Of a stretch of 64,000 nucleotides of DNA, positions 1 through 64,000 are shown piece after piece. Numbering within the stretch: position 1 is the stretch's first letter; every line of letters begins with the position of its first letter. The notes below the pieces were generated by a model that saw only the letters and a list, made by a program, of their open reading frames with translations, was not told the origin of the DNA and searched no databases. The DNA is taken from contig CAWIGG010000004.1 in assembly GCA_963835575.1 (NCBI GenBank), forward strand, positions 672,001 through 736,000. Direction: 5' to 3'. Origin of the DNA: an uncultured Spirochaetota bacterium (lineage in GTDB: Bacteria > Spirochaetota > Brevinematia > Brevinematales > JAOACQ01). Position numbers and translations under genes: made by a program.

Positions 1-887
1 CTTATTACGAAGCGGAGAAGAAGCGGGTATCAAGGCGGAAAAAGATTTACGATAGTGTTTTGAACCAAATCGATGAATACAAAAAACAGGTAGAGAGAGG
101 GGAAAAGACAGACGAAGAATTCACCAACCTGACTGATCCCGAAAGCAAGCTGATGTCTGGAAATCCGCATAGTGTGTTTATACAGGGATATAATTCGGCG
201 ATGATGGTCAGTAATAATGATGTGATTATAGATTTTGAAGCAATCACAACACCGGAAAAACAGCATACGGAAGAAATGGTAAAGAGGGTGGAACAGAAAA
301 AAGCGGAATTAAAAGTTGATAAGGCTAGCAAATACCTTTTTGATTCGGGTTTTCAGGACATGGAAGAGACAATCCGGATGGTGGAGGAAGGAAAAGACCT
401 TTATGTGGATACGAAAGAGCGGGATTTCAGTGATAAATCACAGAAGCGAAGAGACTTTAAACTGGAAAAGATTGATGACGAATATATCCTGGGATGCCGG
501 GGCGGCCGTAAGGAAAATGGGTATTTAGATCGAAATAACCAAAGATATACATTTTTGTATTCACGGAAGGGCTGTGAAAGATGTCCATTTTTCAGTGAGT
601 GTTATAAAAACATCAAACCGAAAACACAGCAAAAGACAGTAATTTTCAGTGAGTTTGAATTGAATAATCGGTCTAAGATTGATGCTTATTTAACAAAACT
701 TTACAGCGAAGAAGGGCAAAAGATATACAACCGCAGGATAGGTAAAGAACACGTATTTTCAAACATCAAAACACAGAAGGGTTATGTTCAGACAGTTTAC
801 AGAGGTCAACGGAAAGTGAATTTGGAGCTATGCTGGGTATCCCTTGCGCATAATTTTATGAAATATGCCCAATATTTGAGAAAATAG
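1..887 (+). CDS. IS1182-family DDE transposase, 5' part outside the window
   Basis: Frame is open from base 3 (YYEAEKKR...). Motifs LTDPESKLM, GYN, DSGF, CxxCP and YNRRIGKEHVFSNIK are typical of IS1182-type transposases. Confidence 0.85.
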   Translation, partial: YYEAEKKRVSRRKKIYDSVLNQIDEYKKQVERGEKTDEEFTNLTDPESKLMSGNPHSVFIQGYNSAMMVSNNDVIIDFEAITTPEKQHTEEMVKRVEQKKAELKVDKASKYLFDSGFQDMEETIRMVEEGKDLYVDTKERDFSDKSQKRRDFKLEKIDDEYILGCRGGRKENGYLDRNNQRYTFLYSRKGCERCPFFSECYKNIKPKTQQKTVIFSEFELNNRSKIDAYLTKLYSEEGQKIYNRRIGKEHVFSNIKTQKGYVQTVYRGQRKVNLELCWVSLAHNFMKYAQYLRK

Positions 888-1019
888 AGAGGATTTTGTA
901 TAGTCTGAGTATCGATTATTCGAAATTTATTATTAAAATCAGCTAAGCTGACAAAATTTTTATTTGCCCGCTTATTGTAAGGGGCTGGTTTGACTCCGAA
1001 AATGAAATAACCGACAGGC
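1..1019 (+). mobile_element. Right part of an IS1182-family insertion sequence
   Basis: Transposase is followed by ~130 bp ending in ...CCGACAGGC, where an unrelated minus-strand CMD gene is cut off. The right end is inferred from that junction. Confidence 0.6.
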
Positions 1020-1020
1020 A

Positions 1021-1248
1021 AGCTCCGGAAGATAAAGCATTATTCATATGATTCGCAAGGCAGGGTAAACATCAGGTTGCAATTGCCGCGGCAACTGCTA
1101 TCAATTCTTTAAACTTCCTGTCTAACACTCCATGCTTATAATATCTTTTCATTAGCTCATTAAATCCAGCAAAAAGATCCGGTGCTTCTTTTTCCAGCCT
1201 GTCTCTATTTTTTGTTCTATTTATAAGGATTTCTTTGGCTTTTTCCAT
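1021..1248 (-). pseudogene. Carboxymuconolactone decarboxylase/AhpD-like protein with an internal TGA, truncated by the IS
   Basis: RBS GGGAGG, ATG at 1248. Translates MEKAKEILINRTKNRDRLEKEAPDLFAGFNELMKRYYKHGVLDRKFKELIAVAAAIAT*CLPCLANHMNNALSSGA and then enters IS sequence. Not in the ORF track. Confidence 0.75.
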
Positions 1249-1263
1249 TTTTTACCTCCCATA

Positions 1264-1279
1264 TGTTTCACGTGAAACA
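1264..1279. promoter_or_regulatory. parS: parS centromere-like site (ParB loading site)
   Basis: Exact consensus TGTTTCACGTGAAACA inside a perfect 22-bp palindrome (1261-1282), 2.9 kb from parB. Confidence 0.93.
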
Positions 1280-1299
1280 TATTTTAATTTTTTAGAACA

Positions 1300-1818
1300 T
1301 TATATCCTTTTAGACATTCTTTTATTAATTGCCTCATTATTTATTTCAACATATTCACAGCCGGGACTTCTGCCACATTTCTGGCATACATTGTTATATG
1401 CAGAATTAATTGTACGGCACTCCGGACAGGAATAATGCTCTATCGTTTTTTTAAACCATTTTTTATACCCTGCCTTTTTTATCGTTTCCTGAAATTTCCA
1501 TAATTCAATCCTATGGGGATAAAGCGATTGAAATTTAATTAAATCTTCACAGGGATATTCAACACATTCAACACAAAAATCCAATCCTTTTTCTGCAACG
1601 CATTTCTTCATTTTACATGTGTGTTTTACAATAGTTTATAATTACACTGGAACGGCAGACATTACAACTTATTTCTTCAACAGGTTTATTAAAGTTACTG
1701 GCAATTACTTTTAATCTCTCAGGATCTTCATCTGAAGCTATATAGATAGAACATGACGGACAAAAAGCCCATAAACAGCAGAAACCTTTAAATCCGGCTT
1801 TAAATTTGTTTTATTTAC
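1300..1818 (-). pseudogene. Cys-rich DUF3795-like protein, frameshifted, with the 5' end hit by IS5
   Basis: ORF 1300-1611 (KKCVAEKGLDFCVECVEYPC) continues upstream in other frames (KPDLKVSAVYGLF / CPSCSLSIASDEDPERLK...SCNVCRS...YCKT). A candidate RBS GGAGG lies on the far side of the IS5 at ~3132-3136. Confidence 0.65.
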
Positions 1819-1822
1819 ATTA

Positions 1823-3120
1823 GAAGACCTTTGCATAATTGACTAATCCCCTGCTATCCGTCCCGGATAAAAAATTTAAATTCAGATTTAGCATAGAATT
1901 TGATGATTTCTATCACCGTTAACCCGAAACATTAAGGATTTCCAGGTGTTTTTCAGCTTTATCCCGCTGAAAAAGGGCTTTTGGGCGCAGTTCACCCTAT
2001 ACCTCAAAACATATTCTTGCCGCTTTTTTTAAATTTAATGCCATTGCTTTTAAATAAAACTCCATTTCTCCTTTCTCGCATCCCAGATAACGCATTCTCT
2101 TAAAACCGTAGTGTTGTTTGAGTATGCCGGTTGTCTGTTCTACAATATAGCGAAACCCGCTGATTAAACGATTGAATATCTTCTCTCGTTCTGTCAAAGC
2201 CCAGCCTCGAGCCGCTTTTCTCATAATCCTGCTTTTCATCTTTTTTTCTTTAAGCATGTCCCGATTTTCCTGGCTTGCATATCCTTTATCTGCTGCTACT
2301 GATGATTTTTCCTTTAATCCAATTTCTTCTACAACCTGTTTTATTTCGTTCATGTCTGAAATATTCGCGCTTGTTACATGACCTCCAAGAATAAATCCGT
2401 TCTGATCGTCTACCGCCATATGCAACTTATAACCATAAACAACTTTTTTCCCCTTGACCAGCCATTTCGCGTCTGTGTCATCAGAGTAAGTTATATTTGG
2501 ATTGGAAGCTTCTGCTTTTTCTTCCTCTTTGCGATCTAGAGGAATACTTTCCGTTTCCACTACCTTTCGCGGTCGTCTTGCCGACTCTATCACTGTAGCG
2601 TCTACAATCGCACCCTTTTTAATTAGTAACTCTTGTTCCTCTAACTGGCGATTGATTTCGTTAAAGAGCTTTTCGTAAACTCCCAATTCCTTCAATTCAT
2701 TTCGAAACCTGCAAATTGTACTGTGATCAGGCACATCACTTGCAAGCGATAAGCCTACAAAGCGTGACGCTGGTATCCAGTTGAGCAGATATTCTTCTGT
2801 CACAGGGTCTGAGAGATCATACCATGTCTGTAAAAGTAGAACTTTAAACATCACAAGACTCGGATAAGCAGGGCTCCCTACCGCATTAAAGTACTTCTTG
2901 TATTTCTTACGGATTATCTTCTCGATTTTTGTCCAGTCGATCAGTATTAATACTTGGTCTAAAAATGTGATGCCTTTCTGCTTTCGGGAATTGATCTCAT
3001 AATCTGCCCAACCGTCAGGCTTTGTTTTTATCGCCATATTAACCTCTCCCCTAACAGTATATTATGGCATATATTGAAATTATACACTCCTTTTTATCAA
3101 TTTACCGTGCAAAGGTCTCC
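1823..3120 (-). mobile_element. IS5-family insertion sequence, 1298 bp
   Basis: Terminal IRs GAAGACCTTTGCA / TGCAAAGGTCTCC (12/13). 4-bp target duplication ATTA at 1819-1822 and 3121-3124. Confidence 0.9.
1997..3037 (-). CDS. IS5-family transposase
   Basis: LQTWYDLSD, VPDHSTICRFR, IVDATVIES, DTDAKW, YGYKLH, ADKGY and RYIVEQ motifs. Confidence 0.93.
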   Translation of the reverse strand: MAIKTKPDGWADYEINSRKQKGITFLDQVLILIDWTKIEKIIRKKYKKYFNAVGSPAYPSLVMFKVLLLQTWYDLSDPVTEEYLLNWIPASRFVGLSLASDVPDHSTICRFRNELKELGVYEKLFNEINRQLEEQELLIKKGAIVDATVIESARRPRKVVETESIPLDRKEEEKAEASNPNITYSDDTDAKWLVKGKKVVYGYKLHMAVDDQNGFILGGHVTSANISDMNEIKQVVEEIGLKEKSSVAADKGYASQENRDMLKEKKMKSRIMRKAARGWALTEREKIFNRLISGFRYIVEQTTGILKQHYGFKRMRYLGCEKGEMEFYLKAMALNLKKAARICFEV

Positions 3121-3284
3121 ATTATTATGTTCCTCCAATAAAAATTTAAGTCATCTTAAATGGAAATAATTAATTCTGAACAAAATCAACAACTTTAATT
3201 TAAAGATAAAAAATCTGCCATGAAGTTATTAACCGCTCAATTTTGACAGACAATAAAAGATAAATAAAGGTCTATAAAAATAAA

Positions 3285-3321
3285 AGGCGGTTCCGAAAAC
3301 TATGGGTTTTGGGAACTACCT
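3285..3321. repeat. Short palindromic element of the GGCAGTTCYAAAA family, possibly acting as terminator
   Basis: AGGCGGTTCCGAAAAC-tatgg-GTTTTGGGAACTACCT; related copies at 48298 and 48425. Confidence 0.55.
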
Positions 3322-3333
3322 TTGAATAATTTT

Positions 3334-3843
3334 TTATATTTTTAAATCTTCTATGCGGGCTATAAAATTCTGCATTACAGGTTCAAAACCAAGTGAACGC
3401 CAGGTTTTTTCTGCCTCATAATTATTGATGACTGTGTCCAGCGTAAATAGGTTAATATTTTTTTCCTTATAATATTCGACAATATCTTTTAATAAAGATT
3501 TACAAATACCCGAGTTTCTATACGCATAATCAACCCAGACACCATCTATTTGAACAGAAAGAGGAGTTGTAAAATATTCATGCCGGTTTAACCGGGCCGC
3601 CATCATTCCAATGCTTTGATTTGATAAAACATCTTTTACAATTAATATTTTAATATTATTATCATTTAATAGAATTTCATAATCCCTTTGCAAAAGGTCT
3701 TTAAGATCATCTTTGTATCGTAAAGTTTTACTATTAGCTGTGTCCATATGCTTCTGTAATAATATCCGCATCCGGATTAATTCCGGAATATCATTAAATT
3801 CCGCATTTTTTATTATATATTGGATTTCATTTTTCTGCTTCAT
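3334..3843 (-). CDS. GNAT-family N-acetyltransferase
   Basis: VWVDYAYRNSGICKSLL acetyl-CoA motif A and N..AEKTWRSLGF; RBS GGAGG. Confidence 0.85.
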   Translation of the reverse strand: MKQKNEIQYIIKNAEFNDIPELIRMRILLQKHMDTANSKTLRYKDDLKDLLQRDYEILLNDNNIKILIVKDVLSNQSIGMMAARLNRHEYFTTPLSVQIDGVWVDYAYRNSGICKSLLKDIVEYYKEKNINLFTLDTVINNYEAEKTWRSLGFEPVMQNFIARIEDLKI

Positions 3844-4151
3844 TACTATCCTCCAAAATAATATATATGATATTGATTTTATTACTTAATCTTAGAGATT
3901 ACAAACATATTAAATTTAAAAACGGACAAATTTAGTAATTAATTTCTAAGCCCATTAAAACCAGTAATAACTTATTTGCTTACAAGCAAATAAGTTATAT
4001 CATCTTTTTCCCGGAAATATTTATAGTATAATATTGAAATTAACCAATATTATCTCCCATCTCTTTATCCTATTTACACATGTCCGGCAAAGCAAAACAG
4101 TAAGATATAATAATAGAAAAGCATCATTTTAATAAGAGTGTGTTTATGATT

Positions 4152-5012
4152 TTATTTTTTTTCAGAAATGAAGCGGAAAATATTTTCCAGTTCATTTTTA
4201 GAAAAGTAATGAATTTCAATCTTTCCTTTATTCTTAGTTCCTTTTATTTCTACCTTCGCGCCTATGGCTTTAATAAACCGTTCCTGAATATCCTCAATTC
4301 CTGTATCTTTTTTCTTAACTTTCTCCTGTGCTGCCGTTTTTTCCGGCTTTTTCCCAAAAGTCTTCCCTTCTTTTTCAGCTTCCCTGACCGAAAGCCCTTC
4401 TTCAATTATATAACTTGTAAAATCAATAATCTTATCCAAATCCTCAATCGTTAATATTGCGCGCGCATGGCCTTCCGTCAGTTCGCCAGAAACAATTTTA
4501 TCCCTGACATATTCGGGCAGTTTAAGGAGCCTGAGAGTATTTGTCACAGAACTTCTGTCTTTACCGATCTTCCTGGCAAACTCATCCTGACTTATATTAA
4601 GTCTTTCAATAATCTCATTAAATGCTTCTGCCTTTTCAACAGGATTTAGATCTTCCCTCTGGATATTTTCTATTAATGCTATTTCGAGACGGTCCTCATC
4701 AGGAAAGTCTTTGATTATAACCGGCATTTCGATCAATCCCGCCATCTTTGAAGCACGCCATCGCCTTTCACCGGCAACAAGCTCATATCTTCCGTCTCCC
4801 AGTTCAGTCACGATGATCGGCTGTATGACTCCTTTTTCACGGATAGAATCCGCCAGTTCCCTAAGGGCTTCTTCATCAAACTTTTTTCTCGGCTGGTACC
4901 TGTTCGGCATGATTTTATTGATATCAATTTTATTGATATCTCTATTATCCTCTTTTATGCCTTCCTGATCATCCAGAAGGGCCATCATTCCTTTACCTAA
5001 TCCATGCTTCAT
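4152..5012 (-). CDS. parB: Chromosome partitioning protein ParB/Spo0J
   Basis: GLGKG N-terminus, PNRYQPRKKF, LVAGERRWRA arginine patch, ENIQREDLNPVE and HTH. Confidence 0.97.
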   Translation of the reverse strand: MKHGLGKGMMALLDDQEGIKEDNRDINKIDINKIMPNRYQPRKKFDEEALRELADSIREKGVIQPIIVTELGDGRYELVAGERRWRASKMAGLIEMPVIIKDFPDEDRLEIALIENIQREDLNPVEKAEAFNEIIERLNISQDEFARKIGKDRSSVTNTLRLLKLPEYVRDKIVSGELTEGHARAILTIEDLDKIIDFTSYIIEEGLSVREAEKEGKTFGKKPEKTAAQEKVKKKDTGIEDIQERFIKAIGAKVEIKGTKNKGKIEIHYFSKNELENIFRFISEKK

Positions 5013-5015
5013 ATT

Positions 5016-5786
5016 TTACATCCCGTTCTTTTTTAAAAATTCTCTGCCAAATTCCATGTATGCTTCTGAGCCCTGACTTTTCGAATCATATTCAAATATT
5101 GAAATACCATGGCTTGGAGCTTCACTCAGACGAACATTCCTTGGAATGATAGTCTCATAAACTTTTTCTTTAAAATAGTTTTTAACTTCTTCCGTAACCT
5201 GTTTGGAAAGATTTGTTCTTGAATCATACATCGTTATAAGAACCCCTTCCACAGCGAGGTTTTTATTAGGACCGCTTTTTACCAGTTTAATAGCTTTCAG
5301 CAGTTGAGCAAGACCTTCCATCGCATAAAACTCGCTCTGCATTGGAATGAGCACGCTTTCTGCAGCTACCAGACCGTTTAATGTAAAAAGGCCCAAAGAC
5401 GGAGGAGTATCTATGAGTATAAAATCAAATTCATTTTTTACCGTTGCTAATGCTTCTTTCAGTATAAATTCTTTTCTCGGCGCATTGATCAGTTCAACCT
5501 GGGCTCCGGCTAAATCCAGAGTTACCGGAACAATTTTTAATTTAAGATATTTCGTGCCGACAATAACATCTTTAATTTTTTTCTGGCCCAGCAGGACTTC
5601 ATAAATACCGTTTCCATTCCTTTCCTGGATATCAACTCCCAGACCGCTGCAAGAATTCCCTTGCGGATCAATATCCACTAATAATGTATTTTTTCCCTCA
5701 CGGGATAAAAATGTTGCCAAATTAACGGCGGTAGTGGTCTTTCCAACCCCTCCCTTCTGATTCGCTATCGCGACAATCCTGGCCAT
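5016..5786 (-). CDS. parA: Chromosome partitioning ATPase ParA/Soj
   Basis: NQKGGVGKTT deviant Walker A, DIDPQGN, IDTPPSLG, IPRNVRLSEAPSHG. Start set at ATG 5786 after GGAGG. Confidence 0.97.
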   Translation of the reverse strand: MARIVAIANQKGGVGKTTTAVNLATFLSREGKNTLLVDIDPQGNSCSGLGVDIQERNGNGIYEVLLGQKKIKDVIVGTKYLKLKIVPVTLDLAGAQVELINAPRKEFILKEALATVKNEFDFILIDTPPSLGLFTLNGLVAAESVLIPMQSEFYAMEGLAQLLKAIKLVKSGPNKNLAVEGVLITMYDSRTNLSKQVTEEVKNYFKEKVYETIIPRNVRLSEAPSHGISIFEYDSKSQGSEAYMEFGREFLKKNGM

Positions 5787-5875
5787 GTGTCCTCCGCGTT
5801 TTGAATAACCATTATTATAAATTATACGAGAAAGAAGATAAAAATTCAATAAAAGGACATGGATTAAAAAAGATG

Positions 5876-6790
5876 CCTAAACTGATCGATTCTTTTATTA
5901 ATTCAAAAAATCGGCCTGTTAAACGGGTGGGGTTTTAGAAATTTTAAGGAGTGAGATATTACCCATCCAATTTAAAGTACAAGACCCTTTAGAAAAGGTC
6001 CTTATTTGTTGAAATTTTAGTTTTGAGCGCAATACCCCCTTATCCGGTTTTTTAGCTTTAATAATTTATATTGGGACAACGAACAGGCATTTGTCCCAAA
6101 CTTTAAATAGTCCCAATTCGTCTATTACTTCATGCCGAAATTTCAATACAATTTTTCTGCTTCTTCTTACGATCTTTCCGGCTATGTCAATAAAAAGCCG
6201 TCTTACAGTGCCCGGATAACTGCCAATTGGTACGCTATCTGAAAGCGCGTCTTCCTGCATAGCAATTAATAAATTACGGGATATCAGCATCAGAAAATAG
6301 TATGCGGCATTTGAGATAAACCTTTTGAAAGGGAGTGTTTCAACCGCAAACTCCTTCACGCTTCGATTTACCAATTCATCCTTCGCCCTTAAGAGATAAA
6401 GTTCGATAATCTCTTTAGCCGGCAAATATTTTCCAGGTTCCGCATTTTCCAGCAAATCCTGATTATATAAATTTGTGTAAATTAAATTATCCGGTTTCGC
6501 AAAATCCAGAAGGTACTCATCTCCATTATTTGCCCTTTTACAGTAAATCGCCCGGCGGCCTTTGCTCCATTTCTCCCGTTTGTCTCTAAAATCACAATAT
6601 TCCCAGACATCGCCTTTTCTCTCAAAATTGCTCCAGCCTTGCGGAAGCTTGCGGATCAAATCCAGTTTGATGTCGTTGTACATTGTACCGCCGCAGATAT
6701 AGTAATGTCCGTTTTCTTCCATCCATTCATAGTATTTCTGATCATTGAACCCACTATCTGAAACAACAATAACCGGCACGTCTTTATTGA
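5876..6790 (-). mobile_element. Truncated IS1380-family element (3' half of a transposase, ~6066-6790)
   Basis: DSGF, Y..RAKDELVNRSVKE, F.SNAAYY and RRLFIDIAGKIVRRSRKIVLK are IS1380-type C-terminal motifs. The N-terminal half is absent. End at CCTAAACTGATCG (5876) is tentative. Not identical to the intact IS1380 copies. Confidence 0.7.
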
Positions 6791-7857
6791 AGGTCTTTAT
6801 TAATGATGTCAATCCATTCTTTTGCTTTACCGGTATAAATTCCATCCGGGTGTTTTTCCTGAAGATCTTTAAAAAGTTTAATTGCTTCCTGTTTTTTCTT
6901 CCATTCATAAAAAAGAACAGCTTTATTATAAAGAGCTTCTTCATCACTATTTGTCATGGAATTTTGTAATGCTTTATCCAGGAATAGAGCGGCATTTTTA
7001 TAGTCCTTATTTATTGCATATATATCTGCAATCTTGATCAGCCCTTGATCTGCTGCAGGGTCTTGAGGAAATATGTTTATAATATTTAAAAAATATTGAA
7101 TCGCTTTTTGATACTCTTTGCTTTTTTTTAAAACCTCGGCGTAAAAAAAAGACTGCTTGATAAAAGCACTTTTCATTCTTTCATATCTTTCAGTTTTAGG
7201 GTAAGCGTTAAAATAATTCAAATACTCCTGTATAGCCTGCGGATAATAGCCCTGTTCAATATAAACCCTGGCCCTTCCTATCATGTCTTCTTCATCAGGG
7301 CCATTATTAAAATATGTGACTGCGTTAATATAATCTTTTTTATAAAAATACTGATATGCTAAATAGACTGCTAGAAAAGGCTTTTTACTATTATCTGCTT
7401 TTAAATAAGCGTCCTCAAGATAATTTAAAACAACAGGGTCATACTTTTCATATTCCTTTGAAATAGCGCCTAATAAAACAACAGCGTCGACAAAATCGGC
7501 GCTATCCCGGGGTGAGCCCGCGAAAATTTTCTGTAAAATTTGTCTGGCTTTATTATAATCTCTTTGATCATAAAACACCCCCGCTGTTATAGAAAGTACT
7601 TTGTATTGAAAATCGCTCTCAGGATAGTCAGTTAGGAAATCTGAGGATAAATCCAGCGTTTTCTGGTAATCCTTCATCTCATAAGCGGATTTAATTTTCT
7701 TGTATAGCTCTTCATCTCTTTTTCCGATTAATAATCCCGAATGATTTGAATATTTTATAAAAAGTTTTGAATTCAGCATGAAAAAAGATAAAACACCCAC
7801 CATTATCAAAAGAAGTATAAAACCCCAAAAAGCCAGCCACTTTTCTCCGCTATTCAT
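6784..7857 (-). CDS. Membrane-anchored tetratricopeptide-repeat protein (BamD/CpoB-like repeats)
   Basis: N-terminal TM helix and repeated Y..A...F..YP TPR motifs. Alternative start at 7872. Confidence 0.8.
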   Translation of the reverse strand: MNSGEKWLAFWGFILLLIMVGVLSFFMLNSKLFIKYSNHSGLLIGKRDEELYKKIKSAYEMKDYQKTLDLSSDFLTDYPESDFQYKVLSITAGVFYDQRDYNKARQILQKIFAGSPRDSADFVDAVVLLGAISKEYEKYDPVVLNYLEDAYLKADNSKKPFLAVYLAYQYFYKKDYINAVTYFNNGPDEEDMIGRARVYIEQGYYPQAIQEYLNYFNAYPKTERYERMKSAFIKQSFFYAEVLKKSKEYQKAIQYFLNIINIFPQDPAADQGLIKIADIYAINKDYKNAALFLDKALQNSMTNSDEEALYNKAVLFYEWKKKQEAIKLFKDLQEKHPDGIYTGKAKEWIDIINKDLQ

Positions 7858-7868
7858 CAGAACTACCC

Positions 7869-8675
7869 TCATTTTTTAAACTTTTTCTGGAATTCTTCCA
7901 TTGAGATATTTGTTTTTGAAAGAACTTCCTTCTCAATTTTAATATTAATGTTTGTAAATCCAAAAATAACCGGTATAGTATTTTGATTTTTATCCGGTTT
8001 TATAATTTTAAAATCATTTGCAATTATTGTATAATAATATGGAATCCCATATTTTAGATCATCGTCTTCAATGTATAATTCATTGTTTACTTCCTTATAT
8101 GGCGCCATCTGAAATAAAAGTTGTTCGTCTGAAATAAGGTTTGTTGTTCTATACACTGAGAATTTAATGCTTTGGTCTGAATCTGCATTGTAATCCCAGA
8201 AAAGCATGACCTGTCCGGTGTTAGTTTTTATAAAAATATTATTAACTGCTGTATACCCTTCATTAATATTATCTTTATTGCTGATAATAATCGGGTTAAG
8301 CATATAATTGAGTTCCGGCCTGAGATCATCCTCTGAAAATTTAGTCGGCATAGGCAAAACTGCCAAATAAAATTCGCCCTCTTCTCCCTTAAGATCTAAA
8401 AAAAACAAAAATTTGTATATACTTTTTTCCTTCACTCCGTCATGGTTCGTAATAACAATCCTTAAAGAATTACTTAAAACAGACAGGTTATAAATGGGCA
8501 TTTTTTTATTTCTATAAATATTAAATATACCATGATTTGTATTTGCGTTCCATTCAATTTTTATTTTCCCGTCGCTTTTTGTCACTGTCAACTTTGTGGT
8601 ATACATATCTTCTGAATATAAATTAAAAAAAAATAGAAATAAAAAAATAACAGTAAGAATGACAGAAGCTTTCAT
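7869..8675 (-). CDS. Exported hypothetical protein with two beta-sandwich-like repeats
   Basis: Signal-like N-terminus (MKASVILTVIFLFL). Internal repeat IEW...FNIYRN / LFW...FSVYRT. Confidence 0.6.
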   Translation of the reverse strand: MKASVILTVIFLFLFFFNLYSEDMYTTKLTVTKSDGKIKIEWNANTNHGIFNIYRNKKMPIYNLSVLSNSLRIVITNHDGVKEKSIYKFLFFLDLKGEEGEFYLAVLPMPTKFSEDDLRPELNYMLNPIIISNKDNINEGYTAVNNIFIKTNTGQVMLFWDYNADSDQSIKFSVYRTTNLISDEQLLFQMAPYKEVNNELYIEDDDLKYGIPYYYTIIANDFKIIKPDKNQNTIPVIFGFTNINIKIEKEVLSKTNISMEEFQKKFKK

Positions 8676-8936
8676 TAAAACCGCCTTTCCTTTATTATAA
8701 TATTTTCGGTATGAAGAAGTGTCTTCTAAAGGCAACCAGTCTATCTGGTCTGTGCGTAAAAAAGTGCGTGCCTATTGCGGAACCCGTTTCTTCAGTTTGC
8801 GGAACAACGCATAGAAAAAGATAAAAAAAATAAACCGGGGAAAGAAGCTCTAAAGATGGGAAAACAGGACACGAAAAGAACAGGTTACGTACAAAAAAAA
8901 ACATGCCAAACATACGACAGGCTAAAAACTTAAATC

Positions 8937-8965
8937 TTGATAAGTTTAAAAAGAAGAGTTACTAT
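8937..8965 (+). promoter_or_regulatory. Putative sigma70 promoter of dgt
   Basis: TTGATA-17 bp-TACTAT, 30 bp before the ATG. Confidence 0.5.
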
Positions 8966-8994
8966 TATATACTAATAAATACAGGATATAAAAA

Positions 8995-10035
8995 ATGAAG
9001 TATATTAGAAATAATATAGAAGAAAGGGAAAAGATATTTCTTTCAAAACTTGCATCACAAAGCATCAATTCAAGAGGAAGAAAATTTAAAGAAGCTTTAG
9101 ATCCGCTTAGAACAGAATATATGAGAGACAGAGATAGAATAATACACTCTGAATCTTTCAGAAGATTAAAACATAAAACCCAGGTTTTCTTATCTCCGAC
9201 AAACGATACTTTTAGAACACGGCTTACGCATACTTTAGAGGTTTCTCAAATAGCAAGAACTATATCAAGAGCACTGGGATTGAATGAAGATTTAACTGAA
9301 GCAATAGCGCTGGGGCATGATGTTGGTCATACGCCTTTCGGGCATTCGGGTGAGCAGGTTATAAGAGAAGAGGCATATCCAGATTTTAAACATTCAGAAC
9401 AAAGTGTCAGAGTTTTAGAAAAACTCGAGAAAAAACGAAAAGGTTTAAATTTAACAATAGAAGTACTGGATGGTATAAAAAAACACTCCAAGACAGGAAA
9501 AAGTTCAATTATGCCGCAGGGACAAAAGGATTATCCTCTAACAATTGAGGGAGAAGTTGTACGAGTGTCGGATATAATAGCTTATGTCAATCATGATGTT
9601 GATGATGCGGTTAAATCTGGGATTCTTAAAGAAGAAGATTTACCTAAAGATACGAAACAAATATTAGGAAGAAAACATTCGGAAAGGATAAACACTCTGG
9701 TACAGGATGTAATCAAAAACAGTATGAATGAAAGACATATTTGTTTAAGTAAAGAAGTTTTACAGGTAACAGAAAATTTTAGAGATTTCCTTTACACAAA
9801 TGTTTATAAACATCCTGTTATCATCAGCGAAATGGATAAGGCGAAAAACATACTTTATGAGCTTTATCATTTCCTCATGAAAAACATGAATATTGTTTAT
9901 CAGATGCTTAATCTCTTTCACTATACTTCAGATGAAGACGAAAAGAGGGCTTTAGTTGATTATATTGCATTGATGACAGATAATGAAGCGGTCAATTTGT
10001 TTTATAAGTATTTTATTCCCAAATCTTTTTACTAA
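8995..10035 (+). CDS. dgt: Deoxyguanosinetriphosphate triphosphohydrolase (HD family, short form)
   Basis: RDRDRIIHSESFRRLKHKTQVF, RTRLTHTLEV, GHDVGHTPFGHSGE and AYVNHDVDDA. Confidence 0.93.
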   Translation: MKYIRNNIEEREKIFLSKLASQSINSRGRKFKEALDPLRTEYMRDRDRIIHSESFRRLKHKTQVFLSPTNDTFRTRLTHTLEVSQIARTISRALGLNEDLTEAIALGHDVGHTPFGHSGEQVIREEAYPDFKHSEQSVRVLEKLEKKRKGLNLTIEVLDGIKKHSKTGKSSIMPQGQKDYPLTIEGEVVRVSDIIAYVNHDVDDAVKSGILKEEDLPKDTKQILGRKHSERINTLVQDVIKNSMNERHICLSKEVLQVTENFRDFLYTNVYKHPVIISEMDKAKNILYELYHFLMKNMNIVYQMLNLFHYTSDEDEKRALVDYIALMTDNEAVNLFYKYFIPKSFY

Positions 10036-10050
10036 GATTTACGAGGGGTT

Positions 10051-12126
10051 ATGAATCTTTTAATATTTGTAATAGTTATATTTTTTCTTATTTTTATATT
10101 ATTAATCGCAGATTACATAAAAAATATTCATAAATTCGAACTTCTTATTGAAAAGCTTTTTAGAAATTTCTTAAGAATTGAAAAAACAGCAGTTGATTTT
10201 GCTAAAAACTTTTTTAATACCCTTTCAAATGAAATCCGGAGTATTTTTTATGCTAAAACATGTCTCTTTTTTGTTGTTACCAAGGAGCACTTTACTCTAA
10301 AAGCAGCAGCATGTATTGATACTACTATTCAGTCAGACTTAAATTTTGATAATAATAAAGATTTTATAATTAATAAAGTTTCTGCTCTGAAAAAATTCTC
10401 TCCGCAACGATTAAAAAAAGAAATCTCTGCCCGTATTTTTAAAACAAGGAATTTAACATTCCTTCTTCCTCTATACCATAATAAAAAGCTGACAGCCTTT
10501 TTTATTTTGAGTCAAAAAAATCTTTTCCTTTATCTACGGGCGATGGTTTTTCTGGCGATGGTTTATAAAAAGTTAAATGAAGTTTTATATGATTTAATAA
10601 ATGTTGTAAAAGACCGGGAGCAGAATATAGGCACTATGATGCTCCTTGGAATAAAGGATTATGCATTTATAACAGTTGATAATGATCTTAATATAGCAAC
10701 CTGGAATAAAGGCGCAGAAATAATGTTCGGATATGATACAACTACAGGCATTCATAAAACTTTGACAGATCTGATTGAAAAAGAATCTTTACCCTCGTTC
10801 TATAAAGCTGTCGAAATTTCTGAAAAGACTGAGGAAGTAAAAGCGGAAATAATAATGAAAGACTGCAATGATACCAATATTATTTCGGAAATTTTGATTA
10901 AAAGAATTTTACAGGAGATTGTTTGTTCAGGTTATTATATACTTATAAAAGATATTACCAAAGAGGAGATATGGAAAAAAAGCATCCGCAGGCAGGCAAT
11001 TATTAACAAAAGTATTGTTGAAAACGCAAGAGACGGAATCCTGCTTTTGAATGAAGAGAGCAGAATAACTTTTCTTAATGAGAAAGTTAAAAATATTGTT
11101 GATGCCGGGATTACTTACCTTGGAATGGAAATAACACATATATTTTCAAGAGAATACGGGGAAAAATTTAAAGCTAAAATAGATGAGCTTAAAAATAGTG
11201 AAGCGGAACTGGCTTTTCTTAATTTAAAATTCGGAGATTTATGGTACAATATTCGATTTTTCCCAATTAAAGGAATTAAGACATATGATGGTATTGTTAT
11301 TTTCTTTATTGATAACACATATATAATGAAAACAAGGGAAAAATTGGAGGAAATGAATAGAAACCTGATAGAAGACTTGCAGGCAGCAAAGTTGATGCAT
11401 CTTAATCTTATTCCTTCTTCCTTACCGCAGAATAAAAAGATAAAATTTCAAGCTATTTTCCTACCGTCAGATGAGGTTGGAGGAGATTTTTATTATGTTG
11501 ATGAAATGGAAATTAAAAAGAAAAAATATTATATCACGCTGATGGCAGACGTCTCTGGACACGGTCTTGGGGCTTCAATGCTAACAGTATTAGTAAAAGA
11601 TGTCTATAGTGATTTTAAAAACAGGCTGGAATTTGAAAACAGTTTAAAATTGTCCGATTTTATAACTATGCTTAATAAAAAAATTATTAACTTAAATATG
11701 GAGGGAAGTAAATTTGTTACTATTTTTATACTATTAATAGATGTTGAAAACAAAAAAATAAAATATAGTTCAGCTGGGCACCCCCATGCTGTTATATTGA
11801 GGGGAAATGAAGCGATTGAAACTTTCGGAATAAAAAATTCCCCTCCTGTAGGCATAATTGATGATTTTGGTTATTCTGAAGAGGAAAGAGATATACTTCC
11901 AAAGGATAAACTCTGCATATATAGTGACGGCATTCTCGATGTATTTTCGTATGAAGCCAGGAATTTTAACCGTTTTCTGACAAAGAATAGAGATTTGGAT
12001 ATAAAGAAAATGAGGCAGGAAATAGAGAAAACGATAGAAAAGAGAAAAATAGAAAGGTATGAAAATGATAAAGGGAAATCAATACGGATTGATGACATTA
12101 CATTGGTTTTAGTAGAATTGCTATAA
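10051..12126 (+). CDS. PAS-domain SpoIIE/PP2C protein phosphatase
   Basis: N-terminal TM, PAS (WNKGAEIMFGY), then EVGGDFY, ADVSGHG, SAGHP, YSDG and DDITLV. Confidence 0.9.
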   Translation: MNLLIFVIVIFFLIFILLIADYIKNIHKFELLIEKLFRNFLRIEKTAVDFAKNFFNTLSNEIRSIFYAKTCLFFVVTKEHFTLKAAACIDTTIQSDLNFDNNKDFIINKVSALKKFSPQRLKKEISARIFKTRNLTFLLPLYHNKKLTAFFILSQKNLFLYLRAMVFLAMVYKKLNEVLYDLINVVKDREQNIGTMMLLGIKDYAFITVDNDLNIATWNKGAEIMFGYDTTTGIHKTLTDLIEKESLPSFYKAVEISEKTEEVKAEIIMKDCNDTNIISEILIKRILQEIVCSGYYILIKDITKEEIWKKSIRRQAIINKSIVENARDGILLLNEESRITFLNEKVKNIVDAGITYLGMEITHIFSREYGEKFKAKIDELKNSEAELAFLNLKFGDLWYNIRFFPIKGIKTYDGIVIFFIDNTYIMKTREKLEEMNRNLIEDLQAAKLMHLNLIPSSLPQNKKIKFQAIFLPSDEVGGDFYYVDEMEIKKKKYYITLMADVSGHGLGASMLTVLVKDVYSDFKNRLEFENSLKLSDFITMLNKKIINLNMEGSKFVTIFILLIDVENKKIKYSSAGHPHAVILRGNEAIETFGIKNSPPVGIIDDFGYSEEERDILPKDKLCIYSDGILDVFSYEARNFNRFLTKNRDLDIKKMRQEIEKTIEKRKIERYENDKGKSIRIDDITLVLVELL

Positions 12127-12136
12127 GGCGGGAAAT

Positions 12137-12655
12137 ATGGAGTTGTCAGCGAATCTTTTAGCAATGTTAAATGCCAATATTTTTGATATGAGAATAGAAG
12201 ACTTCCAGGAATTAAAGCGTTTTTACAGCTGTGAAAATAAAAGCTTTATGAAAATTATGGATAAAGCAATAGGTGAATTTAAGAAAAAAGAGGATATTGA
12301 AAAAATTTTATTCCTATTGCTTTATCTTAAAGATGAGATTAAAGACATATCGCCATTCCTTTCTAATAATATCAATCGTATTTTTTCTTTAATGATAAAA
12401 AACAATTATTTTAAACAGATTGCCCAATACAGTGATATACTTGAAGCTTGCGCCAATATAAAAGTACTTGAGTTATTGAATGAATTTACTAAAAGCCGAA
12501 ATATGGGAAAATTTTTAACTAATGTGGAAATATATAAGTTGAAAAAACTGGTTTTTGATCTTTCCAATAAATATAAAAAGGATGATGTGGCGTATCAAAT
12601 TGAAATAGCATTAGAAAATCAGGATTCCGAATGGCTTGAAAATATAGAAAAATAA
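12137..12655 (+). CDS. Hypothetical protein
   Basis: 172-aa ORF directly after the phosphatase; no recognised motif. Confidence 0.65.
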   Translation: MELSANLLAMLNANIFDMRIEDFQELKRFYSCENKSFMKIMDKAIGEFKKKEDIEKILFLLLYLKDEIKDISPFLSNNINRIFSLMIKNNYFKQIAQYSDILEACANIKVLELLNEFTKSRNMGKFLTNVEIYKLKKLVFDLSNKYKKDDVAYQIEIALENQDSEWLENIEK

Positions 12656-12907
12656 TTTTGCCGTCAAATTATAGGCTCTTCTGTTTTATAAAGAAAGAAT
12701 ATTTTTTATTTATGAATTTTATTCCCTTTTGATATATTAGTTTTGATATACAATAATTTAATTCTTGCTTTTTAATAAAACAAATTTTATAGCCGCTTTC
12801 ATAATTCAGTATACAAATCTATACACCGGGAAATGAAAATATAAGTAAAGTTAGTCTATTTTATTGAAAATAACGAGGATAGGAACCCCCCTTCAATAAA
12901 AAGATTG

Positions 12908-12923
12908 TGGCACGAATATTGCT
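12908..12923 (+). promoter_or_regulatory. sigma54 (-24/-12) promoter of the sigma factor gene
   Basis: TGGCACGAATATTGCT matches the consensus TGGCACG-N4-TTGCW exactly, 23 bp before ATG 12947. Confidence 0.85.
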
Positions 12924-12946
12924 CAATTTGTTGTATGGGGGATTAT

Positions 12947-13774
12947 ATGAAAGATTTAACCATCTTGAAACAATACATCAACAGTATTTCAAAATATTCC
13001 CGTATAACGCCAGAGGAAGAAAAAGAGCTTGCATACAGAATAAAAAATGGAGACCAGGCCGCATTAGATAAATTAATCAATGCAAATCTTAAACTTGTAG
13101 TAAAGATTGCAATAGAAATATGCAAGGGAAATACTTCCATTATGGATGTCATTCAGAACGGCAATCTCGGGTTAATAAAAGCGGCAGAAAAGTTTAATCC
13201 TACATTGGGTGTTAAATTTTCAACCTATTCAGCATTCTGGATAAAACAATCTATTTTAAGAGGTTTTATTAAACCGGCGCTTAATATAAGTATTTCATAC
13301 AGAAAAGATGAAATAAATAAAAAGATTAAGCATTATGTCAGAGAATTCTTTGCAAAAAAAGGGAAATTACCGGATATTAATAATATTATTAATGATTTAA
13401 AGGTAAAAAGGAGGGATGCGGTTGATGTCCTTTTACTTTATAAAGGAAATGGCGATTTTCAAACAAATAGTTCTTATCTAGAACCTTATGAAGATATGAT
13501 TGAGGCCGTTCAGGATAACAACTTTAATCCAGAATCGGTTGTTGAAAAGAAAAACTTAAAGAATGATATTATAACGGCGATTGAATCTTTCCCGACAAGA
13601 GAATGTGAAATTATAAAGAAAAGATATGGTTTTTCATGTGAAAAGAAAGAAACACTTCACAATCTAGGTAATAAATATTCGATTTCTGCTGAAGCCACAA
13701 GACAGATTGAGAAAAAAGTATTATCTATCATGAAATTAAGGTTTCCATATTTAGCCTATTATTATTTTGCCTGA
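12947..13774 (+). CDS. Alternative sigma70-family factor (RpoS-like, no region 1.1)
   Basis: Region 1.2 (YINSISKYSRITPEEEKEL), region 2 (LINANLKLVVKIA, QNGNLGLIKAAEKF, FSTYSAFWIKQSI) and region 4 HTH (ETL..LG...ISAEATRQIEKK). Confidence 0.9.
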   Translation: MKDLTILKQYINSISKYSRITPEEEKELAYRIKNGDQAALDKLINANLKLVVKIAIEICKGNTSIMDVIQNGNLGLIKAAEKFNPTLGVKFSTYSAFWIKQSILRGFIKPALNISISYRKDEINKKIKHYVREFFAKKGKLPDINNIINDLKVKRRDAVDVLLLYKGNGDFQTNSSYLEPYEDMIEAVQDNNFNPESVVEKKNLKNDIITAIESFPTRECEIIKKRYGFSCEKKETLHNLGNKYSISAEATRQIEKKVLSIMKLRFPYLAYYYFA

Positions 13775-13797
13775 TTAAACTCCTTATAAAAATAATA

Positions 13798-13842
13798 AAT
13801 ACCCCTTCCAATACCTTACGCATTGGAGGGGGTATTCTTTTT
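13798..13842 (+). terminator. Intrinsic terminator after the sigma factor
   Basis: AATACCCCTTCCAAT...ATTGGAGGGGGTATT stem followed by CTTTTT. Confidence 0.7.
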
Positions 13843-13852
13843 ATGTAATAAA

Positions 13853-13881
13853 TTGATTTGTACCGGGCGAAAGGGTATAAT
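13853..13881 (+). promoter_or_regulatory. Putative sigma70 promoter of smc
   Basis: TTGATT-17 bp-TATAAT. Confidence 0.6.
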
Positions 13882-13917
13882 AAATATCATAAAAATCAGA
13901 TGCTATATGAGGTAAGA

Positions 13918-16900
13918 ATGGTCAAATACTTGAAATCTGTTTATTTGCAGGGTTTTAAGTCATTTCCAATAAAGACACAGATTGATCTTGTTGAAGGGAT
14001 TACAGGGATCGTCGGTGCTAACGGTTCGGGGAAGTCTAATGTAGTCGAAGCGATTAAATGGGTTTTAGGCGAGCAAAGCGCAAAAAGCCTTCGCGGCGAT
14101 AAAATGGAAGACGTTATATTTAACGGCACGAAAGACAGAGTGTCTATGAGCATGGCTGAAGTCTCATTAATTTTTGATAATGAAAACCACTGGCTTCCCA
14201 TTGATTATTCAGAAGTGGCTGTATCAAGAAGGATCTTCCGTTCAGGTGAAGGGCAGTATTCGATAAATAAATCCCGTGTCAGACTGAAAGATGTTGTTGA
14301 ATTATTTTTAGACACCGGCATCGGCAGGGACAGTTATGCTATTTTTGAACAGGGAAAAATAGACCGTCTTTTAAGCGAAAGTCCCCAGGAAAGAAGGACC
14401 CTTTTTGAGGATTTTGCCGGCATATCAAAATTTAAATATAGGAAAGAAGAAGCTGAAAAAAAATTGGAAAATTCCGCTGCGAATATCGAACGGATTAATG
14501 ATGTAATATTAGGGCTGGAAAAGGAAGTTGTAAGTTTAAAGGAACAGGCTGAGAATGCGCATCTTTACCAGGAAGTAAAAGCCGGCTTAAAAAGTCTGGA
14601 ATTAAAATTCGAGGTACTCAGAAAAATTAATTTTGAGAGTGAAATAGCAAATAAATTGGCCCAGAGGAAGCAGAATGAAGATAAGCTAAATCCTCTAATG
14701 GAAGAATTGAAGGATAAGGAAGAAAAAATTATTCAATGCGAGGAGAATATTCAAACGGAAGAAACGGATTATAATAAAATCCGCGATGAATACGTCAAGA
14801 TAGAAAGAGAGTTCGGAGAACTGAAATCCAGGCTTGAGAATAATAAAGAAAGAAAGAAATCGCTTGAAGGTCAGGTGAATAATATAGGAAACAGGCTGCA
14901 TGAAGGAGACGACAGGTTAAAAACATTAGAGAATGAACTCTCATTAAGAGAAAAAGAATATAACACAATTTCCGAGGAAAAAGAAGAAGTTACTTCACAT
15001 TTGCATGAAATCGAATCTAAAATAGATCAAATCCATCTGGATATTAAAAAGCTTGACGCTAAAATTTTAAACCGGTCAAAAACTGTCGGTTTTGAAAAGA
15101 TTATCAGTAAAGACAATGTTGATAAAAATAAGCAGGATCTGATCGCATATCAAACAAAACTCGAAAATTACCGCGCTTCCCTTGAAGAAAAGTGGAATCA
15201 GTTAAAAAATATTGAACAGCAGATGGAAGAAAAAAACACGCAATTGGCGCTGTCCAATCAGGCTATTTCGGCATTAACCGAAGAACTGAAAAAAGTATTA
15301 CAGGAAATTGAAGGCTTACAATCCAGGGAAAAGGCGCTTAAACTTGAAAATCAGAATTTAAATGATAAGACCAAAAAAATTCAGGAAGAATCAAAACAGA
15401 TGGATCGGGTGATTATTGATTCTCTGGAAAAACAGGCGGCGCTATTAAAGGAATTTGCCAAAAAGAAGCCGGATATTGAAGCTGGTATAGACAGCATCTT
15501 CAATGAACTCATTAATATGATACAGAAAAATATGCCGCTGGAAGGAATAAAAAATAAAATGTCTTTATTAAAAACACAATTTGGGCAGTTTAAGGATTAT
15601 TATGAAAGCATTCTGAATGTATTATACAGCGATGAAGGAACTTATACTAAAAAAGACGCGCTCAATAAAGAAAGCGAGGATATCGGCCGGCAGATTTTTA
15701 AAAACGAAGAAGAAAGTGAAGGTATTAGGTTAAACATTAAAGAATTGCAGGAAGTAAGGGAAGGTATTCAGAATAATTATAATAAAAACCAGTATGAGGC
15801 GGGAAGCGTTAAAAACGATTTAAATAAGTTAACCGATCAATTCACATCGACTCAGGAAGCCTTCAAAATGATTGAGAATCAGATTAACGACACTTCCGAA
15901 AAGATCAAAACAAAGCAGAATCAAACAGAAGAAATGATGCAGATTATTGATGAATATGAAGAGGAAATACTGGAAATGAAATCAAACCGGAATTCTCTGC
16001 TTGAGGAATTAAACAATAAAAAAATCAATTTTGCCCGTGTTGATGAAAAATATAATTCGCTGACAAATGAAATAACAAGAATAAATAATCAGATGAGCGA
16101 TTTAACCGAAATGAAATCGACATATCAGACAGATAAAAATAATGCCTTATCTTCAATCAAGGAACTGGATGCAAGAGTAAAGAAAGATGATAGTGAACAA
16201 GAACAATTTATAAAGAAAATTGAAAACTATAAAGATGAAATTGAAAAGAAAAAGGGGCTTATTGAAAAATTACAGAAAACAAGGAAATTATTGGATATTC
16301 AGCGTAAAGAGACAGATGAAAACAGGCAGCGTCTGGAAAAAATTATCATCAACCTGGATAATGCTTTATCTGAACGGAAAGGCTTTCTTGAATCAATCAT
16401 TGAAAACGCTATAAAAAATTATGGAGTGGATATTAATACAATTACGATTGAGAAGGAAGATAATTTTGAAAACATATCCGCAAAAATCAATGACTTGAGA
16501 ATGGAATTGCAGCGCCTGGGGAATGTCAACCTTCTGGCTATTGAGCAGTATCAGAATGCGAAAGAAAGACTGGAGTTTTTGGCGGTACAAAAACAGGATA
16601 GCGAAAAAGCGATAGCTGATATTGTATCCCTGATCGATGAGACGAATAAAAGATGTATCGAGCAATTTACATCCTCTTTTGAAGATATCCGGAAGGCTTT
16701 TAAAAAGATATTCTCACGCCTGTTTGACGGAGGAAGAGCCGATTTGATGCTGGAAGATGAAAATGATGTGCTGAACAGCGGTGTTAATATTTTTGCGGAA
16801 CCGCCGGGAAAGAAATTTCAAAGCATATCGCTATTATCCGGTGGAGAAAGGGCTTTGGTGGCCATCGCGGTCATTTTTTCGATACTCTATTTAAAACCGA

Positions 16901-17160
16901 CGCCTTTTGTTGTCCTGGATGAAATGGACGCGCCTCTGGATGATGATAATATAGAGCGTTTTAAAGCCCTGTTGCGTGATTTCAGGGAAACCAGCCAGTT
17001 TATTATTGTGTCGCACTCAAAATCAACTCTGGAAATATGCGATGCTCTTTACGGTGTAACGATGGAAGAACAGGGAGTATCCAAAATAATCAATGTCGAG
17101 TTTGACGAAGCCGACATCCTTTTCAAAGCTCTTGATAATAATACCAGCCAATCTGAGTAA
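13918..17160 (+). CDS. smc: Chromosome segregation protein SMC
   Basis: LQGFKSF, GANGSGKSN, SLRGDKMEDVIFNG, long coiled coils, LLSGGERAL signature and VLDEMDAPLD. ATG 13918 follows GAGGT. Confidence 0.95.
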   Translation: MVKYLKSVYLQGFKSFPIKTQIDLVEGITGIVGANGSGKSNVVEAIKWVLGEQSAKSLRGDKMEDVIFNGTKDRVSMSMAEVSLIFDNENHWLPIDYSEVAVSRRIFRSGEGQYSINKSRVRLKDVVELFLDTGIGRDSYAIFEQGKIDRLLSESPQERRTLFEDFAGISKFKYRKEEAEKKLENSAANIERINDVILGLEKEVVSLKEQAENAHLYQEVKAGLKSLELKFEVLRKINFESEIANKLAQRKQNEDKLNPLMEELKDKEEKIIQCEENIQTEETDYNKIRDEYVKIEREFGELKSRLENNKERKKSLEGQVNNIGNRLHEGDDRLKTLENELSLREKEYNTISEEKEEVTSHLHEIESKIDQIHLDIKKLDAKILNRSKTVGFEKIISKDNVDKNKQDLIAYQTKLENYRASLEEKWNQLKNIEQQMEEKNTQLALSNQAISALTEELKKVLQEIEGLQSREKALKLENQNLNDKTKKIQEESKQMDRVIIDSLEKQAALLKEFAKKKPDIEAGIDSIFNELINMIQKNMPLEGIKNKMSLLKTQFGQFKDYYESILNVLYSDEGTYTKKDALNKESEDIGRQIFKNEEESEGIRLNIKELQEVREGIQNNYNKNQYEAGSVKNDLNKLTDQFTSTQEAFKMIENQINDTSEKIKTKQNQTEEMMQIIDEYEEEILEMKSNRNSLLEELNNKKINFARVDEKYNSLTNEITRINNQMSDLTEMKSTYQTDKNNALSSIKELDARVKKDDSEQEQFIKKIENYKDEIEKKKGLIEKLQKTRKLLDIQRKETDENRQRLEKIIINLDNALSERKGFLESIIENAIKNYGVDINTITIEKEDNFENISAKINDLRMELQRLGNVNLLAIEQYQNAKERLEFLAVQKQDSEKAIADIVSLIDETNKRCIEQFTSSFEDIRKAFKKIFSRLFDGGRADLMLEDENDVLNSGVNIFAEPPGKKFQSISLLSGGERALVAIAVIFSILYLKPTPFVVLDEMDAPLDDDNIERFKALLRDFRETSQFIIVSHSKSTLEICDALYGVTMEEQGVSKIINVEFDEADILFKALDNNTSQSE

Positions 17161-17215
17161 GCTTCACTTTACAAAAATAATAAATTTTATTAATCTAAAT
17201 TAAGGGGAAAATAAT

Positions 17216-17899
17216 ATGATATATATGTTTGATTGGACTTTTTTGCTGCTCATTCCGCCTTTCATACTGGCATTATGGGCCCAGATGAAAACGCAGGCAA
17301 CTTTTAAAAAATATTCCCGGATCAGCATAACAAGAAATATGACAGGAGCGGAGATCGCAGGAAAAATACTAACCGATTACGGAGTTCGGGATATCCGGAT
17401 TGAAAGAGTTAACGGCGTTTTAACAGATCATTATGATCCGGTTCATAAAGTATTAAATCTTTCTGATGCGGTCTACAGCCAGAACTCAATCGCGGCGGCC
17501 GGTGTAGCCGCTCATGAAGCGGGGCACGCGCTTCAGCATGCGAAAGGCTACAGTCCGATAAAAATAAGGAATTCGCTTGTTCCTGTCGCCAATATCACTT
17601 CTTATTTAGCCATTCCTTTGTTTTTCATCGGTTTCCTGATGAGTTTTCCATTATTAATCAAAATCGGGATATTCCTGTTTATCGGGATTGTCGCCTTCCA
17701 TCTGGTGACCCTGCCGGTTGAATTTGACGCGAGCAGCAGGGCCCTTAAAGTGTTAAAGCAGAGTTCTTTTCTTAATAATTCGGAGCTGGAGGGGGCCAGA
17801 TCTGTTCTCAGCGCCGCAGCTCTGACTTATGTGTCTGCCGCGCTTATGGCGTTCATGCAGCTTATCCGCTTGATATTTCTGGCAAGGGACAGGGATTAA
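17216..17899 (+). CDS. Membrane zinc metallopeptidase (YugP/Zn_peptidase_2 type)
   Basis: LTDHYDP, AAHEAGHALQH, TLPVEFDASSRA and AALTYV. Confidence 0.92.
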   Translation: MIYMFDWTFLLLIPPFILALWAQMKTQATFKKYSRISITRNMTGAEIAGKILTDYGVRDIRIERVNGVLTDHYDPVHKVLNLSDAVYSQNSIAAAGVAAHEAGHALQHAKGYSPIKIRNSLVPVANITSYLAIPLFFIGFLMSFPLLIKIGIFLFIGIVAFHLVTLPVEFDASSRALKVLKQSSFLNNSELEGARSVLSAAALTYVSAALMAFMQLIRLIFLARDRD

Positions 17900-17911
17900 T
17901 TATAAATTTAT

Positions 17912-17946
17912 AAAAAAAGGCTGAACCAAAAAGTTCAGCCTTTTTT
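17912..17946. terminator. Bidirectional intrinsic terminator
   Basis: A7-GGCTGAAC-caaaaa-GTTCAGCC-T6 between convergent genes. Confidence 0.85.
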
Positions 17947-18409
17947 ATCTATTACTCATTTCCCTGTCCATATCCCGCCGGATATCTCTTTCTTTTAATA
18001 CCGCCTTTTTATCATGCAGCTTTTTGCCCTTGGCTATCCCGATAAGAACTTTGGCGTATTTACCTTTTAGGTATAATTTTGTCGGGACAATTGTGGTTCC
18101 TTTCTGGCATGTGAGATTGGATAATTTCAGTATTTCCTTTTTATGGAGCAGAAGCTTCCTGACGCGGAGGACTTCGTGATTGAAAATATTGCCGAATCCG
18201 TAAGGGCTGATATGAAGATTGTAAAGAAGAGCCTCGCCGTTCTTGATGAGGACAAAGCTGTCTTTTAAATTGACCGCATGATCCCTGACCGATTTAATTT
18301 CAGTGCCTTTTAATTCTATGCCCGCTTCATAAGTATTGAGAATTTCATAATCATGAAAAGCTTTTTTGTTTTGAGCTATTTCTGTAATCTTTTTTTTTTC
18401 CATTCTCAT
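17945..18409 (-). CDS. smpB: SsrA-binding protein
   Basis: [31 protein letters not shown] and GKKLHDK. Confidence 0.97.
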
Positions 18410-18418
18410 TAACCCCGG

Positions 18419-18721
18419 CTATTGCACATCTGCGAATTTATCGGCCGGCTTTTGAGGGATAATGATCTCGCCGAATTGCCTTTCATAATTCGCGATATTA
18501 TTGTTGATTGCCGCCAGAAAATTTTTGGCGTTTTTCGGCGTCATAATGATGCGGGTTATAATTTTCGCTTCCTCTTTACCGGGGAGGATGTGAGCGAAGT
18601 CGATGACAAACTCCTCCGGCGAATGGGAGACTATCGCGAAATTAGAATACTTGACAATATTTTCATCATTTGCAATTTCCACTTTTATATTCTGCTGATT
18701 CGGGATTTTAGTTTCGGCCAT
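18419..18721 (-). CDS. DUF3467-like protein
   Basis: YSNFAIVSHSPEEFVIDF...RIIMTPKNAK...YERQFGEI. Confidence 0.85.
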   Translation of the reverse strand: MAETKIPNQQNIKVEIANDENIVKYSNFAIVSHSPEEFVIDFAHILPGKEEAKIITRIIMTPKNAKNFLAAINNNIANYERQFGEIIIPQKPADKFADVQ

Positions 18722-18779
18722 ATTTATCTCCTTATGCGTACAATCTATCTATTAATGATAATGCTTAATTTGAAAATTA

Positions 18780-20196
18780 TCAATATTGATTCCATATTTT
18801 CTCAATTCTTTTTAAATGGATATGATATTTGATCCTGGGTATGAGAAAGAAAACAAATAGGATCAGAATATAACTTGATATTAAAGATAAAACTGAAAAA
18901 CCGTTTATTGTCTGATAGGAAAACGGGATAAGAGACAGGACATCTGCTATAGAGGTAGTTATCTTCCATAAGATAGTAATAGCATATTGAAAGATGGAAT
19001 GAATAAAAGAAACGCCGGTAAGAATGAAAATAAGATCGATAAAGCAGAGATAAGTAATGATATTAAAAAGAGGAATAATGATTAGATTGGCAAGAGGAGA
19101 AATAAAACTGATGCCTTTGAAAAAGAAAAGCAGAATGGGCAGGGTTGATATGTTTGCGGATAAAGTCCCTGATATAATATCGGATATATATTTCCCCGCA
19201 AAAGTAAAAAAGCCTTTTACAGGTTCAATGAAGAAATAAATGCCGAGAACGGCTGTATAGCTCAGCCAGAAGCTGACGGTGAGGATATAGGCGGGTTCAA
19301 AGACAATTGAAAGTGCCGCTGAATAAAGGATGATATCGAATAAATCCGGATCACGGCCTGTTAATTTTAATAAATTATAGAGCAGGAACATGATACCGGC
19401 GCGAACAACTGAAGCGCCGAAGCCCGCTATGGCAATATAAATAATAATGATTATTGATGAGATGATATAAGTATGGGAATTTTTCAATATCTTTTTTAAT
19501 AAAAACATAATTCCCAGGCTGATAATGGCGACATTCAGCCCGGAAGATGGCGAGCAGGTGTGTAACTCCGGTCATTTTGAATGATTGCGACGTAGAGTAA
19601 TTAATAAAGTGTGTGTTTGCCATGATAAGAGAAAACAAGAGGCTTTTCACTTCATCATTGGATGTCTCGATTATTCTGTCATTGAGACTTTTCCTGGACT
19701 GAGTTATAAGCATAAAAACAATGGGGCCGGCTTTGACCGGAATAATTTCTTTTGCATAAAGAGTTTTCCATTGCTGGTTTTGAATCCGATAGGTTGATAC
19801 AAACCCGGTTATTTGCGCCGTCTGACCTTTATAAAGTGCATAGGCGTTTGTCGAGATTATATTGATATTGCCGGCATGAACTTCATACTGGCCGTCTTGT
19901 CTTAATTCGGGAAAATCCGAGATCTGGAAAACGGCGGTCACAAATCCTTTTTCCGGAAGCGGGGTTTGGGACTTCTGATAAAAGTAACCGGAAGAGAAAC
20001 CAAGGAATAATCCAAAAATAACAAAAAATGGGACGGCTTTGTTTTTTTTGACAAAAGCAAATAGTATGGAGAAGGATATTATCAGTAAGATGGATATGAT
20101 AAAAACAGGAGATATTAAATTGATATTCTGGTAAGAATAAAAAGAGGAAAAAAATACAGCGCAGATAAATACAGCCAGATTCACCCGCATAAACAA
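18780..20196 (-). pseudogene. comEC: ComEC/Rec2 competence membrane protein split by a +1 frameshift
   Basis: ORFs 19375-20196 and 18780-19508. Removing one base at 19544-19545 restores GVTHLLAISGLNVAII and joins it to SVVRAGIM...SFWLSY. Confidence 0.85.
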
Positions 20197-20203
20197 GCCT
20201 TAA

Positions 20204-20734
20204 TTAACGTTCGAAACGGATTTCTATACAGTGTGGATTGATTTTTTTTATATTGTATTGTTCTTTATAATATGTGCTGATACCGCGAAGTAAACCGATA
20301 ATATCGATCAGGCTTTTTTCGTTTCCATAAACGGCTGTCATTGTATTCCGGTCGATTTCTTTCAGATCGATCTTTAAAATATAACTGTTATTGGGAATAA
20401 ACTGGCAGAGGTCATTGTTCAGTTTTACATAATTAACAAGAAATTCTTTTATTGTTGTTGCTTTACGGGCCAGGGATTGGCAGAGGCGCGGGGCAAAGTC
20501 GGTCAGCCAGTACTGCACAAAATCGCTTCTTACATCGAATTCGGATTTTTTGAGTTTTTTTGACATTATTTCAAATATTGATTTTAATCTCTGGAAAGAA
20601 ATATAATTATCCTGGTTGCGGAATGAATCTACGCCTATTCCCATTTCTTCCGCCAGTTCCTTCCAGATATTAAACCCGAAATTATATTTATTACTCAGCC
20701 ACTCTTTTATGGCTGTAAGATAAATCACTTTCAT
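20204..20734 (-). CDS. H-NOX (heme NO-binding) fold protein, degenerate
   Basis: Length and pattern (MK.......WL..KY....W; FL; Y; GLLRGISTYYKE) match stand-alone H-NOX by eye. Confidence 0.65.
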   Translation of the reverse strand: MKVIYLTAIKEWLSNKYNFGFNIWKELAEEMGIGVDSFRNQDNYISFQRLKSIFEIMSKKLKKSEFDVRSDFVQYWLTDFAPRLCQSLARKATTIKEFLVNYVKLNNDLCQFIPNNSYILKIDLKEIDRNTMTAVYGNEKSLIDIIGLLRGISTYYKEQYNIKKINPHCIEIRFER

Positions 20735-20863
20735 AAATAATCCTTTAAATAATATTATCCATTAAATTATTTTTAGTCAAATGACGCCGAATAAGTGAAT
20801 GCATTTAGTTTAAAGAGGTATTAATTATAATTGATATTTTATATATTTCAATTAAACTCTTTG

Positions 20864-22508
20864 CCCGGATTATTCACCTGAAAAAAAGTATAAAAAAAGC
20901 CGCGTAACTTTACTCTTTATGATATAATTAATTGCGACCTAAAAATACCCCAAAGAGGAGATACGCGGTGAAAACAGTATGTCATAAACAAGAAGAAAAA
21001 TCAAGCGGTTTTGCCTTTTTAGGCAAGACTATTGAGATGGACTGGAACGGCGGCGACATATCCACTGACGGCGGGCTGTTTCTGGTATCCGGGCTCTTAA
21101 AAAAGACCGGAATTATCAATAGAATATCCGGTTGTATTGAGGATTGCAGGGACCAGGACCGGATAATTCATGAAATGAGTGAATTGATCGGACAACGGGT
21201 CAGCCAAATGATCATGGGGTATGAAGACACCAACGACGCGGGAGTATTACGGTATGACCCGATGTTTAAATTCGCGGCAGGGCGTTTACCTGAAAGCGGA
21301 GATACCCTGTCCAGCCAGCCGACGCTGTCCAGGCTTGAGAACAGCATAAACCTTCGGGATATAACGAAGCTTGATTTCTGTATGACGGACTGGTACATTG
21401 ACAGCTTGATAGAGCGTAAAGCGGAAAGTGTTGTTCTTGACATAGACGGCACGGATGATCCGACGCATGGTAAACAGGAAGGAAGCCTGTTCAACGGTTT
21501 TTATGAACAAACGATGTACTCACCGCTGATTGTTTGTGACGGAGATACCGGAGACCTTGCGGCGATTAAACTGCGGCAGGGAAACGCGGGTCCGGCAAAG
21601 GACGCGCTTGCTATGATCAGGAGAATTGTTTTGGCAATAAGGAGGCGACAACCGGAGATCCGGATAATCCTGCGAGGTGACGCCGGATTTGAAAACCCGA
21701 AGATATACGAATATTGCGAACAAAATGATCTCCATTATATTCTGGGAATAAAGGGTTACCGGAGATTGGAGAAGAGGACAAGAAAGCTATCCCGCAGGGC
21801 AAAGACATATTTTCAAAAAAGCGGGAAAGAAAAGACGCTTCATACGAATTTCAAATACCGTGCACAAAGCTGGGAAAAAGAACGAATGATTATCGCCCGG
21901 ATACGCTGCAATGAATTGGGACAGGACACCCGTTATCTGATAACCAATTGGAAATTTTCAAAGGCAAGGTATGCATACAGATTCTATGCGAAGCGTGGAG
22001 ATATGGAAAACCGGATCAAGGAACTGAAAAAGGATATGAATCTTGACCGTTTGAGCTGCCATCGATATATGGCAAATTATTTCCGGCTGATTCTTGCGGG
22101 TTTTGCCTATCAATGCATGCAGCGCTTAAGGAAGGGATTGAAAGGTACAGAATATGAGAAAGCGCAAGCCGACACTATACGGTTAAAAATTCTGAAAGTT
22201 GCTGTACAGGTAAAAGAAACAGTCCGGAGAGTATGGCTGCATTTTTGCTCAAGTTTCACTGAAAAAGCGGTATTTCAAAGGCTCTCGGACAGCTTTGCGT
22301 AATGAAAGCCTTTCTGGATGTTTTTGACTCCGCTTAAAGAAGGGGGAAACTGCGCCCTTGTAACTGCAAAAAACAGATTTTTGAAAAGTTAGAAAGGATT
22401 GGACGGAAAAACGGAAGGTTAACTGACAAATTTATGCGGCCGCTTGAACAGCCGGGCAGTTTTTTATAGAAAATACACCCTCTGTGGGGGTGAGATGAAT
22501 AATGCGGG
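20864..22508 (+). mobile_element. IS1380-family insertion sequence, copy 1 (1645 bp)
   Basis: IRs CCCGGATTATTCACCT / AGATGAATAATGCGGG. 5-bp target duplication CTTTG at 20859-20863 and 22509-22513. Confidence 0.95.
20968..22302 (+). CDS. IS1380-family transposase
   Basis: GGDISTDGG, SQPTLSRLEN, LDIDGTDDPTHGKQE, RGDAGF and RGDMENRIKE. GTG start after GAGGAG. Confidence 0.95.
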   Translation: MKTVCHKQEEKSSGFAFLGKTIEMDWNGGDISTDGGLFLVSGLLKKTGIINRISGCIEDCRDQDRIIHEMSELIGQRVSQMIMGYEDTNDAGVLRYDPMFKFAAGRLPESGDTLSSQPTLSRLENSINLRDITKLDFCMTDWYIDSLIERKAESVVLDIDGTDDPTHGKQEGSLFNGFYEQTMYSPLIVCDGDTGDLAAIKLRQGNAGPAKDALAMIRRIVLAIRRRQPEIRIILRGDAGFENPKIYEYCEQNDLHYILGIKGYRRLEKRTRKLSRRAKTYFQKSGKEKTLHTNFKYRAQSWEKERMIIARIRCNELGQDTRYLITNWKFSKARYAYRFYAKRGDMENRIKELKKDMNLDRLSCHRYMANYFRLILAGFAYQCMQRLRKGLKGTEYEKAQADTIRLKILKVAVQVKETVRRVWLHFCSSFTEKAVFQRLSDSFA

Positions 22509-22553
22509 CTTTGTATAAAATTACGATATCATTATTAAATTTCAGGAGATATA

Positions 22554-24092
22554 ATGATGGAAAAGGCAGGTGTTAAACCGTTAATTAAATTGAAAAACGC
22601 CGCTTTTAAAATAAATGACCGGATTGTTTTCAGCGGAACGGATTGGACAATCATTGCCGGTCAGATATGGGCCGTTTATGGTATAGCGGGTTCAGGAGTA
22701 AACATTCTGCTGGAAGCGCTTTTACACCGTCTTCCGGTTACGCAGGGGAAATTAGAGTATTATTTCGAGGATCATGGAAGACCGTATTTGAATCCAGGCG
22801 AGGCTGTGCTTATCTCGAACGATGCGCAGAGGGATATGCTGCTTCATTACAGTACTTATTATCAAGCGAGGTGGCAGAGCTTTGAGGAAGAAAATTCCCC
22901 TTCAGTCAATGAATTCCTGAGCGGAAAAAGTATTGAACATCATTCGTCTTTTGAAGTGACCCCATTAAGGACTGCCGGTTCAATTTATGAGAAGCGCAAA
23001 AGAAGTGCTGTAAGGAGACTTCAGATTAAAAATCTGATGGAAAAGCGGCTGATGCAGCTTTCCAATGGTGAGGCCCGGAAAGTTCTATTGGTCCGGGCTT
23101 TTATGCAGAATCCCCGTTTACTTGTTCTGGATGAGCCTTTTGGGGGACTGGATGCTTCTTCAAGGAAAAATTTAATGAAAATTATCAATGAAATGATGCC
23201 GGATGAGCATAAAATTATAATAACCGCTCATTCCAGACTGGATGAAATCCCCGGATCGGCAACTCATATTGCCTATGTGGAACAAAACCGTATATTAAAG
23301 CAGGGTTTAAAAAAAGAAATATTATTATCATTGGAAACAAAACAAAAAGAACCAATCGTTATTAAAGAAGAAAAGTTTCAACTCTTTCCGGAATTTCCAC
23401 AGGATAAAAATCCGGAAAATCCCTTTTTAATAAAAATGAATAATGTTACTGTCAAGTATGGGAAAAAGGTTATTCTGGATCATATCAGCTGGACAATGAG
23501 AAGGGATGAAAATTGGGCCGTCCTCGGACCGAACGGCGCCGGAAAGACAACGCTTTTAAGCCTTATAATGGGGGATAATCCGCAAGCTTATGCCAATGAC
23601 ATCATACTTTTTGGGAAAAAGCGGGGGAGTGGGGAGAGTATCTGGGATATAAAAAAGAAAATCGGCTGGGTTTCACCGGAGCTGCAATTATATTATTACA
23701 GCAGTATGAAATGTATTGAAACTGTCTGCTCAGGATTGTATGAATCAATAGGGCTTTATCAAGAGATTACAGAGGAACAAAAGATTGAAGCATTATTCTG
23801 GCTGCGGCTTTTAAAGATAGATAATTTAAAAGACACGCGCTTTTCAGATATTTCAGCCGCCGAACAAATGCTGATCCTTTTTGCAAGGGCCCTGGTTAAA
23901 AAACCCATACTTTTGATTCTGGATGAACTTTTCCAGAATATTGATCCTGAAACGAGAAATTTTTTATTTAGTTTTATTGATGCGCTTTGTACGGAAACAC
24001 TTGTCCGCATTATTTATGTGACGCATCATGAAAAAGAATTACCCAATTGTATATCAAATATATTAAGGCTGGATAAAGGTAGAATCGTTTAA
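22554..24092 (+). CDS. Dual-domain ABC ATPase, ModF-like
   Basis: LSNGEARK, LDEPFGGLD, GPNGAGKTT, NDIILFGKKRGSGESIWDIKKKIGWVSPEL (ModF hallmark) and YVTHH. Confidence 0.88.
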   Translation: MMEKAGVKPLIKLKNAAFKINDRIVFSGTDWTIIAGQIWAVYGIAGSGVNILLEALLHRLPVTQGKLEYYFEDHGRPYLNPGEAVLISNDAQRDMLLHYSTYYQARWQSFEEENSPSVNEFLSGKSIEHHSSFEVTPLRTAGSIYEKRKRSAVRRLQIKNLMEKRLMQLSNGEARKVLLVRAFMQNPRLLVLDEPFGGLDASSRKNLMKIINEMMPDEHKIIITAHSRLDEIPGSATHIAYVEQNRILKQGLKKEILLSLETKQKEPIVIKEEKFQLFPEFPQDKNPENPFLIKMNNVTVKYGKKVILDHISWTMRRDENWAVLGPNGAGKTTLLSLIMGDNPQAYANDIILFGKKRGSGESIWDIKKKIGWVSPELQLYYYSSMKCIETVCSGLYESIGLYQEITEEQKIEALFWLRLLKIDNLKDTRFSDISAAEQMLILFARALVKKPILLILDELFQNIDPETRNFLFSFIDALCTETLVRIIYVTHHEKELPNCISNILRLDKGRIV

Positions 24093-24238
24093 TTGCATTA
24101 TTTTCAGCCTTATCTTTTTAAGAGTTAATAAAAAAGACTCATTTTGGATAAATTATAATATAAATATATAATATAAATATTATTGGCAAAGTCTGGATTT
24201 CCTTTTACAATAAGTATTATAAGAATGGTGAGGTGGAC

Positions 24239-26479
24239 ATGCCCAAAGATATTAAATTGAAAAAAGCCTCTGATATCAGACCTGTATTTTTCAGCATGAA
24301 ATGGAAAGGCACCATTCTGGTTTTTGTTTTCTTTATTCTGAGTATATCCATCCTATTCCAGTTTATTATCAATTATGAAAATTTAATCCTGAACAAACAG
24401 CTTGACGAAACCATGACTGTCTACCAGGAAACATTCAAAAAAGATGTCGAAGTGATGCTGCTGGAAAAAAATGATAGAAACGGGCTTGACAGCATTATTC
24501 AGTCCTATTCAAACATTAATAACTTTCTTAGCGCTATGTTTGTCGACAATGCCGGCAATATCATTGTCCATACGGGAAGGTCGGTTGATAAAGAATTTAT
24601 AAGTTATATGCAGAGCAAATTTAAAAATATGTATGAGGATAAGGGAAATTACCAAGGGAAGCTTTCGTATAACAGTTTCAGGCCGGTTTATCATCCCAAT
24701 ATCGGAAAAACCGAGTTTAATAAGATAAACAATTATATAGATCTTTATCATAACGGCAAATTATTTAATAATGATGTCCTTCCCGAAGAAACCAGGAACA
24801 ATTTTAAATTCATAAAAGAATACGAGGATTTAACCGCGCAGTATCAAATCAGGAGGGTCGGTCAAAAAAGTCCTCCGCAAGTTAAAATCACACAAAAAGA
24901 CAGGAATGAGATTAACAGCTGGCAGAGAAGATGGGATAATTATAAAAAGACATGTAGCCTGATATTAACGGATAAAGAATTTTTAAAGCTGAATGATCTG
25001 CTTAAAAAGCTCGGATGGCCGGACAAAAAAGTCAATGAATATACTTTATTAAGGCAGGATAAGAAAAAATTCTTTAATAATAAAATTATCTTAAATGAAG
25101 AAGAGAATAACAATATCCAGTTTATAGCGTTCATAAAAACTTATCTTTCCACTTATATGGATGAACAGAATAATCTCAATAAAAACTTTGATCAATTGGC
25201 GGAAAAACTCACATCGATAGATAATAAACTGAGCTATCAGAAAAATCAGAAGAAAAATCAAGGAATTGCAAACTCGCTTTTAAATAAGGATAATTGCGCC
25301 TCGGCTATGAAACAGCTTTTAAGCGACTATAAAAGTCTGGAAAAGTACCGTTACAGTGCTACTGTTATCAGCGGCATTAAGTCCGTTAAAATAGAAAAAA
25401 TATGGAGTGATTTTAAAAATATTTACCGGATCGGAACCATTTTGATAGCATTGAATATAAACCAGGTGACTTTAGACCAGAAGACCACTATTAATAAAAT
25501 GATCGACATTGCAATTATGGTTGTATTAAGGCTTTTTGCGATTACTTACTTTATTGTCTCGTTTTTAATTTTCCCGTTAAGCGTACTTTCAGCAGGTACG
25601 GATGAGATCGCGAAAGGGAATCTGGATAAAACAATCCAGGTGAAATCCAGGGATGAGATTGGCCAGCTGGCCGATAAGTTCAACTACATGTCAAAAAGCC
25701 TGAAAAAAGCTTTTGACGAGATTAAAGATAAAGCTAGAATGGAAGCGGAATTGAAGAATGCCCGGGAGATTCAGGAAGCCATCCTGCCGAAAGCCTATCC
25801 TCAGGTGGAAAAATTCTCCTTCTCGACATACTATCAGCCCGAAACCGAATCCGGCGGGGATTATTATGACTTTATTGACGTTGATGAAAAACATTTCGGC
25901 GTTGTGATCGCTGATGTGACGGGCCATGGCGTGGGAGCAGGCATAGTGATGTCAATGCTCCGTTCTCATCTCAGGACTGCCGCCGTCGGAAAAAAGGATG
26001 CATCCGAAGTATTAAAGGAAATCAATCCGATCCTGTACAGGGATACGCTTCCAAATATGTTCGCGACTATCTTTTATGCGGTTGTTGACATTTCAACCAA
26101 TATACTTTACTATACAAACGCTGGGCATCACCCGGCGATTATTTATAATCCGAAAGAACCGAAAGCCAGACTGCTGCGTACAGGCGGGATGCCCATCGGG
26201 ATGGTGGACAGTAAAATTTTCGATCCGGCCATTGAACTTCATCAGGTCCAGCTGAAGAAGGGAGATTATTGCGTAGCTTATACTGACGGGATTCTTGAGG
26301 CAAAATCCAAAGAAAACGATGAATACGGTGAAGAGAGATTTTATGCCGCCATCAGCAGGCATTCATCGGAAAACCTGGACCGGATGAGGGACGGGATTAT
26401 TGCGGATTTGAAGAAATTTACGGAAGGGGCTGAACAGAGCGACGATATTACTTTGATTATAATAAAAACAAATTCATAA
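24239..26479 (+). CDS. Membrane sensor with HAMP and SpoIIE/PP2C phosphatase domains
   Basis: Two TM segments around a large extracytoplasmic region; DEIGQLADKFN (HAMP); GGDYYD, ADVTGHG, NAGH, YTDG and SDDIT. Confidence 0.92.
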   Translation: MPKDIKLKKASDIRPVFFSMKWKGTILVFVFFILSISILFQFIINYENLILNKQLDETMTVYQETFKKDVEVMLLEKNDRNGLDSIIQSYSNINNFLSAMFVDNAGNIIVHTGRSVDKEFISYMQSKFKNMYEDKGNYQGKLSYNSFRPVYHPNIGKTEFNKINNYIDLYHNGKLFNNDVLPEETRNNFKFIKEYEDLTAQYQIRRVGQKSPPQVKITQKDRNEINSWQRRWDNYKKTCSLILTDKEFLKLNDLLKKLGWPDKKVNEYTLLRQDKKKFFNNKIILNEEENNNIQFIAFIKTYLSTYMDEQNNLNKNFDQLAEKLTSIDNKLSYQKNQKKNQGIANSLLNKDNCASAMKQLLSDYKSLEKYRYSATVISGIKSVKIEKIWSDFKNIYRIGTILIALNINQVTLDQKTTINKMIDIAIMVVLRLFAITYFIVSFLIFPLSVLSAGTDEIAKGNLDKTIQVKSRDEIGQLADKFNYMSKSLKKAFDEIKDKARMEAELKNAREIQEAILPKAYPQVEKFSFSTYYQPETESGGDYYDFIDVDEKHFGVVIADVTGHGVGAGIVMSMLRSHLRTAAVGKKDASEVLKEINPILYRDTLPNMFATIFYAVVDISTNILYYTNAGHHPAIIYNPKEPKARLLRTGGMPIGMVDSKIFDPAIELHQVQLKKGDYCVAYTDGILEAKSKENDEYGEERFYAAISRHSSENLDRMRDGIIADLKKFTEGAEQSDDITLIIIKTNS

Positions 26480-26554
26480 AATAAGAGCAGTTCTATAACC
26501 GGCAAAATATTAAGGAATTTAGAACATCTTATTCTCCAAGTTTAAGATTTTATA

Positions 26555-26601
26555 CATTTCCAAAAACACCAATTTGATTTTTATGGTAGTTTTTGGAAAT
26601 G
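26555..26601. repeat. Short inverted repeat with 13-bp arms
   Basis: CATTTCCAAAAAC ... GTTTTTGGAAATG; resembles the other short palindromic elements. Confidence 0.5.
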
Positions 26602-26629
26602 CCCTTAATAAATAATTTAGAGGTCAGTT

Positions 26630-26905
26630 ATGAAAAATGGTAATATGTATCCGGCGGAGCGAGAGCTTATTTTTTCAACAGTGATGGAAATCATAGAAAA
26701 CGGACAGAATGATGTTGAGTTGAATATGACAAAAGTGGTTAAGGCAATAGCCGCTAGCGGGTCATACTGGCTTTCGTTTTTAAATGTGATTTACACCAGG
26801 CTTCTGGAAGTGAAAAATGAATTGAAGGCCAAGGATTACGCCGCTGTTGAACAGAAACTGGATCAATTAACGAAAACTATAGTTGAAATCAGGTATAAGA
26901 TATAA
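26630..26905 (+). CDS. Hypothetical protein
   Basis: 91-aa ORF with RBS GAGG, upstream of guaA. Confidence 0.6.
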   Translation: MKNGNMYPAERELIFSTVMEIIENGQNDVELNMTKVVKAIAASGSYWLSFLNVIYTRLLEVKNELKAKDYAAVEQKLDQLTKTIVEIRYKI

Positions 26906-26921
26906 GGCATGGGAGAGCCGA

Positions 26922-28454
26922 GTGGAAAAAAGTATTCTCATTCTGGATTTTGGTTCTCAATATACCCAGCTCATTGCCAGGCGGATCAGAGAGTTCGGCG
27001 TTTATGCGGAAATTTATCCCTATTCAATCACTATCGATGAAATAATCCGGCAAAAACCCTGCGGAATCATCCTTTCGGGCGGACCTTCCAGCGTTCTGGA
27101 TAAAAATGCGCCTCTTATTTCGCCGGAGCTTTTCACTTTCAAAACTCCAATTCTTGGTATCTGCTACGGCATGCAGCTTATGACAAAACTCCTGGGAGGG
27201 ACTGTTGAGCGGTCCACTCAAAGGGAGTATGGTAAAGCGGTCCTGAATATTCAAAGCCCTTCACGCCTTTTTGATAATGTGAAAAACAACAGCATTATCT
27301 GGATGAGCCATGGGGATTCGGTTATTCATCTGGCGCAAGGATTTCAGATTAAGGCAAAAACCCTGGAAGGTGTTTTGACCGCTATTGAGAATGATAAAGA
27401 AAATTTATACGCCGTTCAGTTTCATCCGGAAGTGGCGCATACGGAAGAAGGTAAAAAGATTTTATCCAATTTTATCTTTAACATTTGCGGCGCGGTAAAA
27501 AACTGGGACATGCGTGATTTTATTGAAAAAGAAATCGACGAGCTTCAGGAAAAATGCAGAGGGAAAAAAGTTGTCCTGGGCGTCAGCGGCGGAGTGGATT
27601 CGACGACGCTGGCCGTTCTGGTCCAGAAAGCCCTGGGAAACAACGTTAAATCAATATTTGTTAATAACGGTCTTCTCCGATTGAATGAATCCGAGGAAGT
27701 TCTGAATAACTTGAGGGAAAGGCTTGGCCTGAATATCAGTTTTATTGATGCGTCGGATATATTTTTAAAGAATCTGCAGGGGGTTGAATTCCCTGAAGAA
27801 AAAAGAAAGATAATCGGTAAAACTTTTATTGATGTTTTTTACGGCGGATTAAAAGATTTTGATTTTCTTGTGCAGGGGACCCTCTATCCTGATGTTATTG
27901 AAAGTAATCCGGTCAAAGGCCCTTCTCAAACAATAAAAACGCATCACAACCGGGTTAAAGAAGTGCAGATATTGGAGAAGGAAGGGAGAATTATTGAGCC
28001 GTTCCGGTTTTTATTTAAGGATGAAGTAAGGGAAGTTGCCCGGATCCTCAATATTCCGGATGATATTCTGAACCGCCATCCCTTTCCAGGTCCCGGCCTT
28101 GCAGTGAGGGTCCTGGGGGATATTACCAGGGAAAAGCTGGATATTCTCCGGATTGCCGATGATATTTTCATTACAGAACTGAAAGAAAGCGGCTGGTATG
28201 AAAAAACCTGGCAGGCCTTTGCGGTATTCCTGCCCGTCAGAAGTGTCGGCGTTATGGGCGATGAAAGGGCATACGGGCATGTCATCGCTCTAAGGGCGAT
28301 CACAAGCGTGGATGGTATGACGGCCAACTGGGCGCATCTGCCGTATGAAGTGCTGGATGAAGTTGCGAACAAGATCATACGCCGCATTAAGGAAGTAAAC
28401 AGGGTTGTTTATGACGTTACATCAAAACCGCCTGCTACGATTGAGTGGGAATAA
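26922..28454 (+). CDS. guaA: GMP synthase (glutamine-hydrolysing)
   Basis: LDFGSQYTQLIARRIRE, GICYGMQ, QFHPEV, SGGVDS, HPFPGPGL and KPPATIEWE. GTG start at 26922. Confidence 0.98.
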   Translation: MEKSILILDFGSQYTQLIARRIREFGVYAEIYPYSITIDEIIRQKPCGIILSGGPSSVLDKNAPLISPELFTFKTPILGICYGMQLMTKLLGGTVERSTQREYGKAVLNIQSPSRLFDNVKNNSIIWMSHGDSVIHLAQGFQIKAKTLEGVLTAIENDKENLYAVQFHPEVAHTEEGKKILSNFIFNICGAVKNWDMRDFIEKEIDELQEKCRGKKVVLGVSGGVDSTTLAVLVQKALGNNVKSIFVNNGLLRLNESEEVLNNLRERLGLNISFIDASDIFLKNLQGVEFPEEKRKIIGKTFIDVFYGGLKDFDFLVQGTLYPDVIESNPVKGPSQTIKTHHNRVKEVQILEKEGRIIEPFRFLFKDEVREVARILNIPDDILNRHPFPGPGLAVRVLGDITREKLDILRIADDIFITELKESGWYEKTWQAFAVFLPVRSVGVMGDERAYGHVIALRAITSVDGMTANWAHLPYEVLDEVANKIIRRIKEVNRVVYDVTSKPPATIEWE

Positions 28455-28470
28455 ATTCTGCAATATATCT

Positions 28471-28585
28471 TCCGCCAAGCCACGCGAATGCACGCTAATA
28501 ATGTTTCATTATTATTTCCATCACGTTCAGTGTAAATTAAGAAAGCTTTTAGACAAATTCGCGTCGATTAGCGTGTCTTAGCGGA
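28471..28585. repeat. Paired 10-bp-period triplet-arm element (ACGCGAAT type), no cargo
   Basis: Left arm TCCGCCAAGCCACGCGAATGCACGCTAAT (28471-28499); inverted right arm ATTCGCGTCGATTAGCGTGTCTTAGCGGA (28557-28585); 23/29 complementary. Confidence 0.8.
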
Positions 28586-28641
28586 TTACTAGTTATAATT
28601 CCGGGAATTATTTAACTTTTCAAGCTTTGAGAAAGCCAGCA

Positions 28642-29373
28642 TTATTTCACAAATTGAGTTTCGATATTATTTAGAAATGGGAATATCTTTGAAAAATAAC
28701 CGGATAAAAAGCCCATCCAGTCAAAAAAGAGGATCAATCCCAGTATGATCAGAAAAGCGCCGCTGATCAATTCTATAATCCGGTAATGCTTTTTTATCGC
28801 GTCAAATAATGAAAGAAGCTTGTGAGTGAGCAATCCTGTCAGTATGAATGGAATTCCCAGCCCAAGAGAGTATGTAATCAGAAGAAGAACGGCAAGTAGA
28901 GGATTCTGGCTGGAGGAAGACGTAAAAAGAATGCCTGAAAGGATCGGACCGATGCATGGCGTCCATCCCGCGCCGAAAACCATACCTATTAATAATGAAG
29001 AAAAAACATTTATCTTCTTTGTTTCGGTTTTTAACTTAATCTCAAAATCAAGAAAAGGTATTTTGATAATTCTAATAATATGAAGGCCGAAAACAATTAA
29101 AATCAATCCGGCGATTCTATTGAACCAGATTTTATAACTTCCGAGAGACTGGACAAAAATGTAAAACAGAGCGGCAAGCGCTGAAAATACGGCGGCGAAC
29201 CCCAGGACAAAAAATAGAGAATTGATAAAAATCTTAAAAACAGGTTTTGTCTCATCCTTTAACTGCTGGACCGTCATTCCGGAAATATAAGCGATATATA
29301 TGGGAATAAGCGGTAGGACGCAGGGAGAGATAAATGTAATTATACCGCCTAGGAAAGCTATAATGAATGTCAT
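28642..29373 (-). CDS. ccdA: Cytochrome c biogenesis protein CcdA / DsbD transmembrane domain
   Basis: FISPCVLPLIP and GWTPCIGPIL Cys motifs; YSLGLGIPF. Confidence 0.92.
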   Translation of the reverse strand: MTFIIAFLGGIITFISPCVLPLIPIYIAYISGMTVQQLKDETKPVFKIFINSLFFVLGFAAVFSALAALFYIFVQSLGSYKIWFNRIAGLILIVFGLHIIRIIKIPFLDFEIKLKTETKKINVFSSLLIGMVFGAGWTPCIGPILSGILFTSSSSQNPLLAVLLLITYSLGLGIPFILTGLLTHKLLSLFDAIKKHYRIIELISGAFLIILGLILFFDWMGFLSGYFSKIFPFLNNIETQFVK

Positions 29374-29375
29374 TA

Positions 29376-30617
29376 TCAGTCTCCTTTTGAAGCCGAATTC
29401 CCGGCAACATATCCGGATGACCAGGCCCACTGGAGGTTATACCCGCCGGAATCGCCGTCTATGTCTAATATTTCTCCGCAAAAATAAAGACTTCTGTTCA
29501 ATTTCGATTCAAGCGTCAGGGTGTCTATTTCACTGCAGCTGACGCCTCCCGCTGTTATCTGGGCATTATTCCAGCCCGTGTCCCCGGCCACTATAAATTT
29601 CCAGCCGTTTAATATCTCAGCAATACTATTTATATCCTTTTCAGATAATTCAGAAGCTTTCTGGTTTAATTTTAAACCGGCGGATTTAATAATGGTCTGG
29701 CCAATCCGTTTATTCAAAATGCCTGTAAGAAAATTCTCCAGAAGGCGTTCCGGGTGATTCTCTACTCTTTTATTTAAATTAGCGATTTTTTCCTTGAGTG
29801 TCAAATCCGGAAGAAAATTAATGCCGATTTCCACTGTCTTTCTATTCATTATCCCTTCAACAGCGGATCGGCTTAAATCCAATACGGCAAGTCCGGAAAT
29901 GCCGTAATTGGTAAAAATGATATCGTCCGCAACATGTTTTTTAATATTATTATTGATATAGAGAGACACTTCAGCGGCCCAGTTCATTTTTTCCATAGAT
30001 TTATGGACATCTCCAGATAGTTTTAGCTGAACTAATGCAGGGAATGGATGAATGATATTATGTTTCATTATTTGCGCCAGACGGAACCCTCCGCCGTCGC
30101 TCCCCGTGTGAGGCGCGGCTTTACCGCCGCAGGCTAATATTGTTTTATCGCATTCAAAAGCGCGGCCGTTTTTATCCGTTAATTCAAATGTTCCGTCATT
30201 ATTTTGAATAATGGATGTGATTTCAGTCTGGCAGACCAGATTAATATTCAGTTTTTCTATTTCCAGGCGGAGCAAGTCCAGGACGCTTGAAGCCTGCCGG
30301 CTCCGGGGAAAGATTTTTCCATTTTCCCCGGTAATAAATTCCAGGCCGAGTTCTTTAAAAAAAGACAATGTTTTATCTTTATTGAATTGATTAATGATAT
30401 TTATAATGAAAGAGGGGTTATTTCCATGATAATGTTCTGCTGTAATCAATTCATTTGTGATATTGCAGCGGCCGTTGCCTGTTGTGAGGAGTTTTTTCCC
30501 CATACGGTCATTTTTTTCAAGTATAATCACTTCAGCGCCGTTTCTAGCGGCCTGTACCGCTGCCATCATTCCTGAGGCGCCGCCTCCGATGACTGCGGTC
30601 CTCAATCCTTTTGTCAT
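29376..30617 (-). CDS. HI0933/BaiN-like flavoprotein oxidoreductase
   Basis: IGGGASG, GKKLLTTGNGRCNITN, TAGGV and GEILDIDGDSGGYNLQWAWSSG. Confidence 0.93.
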   Translation of the reverse strand: MTKGLRTAVIGGGASGMMAAVQAARNGAEVIILEKNDRMGKKLLTTGNGRCNITNELITAEHYHGNNPSFIINIINQFNKDKTLSFFKELGLEFITGENGKIFPRSRQASSVLDLLRLEIEKLNINLVCQTEITSIIQNNDGTFELTDKNGRAFECDKTILACGGKAAPHTGSDGGGFRLAQIMKHNIIHPFPALVQLKLSGDVHKSMEKMNWAAEVSLYINNNIKKHVADDIIFTNYGISGLAVLDLSRSAVEGIMNRKTVEIGINFLPDLTLKEKIANLNKRVENHPERLLENFLTGILNKRIGQTIIKSAGLKLNQKASELSEKDINSIAEILNGWKFIVAGDTGWNNAQITAGGVSCSEIDTLTLESKLNRSLYFCGEILDIDGDSGGYNLQWAWSSGYVAGNSASKGD

Positions 30618-31120
30618 CTCTTTTTTACCCGGGCTTCCAGTTCTTTTTTCAGCTCTTCAATATTTTTGACACCGATGACCGTATCGTTTCTCCTGCGGTC
30701 GATGGACTGATTGGCGAGCTTCCGGCTCCAGCCTTCGGCGTATTCGCAGGCGATAATGGGTTTATTATATGCCCAGGCATAGGCTATTTCGGAAAGAGTA
30801 CCTGAACCGCCGCCGACAACGACTACTATATCAGCGGAAAGGACATTCATGGAGTTACGGGCATAACCGATCCCGGTGGCGATGGCAACAGTTTCATATT
30901 CATTTCCTTCATTGACATCTTCACTGGGCAATAAAGAAATAATAAGCCCCTTATTCTCCATCGCCCCTTTTGAGGACGCGGCCATAACGCCCTGCCTGCC
31001 GCCGGTGATGAGGGCCCAGCCCTTCCCGGCTATATATTTACCGATTTCATAGGCTATCCGGTTATTCTGTTCTATCTCTTCGCTGTCGCCTATGAGTGTA
31101 ATCTGGATTTTTCTATTCAT
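30614..31120 (-). CDS. LOG-like Rossmann-fold protein (TIGR00725 type)
   Basis: ITGGRQGVM, TGIGYARN and GGGSGTLSEIAYA. Confidence 0.85.
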   Translation of the reverse strand: MNRKIQITLIGDSEEIEQNNRIAYEIGKYIAGKGWALITGGRQGVMAASSKGAMENKGLIISLLPSEDVNEGNEYETVAIATGIGYARNSMNVLSADIVVVVGGGSGTLSEIAYAWAYNKPIIACEYAEGWSRKLANQSIDRRRNDTVIGVKNIEELKKELEARVKKR

Positions 31121-31122
31121 AA

Positions 31123-33132
31123 TTATCGATCCTTCACTTTTCTTAAAATGACAAATTCATTTGAATACAGTGTAAATACTTTTTTCCTTTTCAGCGGATG
31201 GTCTTTTGAAATGTCGACAAAATCGCCGTTTCCAAGGAACTGGGTCAGGTCGATCTGGATATTCTTTTCGGAATTATTTATGAAAATTGTCAATTTATCG
31301 AAATGATTAAAGCGCTCAAAACCTATAACACTTTCCTGAGAAAAGAAGAAGCGTATGTCTCCGTCTGAAAGGACATGATTATCCATTCTAATCCGGATCA
31401 TTGTTTTGTAAAAATTGAGAACATCTTTATCCCATTTTTCCTCATTCCATTCCATAAAGCGGCGGTTATCCGGATCATGGCCGCCTTCCATTCCGTTCTC
31501 CTCGCCGTAATAAATCATCGGGATGCCGAGGAAGGTAAATTGAAAAGCTACTGCCAGTTTAAGGCGGTTGATATCTTTTTCCACGATTGAATAAAACCGG
31601 GGAGTATCATGGCTCGATAACAGATTCAGCATGACAAAATTAGCCTGCATGGGATAATCAAAAAGCTGACGGCCCAGTTCTATTACAAAATTCTCGGCGG
31701 ACATCTTTTTCCGGGCAAAAAATTCGACACAAGCGTCCCTGAAGCGGTAATTCACTACTGAGTCGAATTCATCGCCTTTAAGCCATTGGCTGCCGTTCTG
31801 CCATATTTCTCCGGCTAAAAATGCCTCGGGATTGATGGACTTGACTGCGGAACGGAATTCCTTCCAGAAGGAATGGTCTATTTCGTTAGGTATATCCAGA
31901 CGCCAGCCTGACGCTCCCCTCTTGAGCCAGTTCCCGGCTATTTCCAGTATATATGATTTAACTTCAGGGTTCTGCATATTCAGCTTAGGCAGGGAGGGAA
32001 ATCCCCACCAGCATTCATAATTCGGCTTTCCTTTTTCAATCAGAGGGAAATTTTTAACAATATACCAGTCTTTATACCGTGATGAAGCCCCGTTTTTTTC
32101 TAAATCTTTAAAAGCGAAGAACTGAGTTCCGGTATGGTTGAATACTCCGTCCAGAATTAAATTCATATAATTCTCTTCAAGGGCTTTTATCAGCTTGTGA
32201 AAGACTTCCAGTGTGCCGAAATGCGGGTCAATTTTTTTATAATCGGCTGTATCGTATTTATGCGGCGACGGCGCTTCAAAGATTGGATTCAGATAGAGAG
32301 CATTGATATGGAGTTTTTTCAGATAATCAATTTTTTGAATGATGCCGTCAAGATCGCCTCCATAGTATGAGTCCGAAGATGGCAGATTATCAGGCGAAAG
32401 GGCATTTTCCGGATCTGTTTTTTTATTCCCGTTAAAAAACCTGTCGGGAAATATCTGATAAAACAGGGATTTTTTTACCCATTCCGGGCTTTGCAAAGGC
32501 GGGATACTGCGGTGTTTGTATTCAAAGCTGGCCACTTCCCATTCCGATTCCACGACACCGTTAGTGCCGAAATACATAGAGCCGCCGGTTTTTTTTTCAA
32601 GTTCAAAATAATAAAGGCAATTGTCAATTGAAAAGGCGTTTTGAAATTTAAAAATATAATGAGAATAAACCTGATTATTGTAAATGAGAAAACCGGGAAC
32701 GGCCTGCGGGACGTCATGGATCAAAATGATCAATTGAACTTGAGAATATTTCGTTTTATTGACAGAAGCCTTGATATAAACGGTATCGCTTGTAAATATA
32801 TCGATATCCTGCAGGCTGTGATAGGCGTCATTTTTCATCTGCGCCTGGCCGACGATTAGATAGGAATAGGAATGCCGGTCTTTTTTGATGAGTATCGGAT
32901 TATACGGGTCTAAATGGGATTTGGAGCCGTCAACAAGAAAGTGATAAGCGTATTCACCTGAGGGCAGTTCCGTATAAGTTTTCCAGATATTGCCGTCGCC
33001 GGATTTTTCAAGCGGGATCTTATTCTTCTGCCAGCCGGTAAAATCGCCGACGACTTCAACGCTTTCGGTCTGGTAATGAGCGTTAAACCGGAGTAAAATC
33101 TGGTATTTTTCTTCCATGAAAAAAAACTCCAT
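31123..33132 (-). CDS. GH13 alpha-amylase / neopullulanase-like glycosidase with an N-terminal carbohydrate-binding module
   Basis: VEVVGDFTGW...GEYAYHFLVDG; YQIFPDRF, GGDLDG, DGVFNH, GWRLD, GEIW and SHD. Confidence 0.92.
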   Translation of the reverse strand: MEFFFMEEKYQILLRFNAHYQTESVEVVGDFTGWQKNKIPLEKSGDGNIWKTYTELPSGEYAYHFLVDGSKSHLDPYNPILIKKDRHSYSYLIVGQAQMKNDAYHSLQDIDIFTSDTVYIKASVNKTKYSQVQLIILIHDVPQAVPGFLIYNNQVYSHYIFKFQNAFSIDNCLYYFELEKKTGGSMYFGTNGVVESEWEVASFEYKHRSIPPLQSPEWVKKSLFYQIFPDRFFNGNKKTDPENALSPDNLPSSDSYYGGDLDGIIQKIDYLKKLHINALYLNPIFEAPSPHKYDTADYKKIDPHFGTLEVFHKLIKALEENYMNLILDGVFNHTGTQFFAFKDLEKNGASSRYKDWYIVKNFPLIEKGKPNYECWWGFPSLPKLNMQNPEVKSYILEIAGNWLKRGASGWRLDIPNEIDHSFWKEFRSAVKSINPEAFLAGEIWQNGSQWLKGDEFDSVVNYRFRDACVEFFARKKMSAENFVIELGRQLFDYPMQANFVMLNLLSSHDTPRFYSIVEKDINRLKLAVAFQFTFLGIPMIYYGEENGMEGGHDPDNRRFMEWNEEKWDKDVLNFYKTMIRIRMDNHVLSDGDIRFFFSQESVIGFERFNHFDKLTIFINNSEKNIQIDLTQFLGNGDFVDISKDHPLKRKKVFTLYSNEFVILRKVKDR

Positions 33133-33375
33133 TTAGATAAGGGTTAATTATACAAAAAAGATAAAAGAATGGCAAATTTGAAGAGGTTCTGATAAAGCCG
33201 GTATGATTACTTAATGCTTTTGGTAATATTACCGGTATTATCAAGCAAATTATCCAGATCGAATTGATTACTAAATACTGGCAAACTAATGAGGACTGAA
33301 TTAAAATATTATTTGATATTTTGAATGGAAAATATTTTAAAATAACCTGGCTTGATTGCGATTACGGGAGGTTAT

Positions 33376-33930
33376 ATGAACCGTCTCAAATTAATTATTT
33401 TGGCTTTATTTCTTGTTTTGACCTCAGCGGAACTTCAATTTTCTTCAACAAATGATTTTAAAATAATAACAGGAGATAATTTTAAATTCGGCATTAATGA
33501 GCCTTCGAATTGGACATGTTTTACAGAAGACGCCTATAAATACAAACTGAACGCTTATTTTTGTCTGAGAAACTATAAATATAAGTCCACGCCGGTTATT
33601 ATGTACATTACTATCCATGGAAAATATAATCACAGCATAAATGAACTCTTGAAAAGAGATATGGAAGGCTTCAAGAAGTCATATGATGATATCAAATTCA
33701 TCGATTTTAATATTGGGACGATTCAGTACAATTATGCCTCAAAAATATATTTGATGAATGATAAAGACACGGATTTTCTGTTTTATATTGATCCCGGTGA
33801 AAAGCTGAATTTATTTACACTCCTGGTTCTGAGCGGGCCGAAAAAAAAGTGCGAGCAATATACAAATGATTTTGTTAATCTGATAAAATCATTTGTATGG
33901 TATAATGATGATTCTGGAACAAATGATTGA
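33376..33930 (+). CDS. Exported hypothetical protein
   Basis: RBS GGAGG and signal peptide MNRLKLIILALFLVLTSA. Confidence 0.65.
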   Translation: MNRLKLIILALFLVLTSAELQFSSTNDFKIITGDNFKFGINEPSNWTCFTEDAYKYKLNAYFCLRNYKYKSTPVIMYITIHGKYNHSINELLKRDMEGFKKSYDDIKFIDFNIGTIQYNYASKIYLMNDKDTDFLFYIDPGEKLNLFTLLVLSGPKKKCEQYTNDFVNLIKSFVWYNDDSGTND

Positions 33931-33965
33931 TGATAAAAAATAATTATTAAAGAAGTAAACTATTT

Positions 33966-34571
33966 ATGGAAAGGATTAAAAGAAAAGATTTATCTACAGC
34001 CGCAAATAAATTCGCCCTGTCGATGGGTAATGACCCTCTTCATGTCTATTTTTTTCCGGATGCGGGCACAAGGAAAAAGAAAATAAAAGCCCTTTATTCA
34101 TTTATTTTAAAAAGCCGGTTCAATTCGGTTTATACGACATCATCGAGCCTGGAAGGAATAGCTGTCTGGGAAAACCCGCAGCATAATAATTTTAGAGAAA
34201 TTTTTAATGTTTCGATCATCGATGGGATAAATATGGTTTTTACAATTGGATTAAAAACTATCATTAAGATGATGCGATATGAATTTTGGGCGGTCAAACA
34301 AAGAAAAGAAATAATGACTGGGCCATACTGGTATCTATTTGTCATAATTGTTGATCCGGCGTTTCAAGGCAAAGGCTTTGCAAGCTGTCTTATGCGGCCG
34401 GTTTTAGAGGAAGCGGATAAAAACAATGAAAAATGCTTCCTTGAAACACAGAACATTAAAAATGTACCGATATACGAGAAATTCGGATTCAGGATCATTA
34501 GAGAAAAAAAGATGCTTCATACGGAACTGGCACATTATTGCATGATGAGACAAGAACAAGAAAATATATAA
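33966..34571 (+). CDS. GNAT-family N-acetyltransferase
   Basis: WYL..IIVDPAFQGKGFAS; LET...NVPIYEKFGF. Confidence 0.88.
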   Translation: MERIKRKDLSTAANKFALSMGNDPLHVYFFPDAGTRKKKIKALYSFILKSRFNSVYTTSSSLEGIAVWENPQHNNFREIFNVSIIDGINMVFTIGLKTIIKMMRYEFWAVKQRKEIMTGPYWYLFVIIVDPAFQGKGFASCLMRPVLEEADKNNEKCFLETQNIKNVPIYEKFGFRIIREKKMLHTELAHYCMMRQEQENI

Positions 34572-34586
34572 ACAAAGGAACGTTTT

Positions 34587-35561
34587 ATGAGTAATATTTT
34601 AAAAACACTCTTTAACCGGAAAGTCGGCCTTGTCCTCGGAAGCGGCGGCGCGAAGGGGATAGCGCACATAGCCGTCATTGAATATCTGAACAGCCTTGAG
34701 ATACCCATCGATATGATTTGCGGTTCCAGCATCGGCGCGCTCATTGGGGCATTATATTGCGTCGGTTCCATGGATAATTTTAAAAGGGACCTTCTGGCCA
34801 TACCCGTATCCCGGTATTCTGAATTTTTTGATCCCATCCTGCCGGTTTCCGGGCTTCTCAGTGCAGAAAAAATCATGAATTTCCTGAAGAATTATATCCC
34901 TGAGAATATGAATATAGAAAAACTGCGGATCCCATTCCGGATCGTATCGACGGATTATTACATAGGCTATCCTGTGATTTTCGACTCGGGGAATATTTTA
35001 GAGGCCGTCCGCTCGAGCATTTCTATACCCGGCATCTTTAAACCCGTACGCTTTAATGATACAATATTGGTTGACGGGGGTGTCGCCAATCCTCTTCCTA
35101 TAGATGTTGTGAATGAAATGGGAGCGGGGATAACAATTGCCGTCAATCTGCACCCATCCGTAAAAAGGAAAGAAGTCAAGGAGAAAAATAAAGAGATAAT
35201 AAAGGATGATGAAAACAGGAAAAAAAACAGGATTGATCTATTTATTGATAAAGCGAAATCAATAGCTTCTTTCAAAACGAATGATTGGCTGAAACTATTT
35301 ATGAATGCCCTGGGTAATATTAAAAACGAGGAAAAGCTGCCCAATATTTTTGATATAATATCACAATCCATTGATATAATGGGTTACACGAACACGAAGC
35401 AGATGCTTCAATACAATCCGCCGACAGTTCTGATTGAACCTGCCCTTCTTCATCTTAATTCTCTGGAATTTAACCGTGCGGACGAGGCCTTAAAAGAAGG
35501 CCAGAAAGCCTGCGACGGCGTTAAATCGAAGCTTCTCCAGAGGGTCAAAATGCGGCTCTAA
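34587..35561 (+). CDS. Patatin-like phospholipase (RssA type)
   Basis: LGSGGAKGIAHI, GSSIG nucleophile elbow and DGG. Confidence 0.92.
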   Translation: MSNILKTLFNRKVGLVLGSGGAKGIAHIAVIEYLNSLEIPIDMICGSSIGALIGALYCVGSMDNFKRDLLAIPVSRYSEFFDPILPVSGLLSAEKIMNFLKNYIPENMNIEKLRIPFRIVSTDYYIGYPVIFDSGNILEAVRSSISIPGIFKPVRFNDTILVDGGVANPLPIDVVNEMGAGITIAVNLHPSVKRKEVKEKNKEIIKDDENRKKNRIDLFIDKAKSIASFKTNDWLKLFMNALGNIKNEEKLPNIFDIISQSIDIMGYTNTKQMLQYNPPTVLIEPALLHLNSLEFNRADEALKEGQKACDGVKSKLLQRVKMRL

Positions 35562-35638
35562 ACCGGATAAGCCAGAAACCGCCTTCTTGATTTAATTCTT
35601 TATTTTCCTTATCATATTTCATTGAAATTATCTTTAAT

Positions 35639-35665
35639 CACCGCAAAGGCGCAGAGTTCGCAGAG
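35639..35665 (+). repeat. Triplet arm (CGCAAAG/CGCAGAG type)
   Basis: CACCGCAAAGGCGCAGAGTTCGCAGAG; only a decayed partner at ~35678-35706. Confidence 0.6.
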
Positions 35666-35753
35666 ATTAATATTTTATTTGCTGTTGTTGCAGTGTAGCT
35701 GTTGATTACAGAAATGAATATATTGAATATTAAAATAAGTGGAGATGATTATT

Positions 35754-38381
35754 ATGAAGTCTTCTGAGATACGGAAAGCCTTTCTTGATTTTTTTAAAAG
35801 CAAAGGCCATACGATAGTCAAAAGCGCGCCGCTTGTGCCGGACAATGACCCGACGCTGCTATTTACAAATGCCGGGATGAACCAGTTCAAGGATATATTC
35901 CTCGGCACCGGCAAAAGGGATTATGTCCGCGCCGCTGATACTCAAAAGTGCATGCGCGTTTCAGGCAAGCATAATGACCTGGAAGACGTCGGCAAGGATA
36001 CCTATCATCATACCTTTTTCGAGATGCTGGGAAACTGGTCTTTCGGCGATTATTATAAAAAAGAAGCCATCTCCTGGGCATGGGAACTCCTGACCAAGGT
36101 CTGGAAGCTTCCCAGGGACAAGCTTTTCGCGACGGTGCATCATACCGATGATGAAGCCTTCGGTATATGGAGCGATGTTACAGACATAGCAAAAGACCAC
36201 ATCCTTAAATTCGGGGATAAAGACAATTTCTGGGAAATGGGCGCGACAGGACCATGCGGCCCATGTTCTGAGATACATATCGACAGGGGTGAAGCGGCCT
36301 GCGATAAAAAGCATATCAAGGGGCATAAGTGCTCTGTGAATGCCGGCTGCGCGCGGTATATCGAACTCTGGAACCTGGTTTTTATCCAGTATAACCGCAA
36401 TGAAGATACCACTCTTGAAGGGCTGCCCAATAAGCATGTGGATACCGGAATGGGTTATGAAAGGATCGTTTCGGTAGTCCAGGAAAAGTTGTCCAATTAT
36501 GAAACCGATCTGTTTATGCCTCTGATCAAAAAAGTGGAGGAAATGAGCGGCCGGAAATATGAAGAAAAAACAGGAATGCCCATGCGCGTCATCGCGGACC
36601 ACATCCGCGCATTGACATTTTCAATGGCTGATGGGGTTATGCCCTCCAATGAGGGACGCGGCTATGTGGTCCGTAAAATCCTCCGCAGGGCAATACGCTA
36701 CGGCAAGAAGCTCAATTTTACGGAACCGTTTTTAAACCAGCTTGTCGATACGGTCGTGTCCGTAATGGGGGACGCCTTTCCCGAACTTAAGGACCGGGCC
36801 AAGATGGTCAAATCGCTGATTTATTCTGAGGAAGAATCTTTTTTAAAAACGGTAAACAGGGGACTGGATAAATTGAACGAGATGGTGGAAGCGGCCAAAA
36901 AAAGTAAAACCGCAAGCATCAGCGGGGATGAGCTTTTTATACTTTACGACTCGCTCGGCCTGCCGCTGGATTTTATCCAGCATGTGGCGGAAGACGAGGC
37001 CCTGGCGCTGGATATGAAAGGCTTTGAGGCATTGATGGAAAAGCAGAAGGAAAGGGCGCGGGCAAGCTGGAAGGGCGAGGCTTTTGATTTCAAGATTATC
37101 GCCGGCGTTGCCAAGCCCACTGAATACACAGGCGAGGAAAATTATGAGGATAAAGGCACAATACAGCTGATCGTCAAAGGAAACACGCTTGTCGAGACTG
37201 CGTCGGAGAATGATGATATCGTTTTGATTTCCGATAAAACTCCCTTCTATCCCGAAAAGGGCGGCCAGGTGGGCGATGCCGGCGTGGCGGAAAAGGGCGA
37301 GGGGCGGATTGTGATACGGAACACAAAGGTTTTTGAAAATACAATCCTTCATTACGGCCAGGTATTGAACGGCGCTTTCAAATCCGGCGATAAAATCCTG
37401 CTCCGTGTGGATAAAGAAAAAAAAGAAGCGACTGCCCGGAACCATACCGCGACGCATATCATCCACAAGGCTTTAAGGAATGTTATAGGCGAGCATGCGG
37501 CGCAGGCCGGTTCACTGGTCGGCCCGGAAAGGCTCCGTTTTGACTTTACGCATTCCAAGGCATTGACAAAAGAAGAAATAGAAAAAATTGAGAATGAAGC
37601 GAACAGGATCGTCGTGCAGAATCTTCCCGTTGTTTTAAAAAAGATGACAAAAGACGAGGCCGTTAAAAGCGGCGCCGTTGCGATTTTTGAGGAAAAATAC
37701 GGCGATATTGTACGGGTTGTCGAAGTGAGCGGCTATTCGAAGGAACTCTGCGGCGGAACGCATGTCAATAGGAGCGGCGATATCGGGCTGATCAAGATCG
37801 CGGCCGAGAACTCCATTTCGGCCGGGACGAGAAGGCTCGAGGCCGTTACTGGATTGAATTCACTGGAGATGTTCAGAAACTATTATTATAAGGTCAAGGA
37901 AGCCGCCTCTTTTTTAAACACGGATGAGTCCAAGCTGATGGAAAGGCTGGAACAGACAAACGAATCTCTGAAGCAGAAAGATAAAAAAATCGATGAGCTG
38001 AAAGCGAAGCTGGCAAAATCCGGCCTGGATGAGCTGATAAAAAAGGCCGAAAAAATCGGCGGCGCTTCCGTCATCATCGCGAAAACGGATATGGACGCCA
38101 ACGCCATGCTTGCCGCGGGCGATGAATTCAAGGCGAAAGACATCGGCGTGATGTTCCTGATTTCTTCTGCCGCGAAAGACAAAGTAGCGATCACGGCCTG
38201 TGTTTCAAAATCCTATATAGGCAAAATAAAAGCGGGCGACATAGCGCGTGAAACGGCCAAAATAGTCGGCGGCGGCGGCGGCGGAAGGCCGGACCTGGCG
38301 CAGGCCGGCGGCAAGGATGCTTCTAAAATAGATGAGGCATTAAAGACGGCAAAAGAGATGATTGAAAAGGCGTTGAAATAA
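35754..38381 (+). CDS. alaS: Alanine--tRNA ligase
   Basis: TLLFTNAGMNQFK, HHTFFEMLGNWSFGDY, DTGMG.ER, NHTATH, ELCGGTH and GGGGGRPDLAQAGG. Confidence 0.98.
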   Translation: MKSSEIRKAFLDFFKSKGHTIVKSAPLVPDNDPTLLFTNAGMNQFKDIFLGTGKRDYVRAADTQKCMRVSGKHNDLEDVGKDTYHHTFFEMLGNWSFGDYYKKEAISWAWELLTKVWKLPRDKLFATVHHTDDEAFGIWSDVTDIAKDHILKFGDKDNFWEMGATGPCGPCSEIHIDRGEAACDKKHIKGHKCSVNAGCARYIELWNLVFIQYNRNEDTTLEGLPNKHVDTGMGYERIVSVVQEKLSNYETDLFMPLIKKVEEMSGRKYEEKTGMPMRVIADHIRALTFSMADGVMPSNEGRGYVVRKILRRAIRYGKKLNFTEPFLNQLVDTVVSVMGDAFPELKDRAKMVKSLIYSEEESFLKTVNRGLDKLNEMVEAAKKSKTASISGDELFILYDSLGLPLDFIQHVAEDEALALDMKGFEALMEKQKERARASWKGEAFDFKIIAGVAKPTEYTGEENYEDKGTIQLIVKGNTLVETASENDDIVLISDKTPFYPEKGGQVGDAGVAEKGEGRIVIRNTKVFENTILHYGQVLNGAFKSGDKILLRVDKEKKEATARNHTATHIIHKALRNVIGEHAAQAGSLVGPERLRFDFTHSKALTKEEIEKIENEANRIVVQNLPVVLKKMTKDEAVKSGAVAIFEEKYGDIVRVVEVSGYSKELCGGTHVNRSGDIGLIKIAAENSISAGTRRLEAVTGLNSLEMFRNYYYKVKEAASFLNTDESKLMERLEQTNESLKQKDKKIDELKAKLAKSGLDELIKKAEKIGGASVIIAKTDMDANAMLAAGDEFKAKDIGVMFLISSAAKDKVAITACVSKSYIGKIKAGDIARETAKIVGGGGGGRPDLAQAGGKDASKIDEALKTAKEMIEKALK

Positions 38382-38382
38382 A

Positions 38383-38864
38383 ACAGGAAGACGGGAAGGC
38401 ACGAAGAACGGGAAAACGACCGGGGATTAACCACGGAAAACACGGAAATGCATGGAAAGGAACCACAGATTTCACAGATTACACAGATTGATTGCCGGCT
38501 ACGCCTGTATAACAAAGAATATGGTAAAAACACCCTTTATAATTTTATTAAAACTTATATTTTGACCCCAATTGAGCAGGATTGGCAGGATTGATCGGGA
38601 TTTTTAGGATTTAGTTTTATAAAAGCCGCTTTTTGATTTTGCTCGTTGCATGACTTAGACGGAGAGGGTTGGCGGGGAAGGGTTTGGGGTGGTTATTTAA
38701 TTTTCAATTCTTTGTTATTAGCAACTTACCTTATCAAAATAGCTTTCCTGTAATGACTAAACACAAAGGGCACGAAGATCACTAAGAACCACCAAGGGTT
38801 GCCCGCGAATTCACGCGAATAAACGCGAATGGGAAAATTAACAAGAAGATGGGAAGGCGGGAAG
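38383..38864 (+). repeat. Stack of seven short-period (8-10 bp) tandem-repeat arms
   Basis: Arms at 38383-38414, 38430-38457 (CACGGAA), 38462-38489 (CACAGATT), 38574-38611 (CAGGATT), 38761-38796 (CACNAAG), 38801-38830 (CGCGAAT) and 38841-38864. Confidence 0.85.
38497..38690 (+). repeat. Left copy of a ~200-bp unit, inverted relative to 42533-42817
   Basis: Anchors GGCTACGCCT (38497), GACCCCAATTG (38564) and TAGGATTTAGT (38605-38615) recur reverse-complemented, in the same order and spacing, at 42808-42817, 42738-42748 and 42695-42705. Confidence 0.8.
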
Positions 38865-38930
38865 AGTAATAAAATGGACTGATGTTGGGAGAATACCATC
38901 TTTGTTCAGATCAATATCTGCATTATTAAC

Positions 38931-39641
38931 TTATAATTTCATACTCCATTTATAATTAGATAGATTTTCGTTGTCATTTGGTTTTCTAAATACAAATAAA
39001 TGTTCATGCATTATTAAATAAAAACCATAATGTATAGCTTTATTTTCCCATCTTTTTGAATGAACACAATTATGCTGTGCTTTTATTATTTCTTCTTTTA
39101 GAATGAACCCAGATTTTAGAAATCTATCGAGTACATAATATGATATTGGAATATAATGCTGTGATTTACGAGTATCTCCAATTAAAACAGAACAATATTT
39201 ATTTGGCTTCAATACTCTAAACAATTCTTTGGCCACCACTTCTATTTCATCACAAAATTTCTTTAAATTTGAAATTGATGATAAATCATATTTATTTTTT
39301 CCATCAGAATACTTTACTATATTTAAATATGGTGGGTGAACAATTATTAAGTCTATAGAATTATCTTTACATTCAATAATATTACGTGCATCTCCAAGAA
39401 TAACTTTTTGATGTGTTTTTGTTTCAAAATTAAAGTTTAATGCTTCATTTGAAATATCAACAGCTTTTTTATTAATATCAATTCCAATTGCATTTCTGTG
39501 AAGTAATTTTGCCTCAATTAAAGTGGTTCCAGAACCAACCATTGGGTCGAGAATTAATTCATTTTCTTTTGAATATTTTAAAATTAAGTTTCTGGCAATT
39601 TGAGGTGCAAAATTACCCCTGTATTTTGGATTATGATTCAA
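38931..39641 (-). CDS. Amino (N4-C/N6-A) DNA methyltransferase, probably 5'-truncated
   Basis: YRGNFAPQI, LDPMVGSGTT (SAM binding) and DLIIVHPPY (catalytic). Only a TTG start with no RBS, and an in-frame TAA three codons upstream. Confidence 0.8.
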   Translation of the reverse strand: MNHNPKYRGNFAPQIARNLILKYSKENELILDPMVGSGTTLIEAKLLHRNAIGIDINKKAVDISNEALNFNFETKTHQKVILGDARNIIECKDNSIDLIIVHPPYLNIVKYSDGKNKYDLSSISNLKKFCDEIEVVAKELFRVLKPNKYCSVLIGDTRKSQHYIPISYYVLDRFLKSGFILKEEIIKAQHNCVHSKRWENKAIHYGFYLIMHEHLFVFRKPNDNENLSNYKWSMKL

Positions 39642-39670
39642 AAATATTTACAATGACTATTTTAAAAGAA

Positions 39671-39892
39671 TTATTTTATATATTCATTAAATAAGATTTC
39701 ATCTGTATAAAATAGCCCAATTAATATCAATACATCTTTTAATATGTTTTCATCTAAACCAATATTTATTAAATATTCTCTGTTAATTGTGCATTGAGAA
39801 GAACCTGCATTTATTGCTATAGAATATGCTTTAAATTTATCAATTCCCATTTTTTTCAATTTTTTAATTAATAAACATCTTTCATCTTTCAA
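39671..39892 (-). CDS. Hypothetical protein
   Basis: 73 aa, translationally coupled (ATGA-type overlap) to the upstream gene. Confidence 0.6.
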   Translation of the reverse strand: MKDERCLLIKKLKKMGIDKFKAYSIAINAGSSQCTINREYLINIGLDENILKDVLILIGLFYTDEILFNEYIK

Positions 39893-40233
39893 AATAATTT
39901 CCTTTTGTTAAATTCTTCAATGGCATTTTTTAAAGAACCACAAGATAATTTTGCAAGTTCTTCTTTTGACATATTAACTAAATTTTCATGAGATTTTTCA
40001 ATCAAAAACTTATAAAAATAATCATCAGTATTTATTGTTTGAAAAGATTTATCTTCATTAGAAATATCAAAACTAGTAGTATTATAATTTTCATAACTCA
40101 AAACAACATCTTCATTCTTATACAATGCTTTTGCTTGTTGAATAGCTTCTTCTGCAGTATTAGTTTCTATATCTAATATTTTTATTAGTTTTTCTTCTAT
40201 TTCTATTTTATATTTTTGCATAAAATTCCCCAT
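39889..40233 (-). CDS. DpnD/PcfM-like protein
   Basis: KYKIEIEEKLIKILDIET.TAEEAI..AKALYKNEDVVL resembles the DpnD/PcfM pattern. Confidence 0.7.
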   Translation of the reverse strand: MGNFMQKYKIEIEEKLIKILDIETNTAEEAIQQAKALYKNEDVVLSYENYNTTSFDISNEDKSFQTINTDDYFYKFLIEKSHENLVNMSKEELAKLSCGSLKNAIEEFNKRKLF

Positions 40234-40263
40234 TTATTATTTTAGAATAAAAACAATGTTTTT

Positions 40264-41001
40264 TTATAATACAACTTCAACGGTCTCTAATTCAAGTAAT
40301 CTTTCATATTGTTTTATCAATGATTCATATTCTAAAAAATTCACACGAGGTTTAATTTCTTTAAAAACGGAATTAGACAACTTTGTTTCGTATTCATTTC
40401 TTCTTCTTTTATCAGCAACAATCAAAAAACGAACAAAGAAATCTTGTAATTCTGAAAATTTTATAAGAGAATTCTGAATATCAGTGGAATGTTCAATTTC
40501 AAAAAAGGAATTTGGCATCTCTCTTTTATTAAACCAAATTACATCAATAGTCGAACTTTTATCAGTAATTCTTTTATATGAAAAAGAAGGAATATCATTT
40601 AAAGTTCTTAATTCTCCAATAGGTGTTTCAATAAACAATTTGTTTTTATCCTGATTTGGTGCAAATGTATTATATCCTTTCATTTTACCCATTGTTAAGA
40701 TAATACCTTGATAATAAGAATGTGTGAATTCCTGTACTTTTTCAGAATCTTGTTTTCCTTCATTTTCCTCATAAATACCTTTACTTTCAAGATTCTTACG
40801 AAATTTAACCAATCCATATAATCCCGGTTTTATTTTGTAAATTTCTTTTCTTGTTTGAACAATTCGTCTTATACTTGCAAAAGGTGTTTTTGTCCCCCAA
40901 TTGCAATCACTAATTTTCATTGTTTCAATATTTATTTGATTGAGTGTAGCGATGCCATTTAATTTCTCAAGTGCTTCAATAACCGCTTCATGTTGCTTCA
41001 T
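40264..41001 (-). CDS. Winged-HTH plus PD-(D/E)XK-like nuclease (putative restriction endonuclease)
   Basis: N-terminal GIATL..I...W.TKTPFASIRRIVQ (wHTH-like); C-terminal IDVIW...FFEIEHSTD nuclease-like motif. Confidence 0.65.
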   Translation of the reverse strand: MKQHEAVIEALEKLNGIATLNQINIETMKISDCNWGTKTPFASIRRIVQTRKEIYKIKPGLYGLVKFRKNLESKGIYEENEGKQDSEKVQEFTHSYYQGIILTMGKMKGYNTFAPNQDKNKLFIETPIGELRTLNDIPSFSYKRITDKSSTIDVIWFNKREMPNSFFEIEHSTDIQNSLIKFSELQDFFVRFLIVADKRRRNEYETKLSNSVFKEIKPRVNFLEYESLIKQYERLLELETVEVVL

Positions 41002-41092
41002 AATTATACCCTGTAAATTCATTTAACATTTGTGTCTTTCCACCAACCCATTTAAGAAATGGTTTTTCGATTATATTTTCTTTACTTAACAT
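40988..41092 (-). pseudogene. N-terminal remnant of a Dam-family DNA adenine methyltransferase
   Basis: RBS AGGAG, then MLSKENIIEKPFLKWVGGKTQMLNEFTGYNYEAT*. KPFLKW.GGK is the Dam N-terminal motif. Below the ORF-track cutoff. Confidence 0.75.
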
Positions 41093-41197
41093 TTATTACT
41101 CCTGTGGACAATAATGATCTTTTACTATACTATTATTATAACAATAATATTTGTTTTTACCAAAAATATTTACTTTTCCTTTTAGTCAATGAATGAA

Positions 41198-42481
41198 GGG
41201 CGGTTTTAAAAACCGTCTAATTTATCAACACTTCCCTGATAATAGAAAATATTTTCAAAATATTTCTGCCAACAGGTTAAAAACTGTTTCTATTACCAAA
41301 ATTCAGCCAAACACGGGCAATATTATCCATATCTTCTGTATTTTAAGCCGCACAAGACGCAATTCGACCTTTTACCACAACATACCGTGCTAAATTATAA
41401 ACCAGATTCATCAGCCCGATTTGGCTCTCTGCCCTTTCTTTTCCTATCGATCGTATTGTACTGCCGTTCATACTATTTTCAACAAAACCAAAAACATGCT
41501 CAACACGAACACGGATGCGGCTCTTTCTTCTATTTTTTTCTTTCTGCTTCTCCGTCAATGGCTTATTTCTGTATCCTTTTTCGTGAATCCGGTTTTTCAT
41601 CTCAAATTTTTCTAATATTCCTGCTACCGTTGGGCCAACATATGCGCTGTCCGCGTAAAACGGCTTCCCTTTGTCTTTCTCATTCAATAGAGGTTCAACT
41701 ACCTGTGAATCGTGAACGCTCGCATCTGTCGTGACATAAGAACGAATAAGTTTTGACTTCACATCAACCTTTGTATGGTTTTTGTATCCGTAATGCCTCT
41801 CTTTATTCTTGGTCATCCAGCGCGCATCCGTGTCTTTATGGGAAAGCTTATGCGTATTATCTTTCCAATCTTCCGGAACCTCGCCTTCTTTTATTTTCTT
41901 GTTTTCTTCGCGGCTGTTCCTCTGCCGGGGAACATCCACAAAACTTGCGTCTACCATAACGCCCGCTTTCCCTATCACACCTTTATTCTCAAGATTCTCA
42001 TCGAATATTTTAAAAAGTTTCTCTATTGCTTTCGCTTTCGTCAGTTTTTCCTTGAATTCCCAGATTTTACTGTAGTCCGGAACTTTGTCCGAAAGTGTTA
42101 TCCCAAGATATCGCTGAACGGATAACCTGTCATTGATCTGAAATTCCGCTTGCTCATCGGAAAGATTGTAATACCTCTGGAATATCAGTATCTTGAACAT
42201 GAAAACATAGTCATAATGTGGCGCTCCACCCGGCGCCTTCTGCTCTTTCAGCGCCAAAATCTCTGTTAACAGCGGCCGGAACATCTCAAAGTCTACAACT
42301 CTGTTAAGCTTATCCAGCGGTGTTTTTACGCCGCTTAGCTTTTCCATCCGCTCCTGATATTCAAACAAGTTACGGTCTTTCCGCTTAATTTTTGTCATAG
42401 CCTTACCTCTGTTTTCTTTGACTATGATTATATGTTTTTATATACTATTTGTATATGATACGTGGGTTTTTCAAACCGCCC
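41198..42481 (-). mobile_element. IS5-family insertion sequence, 1284 bp
   Basis: IRs GGGCGGTTTTAAAAACC / GGTTTTTCAAACCGCCC (16/17). 4-bp target duplication TGAA at 41194-41197 and 42482-42485. Confidence 0.93.
41343..42398 (-). CDS. IS5-family transposase
   Basis: QRYYNLSDEQAEFQINDRLS, VDASFV, DTDARW, YGYKNH, ADSAY and RVRVEHVFG. Confidence 0.94.
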   Translation of the reverse strand: MTKIKRKDRNLFEYQERMEKLSGVKTPLDKLNRVVDFEMFRPLLTEILALKEQKAPGGAPHYDYVFMFKILIFQRYYNLSDEQAEFQINDRLSVQRYLGITLSDKVPDYSKIWEFKEKLTKAKAIEKLFKIFDENLENKGVIGKAGVMVDASFVDVPRQRNSREENKKIKEGEVPEDWKDNTHKLSHKDTDARWMTKNKERHYGYKNHTKVDVKSKLIRSYVTTDASVHDSQVVEPLLNEKDKGKPFYADSAYVGPTVAGILEKFEMKNRIHEKGYRNKPLTEKQKEKNRRKSRIRVRVEHVFGFVENSMNGSTIRSIGKERAESQIGLMNLVYNLARYVVVKGRIASCAA

Positions 42482-42532
42482 TGAAAAGAATATAAGTATA
42501 AGAATTTTGGTTTTTTTACATTTTGATTTAAA

Positions 42533-42817
42533 AATCCTGCTGAATTGGGGTTAAACAACCAGCTTTATTAAAACAAAAAGGAATTCTAAATCAAAATCCC
42601 CTTTCTGCCGGGCGTAGCCCCTTACCCCCCTCCCTCCGAATCCATCTTGCCTAATCAAAGCACCGGATACCAGCAATAAAGTATCTTTAAGAACACTAAA
42701 TCCTACAAATCCGCATAAATCCGTGCAAATCTGTGTGCAATTGGGGTCTATAAATAAGCTTTAATGAAATAAACAAGGGGCCTTAAACTCAAAACCCTTA
42801 TATTACAAGGCGTAGCC
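42533..42817 (-). repeat. Two tandem right-hand copies (one partial, one full) of the ~200-bp unit
   Basis: AATTGGGGT...GGCGTAGCC occurs twice, ending at 42619 and 42817. AATCCTGCTGAATTGGGGT matches the reverse complement of the left unit at 18/19. Confidence 0.78.
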
Positions 42818-42828
42818 ACCCTGTTGAT

Positions 42829-43374
42829 TTACCTTCTATTTCGTCCTATCATAATAACATTTTCGATAATTGTCAGGCCCAGATAAAAAACGCAAAAATA
42901 AGATATTATTATAGAAGCAACCGGATAATAAGAGATCAACAATATCCGGATCAAACAGATGAGTGCGATTGAAATCATGCAAATGAGCCCGGCGGCTTTT
43001 CCGAATTTTGTAAAAACGATCCCTTTTTTCAGGAAGCAGTTCAGCGTGTAAATTGAAAAAGCCATAAAGATAATTATAATTAAAATAAGCGGGACTGTTT
43101 TTTCCAGATAAAAAATTAAAAAAATAGAAAAGACGGCGATAAAATCGGCCGCCAGGTCCAATAAAGCGCCGCTGAAACTTTCAATCTTCCAGATTCTCGC
43201 CAGCATTCCGTCCAGGATATCGGAAATCAATATCGATAAAGCGATAAAAAAAAGTGTCAGATACGCATTATTGAATTCACTGATAATAAAGAACGGCACC
43301 AGCAGAATTCTCAGTCCGGTGAGGCTGTTAACTGTTAATCTATGAACATATTTACTTTCTTTCTTTGCCTTCAT
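42829..43374 (-). CDS. CDP-alcohol phosphatidyltransferase family protein
   Basis: NSLTGLRI and SDILDGMLAR...GALLDLAAD motif. Confidence 0.88.
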   Translation of the reverse strand: MKAKKESKYVHRLTVNSLTGLRILLVPFFIISEFNNAYLTLFFIALSILISDILDGMLARIWKIESFSGALLDLAADFIAVFSIFLIFYLEKTVPLILIIIIFMAFSIYTLNCFLKKGIVFTKFGKAAGLICMISIALICLIRILLISYYPVASIIISYFCVFYLGLTIIENVIMIGRNRR

Positions 43375-43384
43375 TCAATTATTT

Positions 43385-44125
43385 CTACAGTTCGCCTTTG
43401 ATCTTCCGGGCGAACGCCGCGGGATCGGTGGTGATAGTATTTGTTTCCTTGTATTGGATGAATTTTTCCCTGTCGAAGACTTTCGCTTCTTTTTCCTTCA
43501 AGAGCTTTTCAGTAGAATCGAGCTCATTCTGCTGCGCGTTGATTGGCCCTCCGCCTGTCAGGAGAATGAAGCTCTTGATCCCGCTGAGATCGTTATTTTT
43601 GATGTAATTCTCAAGCGGCGGGCGGATCTGCGCGCCGTAAACCGGTGATGTAAATCCGACGGCGGCAGCGTCTTTGATATTGATCTTTAAATTCTTGTTC
43701 GCGCTGTAAAGCACGATTTTATAATCCGTTTTACTGAACTCTCCGCCGAACTGTTTCAGCGTATTGGTGGTGAAGGATGTTCCGCCGGGGTGATAGATGA
43801 TGAAAATACTTTTACTGCCGGAAGGATTGCCCAGAGTGACGGCGGGGATATTCTGTTCGCGGTCCAGAAACGCAATAAACCACATCCCGAGACCGGCGGG
43901 CAGGGCCATCGTGATAAGAACAAAATAGAAAAAAATCATGAGCAGGACTCCGGCGATCCCTGCCTTTCCTGTCATCTGATGGATGATGGTATATCCCCAC
44001 AGCGCGGCAATGGCGAAGAGCGGGACGATTTTAACGCCGATAGGAATCATTTTACCCATTCCCGATATAAACATACCAAGCGTGCAGAACCCCAGTATGA
44101 CAGTAAAAATAATAGCGAAATTCAT
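43385..44125 (-). CDS. Membrane protein with a C-terminal flavodoxin-like domain
   Basis: Three N-terminal TM helices, then IIYHPGGTSFT and GFTSPVYGA. Confidence 0.6.
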   Translation of the reverse strand: MNFAIIFTVILGFCTLGMFISGMGKMIPIGVKIVPLFAIAALWGYTIIHQMTGKAGIAGVLLMIFFYFVLITMALPAGLGMWFIAFLDREQNIPAVTLGNPSGSKSIFIIYHPGGTSFTTNTLKQFGGEFSKTDYKIVLYSANKNLKINIKDAAAVGFTSPVYGAQIRPPLENYIKNNDLSGIKSFILLTGGGPINAQQNELDSTEKLLKEKEAKVFDREKFIQYKETNTITTDPAAFARKIKGEL

Positions 44126-45588
44126 GACGGCCTCCTTTTATTTTTAAAATCAAAGATATGGCCGAAAACCTTTTTCCCGGCCCTGATAAAATATTTTACG
44201 TCTTCCAGGTCGCGGATGCTGACGAGCTTGCGGGCCAAAAACTCGGGATTGAAGGAAACGCTGTACAAGCCCTGGACGAGCTTCATGAGCTTTTCATTGC
44301 CCATTGGGGTTTTCATCACGGGCTCGCGCATGTCAAACCTGTCCCAGTCGTCTGTCAGGAGCCAGCCGTTTGATTTACATTCCTCGTAAAGCGGCGTTCC
44401 GGGATAGGGGATCACGACGGTGGCCTGCATGGTATAGGCGTAGTTTTTGATCAAAAGGTACTGGCCGAGTTTGAGTGTATTGAGGGCCTCTTCCTCCGTT
44501 TCCCAGGGATAACCGAACATGATAGTGATATGCGGATAGAGCCCCGCTTTACGGATCAGCTTGACATTGGCGATCATTTCATCAATCGTTTCGCCTTTTT
44601 TGACCCTGTCCAGCGTGTTCTGGTTGGCGGACTCAATGCCGACAAGGATCAGGCGGAAGCCGGCCTTTTTCATCAGCTTCATGTCCTCGAATGACAGGGC
44701 TTTTCCCAGCCGCATATTGCAGTCGATATTGACCTTTTTATTGTAGCCCCTTTTTATCATCCCTTCGCAGAATTCCTTAAGCCAGTCCCCGATGGGGAAT
44801 GTTCCCGTATCGTCCATAATTTCCTTAACGCCGTATTTTTCAATGAGCATGCCGATTTCATCCAGGAGAAGGCTGGGGCTTTTTTTATTAAAAAAGGGAA
44901 AGAGAGTGGTCCATGAGCAGAAAGTGCATTGATGGTACCAGCAGTCCCTGCCGACCATGGTGTATGTGCCCGGGGTCTCTTTATAGTTCCCGTTATTAAA
45001 GGCATAAAGCCGCCAGTTTGTGAGGTCCCTGTCAATCGCCGGGAGGATATTCAAATCATATTTTCTTTCAAATTGTCCGCTGTTCAGGACGGTGCCTTCC
45101 CTGCTTTTCCAGTAAATTCCAGGCTCAAGAGGACTTTTTTTCGTTATATAATCCGCCAGGCTCAGGAGTAGGAAATCATAATCGCCGCCGGTCAATATAT
45201 AATCGACTCTGGATTTTTCAAAAGCCTCAAGCGGGAAGGCGGTGACATGGTCGCCCATCAAGACTATTTTTGTTTCAGGCAAAAGGGATTTGATATCATC
45301 GATAATCTGATAGTGTTTTTTTACGACTGGGGTCTTAGTTTCCATCGCTATCAGGTCCGGTTTGTTTTCAACGATCCTCTTTTTCCATGCTTCATAGTTC
45401 AGTCCTTCTGCGATGGCGTCATCCCATAAAATAGCGTAGCCTTTCTGTTTAAGATATGTCGCGGCCGAAGCGGGAACCATGGGATAGATATATGTCGCGT
45501 CGTTAAACCACTGGAACTGTCTGTTCTGCGTGAGGAGCGGGACGCCTTTGCCGCTGTCCAGAGGCGGGTAGGAGATGGAAATTTTCAT
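44122..45588 (-). CDS. B12-binding radical SAM protein
   Basis: N-terminal cobalamin-binding-like domain, GRDCWYHQCTFC cluster motif, GIESANQ, FGYPWET and PYPGTPLY. Confidence 0.9.
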   Translation of the reverse strand: MKISISYPPLDSGKGVPLLTQNRQFQWFNDATYIYPMVPASAATYLKQKGYAILWDDAIAEGLNYEAWKKRIVENKPDLIAMETKTPVVKKHYQIIDDIKSLLPETKIVLMGDHVTAFPLEAFEKSRVDYILTGGDYDFLLLSLADYITKKSPLEPGIYWKSREGTVLNSGQFERKYDLNILPAIDRDLTNWRLYAFNNGNYKETPGTYTMVGRDCWYHQCTFCSWTTLFPFFNKKSPSLLLDEIGMLIEKYGVKEIMDDTGTFPIGDWLKEFCEGMIKRGYNKKVNIDCNMRLGKALSFEDMKLMKKAGFRLILVGIESANQNTLDRVKKGETIDEMIANVKLIRKAGLYPHITIMFGYPWETEEEALNTLKLGQYLLIKNYAYTMQATVVIPYPGTPLYEECKSNGWLLTDDWDRFDMREPVMKTPMGNEKLMKLVQGLYSVSFNPEFLARKLVSIRDLEDVKYFIRAGKKVFGHIFDFKNKRRPS

Positions 45589-45590
45589 TT

Positions 45591-46565
45591 TTACCTCTTT
45601 AAATCCGTTGTGAATAAAATCCCTTTTATAAAATTAATGCCGTATGTCATGTGGGACAGAAAAACGCCCGCCACTGTCCAGAACGTCTCGATCACCGCGG
45701 GTTTTAAGGCAAAGATGATACTGAGCAGGAAGTAAAAACCCATAACGGCCCAGTAAACGGCGGCAACGGGCAATGAAAAAAGCGAGAGGATAAAACCCGC
45801 CGCGGCAAAAAGGAAAAAAGCGGATGGTATAAAGTAGGAAAGCTTGAATGAGGTCTCCGGGTATTTCTTGGCGAAAAAGCCGCGATGCATTGCGTAATTG
45901 GCGATTTGCCTGAAATGGTATGGGAATAGGTCCCTTCTATGGTGATAAACAAGGACATCAGGCGAGTAAAGGATCTTATAGTCGAGGCGTTTGATTTCCA
46001 GGCAGAATTTTGTGTCTTCACCTGGATAGAATGTGGAATCGAACCCGCCGATTTTATCAAATACGGACTTGCGCACGATCAGGTTGACGGAAGGGATGTC
46101 GTAATCCTCATGCACTTTCCCAATAGAGATATATCGTTTCCTGTACTGGCCGCTCATGACAAAGGATGAATAAACATTACCGGAGATCTTTTTCCAGAAC
46201 GGCTCGCCTTCAGGCGTTACTGCCGGCCCGCCGACCGCGGCGATCTTCGGGTTTTTAAAAAACTTCAGCGCGTTTTTCAGCCAGTCTTTGCGGGGAAAGG
46301 CGTCGTCATCGATGAAAGCGAGAATTTCACCTCGGGCGTTTTTTGCCCCGAGGTCCCTTTTCTCAGCAGGGCCGACTTTGCCGCTCGGGATGACTTTGAT
46401 ATCGAGCCTGCGGGATAAGATTGCTTTCTCATTCCGGTCCGGCAGGATGATGATCTCAAAATTCCCCGCGTCCAGTTTTTCATAGTATGTAATACTTTCC
46501 CTGATGTAATCATTAAAACGGGGCAGCGGGATGATTATGGATACATGAATCTTTTTACGCGGCAT
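45591..46565 (-). CDS. GT2-family glycosyltransferase
   Basis: GEILAFIDDDA, GGFD...GED, VYHHRR and C-terminal TM helices. Confidence 0.92.
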   Translation of the reverse strand: MPRKKIHVSIIIPLPRFNDYIRESITYYEKLDAGNFEIIILPDRNEKAILSRRLDIKVIPSGKVGPAEKRDLGAKNARGEILAFIDDDAFPRKDWLKNALKFFKNPKIAAVGGPAVTPEGEPFWKKISGNVYSSFVMSGQYRKRYISIGKVHEDYDIPSVNLIVRKSVFDKIGGFDSTFYPGEDTKFCLEIKRLDYKILYSPDVLVYHHRRDLFPYHFRQIANYAMHRGFFAKKYPETSFKLSYFIPSAFFLFAAAGFILSLFSLPVAAVYWAVMGFYFLLSIIFALKPAVIETFWTVAGVFLSHMTYGINFIKGILFTTDLKR

Positions 46566-46689
46566 ATAGCGCAGTGTCGCTCCTTTTGTTTGGATCCTGG
46601 CGGATATTTTATCATAAGACAGTCAATAAAACAAAGAATAGATAAATTTTATTCCTTATCTGTTTGGTCCAAATTATTGTATTGGGTCT

Positions 46690-46955
46690 TCCGCGAAGCC
46701 ACGCGAATTCACGCTAATAATTATACAGGTATACTAGAAAACTAAAATTTATATATATCTCGATACAAGAGTAAAAGCAGGGAGAAAACACTCAGGGAAC
46801 GATTTAAGACTTTTTACACAGTCTGATGGTTTACAGAGATTTAATATTTAAAATTAAATTATAACTCTGTGAGCTCTGTGTGAGAATTTCCAACCTATAA
46901 CTTCCAATTCATTTCTTTTCACCCCGATTTGCGTCCATTCGCGTGCATTAGCGGA
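46690..46955. repeat. Paired 10-bp-period triplet-arm element (ACGCGAAT type) with nested fragments
   Basis: Left arm TCCGCGAAGCCACGCGAATTCACGCTAAT; right arm ATTTGCGTCCATTCGCGTGCATTAGCGGA. Encloses TTTTACACAGTCTG and CTCTGTGAGCTCTGTGTGA. Confidence 0.8.
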
Positions 46956-47020
46956 TTATCCGTAGAGCCATCAGATTTAATTTGGACACAAGCAGAACCT
47001 TATGCTAAAATGACAAAGGT

Positions 47021-48297
47021 ATGAAAAACAATAAAATCCTTTTTATCGTCTGTCCGCCCTTCTGGGAAAAGCTTCCGCCCCTGGGCATCGCTTATCTGAC
47101 CGGATATTTAAAGAGCAAAGGCTTTAAACCCATTGTTTTTGACCTGAACGCCAGGCTTATCCGCCTGATGCCCGCTTCATTCAGAAAAGACTGGACCATC
47201 AATAGAGATTATATCCGCGGATCATTTTTTGATTTTGCCTTGAACAATTATCCGGATCTTTTCCTTGAATTATTAAGCATGGTCGCGCTGCATTCCATAG
47301 AATACATCGGCTTCAGGTTTTTAACAGCAGCAGGGAATTTACGCTTTCAACGGCGAGGCTTATCAAGGAAAAGTTCCCGGAAATAAAAATCATTCTCGGC
47401 GGACCTGAGACATTCGCCATGAAACAGGAAGGGTTTAAAAAACTGAAAGGGATCTATCATCTTATCATCGGGGAGGGTGAGGAAGCCCTGGTAACTTTAT
47501 TGGAGGGAAAAACAAAAGAAAGGTATATTGAAACCCGCGGCAATGCATTTACAAAATATTTCCCGAAATATGAAAGCATGGATTTAAGTCTCTATTCCAG
47601 GAAAGGGAGTCTGCCCGTTCTCATGAGCCGGGGGTGCATTCACAAGTGCCGGTTCTGCCTTGAACGGCTGATTTATCCGGATTATCACATAAAGAAAGCC
47701 GGGCTGGTGTTCGAGGAAATCCTCTATCATTACAAAAATAACGGTGTGCGGTGGTTTACATTTTATGACTCGATATTCAACGGCAATCTGATGGAGCTGG
47801 ACAGGCTCCTCGATCTTATCCTGCGGGAACGTTTGAAAATCATGTGGGACGCGCAGATAGCGGTGAGAAAAGACATGGGCGCTGCGCTGTTGAAGAAAAT
47901 GAAAAGAGCCGGCTGTATCAATTTGTTTATCGGCCTGGAAAGCGGCTCAGACAGCCTGCTGAAAAAGATGAATAAGCATTTTACTTCGGAAGAGGCCGCG
48001 CTCTTTTTCCAGAAGCTCCGGCAGGCGGGCCTTCAGTTTGAGGTGAGCCTGATCGCGCATTACCCGGGAGAGACTGAAAAACAATTGAGTGAGACTCTGT
48101 CCTTTCTCAGGGACAATAAAAAATTCATACCGAAAGTGGCACAAATCAGCCTTTTCAGGAATTATCCGGGAACTTCTGTTACTGTGCCGGAAGGTTATAA
48201 TGAAGCCGTCGGTCTAGAAAAAATAAACCGGATGCTTGATTTCCTCAAAGAGCAGGGAATACCCTATACAAAAAGCTATGTAAATAATCTTATTTAA
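47021..48297 (+). pseudogene. B12-binding radical SAM protein split by a -1 frameshift
   Basis: ORFs 47021-47386 (PPLGIAYL) and 47419-48297 (SRGCIHKCRFC). One extra base at ~47316 restores IGFSVFNSSREF...KIILGGPE in frame. Confidence 0.85.
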
Positions 48298-48459
48298 GGA
48301 CAGTTCCAAAAACCTTGTTCTTGGAACTGTCCCGTTTTAGATAAACTTTTTGGTTTATATAACTCCCGCTGCTGCGTGGAGTTCGCAAAGCGAACTCAGC
48401 AGCAGCAGAACTCAGAACAACTTTGATAGTTCAAAAATTATGAATTTTTAGAACTGCCT
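48298..48459. repeat. Cluster of three palindromes (two GGCAGTTCYAAAA-type, one REP-like hairpin)
   Basis: GGACAGTTCCAA...TTGGAACTGTCC (48298-48332); GCTGCTGC-gtg-GAGTTCGC-aaa-GCGAACTC-a-GCAGCAGC (48368-48406); AGTTCAAAAATT...AATTTTTAGAACT (~48425-48459). Confidence 0.7.
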
Positions 48460-48552
48460 TTTAGGCAATAGAAATATTCCGGTAATAATTATTTTGACGG
48501 AAATGCGGATCATCTCTATGATAGATGGTCAGTAAAAGAGGGGACAATAGCG

Positions 48553-50589
48553 ATGGGTTCGCAGAAAAAAAAAGACAATAAATCCTGGCTGGAAGAACTT
48601 AATGAAGCCCAACGGCAGGCCGCAACTTTTGGAGAGGGACCGCTTATTATAGTAGCTGGCGCCGGCAGCGGCAAGACAAAAACGCTCGCTTCAAGGGTGG
48701 CCTGGCTTTTAACACAGGGGATAGACCCGCAGAAGATCCTTCTCCTGACGTTCACCCGGCGTGCCGCAGAGGAGATGCTGAAGCGCGCCTCCCAGGCCGT
48801 CGGATCGTCGGGGCAATCAGCTGTTAAGGTCTGGGGCGGAACGTTCCATTCCACAGCGAACAGGCTTCTCCGGATTTACTCTGAGGCCGCCGGCTTGAAC
48901 CGCGAGTTTACCATCATGGACCAGACCGACGCAGAGGACTTTCTGGACATTCTCCGGAATGAGCTTGCTGTGGACAAAACCGGCGCGCGGTTTCCCAGGA
49001 AGAGCACATGCCTCGCCATCTATTCCAGAAAAGTGAACGGGACGGAAAGCCTGGATTATGTTTTAAAAAAATACTTTCCCTGGTGCGTCCGGTGGAAGAA
49101 TGAGCTGACGGAGCTTTTCCGCCTGTATGTGGAGAGGAAACAGTCCCAGAATGTGCTTGACTATGACGATCTTCTCCTTTACTGGTATCTGCTTCTCGAG
49201 GACGGATCCATAGCGGAATCCATGGAAAACAGGTTTACGCATATCCTTGTGGATGAATATCAGGATACCAACCCGATCCAGTCGGGAATCCTGCGGAGAA
49301 TGCGTCAAAAAAATAAAAATATTACGGTTGTCGGCGACGACGCCCAGTCCATCTACAGCTTCCGGTCGGCGACGGTCCGGAACATGCTGGATTTTCCGAA
49401 GCATTTCCCCGGCGCCGCCGTTATCACTCTGGAGCAGAACTATCGTTCCGTGGAGCCTATTCTCAATACAACGAATGTTTTAATTTCTCAGGCAAGGGAG
49501 CGGTTCAGTAAAAATCTATTCTCAACGCGTCTGGAAGGCTCAAGACCGGAACTGGTGACCTGTTTTGATGAGACTTTTCAGGATGAGGCCGTCATCGGCA
49601 GGGTGCTCGCGCGGTATGAGGAAGGCATCCCGCTCCATAATCAGGCTGTTTTATTCAGGGCCGCGTCGAATTCCGCCTCCCTGGAAATCGCTCTTTCGCG
49701 GAAAAACATTCCCTTTGTAAAATACGGCGGGCTGCGGTTTCTTGAGGCCGCCCATATCAAGGACCTGCTGAGCTTTCTAAGGGTCCTGGAGAACCCGAGG
49801 GATGAGCGGGCATGGTTCCGGATGCTACAGCTTTTTAAAGGCATCGGGCCGGCAATAGCGGCCGATATCTTCAAATTTATTAGCGGGTCTCAATACAGCC
49901 TCGGCGCTGTCGGATCTTATACCGGCGGAAAAGATGTTTCCGGGCACATGAAAAAATTATCGGCGTTGTTTAATGACTGCGCTGAAAAAGGACTGGCGCC
50001 TTCAGAGGAAATAGAGAGGATTTTTAAATTGTACAGGCCTCTTTTAAAGGAACTCTATGAAAACCCTGACCAGCGCGCCGCCGATATCGAACAGCTGGCC
50101 GGACTGGCTTCGGGTTATGAGACAAGAGGAAAGTTCCTGACGGATTTGATGCTTGACCCGCCTTCTTTTACGGGCGATCTTGCCGGGAAGCCGATAATGG
50201 ATGAAGATTATCTTATTTTATCGACCATCCATTCGGCGAAAGGCTGCGAATGGGACGCGGTGTATCTCATCCATGCGGCAGACGGCTGTCTTCCCTCGGA
50301 TATGGCGACAGGCTCCGCCGAGGAGATCGAGGAAGAATTGCGCCTTGCCTATGTCGCCATGACGCGCGCCAGGGACTATTTGACGGTCCTCTGGCCGAAG
50401 CGTTTTTATTCAAGGCCGGCCGGGTTTTCAGACAATCATGTCTACGCCCAGCTTTCAAGGTTTTTTACGCCGGAAGTGCTCTTCACAATGATTGAATCCT
50501 CGGCCGGCGCGGTTGAGGAAGAAAAGGACAAAGGATCAATCTTAAAACCCATTGAGAGCGTTCAATCAAAATTGAAGGGAATGTGGTAA
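48553..50589 (+). CDS. UvrD/Rep-family ATP-dependent DNA helicase
   Basis: AGAGSGKT, LVDEYQDTN, VGDDAQSIYSFR, LEQNYRS, TIHSAKGCEW and YVAMTRA. Confidence 0.95.
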   Translation: MGSQKKKDNKSWLEELNEAQRQAATFGEGPLIIVAGAGSGKTKTLASRVAWLLTQGIDPQKILLLTFTRRAAEEMLKRASQAVGSSGQSAVKVWGGTFHSTANRLLRIYSEAAGLNREFTIMDQTDAEDFLDILRNELAVDKTGARFPRKSTCLAIYSRKVNGTESLDYVLKKYFPWCVRWKNELTELFRLYVERKQSQNVLDYDDLLLYWYLLLEDGSIAESMENRFTHILVDEYQDTNPIQSGILRRMRQKNKNITVVGDDAQSIYSFRSATVRNMLDFPKHFPGAAVITLEQNYRSVEPILNTTNVLISQARERFSKNLFSTRLEGSRPELVTCFDETFQDEAVIGRVLARYEEGIPLHNQAVLFRAASNSASLEIALSRKNIPFVKYGGLRFLEAAHIKDLLSFLRVLENPRDERAWFRMLQLFKGIGPAIAADIFKFISGSQYSLGAVGSYTGGKDVSGHMKKLSALFNDCAEKGLAPSEEIERIFKLYRPLLKELYENPDQRAADIEQLAGLASGYETRGKFLTDLMLDPPSFTGDLAGKPIMDEDYLILSTIHSAKGCEWDAVYLIHAADGCLPSDMATGSAEEIEEELRLAYVAMTRARDYLTVLWPKRFYSRPAGFSDNHVYAQLSRFFTPEVLFTMIESSAGAVEEEKDKGSILKPIESVQSKLKGMW

Positions 50590-50608
50590 AGAATCTCAAT
50601 TCATAGAA

Positions 50609-51223
50609 TTATCTTTCCGCAAAGATCAGAAAAGCTTTTCCCATATCAGTTTCGTTAGTTTCATAACGGATGTTTTTAAAATTTGATGCCGACAACACGA
50701 TGATGACATCATCCAAAGTATATTTATTAAATATTTCATTGCGTGTCAGGCTGATCTTATCCAGCCGCTCAGGGCTGGACATGTAGAGATATAAAGCCCC
50801 ATTTTCTTTTAATAGATTGAAGATTTTTGTAAAATACCGGCCGAGGTCATTCCAGAAATAGAGCACATTGATCCCGAATATTTTACTGAAGTTCTTTTCA
50901 ATAGTATAAGTCAAAAGATCTCCATGGGACAGGAATATTTGATTTTTATCAGAATGGATTTTATTTTTCCTGACGGCTTTCTTATACATGACCCTTGAAA
51001 AATCGATCCCGTATATTGTGATATTCTGATCCCGGCATGCCAGGGAATTGATACCTGTACCGGCGCCGTAACCTATTTCCAGTATTTTGTCCCCATCTAT
51101 TGTCTTAATGAGCGGCATCACCCACCGGTAAGTCTTTTCGTTTCTTTTCTCCATCTTTCCGGAAATTATTTTCCCCAATAATCCCGAGGGCTTTCTATAC
51201 TGTTTTGCGATCATTTTTGACAT
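50609..51223 (-). CDS. Class I SAM-dependent methyltransferase
   Basis: Q.RKPSGLLG, ILEIGYGAG, GIDFS and NVLYFW. Confidence 0.88.
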   Translation of the reverse strand: MSKMIAKQYRKPSGLLGKIISGKMEKRNEKTYRWVMPLIKTIDGDKILEIGYGAGTGINSLACRDQNITIYGIDFSRVMYKKAVRKNKIHSDKNQIFLSHGDLLTYTIEKNFSKIFGINVLYFWNDLGRYFTKIFNLLKENGALYLYMSSPERLDKISLTRNEIFNKYTLDDVIIVLSASNFKNIRYETNETDMGKAFLIFAER

Positions 51224-51340
51224 GGTTGTTCCCCGCTGTTTATCTGCTTTAATAAAATTACCAATTGAGTTTTTATTATAAAAACCATTTAAATAATTGT
51301 AAAAATAAAATATTTTTATTAAATTGAGAGAAACTAAATA

Positions 51341-51440
51341 TCACGCAAAGGTGCAAAGAACGCAATGATATCAAACATATATAATTTACTTTGCGAACAC
51401 TTCGGCCAAAGCTCAGTGCAGGCTTTGCGGCTCTGCGTGA
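51341..51440. repeat. Paired triplet-arm element (CGCAAAG type) with a second hairpin inside its right arm
   Basis: Left arm TCACGCAAAGGTGCAAAGAACGCAATG; right arm CTTTGCG[aacacttcggccaaagctcagtgcagg]CTTTGCGGCTCTGCGTGA. Confidence 0.75.
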
Positions 51441-51458
51441 AAAATAATTTTTTACAAA

Positions 51459-52283
51459 TTACTTATTTGTAAAATCCAGTTCATTTTTTACATTCGGGAA
51501 ATGATAGGTAAGCCCCGCTTCGAAAAGATTGTTTTCAATCAGGGATGGGGAAAAGCTGAAAAAGTACTCCATCTGCTCTAACTTTTTAGTGATTCCAATT
51601 GTGAAGAGTTCGTAGATGGGATAAATAAGACCGAACCTGGTAATGAGAAAAAGCTGAAAGTCTCTTACATAGTTCTGGAAAGAGGAGAAAACTTTTATGG
51701 TCTGGTTATCGGAAATCTCATAAAAACCTTTTAAATTTACAGTAATCTTATCGATAGAAAAATGAAAGCCGTAACCTATGATTGAAGTGAATGATTCGTC
51801 TAAATAATTGACGCCGCCGGAAAACTGCCCGACGGGGGAATTATAGGCAAGCAGGCATTCGGATATGAATTGAAGGTCATTATAGTAATTATCACCGATC
51901 TGCTGATATTTTAATCCGGCGGAGCCTTCTATGTAAAAAGGATCAACAGGCAGTGAGGCGCCCATGGCGAAAGAATATTGATGACCTTCCACACGGTAAG
52001 TGTCCTTATAGGCAAAACCGTCGGAGTTTACAAAGTCGAATGAGCCGAGGGATGTATATTGAAAGGAGAAAGCGTAGTCAAGTTCATTATTCGCTATGGG
52101 AAGAAAAGAGAAGAATCTTCCTTTAATATCCCACATATCGCTGTAAAGCCGCTGGAACGATAATAATACCGATGAATCCTCTGATGACGGATATTCCCAC
52201 AGATTGAGGATTGAAGCTTGCAGACTTGTAGAGATGATGAAAATTAAAATTATTTCACCAATAATTTTTTTGTAACCTGCCAT
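51459..52283 (-). CDS. Putative outer-membrane beta-barrel protein, PorV/PorQ-like
   Basis: Signal peptide, alternating aromatic beta-strands, YTSLGSFDFVNSDG loop and terminal FEAGLTYHF strand. Confidence 0.5.
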   Translation of the reverse strand: MAGYKKIIGEIILIFIISTSLQASILNLWEYPSSEDSSVLLSFQRLYSDMWDIKGRFFSFLPIANNELDYAFSFQYTSLGSFDFVNSDGFAYKDTYRVEGHQYSFAMGASLPVDPFYIEGSAGLKYQQIGDNYYNDLQFISECLLAYNSPVGQFSGGVNYLDESFTSIIGYGFHFSIDKITVNLKGFYEISDNQTIKVFSSFQNYVRDFQLFLITRFGLIYPIYELFTIGITKKLEQMEYFFSFSPSLIENNLFEAGLTYHFPNVKNELDFTNK

Positions 52284-54205
52284 AATGAGTCACCTGTATT
52301 TTTCTTTTTAAATACGGCCAGATAGATACCTTTTTTCAAGCTTGTCTCCCAGATGATCATCCCGTTTGTTGATGAGGAAAATGTTTTAAGGCAATTTCCC
52401 TGAAGATCGAGAAAAGTTATTGAAACATCTTCCGGCAGATTGGCGAAAACCAGGGATATCTTCTGGTTTTGAGGCAATGGGTTCGGATATACAATAACAT
52501 TGTTCAGATTTTCTTTCTGAGAAGGCAGATTCCATCCGGAAAGGCCCCAGAGAAATTCAGCTGTAATCGTTTTAGCCGGGTTTTCATCCTGATAAACAAC
52601 CTGGTTTTTGGAACCGTTCTTTACATTAAGAATTCCGTCAAACTCCTTCCCGGGATTTACAGTGATAGGAAAAGAGCCTTTAAAATAGATGCCGTAATTT
52701 GAAAGTATGATCCCTTCCCTGTCGATTTCATTCCTGATGAGGACCGGCGCCGCTGGGTTTGTATTATTGCTGTCTATTAAAAATATTATATTAGTATATA
52801 AACCGGTGACGCTCTTTACCCAGAGGAGTCCCTCATCGCTGCCGTTATTCATGCAGAATGAGGCTTTCTGTTTTTTAAAAACTAAGCTGTAATCAGGATC
52901 ATATACGGCGTTTGGGATTCTGACAATGGCTTCATCCATAATAGACATGGATTTCCCGGAAGGGGCGTTATTTCCGGTCCCGTCCTGAAGCAGATCATCG
53001 GTTCCGTATTCCACTTCATCTAGGATCCTGCCGTCATGATAGGGATGACCGTCATAGAGCGTTATGACCGCGTTATTGGCAACACCGTCCTCAGGTGTGA
53101 TAATGAGATAACCGTAATTTGATATAACGCCTGATTTTCCGCCCATTCCTGAATTTGTCCTGAATGATATCTTTTTAACTGTCTCTGTCTGTTTACTTTT
53201 GTAAAGAATGAAGCAATTTGATAAATTAACCGGACTGTCGCTTCTATTGACCAGTTCAACCCACTCATCGGTTGAATCGATAGTCCCGCCTCCGCCCTGA
53301 CCTGACCAGCCCCCTCCGCTGTAATCGGTCTGCGGATCAGATACAATTTCATTGATTAAAATATTCTGATAATTTGAAGAAAACGGTTTTTTTTCCAGAT
53401 AGCGTAGAAGGTATGAATTGCTTTCATAAGAAAAAAGAATATCGCTTCCATGGCTTAAACCTCCGGGCGGATAAAAGGATGCGGATAATGTTTCTGGGTC
53501 AGACCTGGTCAGTGTAATTTTATAGTTTAATGCATTTGCCGGGCATTCCACACTCAGTATAATACTGCTATTTGAATAATAAGGATTTTTATAAAATATT
53601 GGAACGCTTTCTCCTTCTCTCACGATGGGCCTTTGAGAGAAAATGGAGGCGTAGTTATTGATACCGGGCGAAAGTTCTGTAATGGAATAACCTTCCCCGG
53701 TAAAAGATAAAGATTTTCCGTCAGAGATGCTGCTTTCCTGCGGAATATAATAATTCCCGCAATTAAATAATGATATATTATTGGTATAAAGCTGTATAAG
53801 GTGCAGTCTTCCGCTCCATGACCATCCGATGAAGCTTTGATTTTTCGGCTTGAGGACAAGAGTGCCGGGAGAGAAGCAAAAAAGGCCGTTATATTTTGAT
53901 AAGATGACAGCATAGGAATGAGGAGGCAATATCAGGGAGTTTGTGATAACATTGGTTTGACGGATTTCAAATGTCCCGGTCAAAACGCTTAAGTTTGTTG
54001 TGATTGTATCGCTTCTGGGGATGGATATTATTAAATTAGAGAGGGGAAAAGGATTATCAGTTTCATTATAGATTTCGATATACCTTTCATCAGATGAAAT
54101 ATAATTGTTTCCCCTGTAAAATATCTCGGTGATTTGAAGAGGGAAGCCCATGTTTTTTAATATTGTGAAATTGATAATTATAAAAAAAACAAGCCGGATT
54201 TTCAT
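52250..54205 (-). CDS. Secreted protein with two lamin-tail domains and a T9SS type-A-like C-terminal sorting domain
   Basis: ITEIFY...YIEIYN and INEIV...DEWVELVN lamin-tail motifs. C-terminus VIVYPNP...FLDLQG...LKKGIY...KKLLVK. Confidence 0.75.
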   Translation of the reverse strand: MKIRLVFFIIINFTILKNMGFPLQITEIFYRGNNYISSDERYIEIYNETDNPFPLSNLIISIPRSDTITTNLSVLTGTFEIRQTNVITNSLILPPHSYAVILSKYNGLFCFSPGTLVLKPKNQSFIGWSWSGRLHLIQLYTNNISLFNCGNYYIPQESSISDGKSLSFTGEGYSITELSPGINNYASIFSQRPIVREGESVPIFYKNPYYSNSSIILSVECPANALNYKITLTRSDPETLSASFYPPGGLSHGSDILFSYESNSYLLRYLEKKPFSSNYQNILINEIVSDPQTDYSGGGWSGQGGGGTIDSTDEWVELVNRSDSPVNLSNCFILYKSKQTETVKKISFRTNSGMGGKSGVISNYGYLIITPEDGVANNAVITLYDGHPYHDGRILDEVEYGTDDLLQDGTGNNAPSGKSMSIMDEAIVRIPNAVYDPDYSLVFKKQKASFCMNNGSDEGLLWVKSVTGLYTNIIFLIDSNNTNPAAPVLIRNEIDREGIILSNYGIYFKGSFPITVNPGKEFDGILNVKNGSKNQVVYQDENPAKTITAEFLWGLSGWNLPSQKENLNNVIVYPNPLPQNQKISLVFANLPEDVSITFLDLQGNCLKTFSSSTNGMIIWETSLKKGIYLAVFKKKNTGDSLWQVTKKLLVK

Positions 54206-54212
54206 TTTATCC

Positions 54213-55037
54213 TCAAAGTCTTTTCAGCCAGAATGAGGCTTTTTCTCCATAGGATGTTTTGGAGAGTTCCCTGTCCATGACAATCTGAGAAAACATCCTT
54301 TTTGCCTCTTCTTTGTTATTTTCATCCTTGAATTTCATTCCATAGGAAAAATATGACATGGCCAGTTTATTAATAATGGCCTTTTTTGCGGCCTCTTCCT
54401 GACGGTATGAAAGAGCCCTTGCTTTTGTCAATGCCCAGATAGCCTGCTCATATTCATTTGTATCCAGGAAAAGCTTGCCGTATTCATAAAAAGTCCAACA
54501 GTCCTGCTTTAACTGCAGGGCTTTCTGAAAATAATAGCGGGATTTTTCATAATCCGTCAATTCCCTGTATGTTTTTGCCAGACCGTTATAAATAAAAGGT
54601 TTCTCCTTTTCTTCAGATAAAGTCAGGGCTTTTTCATAGGCGGGAAGAGCATTGCTGAAATTTCCCAGTTTATATTCAATAGAAGCAAGTTCTGTTAAAA
54701 CATAGGGATTTTTATCAAAATAATTAGCTGCGTTTGTTATAACTGTCTTCGCCTTATCAGGCCGGCCGGATTTATCATAGGACTGGGCCAGTTTAATATA
54801 AAAAGCGGATTCATCAGGTTCCAGATTAATGCATTTTTGATATAAAACGGCGGCGTCATCATATTTTTCTTTTTTTAAATAGCAGCCGGCTAATAACGAC
54901 AGATAGAAAGTATTTGTAGGATTATCTTTTAATTTCTTCAGAATACTTTTTTGATCGGTTTTTTCCTGAGAGTGTTGGAAAGAATAAAGTACTGTAGACA
55001 ATGAAAAACAGAGAATAACTATTATAAGAATTTTCAT
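54213..55037 (-). CDS. Exported tetratricopeptide-repeat protein
   Basis: Signal peptide plus several TPR motifs. Confidence 0.85.
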   Translation of the reverse strand: MKILIIVILCFSLSTVLYSFQHSQEKTDQKSILKKLKDNPTNTFYLSLLAGCYLKKEKYDDAAVLYQKCINLEPDESAFYIKLAQSYDKSGRPDKAKTVITNAANYFDKNPYVLTELASIEYKLGNFSNALPAYEKALTLSEEKEKPFIYNGLAKTYRELTDYEKSRYYFQKALQLKQDCWTFYEYGKLFLDTNEYEQAIWALTKARALSYRQEEAAKKAIINKLAMSYFSYGMKFKDENNKEEAKRMFSQIVMDRELSKTSYGEKASFWLKRL

Positions 55038-55110
55038 ATTTTCCACCCATTTTTAAAAAAGCGGGTTTATTTTAATTAAGTAGATAAAATATATCTAATA
55101 TTTAAATAAG

Positions 55111-55138
55111 AAAAGGCGAAGTAAAACTTCGCCTTTTT
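55111..55138 (-). terminator. Intrinsic terminator after the Hsp20 cluster
   Basis: AAAAGGCGAAGT-aaa-ACTTCGCCTTTTT. Confidence 0.8.
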
Positions 55139-55155
55139 ACTTAAAGATTATTAAA

Positions 55156-55494
55156 TTACGCTGCTTTTACCTCGATTTTTTTAGATTTGGCCTGTTCCGA
55201 CTTTTCCAGTTCCACGGTCAGGATACCGTTTTCATACTTTGCCTGGATGGAATCCTTATTTACTTTTTTCCCTACGGTGAATTCCCTCCTGTAGTCTAAA
55301 AGAGCGAACTCAGTCGAAACAGGCGTCCATTCCTTATCAACTTCCATCACTTTTCCCGAGATCTGAAGTTCATCCCCGTCGCAGTGGATCTCGATCCCTT
55401 CTTTGGATGTACCGGGCATATCCAGCGTTAATATGAATCTGTCCTTTGTTTCAAAAATATCAACGGGCGGGATCAGGTATCTTTTGTCTGACAT
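55156..55494 (-). CDS. Hsp20/alpha-crystallin small heat-shock protein
   Basis: PPVDIFE, DMPG, AKYENGIL and KKIEV. Confidence 0.92.
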   Translation of the reverse strand: MSDKRYLIPPVDIFETKDRFILTLDMPGTSKEGIEIHCDGDELQISGKVMEVDKEWTPVSTEFALLDYRREFTVGKKVNKDSIQAKYENGILTVELEKSEQAKSKKIEVKAA

Positions 55495-55507
55495 ATTGTC
55501 CTCCTCA

Positions 55508-55930
55508 TTATTTTACTTTAACTGTTATTTTTTTTGGTCTGGCCTCTTCCTGTTAGGGAATATTGACCATCAGCATGCCGTTCATCAGTTTTGCGTCAAT
55601 TTTATCGGTATCAGTTTCGTCATAAATCGTATAGCTTCTGGTAAAGTCAATATCAGACTTTTCCCTTCTGACCAGCTTGTGGTCCTTGTCTTCTATTGCG
55701 TCAATGGCTCTTTTGATGGAAACCGAAAGCCGGCCGTTGGAATAATCAACGGAAACATCGCTTAAATTAACGCGGGGGGCGAGAAATTGAAGCATCAAGC
55801 TTCTGCCGTTATCATAAACATTGGTCAGTTCAAGAAGCTTGCTTCTTACATTTTCTTCTCTAATGGGACCGAATAAATCATTGATAATGGATTGTATCCT
55901 TTCCATTTCATAAACCGGGTTATACAGCAT
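55508..55930 (-). pseudogene. Hsp20 protein with a premature TAA at 55553-55555
   Basis: ...NGMLMVNIP*QEEARPKKITVKVK*: the frame continues 14 codons past the stop and contains the I-x-V motif. Confidence 0.75.
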
Positions 55931-55951
55931 ATTTATCTCCTCTTTCGTTTT

Positions 55952-55984
55952 AAAAAGGCAGGAAGGCGTTGAAGCCTTCCTGCC
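55952..55984 (-). terminator. Intrinsic terminator between the first and second Hsp20 genes
   Basis: 11-bp stem GGCAGGAAGGC/GCCTTCCTGCC with a U5 tail on the minus strand. Confidence 0.78.
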
Positions 55985-56005
55985 ATGTAAAGGCTATTCA
56001 AATCT

Positions 56006-56461
56006 TTATGATACTTTTACGTTTATTTTCTTCGCTTCTGCTTCCGGGCTCTCTGGTATGGTTATTGTCAGGACTCCTTTTTTGTAGTCGGCGTCGATTT
56101 TATCAGCCTTGATGTTTTCAGGCAGAGTAATCGTCCGGCTGAATGATCCTGAGCTTCTTTCAATCCTGTGAAAATCTATTCCCTTTTCTTCATGTTCCTC
56201 TTCTTTCGAACCCTTGATGGTCAGCCAATTGCCTTCCAGTTCCACATTGAGATCTTTCTCTTCCACGCCCGGAATGTCGGCTTTGACAACGACGTTATTG
56301 TCTTTTTCATAAACGTCGACTTTGGGGTTCCAATCCGATCTCATCAGGTTTGTGGGAAAGAAATCATCATCGAAGAAGCGGCTGAATAAATCAGTAAAAG
56401 TATCCCCTGCCCCTCTGGTGCTCAGAGATGTCCTTTCAGGATTTCTTTTAATGATCTTCAT
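56006..56461 (-). CDS. Hsp20/alpha-crystallin small heat-shock protein
   Basis: PKVDVYE, ADIPG, ERSSGSFSRTITLP, ADYKKGVL and KKINV; RBS AGGAGG. Confidence 0.95.
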   Translation of the reverse strand: MKIIKRNPERTSLSTRGAGDTFTDLFSRFFDDDFFPTNLMRSDWNPKVDVYEKDNNVVVKADIPGVEEKDLNVELEGNWLTIKGSKEEEHEEKGIDFHRIERSSGSFSRTITLPENIKADKIDADYKKGVLTITIPESPEAEAKKINVKVS

Positions 56462-56498
56462 ATGAACCTCCTTATAAAGTAATTTATAAATATATTTT

Positions 56499-56514
56499 AG
56501 CAGTTTTTATGCCA
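56499..56514 (-). promoter_or_regulatory. sigma54 (-24/-12) promoter of the Hsp20 cluster
   Basis: Minus strand reads TGGCATAAAAACTGCT (GG-N10-GC), 37 bp before the ATG. Confidence 0.7.
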
Positions 56515-56574
56515 AAGCTTCTGCATTATTATAATTATTTGTATTATAATAAGTTAAAAAAATTATTAGCTCAA

Positions 56575-58219
56575 CCCGCATTATTCATCTCACCCCCACA
56601 GAGGGTGTATTTTCTATAAAAAACTGCCCGGCTGTTCAAGCGGCCGCATAAATTTGTCAGTTAACCTTCCGTTTTTCCGTCCAATCCTTTCTAACTTTTC
56701 AAAAATCTGTTTTTTGCAGTTACAAGGGCGCAGTTTCCCCCTTCTTTAAGCGGAGTCAAAAACATCCAGAAAGGCTTTCATTACGCAAAGCTGTCCGAGA
56801 GCCTTTGAAATACCGCTTTTTCAGTGAAACTTGAGCAAAAATGCAGCCATACTCTCCGGACTGTTTCTTTTACCTGTACAGCAACTTTCAGAATTTTTAA
56901 CCGTATAGTGTCGGCTTGCGCTTTCTCATATTCTGTACCTTTCAATCCCTTCCTTAAGCGCTGCATGCATTGATAGGCAAAACCCGCAAGAATCAGCCGG
57001 AAATAATTTGCCATATATCGATGGCAGCTCAAACGGTCAAGATTCATATCCTTTTTCAGTTCCTTGATCCGGTTTTCCATATCTCCACGCTTCGCATAGA
57101 ATCTGTATGCATACCTTGCCTTTGAAAATTTCCAATTGGTTATCAGATAACGGGTGTCCTGTCCCAATTCATTGCAGCGTATCCGGGCGATAATCATTCG
57201 TTCTTTTTCCCAGCTTTGTGCACGGTATTTGAAATTCGTATGAAGCGTCTTTTCTTTCCCGCTTTTTTGAAAATATGTCTTTGCCCTGCGGGATAGCTTT
57301 CTTGTCCTCTTCTCCAATCTCCGGTAACCCTTTATTCCCAGAATATAATGGAGATCATTTTGTTCGCAATATTCGTATATCTTCGGGTTTTCAAATCCGG
57401 CGTCACCTCGCAGGATTATCCGGATCTCCGGTTGTCGCCTCCTTATTGCCAAAACAATTCTCCTGATCATAGCAAGCGCGTCCTTTGCCGGACCCGCGTT
57501 TCCCTGCCGCAGTTTAATCGCCGCAAGGTCTCCGGTATCTCCGTCACAAACAATCAGCGGTGAGTACATCGTTTGTTCATAAAAACCGTTGAACAGGCTT
57601 CCTTCCTGTTTACCATGCGTCGGATCATCCGTGCCGTCTATGTCAAGAACAACACTTTCCGCTTTACGCTCTATCAAGCTGTCAATGTACCAGTCCGTCA
57701 TACAGAAATCAAGCTTCGTTATATCCCGAAGGTTTATGCTGTTCTCAAGCCTGGACAGCGTCGGCTGGCTGGACAGGGTATCTCCGCTTTCAGGTAAACG
57801 CCCTGCCGCGAATTTAAACATCGGGTCATACCGTAATACTCCCGCGTCGTTGGTGTCTTCATACCCCATGATCATTTGGCTGACCCGTTGTCCGATCAAT
57901 TCACTCATTTCATGAATTATCCGGTCCTGGTCCCTGCAATCCTCAATACAACCGGATATTCTATTGATAATTCCGGTCTTTTTTAAGAGCCCGGATACCA
58001 GAAACAGCCCGCCGTCAGTGGATATGTCGCCGCCGTTCCAGTCCATCTCAATAGTCTTGCCTAAAAAGGCAAAACCGCTTGATTTTTCTTCTTGTTTATG
58101 ACATACTGTTTTCACCGCGTATCTCCTCTTTGGGGTATTTTTAGGTCGCAATTAATTATATCATAAAGAGTAAAGTTACGCGGCTTTTTTTATACTTTTT
58201 TTCAGGTGAATAATCCGGG
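56575..58219 (-). mobile_element. IS1380-family insertion sequence, copy 2 (1645 bp)
   Basis: Reverse complement of copy 1, with its own 5-bp target duplication CTCAA at 56570-56574 and 58220-58224. Confidence 0.95.
56781..58115 (-). CDS. IS1380-family transposase
   Basis: Protein identical to that of copy 1 in the ORF track. Confidence 0.95.
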   Translation of the reverse strand: MKTVCHKQEEKSSGFAFLGKTIEMDWNGGDISTDGGLFLVSGLLKKTGIINRISGCIEDCRDQDRIIHEMSELIGQRVSQMIMGYEDTNDAGVLRYDPMFKFAAGRLPESGDTLSSQPTLSRLENSINLRDITKLDFCMTDWYIDSLIERKAESVVLDIDGTDDPTHGKQEGSLFNGFYEQTMYSPLIVCDGDTGDLAAIKLRQGNAGPAKDALAMIRRIVLAIRRRQPEIRIILRGDAGFENPKIYEYCEQNDLHYILGIKGYRRLEKRTRKLSRRAKTYFQKSGKEKTLHTNFKYRAQSWEKERMIIARIRCNELGQDTRYLITNWKFSKARYAYRFYAKRGDMENRIKELKKDMNLDRLSCHRYMANYFRLILAGFAYQCMQRLRKGLKGTEYEKAQADTIRLKILKVAVQVKETVRRVWLHFCSSFTEKAVFQRLSDSFA

Positions 58220-58447
58220 CTCAATAATGATGGGAAATTATACCATAATGAATGAGTCGTAATGATACAATAGATTGAGCAGTATCATAATGCCTTGTGT
58301 GGTTTTGATTGGCGGATTCTTTTTGAAAGAATGTCTTTTGGGACTTAAATTATATTTAATCCTAAATTGAGTGATTTATTAATCTATAAAATATATAATT
58401 GCAGTTTCCAGCCACTTATTCGGTACCCGAACAATGTGGTGAGTTAT

Positions 58448-58546
58448 CAGACTGTGTGAAAAGTCGGTGTTTTGCATCGTAATTCTATATTGTTCGTTCC
58501 GTAACTTCAATAAATACGTGGCGAAAAATAGTTTTCACACAGTCTG
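58448..58546. mobile_element. 99-bp MITE-like element
   Basis: Perfect 15-bp terminal IRs CAGACTGTGTGAAAA / TTTTCACACAGTCTG, flanked by TAT on both sides. Confidence 0.65.
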
Positions 58547-58900
58547 TATATTGAACCATGGCGAAACATATCGAGTGAAATGAAGTGAAGAACTGCCCAT
58601 TAATAAGTTTTTTTAAAAATATTACTCAATTTAGGTGAAATTATTTTTAAATAGAAATACAATTAGTAATGAAAAAAGCAGGAAACACATACCGTATGCA
58701 AGCTGCAGTTTATTCCCCCCTTTTTTTGTTGTTATAATTATTGAATCTAACTCTGCTATGAAATATCTTAAACAGCACTTTTTTTTATTATAATCTTAAG
58801 AAAATTTATATGTCTAATTTTATATCCGAAATATTTTAATTAATTGACTTTTAAAAATATTCTGGATAATATTTTTCTTCACTATTTAAGGAGAACGGGT

Positions 58901-61435
58901 ATGAAGATCGATTTAAAAAAACTTGTTTTTGTGTTCATTATTTTATTGTCCATAGCTTTCTTTTATAAAACCTTTGCAGGCTATACAATCCAGGGAAACA
59001 ATCAGGTCAGCGATAGTCCATTGGGACTGACCGTACAGTATGCTCACCAGATCAGCCAGACAATAAACAGGTGGTTTGACGGGATGTGGATTGGAGAAAA
59101 ATCCGGATTAGCGCTTCTTAACCTTTATACTCTTTATACAAAAATATTTCCAATAGAAATTGTGCAGAATATGACTTATTTCAGCGCCGTTCTGCTTTCA
59201 TTAATATTCTGTTATCTTTTCTTAAGGAAAATTAACCTGGAAATGCTTCCGTCTCTGTTTGGTTCAATAGTATATTCATTTTCTCCGGTGATTTTATCAT
59301 TTATTTACGCAGGACATATACTTGTGGTCAGTGCGCTTTCTTATGTCCCGATGCTTTTTTATTTTTTAACGGCTGCTTTCCAAAAAGCGGAAAATGATAA
59401 AATTAAAAAAGTCCTGTTTTTGATATTAAGCGGAATTACATGGGGACTTATGGCTTCGGATGAAATACAAAGAGCTTTGTACTTTTCCATATTGGCTTCA
59501 TTTTACATCCTTTATTTAATTTATATAGAGAATGGGTTAAAGCTCAGACAATTAAAAAACAGCAATTTAAAGAATATTGGTCTGGATCTTTTAAAAACAA
59601 TGCTTATAATGGCAGTATTATTATTCACATTTTACAGCGGTCTGCAGCCCCTGCTTGATTCATTGAAATACAGAACAGCTATGCAAAACAAAGTTTCCGA
59701 TGTTTCCGGACAGGCAGAGGCCGGTTGGAATTTTGCCACAAGCTATTCTTTCGATCCTGCCGAATTAATTGACAGCCTGGCTTTCGGTTTTCATGGAAAA
59801 AGCTCGCTTGATCAGGAAAATGTTTACTGGGGGAGTAAAGAGTTTTCTACATCAAGTGAGTCTCTTGGTTTTTTTGTTATTATTTTCGGGTTATTAGGCG
59901 GAATAGCTTATTTTAAAAAAAGCGGATTCGTCAGGTTTTTTATAGCGGGCGGGTTGATATCTCTTCTTCTTTCTTTTGGAAAATTCTGGCCCGGGGTGCC
60001 GTTTTTCTGGCTGTTCAATCATCTGCCGTTTGTTTCTAATTTCAGGGCCCCGTCGAAATTTTTATCGGTAACCGCTTTTTGCTTTTCGGTTTTAGCAGCC
60101 TTTGGACTGAAGTATTTTATTGAGCTTCTCAATGATAAAAGCAATAATTCGGAAAAAATTCTCAAAATGATTGAAAAGATCTTATTTGTCTTCATTGGGG
60201 CCGGATTATTATCAATGCTTGGTGTGTTGATGATGTCTTCCGACAGTACCTTATTTTTTAACCAGAAGTATAATAATGCCAATATTGCTACTTCTATAAC
60301 AAACAATATGATTTTTGCTTTATTGAGGATGAATATCTATATTGCTTTAATTCTGGCAATGGTCAGTATTTCTTTCAGAATGAAAGAATTTAACTTAAAG
60401 AAAATTATGATTCCCGGCGCTTTTATTCTACTTCTGCTGTTTGATTTATGGAATACCGGATTATATTATGTTGACAAATCCTATATTAAAGTTAATGAAT
60501 TTTACAAGCAGGATGGTGTGATCAGTTTCTTAAAAAAAGAATCGGAAACAGAAACTTTTAGAGTAATTACTTCTTTTATGATCCCTAATCAGAATGGTGT
60601 AGGTAATATTCCTTTGACAGCTTTAAGAGGGCAGTATTTAACTTTTTACTTTTCTTTTTTTGATATTCAGCCGATGGAAGTCATCGCTTCTTCAGGGGTA
60701 ATGGAGGATTATAATAATTTCTTTATCAATGCAATGAAAGGCGCATTACCAAAACCTGTTCAAACGATGGATGATCTCATAAATGTTAACCTGCCCCTGC
60801 TACGCTTGACAGGCGTTAAATATATTATTACTGACGGATATTTGTATCCCGGACGTCAGCCGGTCCCTATTTTTCAGAGTTTGACAAACAATATAAATTT
60901 TACGCTGGCGGCGGTTGTAAACGGCTATAATGGAGCGCAGGCGGTTTTTGCCGTCAAAAACTATCTGCCCAGAATAGCTTTTTTTGAAAATTACATTGCC
61001 GTGGCAAATAATAACGAGGCATTAAGATATTTATCAAGCAATCAGATTAATTTTCAAAATACTATAATAATAAAAGCCCCTGTGAATAGTGTAAATCTTA
61101 CTCAAAATACTTTTCAGCCGGTCAAAGTCCTGAACTATCAAACATCTTGTACTAAGGCTGAATTGGATGCGCCTAAGGACGGCGTGATTCTCTTTAACAC
61201 TAAATTTAATAGCGGTTGGAAAGCTTATATTGACGGCAGGAAAACCGCAGTTTGTGAAGCCAATTACCTTCAAATGGGCGTGTTTGTAAGTGCGGGGAAG
61301 CATATTGTTGAGTTTAAATATGAACCGGATGGAAGACCTTTCTGGATTTCATTTTTCACGGTTCTCGCAGGTTTGGCGGGAGGTTTTCTTTATGCTCTTT
61401 ATTTTCTAATTTTCAAAAACAAAATAAAAGTTTAA
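58901..61435 (+). CDS. YfhO-like multi-pass membrane protein (GT-C-type glycosyltransferase)
   Basis: Many TM helices, LPFVSNFRAPSKF, YLPR and C-terminal GWKAYIDG...ANYLQMGV.V.AGKH.VEF.Y.P. Confidence 0.85.
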   Translation: MKIDLKKLVFVFIILLSIAFFYKTFAGYTIQGNNQVSDSPLGLTVQYAHQISQTINRWFDGMWIGEKSGLALLNLYTLYTKIFPIEIVQNMTYFSAVLLSLIFCYLFLRKINLEMLPSLFGSIVYSFSPVILSFIYAGHILVVSALSYVPMLFYFLTAAFQKAENDKIKKVLFLILSGITWGLMASDEIQRALYFSILASFYILYLIYIENGLKLRQLKNSNLKNIGLDLLKTMLIMAVLLFTFYSGLQPLLDSLKYRTAMQNKVSDVSGQAEAGWNFATSYSFDPAELIDSLAFGFHGKSSLDQENVYWGSKEFSTSSESLGFFVIIFGLLGGIAYFKKSGFVRFFIAGGLISLLLSFGKFWPGVPFFWLFNHLPFVSNFRAPSKFLSVTAFCFSVLAAFGLKYFIELLNDKSNNSEKILKMIEKILFVFIGAGLLSMLGVLMMSSDSTLFFNQKYNNANIATSITNNMIFALLRMNIYIALILAMVSISFRMKEFNLKKIMIPGAFILLLLFDLWNTGLYYVDKSYIKVNEFYKQDGVISFLKKESETETFRVITSFMIPNQNGVGNIPLTALRGQYLTFYFSFFDIQPMEVIASSGVMEDYNNFFINAMKGALPKPVQTMDDLINVNLPLLRLTGVKYIITDGYLYPGRQPVPIFQSLTNNINFTLAAVVNGYNGAQAVFAVKNYLPRIAFFENYIAVANNNEALRYLSSNQINFQNTIIIKAPVNSVNLTQNTFQPVKVLNYQTSCTKAELDAPKDGVILFNTKFNSGWKAYIDGRKTAVCEANYLQMGVFVSAGKHIVEFKYEPDGRPFWISFFTVLAGLAGGFLYALYFLIFKNKIKV

Positions 61436-61533
61436 TTTAAGTTCACATTGTCTATTCAGAAATTATTATTTATATTTATAATCGAAACATGAATTTTGCA
61501 GTATGCTTTTTTTAATTATAGAGGTTTGTTTTA

Positions 61534-64000
61534 ATGCATGATAAAATTATTATAAAAGGGGCTAAAGAGCACAATCTAAAGAACCTGTCGGTTGAAATTC
61601 CCAGGAACAAGCTTGTTGTTTTTACAGGAGTCTCGGGAAGCGGAAAGTCATCACTGGTTTTTGATACAATCTATGCGGAGGGTGAACGGCGTTACCTGGA
61701 ATCCCTTTCGACATATGCCCGCCAGTTTCTCGGTCAGATGAAAAAGCCTGATGTGGAATATATTGAAGGACTTTCTCCGGCGATTTCCATCCAGCAGCAG
61801 TCTGTGCATGGAAATCCACGTTCTATTGTCGGGACAGTAACGGAGATTTATGATTATTTCCGTCTCCTCTGGGGAACGATCGGGATTCCCACCTGCCCTG
61901 TATGCGGAAGAGTCCTGTCTTCGGCAACTGTTGATGAGATTGTCGATTCAATTATGAAAATGCCTCAAAGTCTAAAATTCATGATCCTGGCCCCTGTAGT
62001 CCGCGGAAAGAAAGGCACTCATGCGGATACACTGGAAGAATTGATAAAAGAGGGGTTCGGCAGGATCCGCCTTAACGGCGAGATCAAAGAACTGGATTCG
62101 GAAATCAAGCTGGACAAAAATAAAAAGCACAACATTGATATTGTAATTACACGGCTCGCTGTCGAGGAAAAATTCAGGACTCAGATAAACGATTCGGTTG
62201 AAACAGCCCTCCATTACGGTAACGGCCTTCTTGTCCTGAATTTCCCGGACTCAAAGGAAGAAAAACTGTATTCAGAAAAATATTATTGTCCCGACCATGA
62301 TATCAGCTTCAGTGAAATATCACCGAGAATGTTTTCCTTCAACGCGCCGTACGGCGCATGTCCGGAATGCAGCGGACTGGGGGAGAAACTTGAATTCGAT
62401 GAAGAGCTGCTGGTGGAATTTGATAAAAGCATCAGCGGCGGGGCGCTGCGTACTCATCCTCCTTCACAGGCTCACTGGGGCGCTTTTTTAAACGCGATCT
62501 CAAAAAAATATAAATTCTCAATGGATGTCCCTTATAAAGAACTGCCTGTGAAGATCAGGGACATCATCATGAACGGCGACAATGAGAAAGTGGAAATCCA
62601 TTATCAGAGTGAGAAATTTGATTTTTCAACCATGTCCAGGTATGAAGGGGTCATTCCGAATTTGAAAAGGCGTTATTTTGAGACACAGTCCCAGGAAATG
62701 AGGGAATGGCTGGAGCAGTATATGAAGGCTGTTCATTGCCCACTCTGCAGCGGCGAAAGGCTTAAAAAAGAAAGTCTGGCAGTAAAAGTCGCCGGTAAAA
62801 GCATAATGGATGTGACAAGAATGAATGTGGAAGCTTCCTATAATTTCTTTCAGGAACTATTAAAAGTCCTCAGCATTAGCGAACAGAAAATCGCCGACAG
62901 GGTCCTGAAGGAGATCGATAAAAGGCTTTTATTCATTATTGATGTAGGCCTTGATTATATCACGCTGGACAGGAAGGTCAGCACGATATCCGGCGGCGAA
63001 TTCCAGAGGATCCGCCTGGCTTCACAGATCGGGTCCGGTCTGATGGGAGTCCTGTATGTTCTGGATGAGCCGACCATCGGCCTTCATTCGAAGGACACCG
63101 ACCGGCTGATCGCGAGCCTGGAGAAACTGCGCGACTCGGGCAACACGGTGCTGGTTGTGGAGCATGATGAGGAGACGATCGCAAGGGCTGACTGGATCAT
63201 TGATATCGGGCCAGGGGCCGGGATTTACGGAGGCAAGCTTGTCGCGGAAGGGACTTTTGAGGAGATCAAGAAAAATCAAAATTCTTTGACGGGCAGGTAT
63301 CTTTCAGGCGAGCTGTTTGTGGAAACTCCCAAAGAAAGAAGAAAGGGAAACGGTTACGCTGTCGAGATAATCGCCGCGGAAGAGCATAATTTAAAGAAGA
63401 TCGATGTGAAATTTCCGCTGGGAAAATTTATCGTTGTATCGGGTGTAAGCGGGTCTGGTAAATCGACGCTGGTGAATGATATTCTCTTTATGGCGCTGAC
63501 CAAATGCATAAACAGGACGAAATGCGAACCGGGCAAGCATGAAAAAATCCTGGGAGTTGAGCATATCGATAAGATCATTGACATCGATCAGAGCCCGATC
63601 GGCCGGACCCCGCGGAGCAACCCCGCGACATATACAGGCGTGTTTACCGAGATCCGCGATCTTTTTACAGGGCTTCCCGAGGCGAAAGCCAGAGGCTACA
63701 AAGTCGGACGCTTCAGCTTCAATGTAAAAGGCGGACGGTGCGAGGCCTGCCAGGGCGATGGTGTCATTCAGGTCGAGATGCATTTTCTGCCGGATGTTTA
63801 TCTGACATGCGATGTCTGCGGCGGAAGGCGTTATAATAAAGAAACACTTCAAATAAAGTACAAAGGCAAATCCATATCCGATGTGCTCGAATTGACCGTG
63901 GATGAAGCGCTTATGTTTTTTGTCCATGTGCCTCTGATAAAAAGAAAGCTGGAAGTACTCCAGAATGTCGGCCTGGGCTATATCCATCTCGGCCAGTCGG
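61534..64000 (+). CDS. uvrA: Excinuclease ABC subunit A, runs off the window end
   Basis: [17 protein letters not shown]...[43 protein letters not shown] and [13 protein letters not shown]. Absent from the ORF track because its stop lies outside the window. Confidence 0.97.

Follow-up and report, generated by a model that had tools for sequence, protein, structure and literature searches.

The window analyzed here, a stretch of 64,000 nucleotides from an uncultured Spirochaetota bacterium, contains a block of AT-rich, defence-type genes bracketed by inverted repeat units of about 200 bp. Are these repeats the ends of one mobile element that carried the genes in, or did genes and repeats come together in another way? 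A preliminary description, made from the letters of the sequence, had proposed a non-autonomous element that captures defence genes and is mobilized in trans. We find that the units do edge foreign DNA absent from congeners, but that facing pairs are unmatched and the cargo is single-copy.

An insertion between alaS and a CDP-alcohol phosphatidyltransferase gene

The left host gene is alaS (35739..38381, + strand) and the right host gene encodes a CDP-alcohol phosphatidyltransferase (42829..43374, − strand). The two genes adjoin in 4/4 congeners, and in all four the junction is empty, with 8-57 nt between the alignment ends vs 4,447 bp here. The whole 4,447-bp interval is thus absent from the relatives, where the preliminary description had proposed to look for a junction without cargo. 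Because the congeners are distant, with ~70% DNA identity at alaS, the order and timing of events are unreadable from this comparison. The insertion starts at the alaS stop codon (38382), 115 bp outside the left anchor of the repeat pair. Candidates for a target duplication reach 5-6 nt at best, are offset unequally and lie within chance expectation for the interval searched; the congeners are too diverged to reveal the target sequence. At the right edge, the 9-nt ATCAACAGG (42820..42828, −) abuts the stop codon of the phosphatidyltransferase gene and is possibly the stub of a GGAAG arm mirroring the leftmost arm, a likeness that is suggestive only. Contigs of three read runs cover mainly the IS5 and short pieces, and are uninformative about inversion, circles or empty alleles.

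The inverted long arms and the left-edge stack

The left unit comprises a long arm (38495..38614, +), made of GGCTACGCC, ~57 nt of AT-rich sequence, GACCCCAATT, four GGATT words with a 9-10-nt period and TTAGT, and a conserved spacer of ~80 nt (38615..38695, +) that completes a monomer of ~200 bp; no new unit follows it here. On the right, a monomer spacer (42621..42695, −) separates an outer long arm (42696..42818, −) from an inner one (42531..42620, −), which is truncated behind its first CAGGATT word, where it joins the cargo. The three inverted anchors of the preliminary description are present as claimed, with GGCTACGCCT at 38497 and 42808-42817, GACCCCAATTG at 38564 and 42738-42748, and TAGGATTTAGT at 38605 and 42695-42705, as is the partial second right copy ending at 42619. 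Of the reported anchor spacings, 67/69 bp is exact, and 51/53 bp runs to the far end of the third anchor, the start-to-start distances being 41/43 bp. Local alignment of the left unit with the outer right unit gave a score of 83, vs 20.5 ± 2.5 (maximum 32) for 1,000 dinucleotide shuffles, and the similarity continues between the anchors over ~130 bp; the inverted units are therefore significant. The partial right copy aligned with a score of 43 (shuffle maximum 36). The proposed unit size of ~200 bp is right for the monomer: 12/31 arms ending in GGATTTAG are followed by a new GGCTACGCC 80-90 nt later.

Besides the long arm, six further arm types are stacked at the left edge. Outermost is a word arm of the GGAAG type (38382..38407, +) that starts at the alaS stop codon and resembles the left arm of a cassette encoding a GxxExxY nuclease elsewhere (G000:C5:453298). 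It is followed by CACGGAA-type and CACAGAT-type word arms (38431..38489, +) and, inside the long arm, by three more inward arms of the CACTAAG/CACGAAG, CGCGAAT and GGAAG types (38762..38864, +). A 25-nt motif (38883..38907, +) has 3 occurrences in the genome, all of them immediately inward of a stack with a long arm.

The cargo is a largely broken set of restriction-type genes

The cargo is AT-rich, with a GC content of 0.25 vs 0.49 for alaS, and the gene identities first proposed hold: N6/N4 methyltransferase, DpnD, wHTH-nuclease, dam stub and IS5, all on the − strand. The N6/N4 DNA methyltransferase remnant (38931..39641; PF01555, PADLOC MTase_II) is 5'-truncated, lacking the N-terminal TTVWSFP...WAT segment and an ATG start; it aligns with residues 45-276 of a full-length relative at 61% identity. 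Next lies a 73-aa orphan ORF (39671..39892, −) without a family, for which a search among proteins of 40-128 aa returned only itself; it may not be a gene. A DpnD-like gene (39889..40233; PF14207, E 2e-7) and an intact 245-aa nuclease gene (40264..41001) follow, the latter combining a HARE-type wHTH with NmeDI-C (PF27126), and a dam 5' stub of 34 codons (40988..41092) overlaps the nuclease start. A promoter-like TTGGTA-17-TATAAT (41135..41163, −), read by eye, belongs to the cargo. The IS5-family element (41198..42481), a later arrival with 20 near-identical transposase copies in the genome, has its own TGAA target duplication, as claimed; apart from it, the interval indeed holds no mobilizing gene. 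The cargo is no working restriction-modification pair, both methyltransferase genes being fragments.

The wHTH-NmeDI-C nuclease has 6,239 homologs and an Atlas score of 0.98, and its REase_II match is weak. Its structure model has a pTM of 0.74; no PDB sequence match of value was obtained, and a fold search gave none at E ≤ 0.001, with BsaWI, BsoBI, BstEII and FokI among the weak matches. Because nucleases of this type lie behind an independently truncated dam at 14/57 other loci, the family is, on sequence grounds, a candidate methylation-dependent restriction enzyme. As context for a possible m6A-dependent, DpnI-like activity, no other dam gene was found in this genome. HARE-HTH domains more probably sense cytosine modifications, according to the part of PMC11037411 that was available. 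Judged by the accessible part of PMC4471560, likeness to the pneumococcal DpnI (dpnC-dpnD) and DpnII (dpnM-dpnA-dpnB) cassettes is confined to the cargo: a nuclease gene is followed by dpnD, here between dam-type and N6/N4-type methyltransferase fragments. Unlike DpnC, the nuclease here is a wHTH-NmeDI-C protein, and the methyltransferases are broken, not swapped out.

Long arms occupy the innermost position of arm stacks across the genome

The long-arm family has 43 full copies and 114 hits in this genome, and inward arrays of at least three words at a 9-10-nt period gave 427 matches vs 4 in a shuffled genome. A survey of other copies, as the preliminary description had advised, found them pointing genome-wide into foreign-type DNA, but the pair is not private to this locus. 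The inner neighboring ORF is below 33% GC at 21/38 de-duplicated loci and the outer one at 1/38 (p = 8e-6; 8.8% of 3,533 ORFs form the background), the counts before de-duplication being 20/43 and 0/43. Of 91 arm stacks, 31 have the long arm at their innermost position and 1 has it outermost. Outermost arms face a gene 3' end in 214/320 cases, 70 of them within 30 nt (5' ends, 10/106), and arms abut host stop codons on both sides. Among six further arm-bracketed loci compared with congeners, two are clean empty sites in 4/4 congeners.

Several observations argue against these stacks being slots for foreign DNA: ~45% of long arms point at a gene that is not AT-rich or at none, synteny is not clean at three of the six further loci (L151, L153 and L154), and one tested insertion extends wider than its arms. 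Of 171 very AT-rich ORFs, only 10% are enclosed by a left and a right arm that both point inward, and most foreign genes must therefore have come by other routes.

The combination of a GGATT-word arm with an 80-nt outer extension and an 85-nt spacer into a ~200-bp monomer is found in this genome alone among those searched. An exact pattern, which misses diverged copies, had one match in 11 family genomes, equal to the control count; a second, likewise blind to diverged copies, had none in 400 phylum genomes. None of 34 pattern matches in metagenomes scored with the arm profile, and exact patterns, subject to the same limit, found no copy in viral contigs and plasmids. Other identities for the arms were considered and set aside. 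A structured RNA lacks a folding signal (for the first 82 nt, the folding z of 43 arms averages −0.25 for one strand and 0.0 for its complement), and Rfam gave four weak matches, none of which came near its gathering score. The family consensus, translated in six frames and inspected by eye, suggested no coding remnant, and promoter or terminator signals inside arms are at shuffle level.

Word arms are associated with GxxExxY nuclease genes

Nine GxxExxY genes in this genome sit, by eye, within arms of the word types seen in the left stack. In two relatives (G013 and G017), cargo-free GxxExxY cassettes start 8-10 nt past the alaS stop, and in another genome (G521:C24) CAGGATT arms bracket an intact GxxExxY gene. 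GGATT-type arms surround 0/9 of the copies in this genome, which counts against a slot built in this way. Across 242 genomes, 1/31 CAGGATT loci is a clean GxxExxY bracket, and at two other places the gene is located beside the arms; none of 187 viral loci has one. The literature searched, queries for GxxExxY with repeats included, contained no description of word-arm cassettes, and the passage available mentions GxxExxY (PF13366) only as a neighboring gene.

One of the closest likenesses is to the Ssn nucleases with their SRM/NTS repeats, which, in the part of PMC11893778 consulted, also combine a small single-domain nuclease gene, its own flanking repeats and many gene-free copies. As described there, Ssn proteins are GIY-YIG nucleases and their repeats are 20-50-nt hairpins, whereas the partner here is a PD-(D/E)XK-type GxxExxY protein (PF13366) and the arms are direct word arrays whose 5' part has no significant fold. 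The arms here also nest in order around cargo, unlike the Ssn system as far as that text presents it.

We consider it somewhat more probable than not that both units represent long inner arms, part of a nested word-arm stack that edges a lineage-specific insertion behind the alaS stop, a stack likely derived from the ends of GxxExxY cassettes and likely acting as a slot for foreign DNA.

Alternative explanations

The strongest alternative, which we nevertheless regard as unlikely, is that the arms are selfish REP-like repeats piling up at the edges of AT-rich, non-essential inserts, with no role in capture. Arms that enclose nothing or only other arms, IS copies inserted into the same intervals, the many armless AT-rich genes and the insertion that exceeds its arms are all as expected from such a pile-up. 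It leaves unexplained the strict inward orientation (21 vs 1 for AT-rich ORFs, and 11 vs 0 for the attC-like sites described below), the fixed innermost rank, the abutment on host stop codons at both sides and the cargo-free GxxExxY cassette at the alaS stop of two relatives. The available part of PMC3733652 describes REP/RAYT, REPtrons and TIRtrons as repeats scattered through intergenic DNA 3' of genes, often as dimers or in clusters, which the arms resemble. Unlike the repeats in that account, the arms have no hairpin, and facing arms enclose kilobases of varied foreign DNA. Searches of the literature for REPIN/RAYT with cargo and defence, and for REP with defence islands and HUH, found nothing relevant.

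The long units could instead be the terminal inverted repeats of one non-autonomous element that carries its cargo and that a trans-acting enzyme, such as a TIRtron-type Y1 transposase, moves in its entirety; this we judge improbable. In its favor, the inverted pair bounds an insertion absent from congeners, and the exact 11-mer GACCCCAATTG occurs in the genome at these two sites only, a point for the preliminary description. On the opposite strand, GACCCCAATT resembles the TIRtron-end motif GGGGWSAS given in the accessible part of PMC3733652. The likeness lies in the GGGGTC of the family consensus, where the last two positions are variable and the motif reads outward from the cargo. The genome has two Y1_Tnp (PF01797) matches, but neither is armed within 350 nt, and no Y1 transposase lies within these arms (the genome is 94% complete); PF04986 (Y2 transposase, IS91-type) had no genome match, its control likewise matching nowhere. 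Facing arms are not cognate. The left and right units are 71% identical, with ranks of 5 and 7 of 42; by closeness to the right unit, the left unit comes only 7th of 42. Five facing arm pairs have percentiles of 83, 45, 14, 71 and 21 in the distribution over all pairs, and so resemble each other no better than pairs drawn at random. Tandem arms exceed facing ones, 24 vs 19 of 50 neighbor pairs. The insertion continues 115 bp past the left unit, the sole candidate duplication, TTGATT, has unequal offsets and also lies within other copies of the family, and the cargo is single-copy, with 0/57 of the other nuclease loci carrying a long arm.

It is still less probable that the long arm belongs to a satellite integron platform with a promoter and an attI-like site, the cargo being a decayed cassette that the integron-like recombinase of this genome delivered. 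The genome does have such recombinases and 42 array attC-like hits, and solo attC-like hits are concentrated at the arms, an observation that also favors the slot reading: 11/23 lie inward of a GGATT arm at ≤5 kb (11% expected at random) and 0/23 behind one, and 8/43 long arms are followed inward, within 5 kb, by a solo site. All four promoter+GAGTT modules lie 15-117 nt inside a GGATT arm and share a crossover with array heads, and they also favor the slot reading; some sister slots hold integron cassettes. At the present locus, TCTCCCAAC, past the methyltransferase stop, resembles an attC left end, but a profile of the genome's own attC-like sites, run with filters off and E to 10, found no match in 38301-42900. 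The promoter+GAGTT module is absent, there is no complementary cassette start (score 21 vs shuffle mean 24), and the cargo has its own promoter-like sequence and ribosome site and leaves no room for attC between genes. By these comparisons, the cargo here is not an integron cassette. The isolated cassettes of the sister slots, without integrase and expressed from a nearby promoter, are like the SALIN/CALIN cassettes in the available part of bioRxiv 10.1101/2022.09.11.507474, whereas the cargo here lacks attC; the attG sites of that text are not presented there as parts of a repeat family, unlike the arms.

That the arms are binding sites for a host regulator or chromosome protein, selected beside foreign genes, fits a 9-10-nt period suited to phased protein binding and the interpretation given to paired repeats in the accessible part of PMC2700814, but is hardly credible for arms that are absent from congeners, appear and vanish with the insertion and share words with those flanking a nuclease gene in distant genomes. 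The Geobacter paired triple repeats of that source are similar in that they consist of three words in tandem, form pairs across the two strands with varying separation, are absent from a congener and have IS nearby. They are considered putative IHF/HU sites, their word differs from the arms here, and the part seen mentions neither a long extension nor a tie to a nuclease gene or to capture.

A model for the nested arms and its implications

The nested stack derived from GxxExxY cassette ends can be cast as a sequence of steps. It begins with what is observed: arms of several word types lie at host-gene 3' ends, pointing inward, and the GGATT-word monomer of ~200 bp occupies the innermost position. 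The arms would come pairwise, each inside the previous pair, a word-specific GxxExxY nuclease spreading them in trans, and deletions would later erode them; such pairwise nested arrival and erosion would account for the lack of cognate facing arms. The nuclease would cut repeatedly a short way inward of the word arrays and so open a slot, which host repair would fill with any DNA available; at this locus that would be a block of restriction genes carrying its own promoter. At some sister slots, a promoter and attI-like site by the arm have received integron cassettes, presumably through the integron-like recombinase. IS5 was the last to arrive.

More tentatively, GxxExxY nucleases and word arms may together form an undescribed gene-capture system, in which a word-specific nuclease builds ordered, nested stacks at gene 3' ends and keeps reopening their center. 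The long inner arm, particular to this lineage, would then be a specialized docking module, serving an integron-like recombinase in trans where it has the promoter and attI-like site and taking up raw fragments, like the present restriction genes, where it does not.

Whatever the mechanism, inverted repeats flanking an island are not necessarily the two termini of a single element. GxxExxY (PF13366) proteins are a common small nuclease family for which the arms supply a candidate target, and the locus connects that target with the uptake of defence genes at defined chromosomal slots. If the gene-capture reading is true, the chromosome of this bacterium would hold dozens of scattered, refillable defence slots.

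Results

Insertion between alaS and the CDP-alcohol transferase gene

In the window, alaS is separated from a CDP-alcohol transferase gene by a 4,447-bp insertion with restriction-type cargo genes, whereas in all four congeners (genomes of the same genus) the two genes are adjacent, with 8–57 nt between alignment ends; the cargo-free junction sought by the preliminary description therefore exists in relatives. All three anchors that it described, and the incomplete second copy on the right, were recovered at the same positions, and the cargo is indeed of low GC content (25% in the enclosed genes, 49% in alaS). The inverted units, each a GGATT-word arm with an outer extension of ~80 nt (long arm), lie at 38495–38614 (left), 42696–42818 (outer right) and 42531–42620 (inner right, partial). 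The left and outer right units align locally over ~130 bp with a score of 83, against 20.5 ± 2.5 (maximum 32) for 1,000 dinucleotide shuffles, and for the partial copy the score is 43 and the shuffle maximum 36. The synteny check was extended to six further arm-bracketed loci in the same four congeners. Two have clean empty sites in 4/4 congeners, and at one of these a matched CGCGAAT pair forms the outermost arms and abuts the stop codons of both host genes; a third locus is empty in 3/4, with an insertion wider than its arms; the remaining three have no clean empty site.

Polarity and stacking of word arms

Word arms are direct arrays of short words with a 9–10-nt period that point inward, often nested in stacks. 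Five kinds gave 427 matches in the source genome, a count in which some arms match two kinds, and 4 in a shuffled copy. An ORF below 33% GC is found on the inner side of 20/43 full-length long arms and on the outer side of 0/43; after de-duplication (tandem arms merged, IS genes and ORFs <300 nt skipped) the figures are 21/38 and 1/38 (background 8.8%, p = 8e-6). This inward polarity rules out a random solo repeat unrelated to cargo. A gene 3′ end is faced by 214 of 320 outermost arms, and of 91 stacks with at least two arms, 31 have the long arm in the innermost position and 1 has it outermost. At the alaS locus, the left stack comprises seven arms, the first at the alaS stop, and its long arm is an exception to the innermost rule because three further arms lie inside it; the right edge has two long arms, plus a stub of 9 nt touching the stop of the transferase gene. 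That repeats pile up passively at island edges is another reading of such stacks, which we consider rather unlikely. Elsewhere in the source genome (C, contig), a Xer-type recombinase gene (C2:1244954–1245844) ends in a stop codon overlapped by a CGCGAAT arm. Three loci (window 38883–38907, C2:1083102, C4:973757) share a 25-nt motif, TGT(C/T)(A/G)GG(T/A)GAATA...TTGTTCA, immediately internal to their long-arm stacks.

The long-arm family and the pairing of the two units

An iterated profile search of the genome returned 114 matches to the unit, 43 of them full length, with the layout GGCTACGCC, ~57 AT-rich bases, GACCCCAATT and three to four GGATT-type words at a 9–10-nt period, often TTAGT. 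Since a new GGCTACGCC occurs 80–90 nt downstream of GGATTTAG in 12 of the 31 arms ending in GGATTTAG, the monomer is ~200 bp and can be repeated head to tail, an arrangement seen at the right edge of the alaS locus. None of the other genomes searched yielded the 80-nt extension.

The claim that both units are cognate ends of one element was not supported. They are 71% identical (rank 5 and 7 of 42; median of all 903 long-arm pairs, 65%), five facing arm pairs fall at identity percentiles 83, 45, 14, 71 and 21 of all pairs, and BLAST pairs the right unit best with a copy at another locus (102 versus 70.7 bits), so the two are not a matched end pair. The 11-mer GACCCCAATTG, exclusive to these two copies within the genome, favors the original pairing. 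Direct repeats near the ends are at best 5–6 nt and unequally offset. A single element with terminal inverted repeats is a quite improbable account.

A separate ~23-nt repeat of the TTCGGCAAGCTCA(C/G)CACAAGT type lies within the word arrays of several arms (C2:258765, C4:802341, C5:158825, C3:118046, C2:1320217). Chance pattern matches at three extracted loci (L113, L119, L128) are AATTGGGGTCAG...CTGACCCCAATT palindromes 3′ of gene stops that share the GACCCCAATT block and are possibly TIRtron-type repeats.

Cargo genes and IS5

From the right, the cargo consists of a promoter-like site, a dam stub of 34 codons (40988–41092), an intact 245-aa wHTH-NmeDI-C nuclease, DpnD, a 73-aa orphan ORF and a methyltransferase lacking its 5′ end. 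The stub was not formed at capture, because dam 5′ fragments of 28–126 codons directly precede the related nuclease in 14/57 loci (L030, L038, L041, L042, L045, L046, L048, L050, L051, L062, L074, L076, L077, L086), differing in length and spanning several phyla; in one of the 57, a long dam frame runs on the opposite strand. No dam other than the stub was found in the genome, and no long arm at the other loci of the nuclease family (0/57). DpnD lies downstream of the nuclease in four Bacteroides loci, kin to one another. The recurrent stubs hint that the nuclease may be incompatible with Dam methylation, and the arrangement recalls the DpnI/DpnII swap in the available text of PMC4471560, a likeness that suggests a methylation-dependent enzyme; according to the accessible part of PMC11037411, HARE-HTH may instead read cytosine marks. 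Among genomic tetranucleotides, ACGT (0.55) and CTAG (0.32) are strongly under-represented and GATC (0.94) is not.

IS5 (41198–42481, TGAA duplication) is, as proposed, a later arrival with its own target duplication, and has 20 copies in the genome. Multicopy ORF families number at least 16; most are transposases, and the four largest have 33, 24, 20 and 18 copies. A Y1_Tnp-like segment (C5:410121–410348) lies within an inverted-repeat-bounded 1,208-aa open frame whose flanks resemble a restriction-modification gene.

Overlap with integron cassettes

The genome's integron-like recombinases score best with models NF040815 and TIGR02249, under the TIGR cut-off; at C2:46684–47745, C6:427147–428202, C7:4725–5780 and C1:10011–10976 they are oriented as cassette arrays whose attC-like sites are mostly 155–185 nt long. 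Of 65 attC-like profile matches in the genome, 42 belong to arrays. The other 23 are solo matches, some of them weak: 11 are situated no more than 5 kb inward of a GGATT arm (random 11%) and 7 inward of a long arm (random 4%), and no arm has one behind it. A promoter plus attI-like GAGTT module, by a pattern written after three of its four matches were known, occurs at C2:1250505, C4:370748, C4:971006 and C5:158987, always 15–117 nt inside a GGATT arm; its crossover matches array heads, and three of the four then carry cassettes with attC-like ends. These associations indicate that some arm-edged sites are fed by cassettes. Related promoters without GAGTT occur at C2:480397 and C2:1631280. An integron-cassette origin of the alaS-locus cargo was rejected: it has no attC match, no matching cassette start and a promoter-like site of its own.

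Association with GxxExxY genes

All nine matches to the small nuclease family GxxExxY (PF13366) in the genome are flanked, by eye, by GAAG, CGCGAAT, CACAGA and GGAAG words, as in the left stack, and none by GGATT words. CAGGATT triples occur in 9/242 genomes from two distant classes. Six of 31 fetched CAGGATT loci, representing three places, contain a GxxExxY gene, cleanly bracketed by inward arms at one and beside the arms at two; among 187 viral loci there was none. Intact GxxExxY word-arm cassettes lie 8–10 nt past the alaS stop in two genomes of another family of the same order (L180, G013:C9:49513–49863; L181, G017:C41:22369–22719), that is, in 2/13 genomes in which the alaS 3′ flank was read, both drawn from the GxxExxY search itself.

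Discussion

No published description of GxxExxY arms or such arm-edged slots was found in the literature searched, with most subscription journals outside its scope. The closest architectures, in the available portions of the sources, join a small nuclease gene (Ssn/SRM, PMC11893778) or a transposase gene (REP/RAYT or TIRtrons, PMC3733652) to dispersed repeats of its own; the comparison also drew on parts of PMC3607928 and of preprints 10.1101/2022.09.11.507474 and 10.1101/2021.01.26.428298. Paired triple repeats in Geobacter are listed as regulator sites in the accessible part of PMC2700814.

The simplest account of the alaS locus is an arm-edged slot that takes up foreign DNA. A gene 3′ end would receive word-arm cassettes, with later arrivals landing within earlier ones; deletions would leave stacks unmatched, and foreign DNA would enter the slot center by at least two routes. 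The geometry and polarity of the arms, the empty sites and the associations with GxxExxY are direct observations; a role of GxxExxY in spreading the arms and opening the slot is, by a small margin, probable.

What the first reader, a model, noticed from the sequence alone, without database searches (positions are those of the whole stretch)
38383..38864. Stack of seven different short-period repeat arms immediately after alaS
Seen: within ~480 non-coding bp there are seven co-oriented, purine-rich arms. Each is 3-4 imperfect copies of an 8-10-bp unit with its own core (GGGAAG, CACGGAA, CACAGATT, CAGGATT, CACNAAG, CGCGAAT, GGGAAG). The CGCGAAT arm is the same one that occurs as inverted pairs at 28471 and 46690. 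Inference: these are left ends of a family of small elements that insert repeatedly into one hotspot, each arm being a helically phased protein-binding array or one strand of an RNA stem. This is not a CRISPR array, a REP/BIME or an IS end that I can name. I recall similar arms flanking GxxExxY nuclease genes in other genomes, but no such gene is in this window and I cannot verify it.
Basis: partly seen in the sequence, partly recalled or inferred. Interest (0 to 1): 0.8.

Follow-up and report, generated by a model that had tools for sequence, protein, structure and literature searches.

The report
Ordered repeat stack bordering foreign genes
The seven short repeat arms after alaS form the left edge of a 4.4-kb block of foreign restriction-modification genes that four sister species lack; five of them match the arms around small GxxExxY nuclease genes elsewhere in the genome, and their genome-wide preferred order suggests they are likely built up by recombination as entry points for new genes.

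Summary
The seven arms are real and belong to about 680 arms in six families in this genome. Five of the seven match the arms that frame the genome's GxxExxY nuclease genes. The stack is not a pile of independent insertions: the DNA between the arms is also repeated (42 and 24 copies), and families stack in a preferred order, D-E-F-B-C (101 of 131 precedences; shuffles reach at most 94). Together the two stacks enclose a 25%-GC restriction-modification remnant and an IS5. In 4 of 4 congeners alaS abuts the far flanking gene. Genome-wide, unpaired arms 0.25-5 kb apart face inward 34 times and outward 10 times, and inward-facing pairs enclose AT-rich cargo. Likely mechanism: nuclease-primed recombination between arms, analogous to Neisseria NIME arrays with SsnA; untested.

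The parts
35739..38381 (+). alaS, left host gene; its stop codon is followed within 2 nt by the first arm
   Evidence: TIGR00344 E 5e-286; sequence
38383..38412 (+). Arm 1, family F
   Evidence: 27 of 28 nt identical to the 5' arm of GxxExxY gene L007
38430..38458 (+). Arm 2, family B' (variant of B)
   Evidence: B profile hit; only a weak match to the arm of GxxExxY gene L006
38460..38489 (+). Arm 3, family B
   Evidence: 27 of 29 nt identical to the 3' arm of GxxExxY gene L008
38497..38563 (+). Linker module X (short GC-rich head plus about 60 AT-rich nt), usually 70-72 nt from head to the next C arm
   Evidence: 42 copies, median pairwise identity 65%; spacing 70-72 nt in 23 of 31 measured
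38564..38612 (+). Arm 4, family C
   Evidence: 144 C arms in the genome, 34 paired; no matching GxxExxY flank in this genome; a short C-like facing pair flanks a GxxExxY gene in G168 (L309, read by eye)
38606..38695 (+). Linker module Y and the G-rich module W that follows it
   Evidence: 24 copies of Y; Y-W-X continuity in the alignment
38696..38759 (+). AT-rich linker Z before arm 5
   Evidence: BLAST hits at C2:1613346 and C5:304853; best local score 57 against a shuffle maximum of 40 at C4:802606; the profile search found no second copy
38760..38796 (+). Arm 5, family D
   Evidence: 25 of 29 nt identical to the 5' arm of GxxExxY gene L009
38797..38830 (+). Arm 6, family E (variant outer end fused to arm 5)
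   Evidence: 29 of 34 nt identical to the 5' arm of GxxExxY gene L004; end typing
38840..38865 (+). Arm 7, family F; arms 5-7 recur as one block elsewhere
   Evidence: 21 of 26 nt identical to the L007 arm; 38758-38869 is 84% identical over 112 nt to C2:501304-501408
38931..39647 (-). Cargo: type II DNA methyltransferase frame, apparently lacking its normal N-terminus
   Evidence: PADLOC MTase_II E 2e-64; PF01555; frame
39889..40233 (-). Cargo: DpnD/PcfM-like protein
   Evidence: PF14207 E 2e-7
40264..41022 (-). Cargo: possible restriction endonuclease
   Evidence: weak PADLOC REase_II hit, E 3e-5; no Pfam hit; GC of 38931-41100 is 0.25
41343..42398 (-). IS5-family transposase inside the island
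   Evidence: NF033581 E 7e-80
42532..42850 (-). Facing right stack: W-X-C-Y-W-X-C(truncated), two turns of a unit of about 197 bp; its W module overlaps the last codons of the right host gene
42829..43374 (-). Right host gene, CDP-alcohol phosphatidyltransferase-like; its counterpart abuts alaS in four congeners
   Evidence: 39% identity to the gene abutting alaS in G001
28470..28585 (.). Gene-less inverted pair of E arms (mini-element)
   Evidence: folds as a hairpin, z -3.45
46688..46962 (.). Inverted pair of E arms, 202-nt interior containing a further arm

Best explanation
The stack is the left border of a 4.4-kb foreign-gene island inserted between alaS and a phosphatidyltransferase gene, made of end pieces of GxxExxY nuclease cassettes of several families chained with shared linkers, and it was likely assembled by nuclease-primed recombination between arms. 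Shown: arm identity, facing stacks, empty site in congeners, shared linkers, preferred order, AT-rich cargo. Inferred steps: (1) each GxxExxY nuclease clade recognises its own arm family; (2) a cut or resection at an arm is repaired from another arm-bearing locus or from incoming DNA, copying the donor from one arm to a later arm, so that co-oriented chains grow and shuffle while keeping the ancestral order; (3) exchange at two facing arms swaps the interior, which lets foreign genes enter right behind host stop codons without breaking host genes.
For: Five of seven arms match GxxExxY flanks in the same genome at 81-96%. All 9 GxxExxY genes have arms. Arm label clusters on a quick nuclease tree: 11 changes against a shuffled mean of 29.5, 0 of 200; 69 of 113 loci kept. 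The predicted fold is a minimal PD-(D/E)XK nuclease nearest to Cas4 SSO0001 (E 3e-5, TM 0.55), with lambda exonuclease lower. Linkers X and Y have 42 and 24 copies; transitions X>C 25, C>Y 20, D>E 12, B>X 11, Y>X 9, E>F 7. Order D-E-F-B-C fits 101 of 131 precedences in 50 runs, best-of-all-orders shuffle maximum 94 in 2000. Different parts of the stack have different best donors. 30 of 38 stacks follow a co-oriented gene end. Unpaired clusters 0.25-5 kb apart: 34 inward, 10 outward, 31 co-oriented; interior GC 0.356 for inward (n=43) against 0.42-0.46 for the others. The outermost family is the same on both sides in 13 of 34 islands, expected 6.5, p 0.007. Empty sites in 4 of 4 congeners for this island and for C2:1245835. 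One slot is empty in G003 and filled in G002 by other cargo between two-arm stacks of another family.
Against: No biochemical or near-identical empty/filled evidence: congeners are only about 70% identical, and no empty paralogous site was found within the genome. In this island the outermost left arm (F) has no same-family partner on the right; 21 of 34 islands likewise do not match. Because arms follow stop codons in the sense direction, convergent host genes alone can give inward-facing arms. 16 of the 39 cargo proteins from other islands are ordinary IS transposases, which insert without help. Outer arms are not more decayed than inner ones (z -0.01 against -0.36, p 0.051, the opposite trend). 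Four of eight slots compared were inconclusive, and one held other genes in congeners without clear arms. The C arm and X/Y/W linkers have no cognate nuclease gene in this genome. The ordered chain was not found in 11 other genomes of the family. Kin share labels on the tree, and the D and G profiles overlap.
Confidence: 0.55

Rival explanations
1. Nested MITE-like insertion with later deletion: small non-autonomous cassettes insert just inside older ones, partner arms are lost, and foreign genes and IS elements drift into the resulting neutral AT-rich gap with no help from the arms.
For: At least five complete nested pairs (C-E-e-c, C-G-g-c, E-F-f-e, C-B-b-c, D-E-e-d); 10 cases of a lone co-oriented arm just outside a complete pair against 3 opposite; 54 of 59 E pairs have one 5'-type and one 3'-type end; many cargo genes are IS transposases.
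Against: Independent nesting does not give shared linkers or 66-84% identity across several arms. In the mirrored island C4:995664-997623 both stacks carry 5'-type E ends, and stacked E arms are 17 5'-type, 7 variant, 5 3'-type, 3 unclassified. No target duplication was seen by eye.
Confidence: 0.25
2. The chain is one composite repeat that was amplified in trans by another enzyme (a rolling-circle or other transposase, or a reverse transcriptase) with variable truncation; the GxxExxY protein is a passenger or accessory.
For: Copies begin at different modules; the right stack begins inside module W; the genome has seven RVT_1 genes; an earlier scan note links one arm family to IS91-type elements (e1-8429551).
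Against: No IS91 transposase was found (the control genomes also gave nothing, so this is weak). Linker X shows no adenine-biased mutation. Copies are mosaic rather than colinear.
Confidence: 0.12
3. The arms are host regulatory sites (nucleoid-protein or regulator binding arrays, or 3'-UTR RNA elements), as proposed for similar paired sites in Geobacter metallireducens, and are kept for that function.
For: Position right after stop codons, mostly in the sense direction; paired arms fold; PMC2700814 proposed IHF/HU-type binding for paired tandem-repeat sites (passages read).
Against: Absent at the same sites in congeners; tied to a patchily distributed nuclease gene (11 of 31 genomes); the stack does not fold; no promoter or terminator excess.
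Confidence: 0.08

Closest known systems
Neisseria NIME arrays (dRS3/NTS plus RS elements) with the Ssn nuclease SsnA (PMC1797815, passages read; PMC11893778, abstract and Discussion read)
   Same: A small single-domain nuclease gene flanked by its cognate repeat; hundreds of gene-less copies; mosaic arrays of repeats and linker families next to variable genes; proposed role in recombination with incoming DNA.
   Different: The nuclease here is PD-(D/E)XK (Cas4-like fold), not GIY-YIG. Each arm is a one-sided run of 3-4 short units, not a self-contained hairpin. Six arm families coexist and stack co-oriented in a preferred order. Activity is untested here.
REPIN/RAYT and BIME (PMC3337134, passages read; PMC3116915 and PMC3733652, search listing only)
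   Same: Inverted pairs around a variable spacer, intergenic position, a gene-carrying form and many empty forms, higher-order arrangements.
   Different: No HUH transposase; arms are not palindromic; stacks are co-oriented rather than alternating; facing stacks enclose kilobases of foreign genes.
[quoted passage not shown]
   Same: Sites of three tandem 8-9-nt repeats, paired on opposite strands at variable distance; the reverse complement of the stated consensus resembles the G/B' units here.
   Different: Read there as regulator sites; the passages read make no link to GxxExxY genes, cargo or ordered stacks.
MITEs, MITE-flanked composite elements and minimal mobile elements (recalled; the last also in PMC1797815 passages)
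   Same: Non-autonomous inverted-repeat units, nesting, alternative genes at one conserved slot.
   Different: No target duplication seen, no DDE transposase with matching ends, ends degenerate and multi-family.
Integrons (recalled)
   Same: Functional analogy only: sites that gather defence-type and unknown genes.
   Different: No integrase or attC-type site was seen; the cargo is bracketed by facing stacks and is not a tandem cassette array.

Membership tests
GxxExxY arm cassettes (scan-defined, not a published family) | Arms match those flanking a GxxExxY gene | tested here: met
   5 of 7 arms at 81-96% to flanks in the same genome; arm 2 weak; arm 4 none in this genome
GxxExxY arm cassettes (scan-defined, not a published family) | Inward-facing partner arm of the same family | tested here: inconclusive
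   Only the C arm and the X/Y/W linkers have facing counterparts (42532-42850); F, B, D and E arms here are unpaired
GxxExxY arm cassettes (scan-defined, not a published family) | Presence/absence between relatives | tested here: met
   Empty in G001-G004
Ssn/NTS (SRM) systems | GIY-YIG nuclease | tested here: not met
   TIGR04256 gene with a Cas4-like PD-(D/E)XK fold
Ssn/NTS (SRM) systems | Site-specific ssDNA cleavage at the repeat | not testable with these tools
   needs an assay
REPIN/RAYT, BIME | Palindromic REP unit | tested here: not met
   Arms are tandem units; the stack does not fold
REPIN/RAYT, BIME | Flanked HUH (RAYT) transposase gene | not tested
   RAYT was not searched; the best open frames between close arm pairs were GxxExxY or cargo
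MITE | Target-site duplication | tested here: inconclusive
   None visible in the flanks of paired arms; no close empty site to compare
IS91-type rolling-circle elements | Y2 transposase in the genome | tested here: inconclusive
   No match, but the control genomes gave none either
CRISPR array | Identical repeats with unique spacers of constant length | tested here: not met
   Arms differ and the spacers are themselves repeated; no Rfam hit

The most novel reading that the evidence does not exclude
GxxExxY nucleases and their repeat arms form a recombinase-free gene-capture system. Multi-family arm stacks are composite landing pads, usable by several nuclease specificities, that let a bacterium swap defence and other foreign genes in behind host stop codons, an integron analogue driven by a Cas4-like nuclease.
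Probability: 0.25. Interest if true: 0.85.

Novelty: new variant of a known kind. Interest (0 to 1): 0.6.

Why it matters
GxxExxY (PDDEXK_3) is a widespread protein family listed as of unknown function (PMC3424549, passage read). The arms give it candidate substrates, one per clade, that can be ordered and assayed. The stack adds two things: such arms are reshuffled into ordered composites covering about 1% of this genome (49 kb in 376 loci), and facing stacks mark where foreign, often defence-type genes arrived. If the nuclease drives this, it is a route of gene acquisition apart from integrons and transposases, and a possible source of small sequence-specific nucleases. If not, the stacks are still useful markers of island borders.

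Tried and rejected
Decayed coding sequence: the X-to-C spacing is 70-72 nt with no triplet constraint, and conservation by codon phase is 0.80/0.70/0.80; rejected. Stand-alone structured RNA: z 0.08 and no Rfam hit. Promoter or terminator array: 1 promoter-like site against 1.5 expected, 0 terminators. DGR-like adenine mutagenesis of linkers: not seen. 'Newest arm innermost': not supported. Inverted duplication of one end within an island: left and right X copies do not look closer to each other than to others (read by eye). Within-genome empty sites: none. X-C module in metagenomes: of 80 loci fetched from 120+ pattern matches, one had a weak X hit and one a weak C hit. The chain in 11 family genomes: only three short hits. 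No solved relative by sequence; the wide structural search was not obtained. Literature: 'GxxExxY' gave 3 papers, 2 listed (one passage read, one listing only); PDDEXK_3/PF13366/TIGR04256 gave 3; others (40 of 418 listed) showed no description of these cassettes in titles or abstract starts. Most subscription papers are outside the library, and supplements were not read.

Full report
Observation. The seven arms are present at the stated place, directly after the alaS stop codon. Triple-copy arms of these cores occur up to 82 times in the genome and never in two shuffles. A scan using periodicity alone recovered the same cores as the strongest signal. Profiles built from 432 seed arms gave 753 arm and linker hits; 9 inside long ORFs were dropped. 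That left 679 arms (E 203, B 150, C 144, D 76, F 53, G 53) and 65 linkers in 376 loci; 332 arms are in inward-facing same-family pairs within 1 kb. The family letters are my labels. Gene positions rest on my own ORF calls.

What the arms are. The genome has nine GxxExxY genes (TIGR04256). Each has arms beside it, purine-rich before the gene and reverse-complemented after it, typically between an upstream stop codon and the next gene. Arms 1, 3, 5, 6 and 7 of the stack match these flanks at 27/28, 27/29, 25/29, 29/34 and 21/26 nt. Arm 2 matches weakly and arm 4 (C) not at all; a short C-like pair flanks a GxxExxY gene in another genome of the phylum. In 80 GxxExxY loci from many phyla, profiles trained on this genome found both arms in 26 and at least one in 47. 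On a quick tree of 69 proteins (44 of 113 loci left out: no arm found, no intact frame, or duplicate), arm labels need 11 changes against 29.5 in shuffles; kinship inflates this. E elements are directional: 54 of 59 pairs have one end of each type, and between co-directional genes 27 run with transcription and 9 against. The predicted protein (pLDDT 88.7) is a minimal PD-(D/E)XK fold nearest to Cas4 SSO0001, with Hjc and lambda exonuclease lower. That Cas4 and lambda exonuclease resect DNA ends is recalled.

The stack is a mosaic of shared modules. The DNA between the arms is repeated too: linker X has 42 copies and Y 24, with median pairwise identities of 65% and 70%. X-C-Y-W forms a unit of about 200 bp that can run in tandem. 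Nearly every 20-nt bin of the stack is covered by a hit elsewhere in the genome. The best donors differ by segment: arms 5-7 match C2:501304 (84%, 112 nt), arm 3 to arm 4 match C2:1083161 (69%, 182 nt), and X to W match C4:997275 (69%, 183 nt). Families stack in the order D-E-F-B-C in 101 of 131 precedences; the best of all orders in 2000 shuffles reached 94; without C, 45 of 58 with 3 of 2000 as high. The window's stack reads F-B'-B-X-C-Y-W-Z-D-E-F, two ordered blocks joined at Z. The chain was not found in 11 other genomes of the family, so it expanded in this lineage or the relatives are too distant.

The stack borders an island. A second stack faces it at 42532-42850. Between them lie a methyltransferase frame, a DpnD/PcfM-like gene and a weak restriction-enzyme candidate at 25% GC, and an IS5. 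In all four congeners alaS abuts the gene that here lies at 42829-43374 (BLAST for G001 only; the others judged from translations). Other genera of the family have different neighbours. In G013 and G017 (one genus, another family) a complete GxxExxY cassette follows the alaS stop codon. Genome-wide, 30 of 38 stacks follow a co-oriented gene. Consecutive unpaired clusters 0.25-5 kb apart face inward 34 times, outward 10 times and the same way 31 times; beyond 10 kb inward is 15 and outward 36. Inward interiors have median GC 0.356. The outermost family matches across 13 of 34 islands (expected 6.5) and some family is shared in 22 of 34 (expected 14.7). Of 39 cargo proteins from 20 of the 43 islands, 16 had no Pfam hit at 1e-4. 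Counting those with hits, transposases were the largest group, and the rest included PIN, YafQ, IrrE-like, kinase, methyltransferase and glycoside hydrolase genes. PADLOC gave defence-family hits for 8 of 21 proteins beyond the window's own. Seven more slots were compared with relatives: one empty in 4 of 4; one empty in G003 and filled differently in G001, G002 and G004, in G002 between two-arm stacks of another family; one filled with other genes and no clear arms; four inconclusive.

How it likely works. Nesting explains some stacks. It does not explain shared linkers, a fixed order, or 5'-type ends on both sides of one island. The simplest account of all of these is copying by recombination from arm to arm, primed by the cognate nucleases, with exchange of the interior when two facing arms are used. 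This is inference: no cleavage, binding or strain-level junction has been shown, and no age gradient along stacks was found. Sense-strand insertion after stop codons plus passive arrival of IS elements and foreign genes could give part of the island signal.

Comparison and novelty. It works most like Neisseria NIME arrays with SsnA (PMC1797815 passages; PMC11893778 abstract and Discussion) and like REPIN/RAYT (PMC3337134 passages), but fails their defining enzyme or repeat features. Paired arms of this kind appear to have been catalogued in Geobacter as putative regulator sites (PMC2700814, passages and legends; figure not opened). My searches showed no paper linking GxxExxY genes to such arms; the library is incomplete and supplements were not read. 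The scan had already reported the cassette and cargo bracketing several times; look-ups for the linker sequence and for ordered stacks returned nothing. Verdict: a real feature, a new variant of nuclease-plus-repeat elements, interest 0.6.

Noticed in passing
L010 (G000:C6:693-4013): The genome's single four-helix-bundle gene (TIGR02436) is preceded by about ten tandem copies of a 14-nt unit and followed by related units, a different repeat design from the GxxExxY arms.
   Followed up: no
L005 about 1890-1915; L009 about 1860-1890; many C arms: A second short repeat family, resembling from recall the hairpin repeats near GIY-YIG genes, is often inserted inside arms.
   Followed up: no
window 40988-41092 (-): A 34-codon frame that from recall looks like the start of a Dam-type methyltransferase, overlapping the start of the next cargo gene; not tested.
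   Followed up: no
window 42829-42850 (-): The last codons and stop of the phosphatidyltransferase-like gene overlap repeat module W; congeners end differently. An E arm likewise supplies the stop of the left gene at C2:1245835.
   Followed up: partly
window 35640-35668: A lone G-family arm upstream of alaS.
   Followed up: no
window 20932-22302 (+) and 56781-58151 (-): Two IS1380-family transposase genes with identical scores, in inverted orientation about 35 kb apart.
   Followed up: no
L100 2150-2570 (Desulfobacteraceae contig): Nested and stacked arms of more than one family near a GxxExxY gene in another phylum.
   Followed up: partly
L073 1505-6356 (G002): Island with dGTPase-like fragments and a two-gene IS-like pair between two-arm stacks, at a slot that holds different cargo in G000.
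   Followed up: partly
G000:C2:1434563-1435478: An E arm pair encloses a 132-aa frame that from recall resembles a HEPN-domain protein; not scanned.
   Followed up: no
L313 (G048), L301 (G067): Long tandem runs of arm modules at about 130-nt or shorter spacing beside GxxExxY genes.
   Followed up: no
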